A stretch of DNA of 38,744 bases from Choristocarpus tenellus KU-1152 (lineage: Eukaryota > Protista > Phaeophyceae). Shown piece by piece: positions 1-38,744 of this stretch (positions within the stretch are counted from its first letter, which is position 1; every line of letters begins with the position of its first letter). The translations under genes were made by a program, and so were the position numbers. The DNA lies in assembly GCA_964200185.2 (NCBI GenBank), contig CAXNAD020000034.1:1-38744 (forward strand), read 5' to 3'. The notes under the pieces are model-generated. The model did no database searches and had not been told where the DNA came from. It worked only from the letters and a program-made list of their open reading frames with translations.

Positions 1-3000
1 AGTTACAGGAGATAAAAAGGAAGATTGTACACATCATGGCACCATGCCACTTGCACTCCCTGACAGAGTGGCTACAGAAGGGTGTGATCGTTTGGGATTA
101 TGCCATGGGAAGTGGGGGCCTGGCAAGTTGAAGACAGACTGTGAGACTGGGCAAACTGGAGCAGGGGTGCATGTGGCACAAGCGGAGAGGTCAGAGGATA
201 GAGTTATTTGTGGGGAGAAGGTGAAGTGTATGAATGTGTCTGATGTCCCATATGAAGATAATGGGAAGGAGGGTAGTGGAGGGCTTGAAGAAGAGTGTTC
301 TGTGGTGGAAGGTGCCTGCAGTTCGGGCTGGTTGTGTTCACCTTTGGGTGTTGCAAATCTGCAGGGTGATGGCATCCAGTGTCCTAGTTTGAGGTGAGTT
401 GCTTTCAAGAATATGGTTGTTGCATTGGGTACTTGGCATGAACGAAGGGGATCTTCTGTTGTGTCCCCTCCCTCCCTCCCTCCCTCCCTCCCTCCCTCCC
501 CCCCCCCCTCCCCTCCTCAAACTGCGCCATGATAGTAGTTGTTGATATATAACTGAATCTACTACTTGATGGAGGTACCTCTGGTCATGAAATCACTCAC
601 TGATAATAGTGATAAAATATAAGTGATTGTTAATTGTTTTTGTTGCTTCTTCACTTTAGGGTTAGGGTGACTATATTGTGACTATATTGTTTTTGGGGAC
701 TATCCTTACATGTGGTCAAAGGCACTGCTCACTGCACACTACAGTACTTCTCACATTATCAATATATTTGTATTTATATCTATTTATAGCGTGATTCTCT
801 CTTGCATTGGGATTGGTTGAACTCTATTTATGCCTTAATTCTTTTAATGTTAGGTTCCGCCATCTCATCTCTTGTCACTCTGCCTCCTCCCTACAATTTT
901 GTGCTTGATCCGCCTTGTTGTTCCACAATAAAGCCTTTTTGCCTCATTTGGGCTTCCAGGATTTTTTTATGAATATTACAGGTTTATAATCCTTAGTGCT
1001 TGCTAGGTGAATGTTGGATCATTGAAAAAGATTGCCCTGAAGAGGAATCTGGTAGAGGAGATTCGACCTTTGAAATTGATGCAGGGACCACCATCCATTA
1101 ATCAACAAGCTACATGGAGAGATTGATTGGTGCATACCTCTCTCTACTGTTGGTTTTTCACAACATCAATAATACCAATATGTAGGGAGTTCAGGGTTGA
1201 GGACTGCTGTCTGCTGCTGTCTGCTGCTGTCTGCTGCTGTCTGCTGCTGTCTGCTGCTGTCTGCTGCTGTCAACTCTATCTGACCCAACACCCTCCACAT
1301 ACGATCATATGATGTTAAACTCGCCTTTATCTTCTTTATCTTGATGGGGTTGCACAGTGACCGCTCTGCTATTCCAGGGGTTTGCTCTAGGTGTGTGAAA
1401 TATGTTAGTCCGCCATATGAAGGTTCAGGGACAATTATACAACCGGAGGGTGCACCACCTCCTATGTTGTCATCTAGGAAGGGGAAGAAGGGCTTCTTTG
1501 ATCTGTCTGAAGCAGCACATACTGAGGCTTCCATGGAGGAAGAGAAGAGATGTTGTGAGGATAACAAATGTAATAATGGTGTGGAGAAAGAGGCCCCACC
1601 CATGTCTCATGTTGCCTTGGGGGTGGAGGACAGGACAGCTGCAGAGTTTTTCCCGGCACACCGGATGGTGTTATCACTTAGGAGCCAACCCATGAGAGCA
1701 ATGTTCCACAGTGGTAAGTGAATACTATACCTTGTTCACATTATCAAATTTATCACATTTAGATACTGTACACGAGAAAAACTAGTACCAGCAATACATA
1801 CACATACATACATACACATAACACACACACGCACACGCACACACTTGGATAATTGGATATTTGATAATGGCCTTTGCATGGATTGAATGCAATGGGGAAA
1901 TCTAAGGTGCGGGTTGATTTTAGACAAGGTGTCTTGCGTCAGAGGGGATGTAGCTTAGACAAGGCATGAAGGACAGTTTGTAGTAATTGGTTAGGAGGGA
2001 GGAGCAATGCAATATGCAATAAGTAAAAGGTGTTTGGAGGTTTCTTGTCTGTATACTGGTCTAACTTGATAAATAACTTCAGTATGATCTTTTCACTGTA
2101 AAGCTTTTGAAAGGTCATGATTTGGTCTTGTTATTATTGTTATTGAATGCATGCCTCAGCACCAAGAGAAGTCATGAGTGTATGCTGTCACTAGGGTATT
2201 GTATTGTTGTACCTCTTCACTTGTTCCTGATTTTGTCATTTGGTTTGTTCCTGGTTGGAAGCGAGAAACCTGCCTCAAGAGCTTTGATTTGTATGCATGA
2301 GAAATCAATGTATTGTGTTGGAAATATCCTTTGATTATTGGTAGGTCCAATGTAGCTTCTATAGCACTGAGTATAAGCTACATATTGGACAAGGTGTGCT
2401 ACTTTTCATTTCTTTCCCTACAACAGGGGCTATCATGGTTTAGATCCATTGTCTCCTGCTCTGTGAGATACTGCACTTTGAAGCTGTATTCAGACAGCAA
2501 AAACGATTGGTAACTGCCGATACATATTCACCTTTCCTCTCCATTTGTATCGTTTGTACTGATCCCTTCTGTGAGGATTAGAGCTCAAACCATTATTTTC
2601 ATCAAATTTTGTTGAAAAGATAAATCGTTTCATGTAGTTTAGTGGACTCTTTTTAGAGGGAGGGAAATCAACAACACAAAAGGTCATCCTCTCACCTCAC
2701 GGCGTGGTGGAGTTCTTGCCATATATTCATTCCTGCTGACACTGTCAATCAACCTTTTTCCTTACCGATAGGAATGCGAGAAACGCTGTCTGTCGAGGTA
2801 CTGGTCAAGGACATCCGCCCTCCAGTGTTTGAGGCACTTCTCACCTACCTGTATACTGATACATTGCAGATGCAGCAACCGGAAGACATAATGGAGTTGC
2901 TTGTTGTTGCTAACCAAGTGAGATAATAACTAGTGTGGAATATCATAGGGTTAAACTGACTTGTGAGTTAGATTATCAGTACATGTGCTACTGATATCAC

Positions 3001-4315
3001 TCTTTCCCAAAGGTGGACGTTCCAATTCATGTTTTCTTGAGATGCTAGGGGCTTGGTTTTGTCCTGAGAATGTGTGTCTAAGGATTGGTGTTGCCAAGCA
3101 ATTGTCAGCACTGGTTTGTTGCAGCCATAGTTGAGTAGTGCAGAAAGTCAGTAGTGTTTTTATACTAGAATACGTAAGAGTATTACCAATCCTGTCACAC
3201 AGCCAATGTAATCAGAAGGCACGGCACCAGGTGTGGGGGGGGGAAGCAATGGTCCAAACCTGATGTCCCCTTTGCTCATGCATCTAACTGTGCTTGATCA
3301 GTACACTCTGGATGGGCTTACTTCACTTTGTGAGGGTTTCCTACAAGGAGTGATAGATGAAGATAATGCAGCAACACTGTACCACTATGCAGATGCACTG
3401 GGGATGACAACATTTGAGCACCGGGTGCTGACATTTATCCTGCAAAGGTGGAGGAATGTGACCAGGTATAATTGTACTTCAAACCTCATTGAGAGTACAA
3501 AGGACAAGTAGGGTATGTAGATGGAAGTTTCCCAAATAAGTGTGCCACACTTTTTCAAGTGATCCGTGTGCATCTTTGCACTTGTTCAGAATTGGGTGAT
3601 TTTGTGTATGACTTCTTTGAATATTGTTCTGGAATACACCTCAGTACTTTTCCTCTTTGTGCTATACTTTTGTATACTAAGATCTGAAGCTTGGACACGG
3701 CTTCCATGTGAGCTCCATGACAGGATCGTCCACTTTCGGAGAAGAGGGACACATATCTTCATGGTTCTACTGGAAGCTTACCCTGTAAGTATCATGCAGT
3801 TTTTGTGTACTGTAGGTGTAGTGGCCAAGTCAAACATTACCATCAACCATCATTTTGTCAATATTGAACCAATGAACGTATTTTTTCATGTACTAACTCA
3901 TATAAGCACCTCAACGCCTGCATCAAGTTCTTCACTTTTCAAGTGATTTGCATCCTCTTTTTCCTATTTTCCGGTTGTCTCTGATAAATTGCTGGACCTA
4001 ACTTTGTACTCTGTACAATAAAATCTGTAACAGCTGCCAAACAATAGGATTGCTTCAAGCAACCATGTCAAGGGCTGCCTTGCAGCTTCCTCCTCATCTG
4101 CAAAATATAAAGATGTGCAGATTGGGTCAGCTGCAAGAGAGTTACGGGGTTCTCATGGATGGAATAAAAAAAATAGTGGGAAGGAAGATGATGACAAACA
4201 GCTCACAGGAGAGGAGGGTGGCTCCACTGAAGAGGGTTCGGGCTATTATACCCCTAGAAGCAGCATGAGTTCCGCTGAGTTTGAGGATGCACGTGATTGG
4301 GAAGACCCAGAATGA
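1..4315 (+). CDS. BTB/POZ domain protein with BACK-like helices, 5'-partial, spliced
   Basis: Phase-consistent exons <1-393, 1358-1713, 2772-2917, 3302-3465, 3682-3784, 4121-4315 with GT-AG introns. Spliced protein contains SHVALGV...FFPAHRMVLSLRSQPMRAMFHSGMRET...DIRPPVFEALLTYLYTD...MELLVVANQYTLDGLTSLCEGFL...NAATLYHYAD, the classic BTB plus BACK signature, then an acidic C-terminal tail. Choice of last exon is less certain. Confidence 0.88.
465..518. repeat. (CCCT)n/C-rich microsatellite, intronic
   Basis: ccctccctccct... run visible directly. Confidence 0.95.
656..688 (+). repeat. (TTAGGG)2 followed by an 11-bp tandem duplication (GTGACTATATT)2
   Basis: ttagggttagggtgactatattgtgactatatt. 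Confidence 0.8.
1204..1271. repeat. 10-bp minisatellite (CTGCTGCTGT) x~6.5, intronic
   Basis: Perfect tandem units 1211-1270 plus a partial unit. Confidence 0.95.
1794..1844. repeat. (CATA)n/(CA)n compound microsatellite
   Basis: Visible directly in intron of BTB gene. Confidence 0.85.
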
Positions 4316-5449
4316 CAAGGTGTAAATATCACTTGTGGTAGGAAGGAAAGCAGAGGTCTGTATCAGCCCCTCTGTTAGTTTGCTTTGTGTGCCTTGTCCC
4401 CTCCTTACAGCTGGTTTGGATTAAGGTGATTGCCTCTTGTATATGACTCCTTGTCTTGTCAATATTGTGTCAAAAGAAAGACCTACTCTACAGTAGGTGA
4501 CTCTTCACCCCATAATCTCGTGGGTGCACCTAAAATGAACAGTGTTGCTGTCGTTTGTGTTTGTGCTTTCTGTTGAAGAGATTATTGATGAGGGATGTGA
4601 GGGGAGACATAAAAGATGGGATGGAAGTATTTCAACTTTGTTGCCCGCTTTCCTCTGCAAACTTGGAAATTTTCACTACACATAGGAAGGAGTATGCAGG
4701 AGATTCATGGGATGCAACCTAGAATCTTGTGAGACAGGTCTCAGTGAAAATTGGGCACTACATGGTACATCCAGGGGTATTAACTGAAGCAAAAATCTCG
4801 AGACAACCATGGCAATATGGGTTGGGATTCTTAAGTTCGGGTTGAGTAACCACACCACGATACTGCCTCGAAGATTCGTGAAGATACACACTTAATACAC
4901 TCAATTACTTTTTATTGGACACAAGAGATTTATTTCTGGGGCATTCACTTCCATATCTCACACAGGGATGTGTCCCATTATAGGTTCAAGTTGTGCACAG
5001 ACAAGAGGTCATGTTGTACAGTCCAATCCATGCAACAGTTTTCACTATCATACAGCAGCTGCAACATAGCAAACTATTGTGAAAAAAAGGTTGATGTCCA
5101 TCAATTGTAAAGCAAGTTCTGGTTTTCTTTCATCCTTACAAACACTTTAGCAGTGAAATGGGCAAATAATTCACCACAGCCTGTTTCTACATTATCTTCT
5201 TCCTAATTACATTTTCCTATTCCAGTGACAAGTAGAATGCTCTTATCAGCACCTGTCAATGGCTTCTGAATACCTTAAGGTATTGTCTATATATATACCC
5301 CAGGTACTCGGCTAATTCTACAATCCTACATATCGTTGGTTTGGATATATATAATTAACTTTGCTTCTAGCTACTCAAAGAAGGTAGACATCAACAAAAA
5401 AAAGTATAGCTGGATGGACTACACCCAAGCGCACAAGATAGACCTATTT

Positions 5450-6420
5450 TTTCCCAAGCAAATTTTCCCAAGATATTACAGGTTGAATCAGTTTCTGTCC
5501 AGTTTGTTTAGTCACCACCTATTCATAAATCAGCTTTTATCCCTCTTTGATCGAAAATGCCATTTTGTAAAAATCAAAAAATAAATTGTTCTGTGTATTG
5601 GCCAAAGAAAATGACAGAAGTTGACATAATTGAGGTCCCTTGAAGAGAAGTTGGAAAAATATCGAAGTGCCATATTTTTTCAAATTCTCCAGAAAATGAG
5701 GGGCAACATTTTGATCTGGATGATTGCTCTGAACCACTCTCTGGGTCACCCTGTACCAACCTCTGGTCAGACCATTTGACGTTGAAGAAAATTTGTGTCC
5801 TAGTACCTTTGGTCCATGCATGCAATATTCATCACATTATGGATCTGTTTCTGGAAATGAGCACATCAAACAACTCATCATTGGATGTCTTCTATATTTT
5901 GATTGGTGTGAAATCATTTCGGGAAAGTTCTGGCACTATTACGGTAAAAAGTGTATCTGTTCAAAACCAGATTTGGAATCCTCTTCAACAGTTTCATCAG
6001 TTCTTGTTACATCATCCAATTTGAAACCTTTGTGATTTATTGCCCCAACCTCGTTTGTGACTATTGTCTGAACCAATTGTGAGCCAAAGTAAATGACAGG
6101 TACTCAGGTTTTGGAGCTTTGCATCTTAATCCAGTTTCACAATCTTTTGCAATTCACCCATATCTCTATGGAGGAAGTGCTAAGTTTGATTTGAGAGCAA
6201 TGATTTCTCTACATCTATTGTTCGAAACTTCTTGACAGAATCCACAAAATCCTATCCACATTAATAAAAAATGGAAAATTTGCATATATTTGTCAGCATC
6301 CTTAAAATGCACATAATGCAACTCTGAGTACCTCTCATTTACTTTGACTCTGTCAAGAGTAGCAGTTTTGTATTGAGTACAGAATATTCCGGACATGATG
6401 CACAAAAAGACTCTGCAAGT
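5450..6420 (-). pseudogene. Decayed intronless coding relic, possibly TE- or virus-derived, with chromo-like segments
   Basis: Long protein-like frames on - strand broken by TGA/TAG stops and frameshifts, e.g. ELHYVHFKDADKY and SIM**ILHAWTKGTRTQIFFNVKWSD..VTQRVVQSNHPDQNVAPHFLENL. Resemblance to chromo-family folds judged by eye only. Confidence 0.3.
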
Positions 6421-6787
6421 GATTGGGAATCTAAATTAGAGCAACATTGTCATATGAAACTATGTACCACTTAAGCCAGTATTAAGTTATTGGCCAAGTG
6501 ATGTGCAGAGTTCAAGCTGAATCCAACCTACAAAGGACAGACAAGAATAGGCGTCACTATTGACATAATATACTGCTGTGTGCCTAAGATAGATAGATAG
6601 CTACCTGTAGAACCATATTTGGAGACAGATCGGGTTCAAAAGCTGACTGGGCAGTATGAAGCATACTTGTAGGGTGCATGGTTTGCTTGTGGTGCTTGAG
6701 GATTCAGAGCAAAACACCAAAAGAGGTCAATTCACTCAAAACTTCTGGAATGTGTATTTTCTACTTGTATGGAAAAGCACTGACACT

Positions 6788-9700
6788 CTACCCTCGAAGG
6801 TCTGAAATGGTCAGTTCCAAATCTTCCAAAGCGTATTCCTCAGTGAACCCCCCTGCACCCTCTCTGTAAGCCATCTCCCCATCAGCACGCCCCCCACCAG
6901 AACCAATGCGTACAGATGTGAACCTTAGGGTTACAGATATTATTGAGCACAATGGTTGGGGTACAGAGGGATTAGAAATTACTCAACAATACAGAGCAGT
7001 TGTGGAAAGCCCAACATTGTACAGCCTGTAAATTGGGTGTAACTATCTGTAGGCGAAATTCAACCCAGCATTGAATGCAACAGGTTAAAAAATAAAGACC
7101 TGCATATGACTTGAAGTGTTGACAAACAAGACGTATTCCACAAGATCTGCATTAGTAACACAGACAGCAACATGAATTCAATATTTTAAAACCTTGTTTG
7201 CCAAAACTAGACAAGAAAATAGGTCAGGTCTGACATGGGTTTCTTACCACCAAGGTGTATTGAAATGGGAGTGTACTATGAAGTCAACAGGAGGTACTCT
7301 AGTTCCTCCAAGACTAGCGCATCTACATATTGCCAAGAGTCTACCTTGCGCAACACAAGTCATACCCACCCCGTAGGCTTAGTTGCACCACTACTTCTAT
7401 TGATACCGATGGTGGATACCTGTGCCATCACCATAGAAGCAAATACCCTATCAAAAGGGTAGGACAGTGCACCAATATTGCTCTCAATCACATCATATTC
7501 TCTCATCTGCCACAGCATTGTATCAAAGAGCAGAGCATTCACTCATATGCATGTAGTACTTGTGCAACAATTTAGCTCACAACCCACAAAAAATGTTAAG
7601 GACACAGTGGTATCACTTCAGAAAAACAGTTGAAATTCCTCACCTCAACTCGCACATGAACAGGGCTGGAGAGTCAACCATAACCGTTGACCTGCCAGAA
7701 GTACTAGCTGACGGAGAATGGGTCAGCACAGTGTAGCAAGAGCCGCTGCCATGAGGCGAGAGGGCTGGAAGGGGACGCTCTTCCTCAAGGACGTACAGAT
7801 CCAAGTCACTGTCTCATGGTAAGGGGGGCAACTATTAGCAGGCAGGCAATAGAGTGTGCACTCTAAGGCAGTCTTGGCTTCATCTCTGATATTTTGCAAC
7901 TTGAGAGGAAGTGATGAGTCACTTTTATTGAAAGCACTTTGCATATTTCAGTAAAAATGTTTTTCGTGTAGGAAGAAAAATGCCTTAGTGGATTGATTGC
8001 ATACATTTATTTTTTAAATAACTATATTATTATTTTTAATTCAACTGCAGCACAAACAAGTAAAATCAACCATGCACGAAATGTGACGAGTTGTTACGTG
8101 TCCATCCCCCCTTTGGGGGGTGAGATTTGGTGGTATGGATGGATGAGAATCTCTTGAATAGAACGCAATGCTTCTGATTTCTCCATATGAACATGAGAGG
8201 GAACAATGATTGACCAAGTCAAACTCAAACTCTCCAATTCAGTGAGATATTCTAAACATTTGTCCATGTCTTGCTGTAGATGAGTTGCTCAATACAGTAC
8301 CATAAACAAGGCAAATTGGTAGTTGAAGATATGCTCTTTGACATAAGTATGACAGGGTCAAAACTTCAGCGCTCGGAGAGAGAGAGAAACCACCTAAGGG
8401 CCAAGCCTCAGATCAGAGTCAGGAAAGCACAGTGTTTTCTAAACTGAGTGCTAATCTTTACACAATACAACAGCCATACAGTGTCAGTTACAATACATTC
8501 AGCCGTCTCTAACGACCAAGAGAGATGGTTTCTATAGTCACGGTCTTCTGGCATGACCTGTTCTCTATGCATGAACCTTAGCAAGAATTATCATGGTATA
8601 TTGTTTAAACACACTTACAACTTGGTTCTCACTAAACAGTTGGACTTGGTGCATTCTTTGAATTCTACTCTAACCAATCAATTAGTTCTAGTCATTGGGA
8701 AAACTTGACTGACGAAATTTGAAGGTACCTTTACCCTCACTAGGACTACTAGGTACCTTTACCCTCACTAGGACTACCTCACCTGCATTCAACTCGCACC
8801 AGTACCTTTAGCAGTCGCTGATCATTGAGGCTGTTTGAAACATTGAACTGCAACACCACATGAGACTCAAAAATGTGCTTCACACAGCTTACTCTGTGTT
8901 AAGAGGGCAAGAAGTTCTTCCATGTCAGATGAACAGCTGGGGGAAAGGGTAAAACTTGAAATATTGAATCTGAATATGAACCTGGTAGAAACGTCTTGAA
9001 CCCTGTGAATTGTTAACTTCTATTCAAAAACATTCGAAGGTCTTAATCGCACCTTTTGTGCAAGTTTACAACCTCTGTAATGTGTGACCATCAACAGTCA
9101 TTAAAAAGTCAACTTCTGCTACCTAAGGTCAACAGCAACAACCAGCGAAACACATACTGTACAACAAGTATACTGTACAACAAGTATACTGTACAACAAG
9201 TATACTGTACAACAAGTATACTATACAACAAGTGAAAGCATTCTTCAGCACCCTTTCCAAAAGAAATTCCATAAATTAGATGTTTTCTAGCATGTTGGCA
9301 CCCTCACCATAGCTCTAGATACTAAGGCTCATCATCATCTCACCCAAAATCAGCACTTGGATCTGTCAGATCAACCGCAGGGCATGTATGAACAAGCTTC
9401 CCAAGATGAGAAAAGGACGCCAGAGACAGCTCAGGTACACGGCTGACACGGCTCTGCAGTCTAATCATTTCATACTTGACATTGACATAGTCTGCACGAC
9501 ATAGTTGGTGTACAATCTGGAGAGGCAAGCAGAGGGCCCAGCCAGGAGGAGTTAGGCCTAGGTGGGTTGACAGGTTTGAGTATGCATTTTTCATTGATCG
9601 TCTGATTTGATCGCTACTCTGCACAATATATATAGATATAGATACATAGATACAGATACATAGATAAAGATACACAGATATATAACATTCAAACTAGAGA

Positions 9701-12700
9701 CTTCTGCAACCTATAGATGGTACCTCTGTGTTAACACCAACCCAATCCACACAACTACTTATTGACCAACAGCAAACCTCGCTAGGAACACACACCTGTT
9801 TTGTACGCTTCTGTGCATCTGCGTGGATGATAGCCGAGCTTAAAAATGGGAGCAATTGTGACACCGGAGTATCTGCAGGAAGAAGGGCCAATGCCTGATA
9901 CAAAATAGCAGATTGTAATAATGACATGACAATGGCAATGGGCCTTATTCATTCACTGTGGGATGCCATGACTTAAGCAGAGAAGGCAATGAGTGCACTA
10001 CATACAATAAATAAATAAATACTAAGTAAACGGAGCATGAGAACAAAATTAACTGCAACTATTAAAAATAAAAGATAGCTAACCCACAACTGTCACCCTA
10101 CAACATGCTTCCAAGAATTGTTGAGATTCTGGCTGTTGGCAAATTATCTTACCTTTAAAGGATCCACTCGAGGAAAATGTCGTGTCAGGAGCGATATAGC
10201 TGCTTCAAGTCCACCCTCCTCCTCGGCAACCATTATCCTCTCAGTCTTGTTATCCATACCTCTACCGATACCTGTCTCTGTCCCTTGGGTCTTGGTGGTC
10301 TTCTTCTGTGAGCTGGCCAGTGACAGGTAGACCTTGAGAAGATAGACATAGACACCAGTGTCATTGGCCCATTCATCTGCAAAATATGACAGCCCGTCAG
10401 CACCAAATCATGGCACAGGGTTAATAAGCATTATGCAGCACCTCCCCTAGGCAGAATATTGTATTATGCACTAGTAGGTGTTAGACCAATGGGAAGGGGA
10501 TGAGAGGAACTTGGACAGCATGTGTACCAATCACTCTCTGTACACGCCTACTAACGATGGTGTCACATAGAATCTGATTATATATTTGTTCAAGCCACAC
10601 TCTATGGTTAGGGTGTATATGAATTCTAGCAGAGTATACCCCGTGTAAACAGAATAAATCTTGCCACGCCAAAAATGCCTTTTTAATGCATTGGGAGATA
10701 TCTCTTCCCCTGTACCTCGTCACACTTTCTGTGTGAAGTGTGACCTAATGGGGTGTGAAACTTATGTGCCACCTGTCAATGTCACCGCATTACCTGATTC
10801 AGAGCCTGTCACACTATGCACATAACAGAAAATCCCTGCAAGTCATTCAAAAGGCAACAAAAAGAACGACTTATCTGAAAATTAAAAAAGAACGAAACAA
10901 CATTACTGACACTACTACTACTTGCCTGCACCCAGTGCCTCTCGTCCCTGAGCAGTGCTCCTCTCCCATATGCGAGCACAGTAAGCCTCTGCAACTTCCC
11001 TATCCTTAAGCTGTACAGAGAGGTAATGTGCTTGTTGAGGTTGGATTTTGTCAGTACTTGTACACTGGTCAAACACATCACCTCACCAACTCAAGATGCA
11101 TACTTGTACTAGTCATAACTCATCCAATCACATCAAACCAGACTAGGTACAAAGTCTACAAGCCAAAGTGTTGCCACATCTAACAAAGATTTCAATCCTA
11201 TTCCCAGCAACTGATCTCTGTATGACAGCACACATAATTAGAAGGGACATAATGCTGACCAAAAGTGTCATATAGTGTTTTATTGTTGGTGTCAAGTAAA
11301 AACAATACTTTGCACCTGTCGCACGTAGATCTGTAAAACTTCGTCATGCCTCCCCAGGCGACTCAACAACAGGGCATGCTCCTCCAGGAAGTGTGAGGGC
11401 ACAACAGCAAGCAGTCGTGCTGGGTTGTAGCTCTCACTTGTCTGCAATTTGAATCCACAGTACACAGAATACAATAGTGCAGCAGCATGTCATCTACACA
11501 AGATAGACTTGTAATACATAGAGGGATGGTGTTCAATTGACGAGTGAAACCCTAACCCTTGAAAAAAAGGCTGCAAGAAAACTTTTGTGACAAACCATTT
11601 TTAAAAAAAATAATGGAGGTGAGAGATAACACATCAATGAAAGTGGTGGCAATCCGAATCACTCGCAATAATCATAATAATAATCATAATAATAATCATA
11701 ATAATAATCATAATAACGATCAGTGACAAGTCACCAATAATGAAATATAGACTAGATTGAAGTACAAGATATTTGCACAAAGAGTTGTATCAAGCACCAT
11801 CAGGTTTAACAAAAAGTATAGAACACCAGCAAACCACACCTCCAAGTGTGTGGAACACATTGGAAGACATTCAGGGACATTTCACAAGCTTCTTGGAACA
11901 CCAAAAATTGTTTGGCCTCTTGATACTGTTGTAAGACAAACTAAGTAAGACAAACTAAGTAAGACAAAGTCACAAAAGACTAAGTAAGACAAAGTTGAAA
12001 AAATTATCCTCCTTTCCTTCAATATAAATAGAGTATTCAAAGTAAACTATACCCATTACACTGTTAAATATATGTCTATTTGCACGTTGACCCCTCTAAC
12101 ACATCCAACACAGACCTAGCCCATGCCAAGATGTGTAGGACATGGGACAATTCACACTGGACTTGATCACTATTAAAAACCAAAGCAAATGGTAAGTGCA
12201 AACATCACAATTGACTCGTCTTCACAACTAGGTTTAAATTATAATCCACACTGTACAATATATACATAATATCCCATACAGTTCTCCAAAACTAAATATT
12301 GCATTTTCATCAGAATGACTGCAATACTACAGCACCACAGATAAGAAGCTGTGCTGTATCAATATATATATATATCAAATAGTGCATCCACCTGTAAGAA
12401 ATGTTGTAGCTGTTGCCGGTATACTCCAGTAATGCTGAGGCCAGAAGTGCAGGTGGCCACAGATGCCCCATCTGCTTGGTTGAGGTCTTTCACTGCTCCT
12501 TGTTCCACCTGATGACAAAACACATCAAGTGCTTCATATTAATAGTGGGAGCGTCTACAATACTATCAATATCACTATCGACTCATATCAACTCATATCA
12601 ACTCATATCAACTAATATCAACTAATATCAACTCCATCAATAAATGAAGCAGGTTGTGTCCAGGCCAAAAAACAATCAACAAACTCAATAAAGGTAAGAT

Positions 12701-15700
12701 CAACCATCACTATACATTTGCATGTTACTAGATACACAGAATGCAACGTGCCTTTCCACCAACACCAAACACACACAAAATAAAATAAAAGAGGACATAG
12801 GAGGCATACTTGCTACCTCTGCTCCTTTCCCTATTCTCACCAAAAGCCCCTCCATTAGAAGATATGCCAGCTCGTCATGAAGGGAGGAATCCCTAGCCAA
12901 CGTATTAGCTACACCTGAAGCTGATCTGGAGGTAGTCCCAGGCTCCCTACTGTAAGGCCCCCCTGATCCGCCGACAACCCACTGCCCTCGTGATTTTGAT
13001 GGCATTTGGGAACTTACAGAAATTAAACTTTGTAGATACCCAACTGCCAATGCACGTCCACTTGTCAGAGGAATTACACCAGGCAGTGTCAGAGAGGTCC
13101 TAGAAGACCTTGCCAACTGCGTGGTACCTTTGGGGTTAGGGCTTTGAGAAATGGGGGCAGAGTCCATTGCTGATCTCGCCTCAGTCTCAGCCTTCGCCCT
13201 ACCAGCCTGTGGGTATGAATATCATAGTGGAGAGGGGTAGCAGAAATGGATATTACAACCTTTACTAGGGAAGGCATTCTAAGGCTAGCATGGACTTGAG
13301 AAAATCCCACTTGGCTAACAATACAGTTCATGGGATAATCCTTGCTTCCAATACACTCACACCAGAATCATGGACTATCATATTCGTTCAAGGTCAACAA
13401 ACAAGGCAAAATACAACCCTACATGCTCCAAATGGGCATACAAGATGCTGCAGCTTAGACAAGAAAAGGTACATTCTCGTGGGAACACGCCTTTCGTGCA
13501 GGTTCACAGGTGGCTGCTTAGTTCATCTTGAGGCAATCACATGTACCCACCAGATATAACAGATGCGCTCATACATAGCTAATACCTACTAGCCCAGTAC
13601 AAAAGTACAAATTTTGAATTACAGGCTCTTGAGCCAAACCTTGGTCATAAATAGCCCAATAGTCAATACAATGTCAATACAATGTCAATACACAGGAAAC
13701 GAAAAAGAACACTGAACAAACATCAACCCATAGAACTCAACCAAGAACAGAAACATATACAAGGACAGTACAGCAAACCATTTGGTGATGACAGACTTGA
13801 AAGAACATGCGTCTGGCACAGTCCTTGACCTGTCCTTGACCTGTCCTTGACCTGTTCGGAGTCAGATGCCCCCCCCCCAATTCCTCACCTCAGATGGTGT
13901 AACGCCCTTCAGGAACAAAACCACATCCTGAGCTGCCAGCCCTTTTCCTCCCGCATTAAATAGTTCTTGCCCCTTCCTCCCCCCACCTCCCCTCCTACTC
14001 TCATCTCCTCCTACGCCTGGTCTTCGCAAGTGCCCTGTTGTTCCATTTCCCAGAGAAACTCCAGTAAAGACTGAGAGGCCCAGGGCAGGGTCGGCTTCAA
14101 TCAAAGGTCTTGCTGCACGAAGAACCAATACAGGGTGGTTAGGGTCTGGTGATAGCCACAGCTCTCTAAGGTACACAGCCAGCCAACGGTGGAAGTCTGC
14201 CTTGGTCCATACACCAGTGGCGCCACTGTTGGGCGTTTGTGATGATGCTACAGCAGCACCGGGTGGGGGGGCAACACACCTGATAGTGTGGTAGGGAAAA
14301 GCAAGTAAGCACACTATGGTAGGCTTAACATGGGAGATGTGTAGACAGGCACCCCACTATACACGCTTGAACTATGTTTTAGTACTCCTTTGCTGCACTT
14401 GTTGACAAAACTTGAAAGGAGTACTAACCTTGGGAAATGGAATGTGTAAGGCAAACATTGTATACTGTCTATCATTAAAAAAAACCCATTAGTATGTGGC
14501 TGCATGCAGAAGATACACAACTGCCATTGGACCCTTTACAGTTGGTCGGCACAAACCCATTGAACAAGCTCTTGTCCAGTCTAGGAACTGACGGGTGACC
14601 TAACACACAGTTGATGTTCAAAAAGAACTTTCCACCTCTGAGGAGTCACTAACAAGAACATCAACCTTGCATTAGCAAATTGCAAGTATTAGGACAGTCC
14701 AAACCTTGTCTTGGTGTGTTAACCAAATATTTGCAACTTCAAGGATACTCACTCTTGGAAGTCAACAGTCACTCGCTGAATTTTGCCAAGGGCTACCTAC
14801 TTCTCACTTGACACTGCTTCATTCTACCCCATCCAAAGTGTTCAATACAACCACAGCACACTAGGATAATAATTGTCAAACACAAAACAGACCTGCAAAT
14901 CACTTTGCACTGCCATGCACAATAATGAAAGAGCCTAATAAAAGTTTCCTGCATATCTCAACTCACACCCTGACAATAAAAACACAAAGCTGTAGTCTGA
15001 ATAGCACTTAAAATCAGTCAATAAGTTGTAGTTCAAAGAAAATGAGCGGCTCAACATAGAGATGTGTCAATCAACATAGAGATGTGTCAATCAACCCCCT
15101 ACTACGCTTCATCCTGTCCAAGGGTAGTGCATCTAAATCGATAAGTGCAATGCGCAGCAATGTAGACAACTGTAATATGACACCGTACCTGCACAACATT
15201 ATTAGTAACACTTTTAATAACACTTTTAGTAACACTATTAATAACACTTTTAATAACACTATTAATAACAAAAATACTGAAAATCACAATCACATGGATG
15301 AGGGCTAAAACCATCCACCTCATAACATTCCCTCTTGGGTCTCTTGCCTATCCTCTGTAGCTAGTGCCAAAGCCTCCCTATGCCGTCCCCTACCCCGATG
15401 AAGCCAGAGCAGGGCCTCCACAAATGTAGGTCCTCCAGCAGCCAAAAGAGGTGCACAGGCTTCCAGTTGGCACCGGTTGGGGCCACTCAGCAGCTCAATC
15501 TATCAGTGCATAGGTGCATATATATATATATTGGATAGTTCATCAAGCAAGGGTAGTCCAGGGCACATTTTAAAAGTGCTGAAACTCATCCATTTGATGA
15601 TAGAATGTATCAATATACCATATTTTTTTTAAATACCAAGAATAATGATTTGCTGGTAGTGGAGACAATACCACAATACCACAGGAAAATAGAAAACTTG

Positions 15701-18700
15701 CCCAAGTAAAACGTATGACACAATATTGAATGATTCTTGAAATTCTACCCAGCAAACTATTTATTTTTCTTGTACAACTGCTTTTACGAAATATAGCAGA
15801 CGCCTTACTACCCTGTACATTGATGACATCGATGATATGGACTGATGAAAAAACTCCAGTACCAGGAATGACCAAGGAGCACATTCAATCCAAGGGGTGC
15901 ACAGTGTGCAGAGTGGCGGAAATCTTGTGCTTCATTACCTGAACAAGTATGTTCCCAGAACAGCATAGTTAACACAGCCTTAACTGAGACAGGAAATGCC
16001 TTGCAAAGACATACATCAATCTTGAAAGAATAAACATTGTATAGTGCTCTGCAACTTGTACAAGATGGTCTACACTTCCTGATCTACAACCAAATCGCTT
16101 ACTACTAGTGGGAGAGAGGAATCAACTGTTGCATTTATCATAAATGATGACCCCACTCACACCCTAACCACCCACCAATGCATTGTTCCTTGGAGGACCG
16201 CATTGCATGTATGCCGACAGCAGAACTGTGTCTACAAGCTCTGCCGTTTGTAGTGCTGTTTGTAGTGCCGTTTGTAGTGCTGCTTCACCCTCATTTCCCA
16301 TCGCAACACTCCCCCCAATCACAATTGAGTCAGGTTCTAGCTTTGGCTAGACCATGATGGTACACGTGTCAATAGAGTGACAACAAAAAAATGAGACATT
16401 AGGGTTAGGGTTAGGGTGACAGAGTTTTAGCTCACAAGTAACATTTGAAGTTAGGGTTAGGGATACAATGTGCAATACAATACAAGGCATATATGCAACA
16501 GGGTTAGGATCAGAGCATTTCAGGACCTGCAGGCGGCTGTTCTTCAAAAACAAATCCAACATGTAGGCAAATCTGACTCGATGTTTTCGGCACCTCAAAT
16601 TTGAACAAAGATCACTAATCCATATCTGTCGTACCCCCGGTGTGCATAATATTGGCCAACAACACCTTGTACCAGATAGGTCTCCATTTACCTGACACCA
16701 AACAAAAAAAAATCAACTTTGTGATGGACAAGTTACGGACAGCATCACCACAAAGGACACACAAAGGACACACTTAAGAGCACGCTCACAACCCTCCTTC
16801 ACCCTCTTATCCACACACCTCCTCATCTCCAGCGTCAACACAGTCAAAACGATCAGCTGCAGCAATCACAGCACCCCTGTGTTTCTCCAGGAAGCGCACA
16901 AGAGCACTTGCAGCACGGCTCCGGCTCACCTGTTGCAGGCCACATAAAGTGCACGTTCTGTTATATTTTATCTTGTTCAAATCAGATCATTGAATCGTTA
17001 ATAAAATGTTGTCACCTACCTAATAATATTACCTTGACATAATGTTTCTACTTTACAAACCATGTAGTACTATGAACAACTTGGTATGACAACACTTGCA
17101 CTGTGTTCACCATTGGCACTGACAGCAACATACAAATGAGGTTGTAGTGTATTACTATTGCTCCTGTAACTGGTTCTGTTGCTAATGAAGCAATCAAAAT
17201 AACTTCTCTGAATGGTTTCAAGCAATGCTAGTGATATGGTGCTACCAATGCCTCTCAATCCAGAAAGTATTTTTGCCCTGACAATAATAAGTACCAATAC
17301 CTTTAAACAAACTTGTACTTTTCTAGTTTACATTTGGAATAAAATATATAGGGAATAATATATATAGGGAATAATATATATAGGGAATAAAATATATAAT
17401 ATCCATATTGAAGGTTTGCCTGTTTATAGCACCAGACTAATTTAGTGTGCAGAACACCAAGAGAGTTTTATTAGTTACTCGAAATACCTACCAGCAACAG
17501 AAAATACCCAACTTTTGCAAGAGGCCATCATCAAATGGTTTAGGTAAGCAGGACAAGAATGGTCCCACTGAACACAGATACTCTTCCAAAAATACTACAA
17601 AACAGACCTGGACAGGAAGCTGCTAATCCATACAAAAGGTATTACTTTACTGATTGCCTTTTTGAGGGTGTTACAAGGATCTTATCAATTAAATATTGAA
17701 AACTATATAGGAAGAGGGTAAAAAATGTCAAGGGTCTCGGCACAAGCTGCAGCGTGCCACCATCTCCAAAATGACCTGCTGGTACCAAAAGCAGGCAACT
17801 TGAGGCATCAACTGTTATCTGGACATCAACTGTCTCAAGCACAGTCAACATCCTGGGCAAGCCTGCAAAATATGACACTGTACTACTGCTGTAAAAGTAA
17901 TGGGGGCCCACACTTACCCTGATTGAAAAGGTACACACAGTTGTCAATCCAAGTGGACATCACAGCAATAGTAGGACACATAGTGTACCAAAACAGCCCC
18001 CCCCAGATTTTGTCCCAAGACTAGCATCCAGGGTCAAAGAGATTTAAAGGAAAGAGATTTAGAGAGATCCTTACCACACAAATTGATACTGAAGTAGGAA
18101 GTGCATAGGTACACACCATGGTCAATGAGACACACCATGGTCAATGAGACCCCCAAGTTCTCCCAGACTGCCATTGGTAGTTGAGTGAACAAGTTCAAAA
18201 AAATTTACCCCTAAAAGAATCAAGCAAGATAAGAGCCATCTGCCAAACAGCACCAGCATCAGGTGACTCTCTTAAGTTTTTCTTTGAGTGACCATGAACC
18301 TCTGCAAATACCTCTGCAAATAACTAAACTTGAGGAGCATACTATCAGCTGAGTCAAAACATACTCAAATCTGAATTAAATTACAGTCATAGTCAATGTC
18401 CAGAAACACCTCCTGAAAGCTTCACTGGGTCTGTAATGTCTGTCTATGATATGCCTCTGGAGTATACCTCCAAAATAGATGTAAACAGCAGAAGCAACAC
18501 CAGGTACCTAGAACCTTTCAACAGAAGAACAGGACACCAAAACACACACACTGCACTATTGTGTCTTCTACTATAGGTATCATACCATGTATCAATAGCG
18601 TAACATCTCTCCTTTTGTACCCATCACCAACAGTAAGAATAAAAATTAACAACCCAACACATTGCACTGAATCTATCTGTCACAAATCATATTGGATCAT

Positions 18701-21700
18701 CGCCAGTACTCTCACCCCTGTCACCACTCTTGGGGGTCTATGTGCCTGTTCTTCATTTGTAGCATGTGCACTTTGCAGCGATTGCCAGTATGGTGTGGCA
18801 CCCTTGCCATCTTTGCCTAAAGAGGAAAAATACAATGCAGGTACTTGGTGAGCTAAAACTAATGTTGCTAATTCATCTTCATTATTACCATTAATATTAT
18901 CATTCAATTAAAACAATGGAGGGAAACATTCAGTGTAGCTTGGGCACTATCTCAGGAGCATGCTCAATTTGTACTATGTATATGCAGCCACAACAACTTA
19001 AGTCACTCACTTAAATTAATCCTAAAAACATTTCATACCTCCATGACAGATAAATGTACAAGGAAAGTAATTAGCAAACCAGGCCTTTCTCAGGATTGAA
19101 TCATCATTCTACATGTACTTGCACAGCATTGACCAACAGGAATGGCTTCTTAACATTAATGCTACATATCTTACCCCAATCCTGATCTTAGATGCAGCAA
19201 AACATATCAGCAACTGCACCATTTTGAGATCATCAGCTACTCAACTGTGAAATTCATAACAAGCTGAAATTTTATCTTCATGATTTTCCAAAGGGTCTTA
19301 TTGAAGTATGTATGACACCTTGTAAAGTAGCAAACAATAACCTTTACTAGAGTCTACTACTACTTCCTAATTCTTAGCACACCATGGATGTTGACGATGT
19401 ATGATGTCACCATGGATGTTGTGCCCTTTACTCCAACCCTCAGCATATAAAACATTAAAACCACACCATACATCCACTAAGACTCAGACATAAACAACTA
19501 CACCTTCTTGAGGCACAGCATACTCTGGTGGTGCCAGAGATGGGAACAGCCCCACCACCCTTGCAACTGGGGTGTCTGCTGCAAGAAAGTGCCCCACTGC
19601 ACCCTCATAGTCTCCCCATGAAAAGAGGTCATAAGCATATCGCTCATGGATAGTCCGGATGTCCACCGATCCCAGCACAGACATGTCCTATCATCAATAA
19701 ATGATTGTGACAAAGTACATATACCAGAGATGTGAATGAGGTATCATCTTTCCTGTTGTTGGATGAATATCACAATTGCCTATCTAGCTCTTCTCGATGT
19801 GGCCTGTTGTACCTCACATATGCAGGAATAGGTTGAATTGACTTTGGTTGACGCCATACTGTGGTGAATGTACTCTAAGGAAGCGAATTCAAAATAATGC
19901 AGCAGTTACTAACAACTGCATCCCCCTGGTAAGGCAAGAATTGTATTTTTTCAACTGACAACTGGTTTTAGCTCCAAGTAAACATCAAACCACAAACACT
20001 TGAGACAAGACATCCCACCTTACACATGGCGCATAGGCTGAGTGCATCCTCATAGCTTCCAGAATCCACAAGAGTTTCAACCTTCAACAAACACAGATTA
20101 TGAGGGAGGGTCACAGCCTGAGGATTGCGCAAACCAATTATGAGCATCAACATACAGTCTCCTCCAGTGGTGCCATTATCATCAAAAATATAGAACAGTA
20201 CACTTCTCATCTACACTCTTCCAAAGCATCAATCAATGAAACACATAGACTTGAAACAATTTGAAGACACAAACCACGTACTACACCACAATTTTAACCC
20301 TTCACCTTTGTCCTCCCTCTCCTCTGGCAATCTACACAAGAATCACTCAGGAAGCTTTCAATGTATCACTCATCTGTGCAAGATACAATCCCCACCTGAA
20401 ACTCAATTGGGATGAGCTTGAGGAGGTTGACGGAGGTACCTGTTGCTACATACGTAAGGGCCCCCCTTCCTCCTCCTACAGGACAACTTGTCATGCATGT
20501 TGCTCCTGATATGTCGATGGTCTGTAGAGGGGCAAGGCTGGCAACATCATGCACCTCCACCTGACCACAGGAAGACAGGGCAGGGAGCAAGCTATTATGC
20601 TGAGATGTGACACCATGCCATAGTAGGATTTACTAAGACAATGAGCACATCTACCCAACTAAAACTGAAAATAGGATAGGTACAGTCTGGGTACACCAGA
20701 TATATGTGACTATTGCACAACATGCGTGGATTAGGCAAACAGGGGTATGGTACAAGGCAATCATGCACTATGATAATATTGATAGTAGTTGTGCTGACAA
20801 AAAGACAGCATAAGTGTGTACACTCCTTTAATGGCTGCCATGGTGCTGCATATCAAGCATCAAAAGTTAAGAGGTCCTAAAAGTGTGCTTCAGTACACAG
20901 TGCACCCTGGTCTGCATAACTCAATCACACCTGACGAGGCAGTACAGCAACAAAGAAAGCTGTTGACAGGTCTACTGAAATTGGTGGAGCACTCCATGTC
21001 AGTCGTTCCTCGTGTCCACGCCCAATAAGGTCCACCAAAAGACCACGAGAACCACTGCAACAATAAAAGCATGGTAACAGCAATAAAAGCATGGTAACAG
21101 CTAAGATGTCAGGTTGAGGCGAATGTAAACAATGACACCTATTTCATCACCAATGTCACCACCAATATCACCACCACATTTTGTATCCCCTGTACCAATG
21201 AAATGAAACAATCCCGCAGTTACGAGGTGAACCTCAAAGTGGAGGCAACCACTAGATGATATGAATCACAAATGATTTCATGTATAATGTAGATTATCTT
21301 TGTCGAAGTAGGACTTCAATTGGACGCATATGCACCATGGTCACAAATTGCTAAAGATTGCATGCAGAGTCTAGCACAAAAAAACTGTGATCATGCATAC
21401 TGCAAGGATCAAGCATGGCTACACTACAAGCTACAGGATACAGCACAAGTATATTCTCTCTTATTATGCAATACAACTAGAGCATCAAGTCACTCTGAGC
21501 AACTAGTCAGGAAAATAAAAAATATGACTAAATGATCAGCAAGATCCGACCTCCACTCTGTGTATACCCTTAACTGTACCTGGAGAGGAGTACCCTTGAT
21601 CCACGTGCTGCTGATGCCTTTACTGCCAATATAATGCCATTGTTGTTTACTCCACTAGTACCTCCAAGTCCAGCTGATGAAGATAAGCTGCCACCGCACA

Positions 21701-24700
21701 GTAAAATGAAATATATGGCCCGGGAAGGAAATTGTGAATTGGATACAAAGGTGTGTAGAGAAGCACAACCATCTTCCTCCTCATCCATCTCATGCAAGTT
21801 TGTGTCCACATACTCAGCAGACTCTTCATTAGTCTCTTTCACATTCAAGTAATGGTGTGCCGATTTCTTTAAGAATTGCATAGGGTCACTATTACAGATA
21901 AGAGATAGATATACTTGGCATCATCCAGAAACATGACCATGGATTGAGACACCAAAAAAATAAATAAAAAGACCAATCACATCATACTATCCTTACAATC
22001 TACCATCACACAATCACAGGAATAGCCGTTTTACTCTACTTTTCACACATCTCCATGTACTGCACACAACTAAAAAGGAAACAAACTACACAAACAAATT
22101 ACAATAACTAAGGATGACCTGACAGATGCACCAGACCTTTAGTTCCTCTCTCTTAAATTGGAATTCAACTTTTCCATGCCCCTCACTCCGTAAGCATAAT
22201 GAATGCCATCCCCCCCACAAGAGTCGTGCCTGAGACGATCTAACAGTGTGCATCAGCACCACTGCAAACATCACAGACTGCAAACCAGACCTCACCTTGA
22301 CACTCCGGAGGAATCAAGTTGGTCCCGCTCCGAAAGAAGGAGCACTGGAGTCAATGCACCAGTCGTAGTATCTAAAACACTATATTCCTTCCGGAGTGAC
22401 ATCACCAGCTTCAGAAATATGTTGAGATTGGAAATAGAGGGTGGATTTGAATCACATTTAGTTGTACCTTTATTGGCAGTCATAGGACAACACTTGTGAA
22501 CTGATTATTTGACACTTCTCATCACACAGTTGTTCCCTTATCATTTCTGGGGGAGAAGAAGTATGAAAAGGTGTGACACCATGCCTACTGCAAAGTATAC
22601 ATGTTGGCATGGGCTCACCCTCGATCCCGTCACACTCCCACCCATTGCTGTTTCAGTAGGTACCAATGCCAATACCCGAGGTGTTTCAGGGAGTGGAAAC
22701 TCCTTTCGAGGTGCAAGGCTCACAGCCTGCCAAGCCAGGACCTGCAACACAAAGTGTAAACATTTTGTTGGAAGTAAGATTACTTTGTTTCGGTATTCTC
22801 CTTAGAAGATTGTACATGACCACAAGTGCACCGCATATGAATTATGGCTATGAAAGGAGAACAGGGGTGCCTAAATGGAACATTGGTAGAGAACTACCAC
22901 GTGAGGTACTGTGCATGAGGTGATATTGTAGCTGTGCTGTATGTACATTGGGTTAGCTACAGAGTGGGATGTCACACGGCAAGACTTAACACAACTTCAA
23001 CATCACTGACAATGAATGTACACTTCAACATTGAAAAATGCAAATGTGAACAAATGTCAAAAGAATACAACCTACAGACAAGACGGTCACGGACTATGGT
23101 AGGAACAAACAAGATGGAATCAACTACTATTCCGTCTTGCCTAGCATGATGTTCTTTGTTAAAAAGTAGGCCATCCAAAGCACCAGGGCTAGCTCATTGT
23201 CTACAATGTCTTGGAATAATATGTTCTAAATGCTATGATTAATGGTCCCCATCCCTAGCAAGATTGGAAATAAAACCATCCCCAATGACAATTCAGAAGT
23301 GCAATAAATCTTAAAGCAACAAGGGACTACATCCTTTAGTCAACACCCAAGTACTCCCGGATTCGAGACAAAGTCTAACTTTTGACTGAAGAAAACAACG
23401 CATATTTCTCTCATGAAGTCATATTTCTCTAATGAAGTCATATTTCTCCAAGTCATATTTCTCTAATGACTCTAATGACTCTAATGAATTCAGACAGCAA
23501 CAAAAAGAAAATAGCAAAACGATCCACAAGACAAGAGATGAGGATCCCAGTGACCTTCAGTAAGTGAGGATCAAGCAGATCAATGACAAAGAGGTGACCC
23601 CCAAAGAAAGCAATACATCCTTTGAAGTAGCAAGTAAATGGGTCAGGTTATGCAAATCAAAGTATTTTGTGTAGATTTGCAGTAGAGGGGCATAGCTGGG
23701 GTGAGAGTCCAACCTGAAGGCGCTTCTTGTTGGCCACAAACACCAAACGTTGTGCTTCATCAATGCAAAAGCATGACGCTCCCTTCGTCTCAGGCACACT
23801 CGCCAGGGGACGATATGTGTACAGGTCATACGCTACAAGCTTCCAAAAGGATTGTTCCATTCCAGGCGTCAGGAATGGGGAGAAAAGGGGTGGGTGAGTG
23901 TGTGTATAGACTTGAGACATGTTCAAGGCATAAGATATCCTTACAAAGTGAAGGTAATCCGACCACTTCAGACCTCAACAGTGGTAAGGACCCTACCCCT
24001 AAGGCTGCGGACCAGCTTAATCAGGTACGACCTGCTTACTATTCTGCATTGGTCCATCGGTAGAAGAGTGGCATGTTATCAGCTTAAAAGCTAAAAGAGA
24101 CCACAATCCAAATTGCACTCGTTGAGACAGCAACAGGTCCCTGCACTGAACAAACCATCGAGCGGTCACAAACCGGACAAGGTCGAATTCATGTTTGCTG
24201 GAAGAGTATGCTGCTCTGTTAGAAGTTTTCTTTACCTGACTATCCAGAATCCCCAGCAGTGCTCGCCAGCCTTCAACAGCAAGAAGCCCTACTACCGGTT
24301 TCCTGTCGACTGCAAGGCCTTTCCGAAGACTTTCCACCTCGCGGCACTCAAATGACCCTGCACGAAGGGCGTTTGTGGTATCTCCCCTACACTCATAGGC
24401 TACCAGGCTGCCGTCTGTTGTACCCACGAACATTCGCTCGCCAGCACCGACTACTGCAATGGTGCTCACCTGTTAAAAAAAAAGAGCGAGACCTAGTTTT
24501 CAAGTTGCTTTTGAACTTACTCGATGTTGCACTCACCATAATTTATAGCTTTTTTTCCACACGATCACGACGCACATGCATACCATGAACGCATCCTCAA
24601 ATGAAAAGCCAGTGGATGACAATCCAACTATTGCAACTTCTATGTCCAATTTTCCTAGGAAATTTGCTTCGGTGGGTTGTCTGCCGATATTGTGACAATT

Positions 24701-24739
24701 TGGGGGAAGACATAATTTTCCACTTCTCTTCAATAGCAT
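6788..24739 (-). CDS. VPS39: Vps39/Vam6-TGFBRAP1(Vps3)-family protein (CNH beta-propeller + alpha-solenoid/clathrin repeat) with C-terminal gamma-COP appendage domain, ~1307 aa, 25 exons
   Basis: Exons (- strand): 24739-24584, 24469-24236, 23839-23714, 22741-22619, 22408-22296, 21687-21580, 21054-20931, 20560-20396, 20081-20019, 19687-19504, 18816-18716, 16929-16819, 16346-16176, 15499-15348, 14279-13889, 13206-12841, 12508-12392, 11441-11316, 11010-10926, 10376-10153, 9894-9796, 9516-9344, 8893-8783, 7808-7644, 6923-6788. Total 3924 nt, in frame. Motifs: MFVGTTDGSL and ASCFCIDE (CNH), IPIEFQVETLVDSGSYEDALSLC, LVDTVLLSAY...LLSGPNRC...LLWLHRGRGRHREAL (Vps39_1-like), LQHFLQTSESYNPARLL...EEHALLLSRLGRHDEVLQIY...AEAYC, VDPLKALALLPADTPVSQLLPFL. 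Start codon is tentative, and Vps39 versus Vps3/TGFBRAP1 paralogy is unresolved. Confidence 0.9.
8723..8777. repeat. 28-bp tandem duplication next to a splice donor
   Basis: aggtacctttaccctcactaggactac(t) x2. Confidence 0.95.
9154..9233. repeat. 16-bp minisatellite (ATACTGTACAACAAGT) x5
   Basis: Four perfect units and one single-mismatch unit. Confidence 0.95.
9625..9682. repeat. Degenerate hexamer microsatellite (ATATAG/ATACAG)n
   Basis: Visible directly, intronic. Confidence 0.8.
11667..11716. repeat. 12-bp repeat (AATAATCATAAT) x4
   Basis: Visible directly, intronic. Confidence 0.9.
12581..12633. repeat. 10-bp repeat (ACTCATATCA/ACTAATATCA) x5
   Basis: Visible directly, intronic. Confidence 0.9.
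15200..15269. repeat. 12-bp degenerate repeat (TTAATAACACTT-like) x~5-6
   Basis: Visible directly; explains spurious repetitive ORFs at 15071-15323. Confidence 0.85.
16399..16508 (+). repeat. Interstitial telomeric-type repeat cluster (TTAGGG)3 + (TTAGGG)2 + partial
   Basis: 16399-16416, 16451-16462 and ~16500-16508. Confidence 0.85.
17425..18300 (+). mobile_element. Heavily decayed Ty3/Gypsy LTR-retrotransposon pol relic (RNase H end, integrase Zn-finger, integrase core), antisense in a Vps39 intron
   Basis: Colinear motifs with stops and frameshifts: STRLI*CAEHQESFISYSKYLPATEN (cf. RL.RW...L..F...I.Y.PG..N) at ~17428; LLVPKAGNLRHQLL...HPG (cf. L.VP...LR..LL...H....HPG) at ~17775-17860; AIGS*VNKFKK (cf. 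AI.V.VDRFSK) at ~18170; LPNS...D..KF (cf. GLP.SI.SD...F) at ~18240. Confidence 0.6.
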
Positions 24740-25228
24740 TTCTTGTCAGTCAGCTTGAGCACCCTGACAGAAATTCGTCCCTGACTTTCCATCACGAGGA
24801 AAACAGGAAATGGTATCATTAATCAGCATCGCCATACGCATGGTCATGATGCCTTGCGAAATGTCTACAAAATTACCCAAGTAAACAACACATTGCGAGA
24901 ATTTGCTCCACCTTCTTGGTGCGAAAACCCAACAAGGAGGATACATCGTATGCCGTACGAGGCATATCTTCACCAGAATGTTTGCTTTACACCTTCACTT
25001 TTGATTTCTCTCCTCATCTCCTGAAGGGGTAGGTCAGGTTAATTCAACCTAGGATTGGAGAAGATGTATTAAGAGAAATCGGTCAATATTTACCATGAAA
25101 TCGGGCTGGGCATGTTTGTGTGGGTTCGTTATATGAATCAGCACTACCTCAAATCTCTACGTTACGCAACAAGAATTTGGTCGACACGGATAGGCTTACA
25201 CGAATGCCCAACCTTTGAATACAGGAGG
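24740..25228. promoter_or_regulatory. Putative bidirectional promoter within a CpG-rich island (Vps39-like <- -> GNAT)
   Basis: About 490 bp between divergent start codons; CpG density is high across ~23700-25700 compared with CpG-poor gene bodies. Confidence 0.6.
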
Positions 25229-28200
25229 ATGATAGCCTCGAAGCGCAGGCTAGACTTTCGTTTTGCGGATGAAGAGGATGTAGATGATATATTGCAGCTG
25301 GTAAGTGTAGTGCCCACAATGTTTAAGTTACTACCACTTCACCCTTCACAATCAGAGTAGATCATCCAGTCTGAACGAGAGTTTGTCATTGCACCCAATA
25401 GTTCATCATTCTCACAACGCGCTTGAAATACCCCAAGATTCCAATACCTCATGACGATGGACTAAGTATAAATTGCCAGTCGAGATATTTGCATACCAAT
25501 CGCACCCTAACAACGACAATTTTGACCTGAAGGTAAATCGTGCCTACGCGGTCGAGAAGGGGGAAGTTGGAGTGGCATTCACCACCCAAGACCGCATTAC
25601 AGAAGAAGAGTTGAGTGAGAACCCTGCGTGATATTTGAAGCACTGGCGTCCCGTTCTGCACTCTGAACTTTAGCCCCATGCCCACAACAATATTTTCCCA
25701 AGAAGAAATCTTGGAACCTGTTACGATGTGGATATGAAGGATATGAGAGTATTTCCATATACTCTTGACAGAGATCACAACCAATGGTAGTGTAGATCCA
25801 TTTTATAATAGGTTGGCGTAGGTGAGTGGCCTTTTGTTGACCACATCGTATTTGACAAGGTTTAGTCTGAAAGACAGAAGGTTGTGTCTATGTTGTGTTA
25901 CAAATGCAATATCAGGTGCACTTCTCAATCAATGGAGCCAGGGATAGATGGCTGGTAATGGAGACACCATTTCCAGAGGAGAGAGTAGTGGCCTGTCTGT
26001 TGCTCCACAAAGGAGACTCACCTGGCAAGGTGATCATGAATTTGGCGGGCATTTACACATAACAATGGTATCTATAGTAGAAGAGGTAAGTCCTCACCCA
26101 ACAAGTGTTAGATTTCCTGGCAATCTCCTGGTGACCTTATTCCTGAGTCATATTTGTGAGCCACATGACTAACTGGGGAACGAAGTTTTTAAGTTGTGGC
26201 AATTGAAGTCAGATTGCATTCCTAAGGACCTGATGTCCCAGTGGAACCTATCCTCTTCCGGAAAAAATCATTATTCGAAGTAAGGATCAATGTAGATTGT
26301 GCAGCCATCCTGTACCTGATGATTCCAACAATGCTCTTAGTGTGTAGCAAACCCTCCTATTGATACGAAATACTGCCTATGCTTCTTTTTCAACTTTAAA
26401 CCCAATAGAGGTTCACGCTCTCCACCACAGTGTAACTGACCTCTCTCCATTCCGTATTGACTGCAGGGTCGAGTTGAAGTGCTAGCTGTGGAACCATCGT
26501 TGCAGCAGAGCGGTGTAGGGTCTCATATCCTTCGGAAGGCAGAGGGTATACTCCTGAGTCACCGATGCAGGTATGATGTTAGGTTGACTAAGATCGTGGA
26601 AAACGCTTTTGGGCTCATATTCTTCAATCTACACATTTTGAAACCTGAGACAGAACCAGGCATTGTGATTTTTTTTAGTATGGAGGTGTAGACTTAGATG
26701 TCTTAATCAGGATTCCCGTCAACTGTTAGTTTCCTAGCACATGGTGAGTTTGATTTTCATTCAAGATAAGTAGACACATGAAACTGTTTCAAGCAGTACT
26801 GCACTTTCCGCTGAGGGCATTATTCCATCTTTGTTAATAGGCTTGTCACCATGAGAGTGGGCCACTGGCAAGACATTATAATTAAATGGGCTGGAGCCAG
26901 GGGGTACAAGGAAACAGGGGGAGGAATGTGGAGTGAGCTGGGGGGAGATAGTGCTGCGGATCTGACCAGACCAACTCGTTATCTGGACCTCACGGTGAGA
27001 ATGATTGGGTTCATGAAATGTTGGTTGTTAATCATTGAGTTGCCTTCCTTGTATGTTGTTGTGGTTTATGGATCACATCTAAGAGGCACTAGAAGTCGGC
27101 TGTCAGTCACTAACTACTTTCAAGTGCCAACTGGACACCATCTTGCCTCTACATAGAATTTGGGAATCAACCTGTATGCTTCTATGCCTGTTTATACATC
27201 CCATGTATATTTATGTGTTTTGCCAGTGTAGACGTGAAGTACAAGCAAATGAAGCAATACCTTCACACCATCACTCTGTAAGTCGCTGGTCCTGGCAAGA
27301 CCTAGAAATATCTCAATGGGTACTTCTTGACACTATGGCCTCTGAGAAACAGATTGCTCCATGTTGTTCAAAAGAACATACATTTTTCAGCTATCTGTAT
27401 CATGGTAGCAAGCTTCACTGCTAATCCTGGGTAAGCAGCCATACATTTTATTACACAGTGTTTGACTGTAGGATTGAGCACATGAGGTAGGCTGCACTAT
27501 TCGAAAGACAGAAGAGTGGCAACAGTGTGGCTGCCCAGGTCCTTTGGCTTCCACCTGCTTTCCTGTACTTTTTTCATGAGAAAGGAAAGGAAGAACAGCT
27601 TTAGGTGCCTCCTTGATCAACACTACCACTATTTAGTATGTCAATCAACACTATTATTCACCGGTTCCTCAAAGAGAAGGTTTATTGACAATGCTTTTTG
27701 GTTCCTCCAATTCTGATTACTACTCCAAAATTCCAAAATGTGTGTATGTGGCACTCTCGCAAGCTTCTCAATCCTATCTTACTATCAGTGCTGAGTCACG
27801 CATTCTAACAGAACTACAATTTCCTCAATCCTGTTTGGCACACTGACAAGCGAGATCTGCTCAAAGACCAAAGTGTAGTGTCAACATCTGGCATCGGTAC
27901 CCCATGTCATAATGCTGCCATTAAAGCAGTAGAGGCAAGGGTTGCTTCAGCTACATGTGGGGTAGATCTGCGCACAGAGTACATGTGTAGGGAACAAGGC
28001 AGGACACTCTCCGCTACCCAGAATCATTTAATGGCATCAGATTATGGGCTTTTGACATCAACAGAAACCAAGGTAAAACGTCAACCAGGACACTTCCACA
28101 TGTAGTTTTCATTGTGCAACATATTTGCCTAAAACTTTGAGCGACTGAGTTGGAGGTGAGAAGGGTTCATATCCTACGTTTGTCCCAACTCCTACTCGTT

Positions 28201-29312
28201 CTGGAGCAGCCCAAAACATACTTCTGTGGGAATTGTCCTTAATAATTGTTTTGGAACCTCACTCGTTGCCCATGTAGAATATGTACACTCTACCCAAACA
28301 GCATCAAGTCCCCCACAGTATTAGCCAGTCAACATCTTACTGAAATTTAATATTGCTCCTACTTTAAATGGGTACATAGTCGTGTATGATTACACTTATC
28401 CTAGCTTGCCTTAAACTTTATAGACAGGATGAGACCAGTACAAGAAGCAAGGCTTGTTCAGTGTGCATGTAAAACCAAGCTGTCTTATCGATGCAATGAT
28501 GGATCATTATTTGAGCACCACTTCACCCTCTACAGGATGCCCAATGTTGCAAAAATATAGCACAATATCAGGCACACTCTGGTAGCATTTCTCAGATGTT
28601 CCGAGGTATCATTTCCCCTACATAATGACCATATAAGCAGGGTTTCCATACATCTCCCCCTCAGGCATGCTAATAATGCTGGAAATTGAAGTAGTATAGG
28701 ATTCTACACTTCCTGACCTGCCGTCACTGTTGTCGCTTTGTATTGCCTAGTATTTTCATTGTCCCATTTATGCTAATACTCTGACAGCCTTGCTTGTGCA
28801 ACCTCTTTTCTTAATTTGCAAGCACTCTCCAACAAGCCAAAAGTCAGAAAGCAATATGTGAAGAGGCAAGAGTTGCTACCTATGTTATTTCAACCTCCAC
28901 CACCTCAACAGCCCTGCTCTTGCATATGAAACATCTACAGTTCAAGGTCAACAATGTTTACAACCTTGCTCCAATAACTGACTGGGGCATAGGCTCAGAA
29001 GATGCAGCAAAAAAGGTTGACACTCTTCACTTACAGGCACTTAAATCCAAGCAACAGTTCAACCCTGCACATGCCATCACCAGTCCAACCTCTGAACCAT
29101 CACCCAAGGAAGAGAACGATGGCACAATGGTTGGGGGTAAAGGACGACAGCATCTGTTATCTGATAAGAACAAAGGGATGGAAAGTCTCCTCAGATCCCT
29201 CATGCAGGCCCTTCATACCAATGAAGGAATGGCGGAGTTTTCTAAGTTGGTGAAAAACAATACCAGGTCCTGCGACCATGATCAAGAATACCAAGATGCT
29301 GAACATCTATGA
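25229..29312 (+). CDS. GNAT-family N-acetyltransferase, spliced
   Basis: Exons 25229-25300 (MIASKRRLDFRFADEEDVDDILQL), 25533-~25610 (VNRAYAVEKGEVGVAF...), 25916-26029 (DRWLVME...VVACLLL), 26467-26570 (GRVEVLAVEPSLQQSGVGSHILRKAE = acetyl-CoA motif A, V.P..Q..G.G..L), 26841-26994 (IIKWAGARGYKETG = motif B), last exon 28941 or 29037 to 29312. Exon 2 donor and last-exon acceptor are uncertain. Confidence 0.82.
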
Positions 29313-30102
29313 TTGCTCAAGTCAGGCTTTTGAGGTTCTCCGTATTGTTCAGGATACAACACAATGTTTTAACACATGTGATGGATGCCAAATATTTTGT
29401 CAATTGTCCAATTGAGGCATTCAAAGATACAAAAGTGTCAACAGCAACCATAGTGGGGGGGATTGAGATCTTGAAACTGGCTGGGGAGGTCAGCATGAAA
29501 GTGGAGGGGCAACCTTGCACCAAAGCATGATCTGGTCCTTCATGCCCTCAAATATTGTACAGTTTCAGTTGTATCACACATAAGAATGCTTTTACGTTTT
29601 AATTTAGTATCTTGCGTCTTGTTTGGATGTCTATATCCAACTATCATTCCAGATAACATTTTCAACAAAATTTTTCACCAGCAGGTTAGATGCATAGTAG
29701 GGGAGAGGGTTACCTCAAGAATAAATAACCCCCGTCTGCCTTGAACATTTAAGTGTTTCTATTTTATCTTTCAGGGGATTACCTACGCATTGCACTAACA
29801 CTGAGTGCCACTACAGAGTAAAGAATATGGTTATAGCTGTTGGTAGAAATGAAACTGTGGAAAGCCAATTAACAATCAAGAACCACATCATCGCAACATG
29901 TCCCCTATCTACACCGTAACTAACAACCACCTCAAGAATTGAATAGCAATTGGACTGAGATTCAAATTCAAATCTCAAAGCTACCACCAAGACATGCTCT
30001 CACAGTACATGCCAAATCTGTGCCTACATTTGCTTAAGTCTATTTGTCACGAGTGACACTTGAGCAACTGCACTACTACATGCAACATGCCCATAAATAT
30101 TT

Positions 30103-33100
30103 CTATTCCCGACGCCACACGGTGGCTTCAGCCGAAATGTACATAAACTTCAGTTCTGAAAGCGGCACTGCACAAGGAAGGACCTCTTGATGAATAAGCT
30201 TGAATTCACTTCCCAGGCCACGAGAGATTCCTGACAAGGATGACACCTATGATTGTGTGGATTAAGACATTCAACAGCAAAAAGAAAAGTTCGAAGTGGA
30301 ACAACAAATTTCAGTTGACCACACAAAAAAATGTCAGCAGTAGATGTGAATATTGGTGGTACACTTGATTATGTCATCCTGATCTGCAGGTCCCCCAATA
30401 TAATGTATGTGGGAAAAGCTCCTGTTTGTCCTCAAAATCATCACGCTGCCAAGTTTTAGGCTGGATCTACCTCCCTGGCTGGGAAGACTCTGAGATATTA
30501 TACACCTATGTTTGTTATCTGTGGAAATTAATCTCAAGTTAAAAATATATATTTAGATCTCTTTTTGCAGGAGAAACCAGCTTGGGGTTGGTAACTGCTG
30601 GATTCCTCATCAAATGTCAGGAGGAGTGAATCAACAACCAATCAAATATATCTATGCCACTATCTCTGAAGGGAGCAATCTATGTAGAATACTCTTAGTC
30701 ACCCACAATACTATAGGGCAATGTCTAATCAAGGACACAATTAAAATTTGCGAAATGGTCAACTTGCACAAAAATAACATCTCCAACAATTCACCATAGG
30801 GTTTCAGCGTATCGCTATCACACTGCAAATATTGCTGAAGGTTCCAACCAAAAAATAAGAACACACCTTGTTGCCATTCTCATCCTCATATCCCCCCAGC
30901 CAGCCCCCCTTTGGAGTGATGGCCTCATTCCAGTCGTACCCAGAGACAATAATGACTATCCCACCAGGACGAACAACACCACGTGCACCGCCCATACGTG
31001 CCAGTAGACCATTTGGGCTCGGCACAGCATCAATCACATTGTGCATCAGAACAGCATCAAAATCTGAGAGGAATTCAGGACAGGAGCACTGTATTATAGT
31101 TGGGCCCTTTTTGATGCTGGTTTATCACTAAGTATGAACTTCCTACCTTCCTCCAAGATAATGGCAGTGAGGGAAGCGGTATGATGTAATGTTCCACATT
31201 TACAGCAAATGGTAGACTTATTTGAAGACAATACTATAAGCAACTCCTTTTGTAGCCGTACCACACCACTGACTAAACCAGAACCTTGCTGTACAAAATA
31301 GTAGTGTTTGATGTAGAATTGGCAAACATATGGAGTTTGATGTAGGGTTAGGGTTAGGGTTTAGTCGGCAGTAAGAAAAAAAGTCCTGTCTAAAACCATT
31401 TTGCATGACAGCAGAACAAGATATCAAAAAAAAAAAGAACCTTGTATTGAGGACCAGGTGTAAGGGCAATCAAGCAACACTCTTGAAAAAAGGGGAACCT
31501 TTTCCCTTCACATCAATCCTCAATCCTCACCAGTCATACTTGGAAGGAGGGACATGGGGTCGCACAGGAGAAACTCCACTGCAGATGGATCCACTCCTTC
31601 CTCGAGCATTGCTTCCTGTGAGACCATCAACCTCTCAGAAGATGGAAGCTGTACAGTTAGTCTCCTGTCAGAAGCCATGGTCGTGGCAGCCTCAATAAGA
31701 CACTTGGATGAATCCACCGCCACCACTTTCCCTGTATTGGAGATGGGGCTATGCTTAATGTTGAAGGGGCAACAAAGGTTTGCACATAGCATGCATGCCA
31801 CCTCCATTGAAACTACTATAGGTAAAAGTGTTCGCCATTGTCAAACCATGTGTAATCCAGCAACTACCTTCAGAGATTCTTCCCCCAGCGCATGAAACCG
31901 TGCGTTTACAGGTATAATACACAAAAGTTGTCACACATAGGTGAGCAAACAACCATCTTCTCACCTACACCTTTGGTCATCTCAAAGGCAGCACCACCAG
32001 ATCCACAGCCTATATCCAGCACTTGCTGCTCAGAGGTCTTGCCCTGATTTTGGAGCATGCGAAGCACAAGTTCACCACATCTACAGCAAAAGTGGTCACA
32101 TACACGCAAGGAATGATGGGTATATGGTATTAGATTGACTCCTTCTCTATGATAGGACCAGAAAAAAGATCTGAAGTATCTTCCGTGATGGGCACTGAAT
32201 AGGAATTCAACCCTATGCACTGTTGGGGCAACAAATGGAATGCTACTGTATACTGTTGTTGTATACTGTTGTCTGAGGACAATCCACTGCAAAAACGAAG
32301 TGCCTCCTAACCCCAGTGCCCCTTCTAATACCAATTCGAACACATAATTCTAATATGCTAGTGTTCAATTTATACCCTGCAAATAATTATATACTGAGAC
32401 TGTCAGGTAGGGGGCATACTCTGCTTCCCGTCTAGGCAGTCATTGAAAATGGAAATAGTAACAGTTTAATCACTTTGGGCTGTCTACAGGCCGATGGATG
32501 AAGCACTAGGGGGAGGAAAAGCCTACCCCCAATGTAAAGATGGGGCACACCTCCCTCGCCTGGTCTGGATGTAACATTTAAATCAACCACTACATCAACA
32601 TGCAAATCACCTTCACACAAACAACACATTGACCTACTACACCTTAAGGAGACCAGGCAGTATTCTCAGTTACCTCTGTGGAAATCGCATACTGCTTGCG
32701 ATGGCTGGATCATTTTCGACCTGTAGAGGATTGCCATAGTGCATAGAGATATTGCGTTTTACCCTTGTTTTATCTTCCTCTTCGTGGCCTTCTCCAACTC
32801 TCATCCCCTTCCCATGAGACCTCCCAAGTGACCGACGGAAAGGATAGCCCCCCACATAAGGTGGTGGTGCATCTGCAGTGTTACACAGGGAAGGTAGTGA
32901 AAAACAAGTAGTGATTTGTAGCAATGATTTGTTGCACAATATGATAGTGTACCAATCTGTTGAGCGTGCTTTCATTATCACAGATCTCCTGCTATGCCAT
33001 GTGTGACATAAATATTCCACCATTCTTCCACAAGAAAATATGAGCATGCAACCTCCACATGACCTTGCTGTACTCTCACCAGTGCATGATGTAACAAAGT

Positions 33101-36100
33101 TTAGTGCCTCATCTGGCTCCACTGGTGCCACGAGCCGGAAGCCAGCATGCTGGTAGAAGTGAGGACGGAAGTGATACCGAGCAAAAACACTAGCCAAATT
33201 GCCTGAGCTTGCAAAGCTGCCCCCCTTGATGATGTGGTGCTGTCCATCGAAGCATGGTGTGGAGAAATCCTGTATCGAAAATAAGGAGGACACGCGAGTG
33301 GAGAAAATGAGGTTGCTTGTGAATCCCTCACTGAAAAGCTGTTGAATCATGGTCTCCAGGTGTCAGTCTCCTCAAGGACGGGGTAAATGGGTTCAAAGTC
33401 CCATTTTAAAAGCTGTCAATGAAAATAATCCTGTTTCAACTGTACATCGTGTAATTTTTAAAAATGGAGTAACAGTCGTAGTATTTTTTAATTTGAAACA
33501 TTGCAAAGGTTCCATGTTGTCTTATTTTCTCTTTGGTGAGTAACGTGCTCACTCTTGTACATACCTCGTACAGGGGATTGATATTGAAGTTGTCAAGTGC
33601 ACTGAAGTTGTCTTCGCACCTAAAAAGGTCCATATGTCAGTGGTCAAGAAATGAGAACGGTTCAGATCAAATGTGATGCAACACTATCAATATCAGGACA
33701 CTACAACTGCACCTGCTTATTCTTGACAGCTTCCTTGAAAGAAACATTTGTTTGCAACCACTGAATGCAAGGATTGCAACATATGACACCCTCCTCTTGC
33801 ATTTTGCACTACACTTCCAGACAGTTACCATTCCCAGGTATTTCCGAAGACATCACTGAAGCCTTTTCCATTGGTAGGCAAGGCATCTACAGGGGCCTCT
33901 GATCCCCATGAGAGATTCAGATTGGCACTGCTGTCCTCCGACATACAACCTTTGGTCGATAGGACAGGGTCAATGCCCTGCAGGAACAGGAGGTACCAGA
34001 GAGACAAACACTCAACATTATGTGCATGAGAGCTTTATCATATAGAGGGTGTTAAGGAAGAGTCGTAGCTTGATTTGCAATCCACAGGCCATGATGAATG
34101 ATAAATTATGCTCAGTGCCTTGTCTTGTGGGTAACCTTGCATATAATCAATCCAAACTGGGAGGATGAGGTAAGATGGGCATTCACCGTTCCCACTTCAG
34201 TGATACTCAATACAGGCGGCAACTGCACCAGAGCAGTTCAAAGCAGTACAGGATTCTTCGAAGCACATGAGTATAGGGATAGTTCATTCTATGGGATCAT
34301 GCTCACTGATATAGTTAACCATTACAATGACATCCACAGATCCGGTGCCTCCCGCCCTCACCTCTGAAAGGGGGGTGAATGAGCTTTCCTGCGCTCCATC
34401 CCTGATCAAGTGGTGCTCCAGCTCTGTCTCCAGGCGATATGCCTTTGCCCCAGCTCCTGTCTACAGAGAAGTGATAGAGGTTGGAAGGCCCTTTTAAGTC
34501 AAATCATCGAGAGTATACAGCTAAGCATGCAGAGTCACCACAAGCCAAAGACCTCACCTGTTTCTCAGTTAAGGTTTTCCAACTTGCGAAGGCCTTCGCC
34601 TCATGAAAGTTCACAATCACAGGCCAGTCCCAGGGCATATGGGTTTCCTCAAAAAGGAGGCGGAGACTGTACTCATGCAGCCCTGTTGGACCCTTGGGAG
34701 AGTGGAAGCAAAGGGCCTAATGTTCAAGGTTCTGACATTACAAGATCTTGAAAATTTCTGCACAACACTAGTCAATAGTGCTGGAAGACCATCAAATAGA
34801 CCCCAAGGTATGTACCTGACACTGTTCTAAGTGCTAAACTGTGCACAAATTCAACCACACATCTTCAAAACATTTAGCTAGCATTGATTGAAGGAAAGTA
34901 TATAGCTACATACGCCAAGTACTTGAATAATACTCCCATAAATATTATTGATGGGTTAGGGTGCCCTGGGTTTCTAAGAGACATGCGGGAGAGACATCTC
35001 TGGTTAGGTACATCCTGCTGGCAATTTTTAAGTATCGTCAGCGGATGTTGTACCACATCCTGCATGCATTCCACACACAGAACAGTGCTTTTCCGTTAGG
35101 CAAATGTCCTTTACATTATATTGACATGCATGATAAGTGAACCAGTTTCGCCAACAATGGGCTTATTTCTGCAACACCTTTGCAAATGGTCACTACCACT
35201 GCATCCCAACCACATGCAGCCTACTATCAGTGGTCTGTGATAAGCTTTCTCATATATTTCACTGATACTTATCTGGAGTGTATACTGATTATTTGCTTAG
35301 TTCGAGAACATTTTTCCGGGAAGGATGTGGATTTAAGGCAGAACATTATACTTTGCTTAAATCCTGTGAAGAAGGAAGACTTCCCACTTGCTCCTAATGG
35401 TGTCAATATATATATATATATAATATATTGTAGCCAAGGCTGTACCTTCTCAGAACTTACCTGTGGAACCCAGAACTGTGGGTGCTTGATATTCCTGAAC
35501 ATTTTCCAGCCCCACCCATCCTCAGTCCACAACTCATTCCTTGCATACCCAGCATCTTTCACGAACTCAAGGAATTCCCCATTAGAAATCAGGTATTGAG
35601 AGGCCTGAAAAGGAGAAGCAGAGAAGGTCCTTGACCCATACTCGTTGTCCCAGCCATAACTGACACAGGTGGTCAACTAGATCAGGGACTTATCGTTGTG
35701 AGATGCACAAAAGATGCTGTTGGGTGACCAGTGCAATTCTACACTCAACGATCTTGCCATGTTGAACTCAAGAAGCACAAATCTTAATTCTACAAGTCAT
35801 AGGATCTTGATAAACCAGTGGCAAAATCAGAAGTCATGGAGGTTGCCTGTAGTGCACAAAGCAGCAATATACCTGGGGAAGTCCACATGCTTTCCTATTG
35901 TAACAGAACCACCATCCACACTTATGAGTTGGTTGGTGGGGTAGTTCACTCCTTTTATTGGGGAGGCCACTTGGTCTTGGCTGGATGAAGGGTGCACATT
36001 TGGCCAGAACATTGGCTCCATCAAAAACTTGAGATCCATTTCACGCATAAGCACACTGTCAAGTGGGGATGCACAAAATGGAGTGAGCATTGACATGAAT

Positions 36101-38676
36101 GAGGACTCTTCAATGATGGTGTCGACATCCTTGCTAACAATGAGGTACCAACATGCCCACACTGTTTCTGCCTTTCCACATTTTGTGTTTAGAATGTTCA
36201 ACAATACTGGGATCTGCTACCATCAGATGCACAGTTTGTTACAGAGAGGAATCTCACCTACAGCTTAGAGCAAGCTCTCTGCCCTACATATAGCAAGGCT
36301 GTGACACTGTTACCTCACATCCCTGATGCCACTTGATAAAACCATGCCAGAAAAACTCAAGATCAGTGATCACACCTTGAAGTTTCAAGGTGAATACGTT
36401 CATGCTCAAACGCCATGGGTAATGCCCAGTAAGGGCTGCTTGATGTGATAGATGAGATGTCCTCCTCAGAAGCTGTTTCAATGATGGATTTGACAACACC
36501 ATACACAGTACAGCGGTACGCATGCACATCTGAGACAGATGGCCACTCCACCTGACAGGGATAAGTAAGTGCAGCCTGTTATTACTGTAGGCAATGCCTT
36601 ATTGTAATCAGTTCATTACAGCAAAGGCGACCAACCTACACATACCATTATTAAACAAAATTACAGAGTCACCATTTTGCAAAATTCTTTCATGAGGGTA
36701 TAATCAGTTCTCATTCCACAAGTCTAACCTAGAATCGGATCAATATTGAAACCGAGCATCTTTCCATAGTAAAATATCACTCACATCACTCTTGTCAACA
36801 TCATCCCAGCTCATTTCATCCACCCCAGTCTCGAGAATAGCCTCCAGGTAAGGATTCACCGGTCCCTGGCTTGTCATCAGCGACAGCAGGTTATGTTTAG
36901 CTCTAAGATTTCAAAACACGCTCAAGAACCCTCATTACTGGAACTTGACAGCATATAGCATGTTTTAAATAGCAGGTATAGCTAACTGGCAGCGCCAACA
37001 AGTACCAACGAAAAAGAAATATAAATACATAGCATATATTATCAATCATATCTCACATACTACATACAGCTGAATATGTGCTTACATCGTGACATATTAC
37101 CCTTCCTCTCATGAACAGACACTCGATCATTAGATAAAATTATTCAGGTATGCTTCGATTAATCAAAATATTCTTCACCTGAAGTAATCCTGCAGCCCGC
37201 AATTTGTTGATGTACAGGGCTGCAGGGTGGCCATAGTAGAAAATGAGCGGATGACGAAGACGATGTTTTGGTGGGCATAAAAAGGACTCTTCACCTTGCA
37301 GACTTGAGAAGAGAACCTCAGTTAGGACCCATGTGTTGTTGAAGTAGTCGAGAAGAGTCTGTAAAGCACCAACATGATGTGCAGCAGTCAATGCTGGCAT
37401 GTAGGAGCTGTTGTGGAGTGGTTTTCATTGCAATTGTTTCGATTCTGTAGAAGATGACTGCAATAGACTTAACCAATGTTCTCAAATGCACAAGTCACCG
37501 CTAATCATACCTGGCGGCTACAGTCTGAAAGCTTCAGCTGCGGCAATGATGATAGTTGCCCATTTGCTTGCATCCCTGGTGTCGCCTCAGGTTTGGGACC
37601 GGTCCACCATGAATCTGGCCGTTTACCAAATAGTGCATCTCCTGCTATCCCCAGCATGTCATCTTCAGTTGGCTTAGCCAAGATCTGAGATAAGGTGCGA
37701 TGATATTTTGCGCATGCTTAAACACTGCATATGATTCCTGAGCAATATTTATTCTTGTCCCACAGCTTCACTTCAAGGAGTTAACACTAGTGCCACATTT
37801 GAGATAAGCCGGTATGACGACCAAAAGTTAGTCCACTAGCTTCATCTTGTCCTCAGTAACACTCATAAAATACTTCGGTGGAACCGCACTGCGTACGCGT
37901 AGAACCTCATTGTCAGACAATACTTTCTCATATACCACGTCTCTCACTCTTCACCCATATTCGACAGCAATCCGTACAGGTTTTTGGAATAAGTTGTTAA
38001 GGTCCATGAAGTCAGAATTAAACCAGTCCGTAAAAAGTGGCATGAATGTAAAACCATAGATCCCTTCCTTAACAAGGCATTCTTTGTAGAGACTCTCTTC
38101 CAACAATACGCGATATCAATAGTTGTGTAGAAATTGTAACCACAATAGTACCAGTCACAGTGAAAGGGGCAAGAAATCACAGTCATCCTATCTGTTCACA
38201 TCCATTTGTAAGACAGCCGTTGGTTACAATGAGGTAGTACCAAGTTTGGCCATATTCGTGTAATGAATCGCTTCGAAAGATCAGCAGCATTCCAGATTGT
38301 CACAAGTTGCCAGCAGCAATACTACCCTCTACTCAACGTTCATTATGAGTTCCTTCACTACCGCCTTAGCTACATGTACAGGTTACCTCCCCAACAGAAT
38401 GGAAGTCACGACTGTTGCGAATAGGAGACCAGGCAGTTTCCAGTGTGTTGAAGGATGCTGCTTGTACCGGCCCCAACAACTGGCCTTTGAGGAGCTGTCG
38501 CCTATATTGAGTTGGGCCATCGATTCTTCCCCCAGAGCAAAGTGTGGACAAAGGAATCCTGGCTGTTAAGCTGAGATTACCTTCAGCATTGTGGCAATGA
38601 AGGGATTGGGGTCGAAAACGAGGGTGAGACAATCTTTTATCTTCGATATATCCTTACTTCCAAAGAAGCCCACCAT
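30103..38676 (-). CDS. ovoA: 5-histidylcysteine sulfoxide synthase OvoA (ovothiol biosynthesis): DinB-like + FGE-sulfatase + SAM methyltransferase domains, ~891 aa, 19 exons
   Basis: Exons (-): 38676-38658, 38562-38387, 37684-37511, 37358-37179, 36865-36785, 36551-36376, 36055-35873, 35659-35461, 34692-34558, 34460-34362, 33977-33829, 33619-33565, 33269-33080, 32872-32674, 32080-31965, 31731-31531, 31063-30867, 30489-30471, 30230-30103. Total 2676 nt, in frame. Motifs: WWTG, DYFNNTW, LRHPLIFYYGH, ETGVDEMSWDD, iron-binding HERIHLET (HX3HXE), YGWDNEYG, WPVIVNFHEA, GNTWEW, PLYEDFSTPCFDG, FRPHFYQHAGFR, VLDIGCGSG (SAM motif I), WLGG. Confidence 0.95.
31343..31359 (+). repeat. Interstitial telomeric-type repeat TAGGG(TTAGGG)2
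   Basis: Visible directly in an ovoA intron. Confidence 0.8.
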
Positions 38677-38744
38677 GTCAACGTTTCATTTATCTCCCTG
38701 CCCCTGTATCATACACTGTAGACAGGATGGGGTCAAAGTATCTG

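What the first reader, a model, noticed from the sequence alone, without database searches (positions are those of the whole stretch)
6788..9516. Vps39-family tether subunit whose C-terminal zinc finger is replaced by a gamma-COP (COPI) appendage domain
Seen: exon 9516-9344 begins with the terminal Vps39 helix (IVHQLCRADYVNVKYEMIRLQSR). In the same exon and frame it switches to gamma-COP-like sequence (VPEL..FSHLGKLVHTCPAVDLTD), which continues over three more phase-matched GT-AG exons (VSCVKHIFESHVVLQFNVSNSLNDQ / GSCYTVL..FMCELRF / EEYALEDLELTISD) to a stop at 6788. No CxxC...HxxC finger follows the helix. Known: Vps39 (HOPS) and Vps3/TGFBRAP1 (CORVET) normally end in a zinc finger, and their C-terminal region docks onto Vps11; the gamma-COP appendage is an adaptin-ear-like module of the COPI coat. 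Inference: this is a chimeric trafficking factor coupling a CNH propeller/solenoid to a coat-derived ear, possibly linking endolysosomal tethering to COPI/Golgi traffic or acting outside HOPS. The junction is inside an exon, so it is not an artefact of merging two genes. I know of no description of this architecture.
Basis: partly seen in the sequence, partly recalled or inferred. Interest (0 to 1): 0.9.

Follow-up and report, generated by a model that had tools for sequence, protein, structure and literature searches.

The report
Vps39 tether ending in COPI ear
This alga's only detectable Vps39 (a vacuole/lysosome tethering subunit) really does end in half of a COPI-coat "ear" instead of the usual zinc finger; the fused gene is transcribed and conserved across brown algae and their sister classes, yet no searched paper describes it.

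Summary
On the minus strand a 24-exon gene runs from the ATG at 24965 to the stop at 6790-6788, with a 3'UTR to about 5891. It is colinear with a 1234-aa Ectocarpus protein.

The exon 9516-9344 starts as the long terminal Vps39 helix. At about 9436/9435 it switches in frame to gamma-COP appendage sequence, which continues over three more GT-AG exons. Contigs of one public run carry exactly the proposed splice joints. DNA contigs of two other runs are contiguous across the junction exon.

No zinc finger exists in the window or, above cut-off, in the assembly. The added module is only the beta-sandwich half of the gamma-COP ear (Pfam PF08752). The ArfGAP-binding platform half is absent.

The fusion is not unique to this genome. 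The same architecture occurs in Ectocarpus, Pylaiella, Scytosiphon, Discosporangium, Phaeothamnion, Chrysoparadoxa and unnamed marine transcripts. The fused sandwiches group together (support 99/99), which fits one old fusion.

Best reading, by inference: this is the lineage's HOPS Vps39. It keeps the helix that locks onto Vps11 and carries a coat-derived sandwich where the zinc finger used to sit.

The sequences are in public databases but unnamed, and I found no paper on the architecture. It is a new variant of a known kind. This scan had not noted it on other DNA.

The parts
5891..24965 (-). Whole transcription unit of the Vps39-gammaCOP fusion gene (about 24 coding exons plus 3'UTR)
   Evidence: tblastn of Ectocarpus P0070 residues 1-1232 gives 24 colinear HSPs from 24965 to 6797. 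The ortholog profile matches the same exons. An X2 contig ends at 5891.
24963..24965 (-). Start codon (MPRTAYDVSSLLG...)
   Evidence: The N-terminus matches the MPR(T/S)A(F/Y)E... start of the orthologs.
19511..24472 (-). Exons of the N-terminal beta-propeller (CNH domain region, ortholog residues about 18-428)
   Evidence: tblastn at 52-86% identity to P0070. PF00780 CNH scores 3.6e-10 to 1.1e-14 in orthologs. The profile hits the C. thermophilum Vps39 N-terminal structure 7zty at 1.1e-22.
15323..15499 (-). Exon with the Vps39_1 domain core
   Evidence: PF10366 at E 5.2e-5, 23.9 bits, above the 22-bit cut-off. It is the only PF10366 hit in the assembly.
9796..9894 (-). Penultimate Vps39 exon (ALALLPADTPVSQLLPFLSSAIIHADAQKRTKQ), start of the long terminal helix
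   Evidence: X2 joints 9893/10152 and 9516/9796. Sequence. AF2 helix 54-101 of the ortholog fragment.
9436..9516 (-). Vps39 half of the junction exon: end of the long C-terminal helix (IVHQLCRADYVNVKYEMIRLQSRVSRV)
   Evidence: It aligns with all orthologs. The profile region before it matches yeast Vam6 839-969 of 1049.
9344..9435 (-). Gamma-COP half of the junction exon (PELSLASFSHLGKLVHTCPAVDLTDPSADFG), hinge and first strand of the sandwich
   Evidence: PF08752 positions 10-35, weak alone at E 0.12. It aligns with canonical gamma-COP 'IPELAHLGRAFR...LTESE'.
8783..8893 (-). Sandwich exon 2 (VSCVKHIFESHVVLQFNVSNSLNDQ...)
   Evidence: PF08752 at 8.8e-12. Gamma-COP chains 1r4x, 1pzd and 5a1u_E. 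X2 joints 9344/8893 and 8783/7808.
7644..7808 (-). Sandwich exon 3 (DLDLYVLEEERPLPALSPHGSGSCYTVL...FMCEL)
   Evidence: 79% identity to P0001. Profile E 1.8e-12. X2 joints.
6788..6923 (-). Last coding piece (…FTEEYALEDLELTISDLRG) with the stop TAG at 6790-6788
   Evidence: The orthologs end at the same point...ADLRGS or ...ADLGE.
5891..6787 (-). 3'UTR, same exon as the stop; contains a high-copy repeat at about 5976-6363
   Evidence: X2 contig record 10 is continuous over 5891-6921.

Best explanation
Shown: this is a real, transcribed and evolutionarily conserved gene. Its product is a Vps39-family protein with an N-terminal CNH beta-propeller, a Vps39_1 region, a TPR-like alpha-solenoid and a long C-terminal helix. 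Its zf-Vps39_C zinc finger has been replaced by the beta-sandwich subdomain of a gamma-COP appendage. The evidence fits one old fusion in ochrophyte algae, inherited vertically since. Inferred: it is the lineage's HOPS subunit Vps39. The propeller/solenoid end still binds the Rab7-type GTPase. The retained long helix still forms the coiled coil with the long helix and RING of Vps11. The sandwich hangs on a short flexible hinge (RVSRVPEL) at the Vps11/Vps18 hub. There it either clamps a neighbouring beta-propeller, as the gamma-COP sandwich clamps beta'-COP, or it offers a docking surface for an accessory factor, as stand-alone GAE ears do.
For: Reality of the gene: spliced contigs with all four joints in X2, DNA contigs contiguous across the junction in X1 and X3, and no second DNA copy in the assembly. 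Conservation: the same junction and the same end of the protein occur in Discosporangium, Ectocarpus, Pylaiella, Scytosiphon, Phaeothamnion, Chrysoparadoxa and unnamed JGI/ENA transcripts, with precomputed Pfam PF00780+PF10366+PF08752. A further JGI contig has the PF08752 ORF directly after the Vps39 ORF. The sandwich is as conserved as the rest of the protein or more so, for example 67% against 53% for the solenoid between Ectocarpus and Discosporangium. The fused sandwiches sit on one side of a branch with support 99/99, and their internal order follows the known taxa. Vps39 identity: the profile hits the C. thermophilum Vps39 propeller at 1.1e-22 and yeast Vam6 at 2.3e-7, with no Vps3 hit at E<=1. 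The Atlas's nearest cluster is 'VPS39 subunit of HOPS' at 0.85, which is a lead only. Sole copy: a profile search of the assembly finds only this gene and the canonical gamma-COP on C10660. HOPS partner: a Vps41 propeller exon lies on C2813 (2.8e-15). Structure: the AF2 model has a 48-residue helix, a low-confidence hinge and a sandwich with pLDDT above 90. The best PDB matches are 1pzd, 1r4x and 5a1u_E at 1e-11 to 1e-13, followed by GGA and gamma-adaptin GAE ears. Atlas neighbours are all coatomer gamma, at rmsd 2.3-3.1 A. Established knowledge: the long C-terminal helix of Vps39 interlocks with the Vps11 helix and RING and also touches the Vps18 propeller (PMC9592082). The gamma-COP sandwich base binds the second propeller of beta'-COP, while the platform binds ArfGAP (PMC5482573).
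Against: No binding, localisation or HOPS membership was tested. The partner of the sandwich is unknown. Vps11 was not found in the assembly by exon-level Pfam searches, although those searches also miss this gene's own CNH domain. Orthology to Vps39 rather than Vps3/TGFBRAP1 rests on PDB profile hits and an Atlas lead, not on a phylogeny. The record for run X2 does not say it is RNA. The assembly is fragmented (27,310 contigs), so a second, canonical Vps39 could be missing from it.
Confidence: 0.6

Rival explanations
1. HOPS-COPI or vacuole-Golgi/ER coupler. The sandwich keeps the ancestral beta'-COP-binding surface, so the protein, inside or outside HOPS, physically links Rab7 membranes to coatomer-bearing membranes or competes with gamma-COP on beta'-COP.
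For: The sandwich base of gamma-COP is the conserved beta'-COP contact (PMC5482573). The fused domain keeps 38-40% identity to canonical gamma-COP of likely stramenopile origin (taxon not confirmed), including the PEL..LG, VxCxKHxF..HVVLQ, CEL+F and EEYxLE motifs. Vps39 has HOPS-independent contact-site roles in yeast (my own knowledge, not checked here).
Against: Many of the shared residues look like fold-core positions (my reading of the alignment, not mapped onto a structure). Conservation of the interface was not mapped. The domain has evolved as its own clade on a long stem of 0.39 changes per site, which fits a new partner. No experimental or modelling evidence exists.
Confidence: 0.15
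2. The protein is the CORVET-type paralog (Vps3/TGFBRAP1-like) or a third, lineage-specific paralog working outside HOPS. The true Vps39 is either lost or missing from this assembly.
For: Vps39 and Vps3 share CNH, Vps39_1 and the zinc finger, so Pfam cannot tell them apart. No phylogeny was made. The sister alveolates mostly keep only Vps3 (PMC4501334).
Against: The profile hits Vps39 structures (7zty at 1.1e-22, 7zu0_E at 2.3e-7) and not the Vps3 expected in the CORVET entry 8qx8, whose Vps11 chain is in the library. The Atlas's nearest cluster is VPS39. The HOPS-specific partner Vps41 is present. No TPR_Vps8 hit was found, though that search is weak.
Confidence: 0.15
3. Artefact or non-functional: an assembly chimera, a read-through of two genes, or an exonised gamma-COP pseudogene fragment giving an aberrant transcript.
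For: The assembly is fragmented. No run on record is labelled RNA. Exons 3 and 4 of the sandwich have no Pfam hit on their own.
Against: The junction lies inside one exon and is contiguous in the DNA contigs of two further runs. The same junction, frame and protein end occur in at least seven other taxa, including continuous ORFs on transcript-like contigs. The sandwich is conserved like the rest of the protein and folds with pLDDT above 90.
Confidence: 0.02

Closest known systems
Vps39/Vam6, Rab7-binding subunit of the HOPS tether (yeast 7ZU0 chain E; C. thermophilum N-terminal domain 7ZTY)
   Same: CNH beta-propeller, Vps39_1 region, TPR-like alpha-solenoid and a long C-terminal helix. Profile hits are 1.1e-22 to 7zty and 2.3e-7 to Vam6 residues 839-969.
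   Different: It lacks the zf-Vps39_C zinc finger. About 170 residues of gamma-COP beta-sandwich follow the long helix instead.
Gamma-COP (COPG1/Sec21) appendage domain, PDB 1R4X and 1PZD, and in the coat 5A1U and 5NZR
   Same: The beta-sandwich subdomain is shared: Pfam PF08752 at 1.6e-24 to 5.6e-36 in orthologs, 31-33% identity with Foldseek E 1e-11 to 1e-13, and rmsd 2.3-3.1 A to Atlas coatomer gamma models.
   Different: It has no Adaptin_N trunk and no linker. It also lacks the platform subdomain (PF16381) that holds the ArfGAP site, because the protein ends at the sandwich/platform border. The canonical full gamma-COP appendage is encoded elsewhere, on G000:C10660, with different intron positions and only about 30% identity by eye (not computed).
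GAE ears of gamma-adaptin and GGA proteins
   Same: A single beta-sandwich ear at the C-terminus behind a flexible hinge. These are the next-best structural matches, at E 2e-5 to 3e-4. They are known hubs for short peptide motifs.
   Different: Only 8-13% identity. This is a working analogy for how a lone sandwich can act, not a family assignment.
Vps3/TGFBRAP1, the CORVET counterpart of Vps39
   Same: The same general propeller-solenoid-zinc-finger plan and the same Pfam families.
   Different: No hit to a solved Vps3 chain at E<=1. Orthology was not resolved by a tree.

Membership tests
Vps39/Vam6 family (HOPS subunit) | N-terminal CNH-type beta-propeller | tested here: met
   PF00780 scores 3.6e-10 to 1.1e-14 in the orthologs P0070, P0073 and P0074. 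The profile hits the 7zty Vps39 N-terminal domain at 1.1e-22. The window exons are colinear with P0070 residues 18-428. The exon-level Pfam search of the genome itself was blank.
Vps39/Vam6 family (HOPS subunit) | Vps39_1 domain (PF10366) within an alpha-solenoid | tested here: met
   Window exon 15499-15323 scores 23.9 bits against a 22-bit cut-off. It is the only such hit in the assembly.
Vps39/Vam6 family (HOPS subunit) | C-terminal zinc finger (PF10367 zf-Vps39_C) | tested here: not met
   No hit above cut-off in the window or the assembly. No matching Cys/His ORF lies downstream or in the introns. The domain is absent from all orthologs.
Vps39/Vam6 family (HOPS subunit) | Long C-terminal helix that pairs with Vps11 | tested here: inconclusive
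   A 48-residue helix is predicted at pLDDT of about 80, and the region before it aligns to Vam6 839-969. Pairing with Vps11 was not tested.
Vps39/Vam6 family (HOPS subunit) | Assembly into HOPS and binding of Rab7/Ypt7 | not testable with these tools
   This needs co-purification or modelling with partner sequences, which I could not obtain in admissible form.
Coatomer gamma subunit (COPI) | Adaptin_N trunk (PF01602) | tested here: not met
   Absent from the fusion proteins. The upstream part is Vps39.
Coatomer gamma subunit (COPI) | Appendage beta-sandwich (PF08752) | tested here: met
Coatomer gamma subunit (COPI) | Appendage platform subdomain (PF16381) with the ArfGAP-binding site | tested here: not met
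   The protein stops at the subdomain border. No PF16381 is present in any fusion protein.

The most novel reading that the evidence does not exclude
The coat-derived sandwich still binds a COPI outer-coat propeller (beta'-COP). Ochrophyte algae would then have hard-wired their vacuolar Rab7 tether to COPI-bearing membranes, a direct HOPS/Vps39-COPI bridge or contact site not known in any other eukaryote. It might relate to the unusual endomembrane layout around their complex plastids.
Probability: 0.12. Interest if true: 0.8.

Novelty: new variant of a known kind. Interest (0 to 1): 0.55.

Why it matters
HOPS and CORVET are described as sharing one plan across eukaryotes: a propeller, a solenoid and a RING or zinc-finger end that locks the subunits together. 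Here a large and ecologically important algal group has exchanged the locking finger of its Rab-binding subunit for a module taken from the COPI coat, and has kept it through long divergence. This is a clear natural case of domain shuffling between two protocoatomer-derived machines. It gives a natural test of how much the Vps39 zinc finger matters for HOPS assembly. It also gives a stand-alone gamma-COP sandwich whose partner can be looked for. The Ectocarpus protein has been in public databases as a 'conserved unknown protein', so naming the architecture also improves annotation of all brown-algal genomes.

Tried and rejected
- **Assembly chimera or merged genes:** rejected.
- **Alternative zinc-finger exon:** none found by regex or Pfam, and no alternative joints are listed for X2 (65 further joints were not shown).
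- **Junction exon against PDB sequences:** no hit; the exon is too short and mixed.
- **Wider homolog searches with P0070 and profile A1:** I therefore could not establish whether diatoms, oomycetes or other stramenopiles carry the fusion or a canonical zinc-finger Vps39.
- **Exon-level Pfam searches of the assembly:** CNH, VPS11_C, TPR_Vps8 and PEP5_VPS11_N were blank. They are uninformative, because CNH misses even this gene.
- **RNA evidence:** no run is labelled RNA. X2 was used because its contigs carry intron-less joints.
- **Joined protein:** Full-length database orthologs (P0001, P0070) and exon-by-exon references stood in for it.
- **Atlas searches:** only canonical VPS39 and coatomer-gamma clusters came back. 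Only clusters of 50 or more members are searched, so this says nothing about rarity.
- none occurred.
Full report
**1. What is in the sequence**

The window is contig C34 of a 164-Mb eukaryotic assembly in 27,310 contigs.

On the minus strand, exon 9516-9344 reads IVHQLCRADYVNVKYEMIRLQSRVSRV. Without a frame change it continues PELSLASFSHLGKLVHTCPAVDLTDPSADFG.

Three further exons follow: 8893-8783, 7808-7644 and 6923 onward. All three boundaries are in phase 2 with GT..AG borders. The reading frame ends ...EEYALEDLELTISDLRG with TAG at 6790-6788.

Exon 8892-8785 on its own hits Pfam PF08752 (COP-gamma_platf) at 8.8e-12, above the curated cut-off. It also hits the solved gamma-COP chains 1r4x, 1pzd and 5a1u_E at residues 649-682. 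The gamma-COP half of the junction exon is weak alone (E 0.12, profile positions 10-35).

No Cys/His finger ORF of the Vps39 type lies downstream or in the introns. PF10367 zf-Vps39_C has no hit above cut-off in the whole assembly.

**2. Is the chimera real?**

A DNA search of the assembly finds only the window itself, so there is no near-identical second copy to confuse an assembler.

Three public runs of one study hold the stretch. Laid on 5200-11000:
- X1 and X3 give unspliced contigs. X1 record 8 (9193-11000) and X3 record 21 (9193-9564) cross the junction exon without a break.
- X2 gives contigs with joints 9796/9516, 9344/8893, 8783/7808 and 7644/6923, and further upstream 9893/10152 and 10376/10926. 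All are CT..AC on the plus strand except one CT..GC, that is, GT-AG and one GC-AG intron on the minus strand.
- In X2 the depth is 300-700 on exons and 1-30 in introns.
- One X2 contig joins 7811-7642 to 6921-5891. The stop codon therefore lies in the terminal exon, followed by about 900 nt of 3'UTR.

X2 is not labelled RNA on record. However, intron-less joints that are absent from the two sister runs and from the assembly are what cDNA-derived contigs look like.

**3. The whole gene**

tblastn of the Ectocarpus protein P0070 (1234 aa) gives 24 colinear HSPs from 24965 to 6797, covering residues 1-1232. The ATG at 24965 opens MPRTAYDVSSLLG, like the orthologs.

Exon 15499-15323 carries Vps39_1 (PF10366) at 23.9 bits against a 22-bit cut-off. 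It is the only PF10366 hit in the assembly.

Exons were searched by reference, and full-length database orthologs stood in for the whole protein.

**4. Relatives**

The exhaustive representative search with exon 8892-8785 put a 737-aa protein first (83% identity). This is CAM9544144.1 of the brown alga Discosporangium mesarthrocarpum. It shows the same junction (...QIMHQLCRADYVNVKYELIQLQSRVSRVPELSLASF...) and the same end (...ADLRGS).

Searching its C-terminal 193 residues found the same tail in several taxa:
- Ectocarpus siliculosus (1234 aa, 'conserved unknown protein'; UniRef 'CNH domain-containing protein')
- Pylaiella littoralis
- Scytosiphon promiscuus
- two EukProt proteins
- Phaeothamnion confervicola
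- Chrysoparadoxa australica
- three unnamed JGI/ENA proteins

For the full-length proteins among them the precomputed Pfam lists combine PF00780 CNH with PF08752 (the brown-algal ones also PF10366 Vps39_1); the partial ones show PF08752 alone.

My own hmmscan gives PF08752 at 1.6e-24 to 5.6e-36, CNH at 3.6e-10 to 1.1e-14, and no zinc finger.

P0073 and P0076 are single long ORFs on 3.6-5 kb transcript-like contigs. This looks like mRNA-level support in other taxa.

On a JGI contig with few introns, the 'Vam6/Vps39-like' model P0085 stops at the junction helix. The next ORF carries PF08752, so this is the same fusion split by a gene caller.

Exon-sized hits from other GC-rich contigs start and end at the same residues as window exon 8893-8783 (VSC/VGC ... 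VECR). One of them, P0006, matches the Ectocarpus sequence residue for residue across this exon. The intron positions are therefore shared with other genomes, which by their similarity are probably brown-algal.

**5. One origin, kept by selection**

In a maximum-likelihood tree of 34 sandwich domains, the ten fused ones lie on one side of a branch with support 99/99. Inside that group the order is Chrysoparadoxa, then Discosporangium, then the Ectocarpales-type sequences. The nearest outside sequences are canonical gamma-COPs such as the MMETSP protein P0078.

I left out three rows (P0064-P0066) because they belong to the same 90% cluster as P0018. The root is a midpoint root only.

The sandwich is as conserved as the rest of the protein or more so. 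Against Ectocarpus:

| Ortholog | Sandwich | Solenoid |
|---|---|---|
| Discosporangium | 67% | 53% |
| P0073 | 52% | 49% |
| Chrysoparadoxa | 52% | 47% |

. This fits one old fusion followed by vertical descent under constraint.

**6. What the two halves are**

A profile of ten fusion proteins against PDB sequences hits:
- the gamma-COP appendage at 1.6e-28, covering only chain residues 614-762 of 5a1u_E;
- the C. thermophilum Vps39 N-terminal domain 7zty at 1.1e-22;
- yeast Vam6 (7zu0_E) at 2.3e-7 over residues 839-969 of 1049.

No Vps3 chain appears at E<=1, although the CORVET entry 8qx8 is in the library. The Atlas's nearest cluster is 'VPS39 subunit of HOPS' (0.85, a lead only).

The alignment with canonical gamma-COPs shows homology from ...(I/V)PEL... 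to ...EEYxLE.... The fusion proteins stop where canonical gamma-COP continues (...DFMAKV...) into the platform subdomain.

AlphaFold2 on the Discosporangium fragment 470-737, with 12 aligned sequences, gives:
- a 48-residue helix (residues 54-101, pLDDT about 80);
- a low-confidence hinge at 99-106 (RVSRVPEL);
- a beta-sandwich at 117-260, with pLDDT mostly above 90.

Foldseek places 1pzd, 1r4x and 5a1u_E first (2.8e-13 to 1.7e-11, 31-33% identity), followed by the lone GAE ears of GGA and gamma-adaptin. The Atlas structural neighbours are all coatomer gamma or beta (the gamma ones at rmsd 2.3-3.5 A).

The added module is therefore only the sandwich half of the ear, not the whole appendage.

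**7. The rest of the genome**

A profile search of the assembly finds only this gene and contig C10660. C10660 encodes a canonical gamma-COP appendage with both subdomains. It is about 30% identical to the fused copy by eye (not computed). Its introns lie after ...EDQ and ...KFQ, in phase 0, which are different positions from those in the fused copy.

A Vps41-type propeller exon lies on C2813 (2.8e-15).

Searches for Vps11 and Vps8 families were blank. The same kind of search misses this gene's own CNH domain, so those blanks carry no weight.

**8. How it probably works (inference)**

In yeast HOPS, the extended C-terminal helix of Vps39 is interlocked as a coiled coil with the long helix and RING of Vps11. 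It also contacts the Vps18 beta-propeller (PMC9592082). The algal protein keeps that helix and loses only what follows it.

[quoted passage not shown] The exposed platform recruits ArfGAP (PMC5482573).

The most economical reading has three parts:
- The protein is still the HOPS Vps39 of these algae, docked through its helix.
- The zinc finger has been replaced by a propeller-binding or peptide-binding sandwich placed at the Vps11/Vps18 hub.
- The ArfGAP-recruiting function was not transferred, because the platform is absent.

I give this reading 0.6. The rivals are a true COPI link through beta'-COP (0.15), a Vps3-like or extra paralog acting outside HOPS (0.15) and an artefact (0.02).

**9. 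Novelty**

Full-text searches returned no paper describing the fusion. The terms were Vps39 with gamma-COP/appendage, Vps39 with stramenopiles/HOPS/CORVET, Ectocarpus with Vps39, and the Pfam domain name. The comparative study that includes Ectocarpus does not mention it in its text.

The sequences and their automatic domain hits are public. The architecture is therefore 'seen by databases but not described'. The scan's own notes hold nothing on it.

I class it as a new variant of a known kind and score interest at 0.55. A trafficking specialist would be surprised by a conserved HOPS subunit carrying a COPI ear fragment. Its function remains to be shown, and it is not a new kind of system.

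Noticed in passing
window 5976-6363 (inside the 3'UTR): High-copy repeat. Summed contig depth jumps from about 20 to 4400-5900 in X1 and to about 850-1170 in X2 and X3. Many contigs break or join differently here, and loose ends cluster at 6276-6351. It is probably a dispersed short transposable element sitting in the 3'UTR.
   Followed up: no
window 9170-9245 (intron between exons 9344 and 8893): A 17-nt tandem repeat (GTATACTTGTTGTACA G, about 4 copies). The DNA contigs of all three runs end at 9183/9193, and a 1-nt length difference is seen at 9175.
   Followed up: partly
window 10377-10925: A GC-AG intron in the same gene (donor GCAG|GCAAGT), supported by the X2 joint 10376/10926 with CT..GC ends.
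   Followed up: partly
G000:C10660:431-4700 (loci L002, L004, L005): Canonical gamma-COP appendage gene with both subdomains. Its exon appears to begin exactly at (K)VPEL, behind a T-rich tract and an AG. That is the residue where homology starts in the fused gene, so the fusion point may coincide with an old exon border. Its intron positions inside the sandwich differ from those of the fused copy.
   Followed up: partly
G000:C10660 (4.7 kb): There are twelve short telomere-like (CCCTAA)2-4 runs in 4.7 kb, against four in the 38.7-kb window. Either they are an interspersed repeat of this genome's introns or the contig has a different origin. I could not lay reads on it.
   Followed up: no
G000:C2813:120-1851: Vps41-type beta-propeller exons (PF23411, 2.8e-15), that is, the other HOPS-specific subunit.
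   Followed up: no
L025 8389-8820 (JGI contig Ga0654607_0000089): In an unnamed relative with few introns, the gene caller split the fusion. The 'Vam6/Vps39-like' ORF ends in the junction helix, and a separate 143-aa ORF carries PF08752. Public annotations of this gene are likely truncated in several genomes. The Laminaria and Scytosiphon models are also partial.
   Followed up: partly
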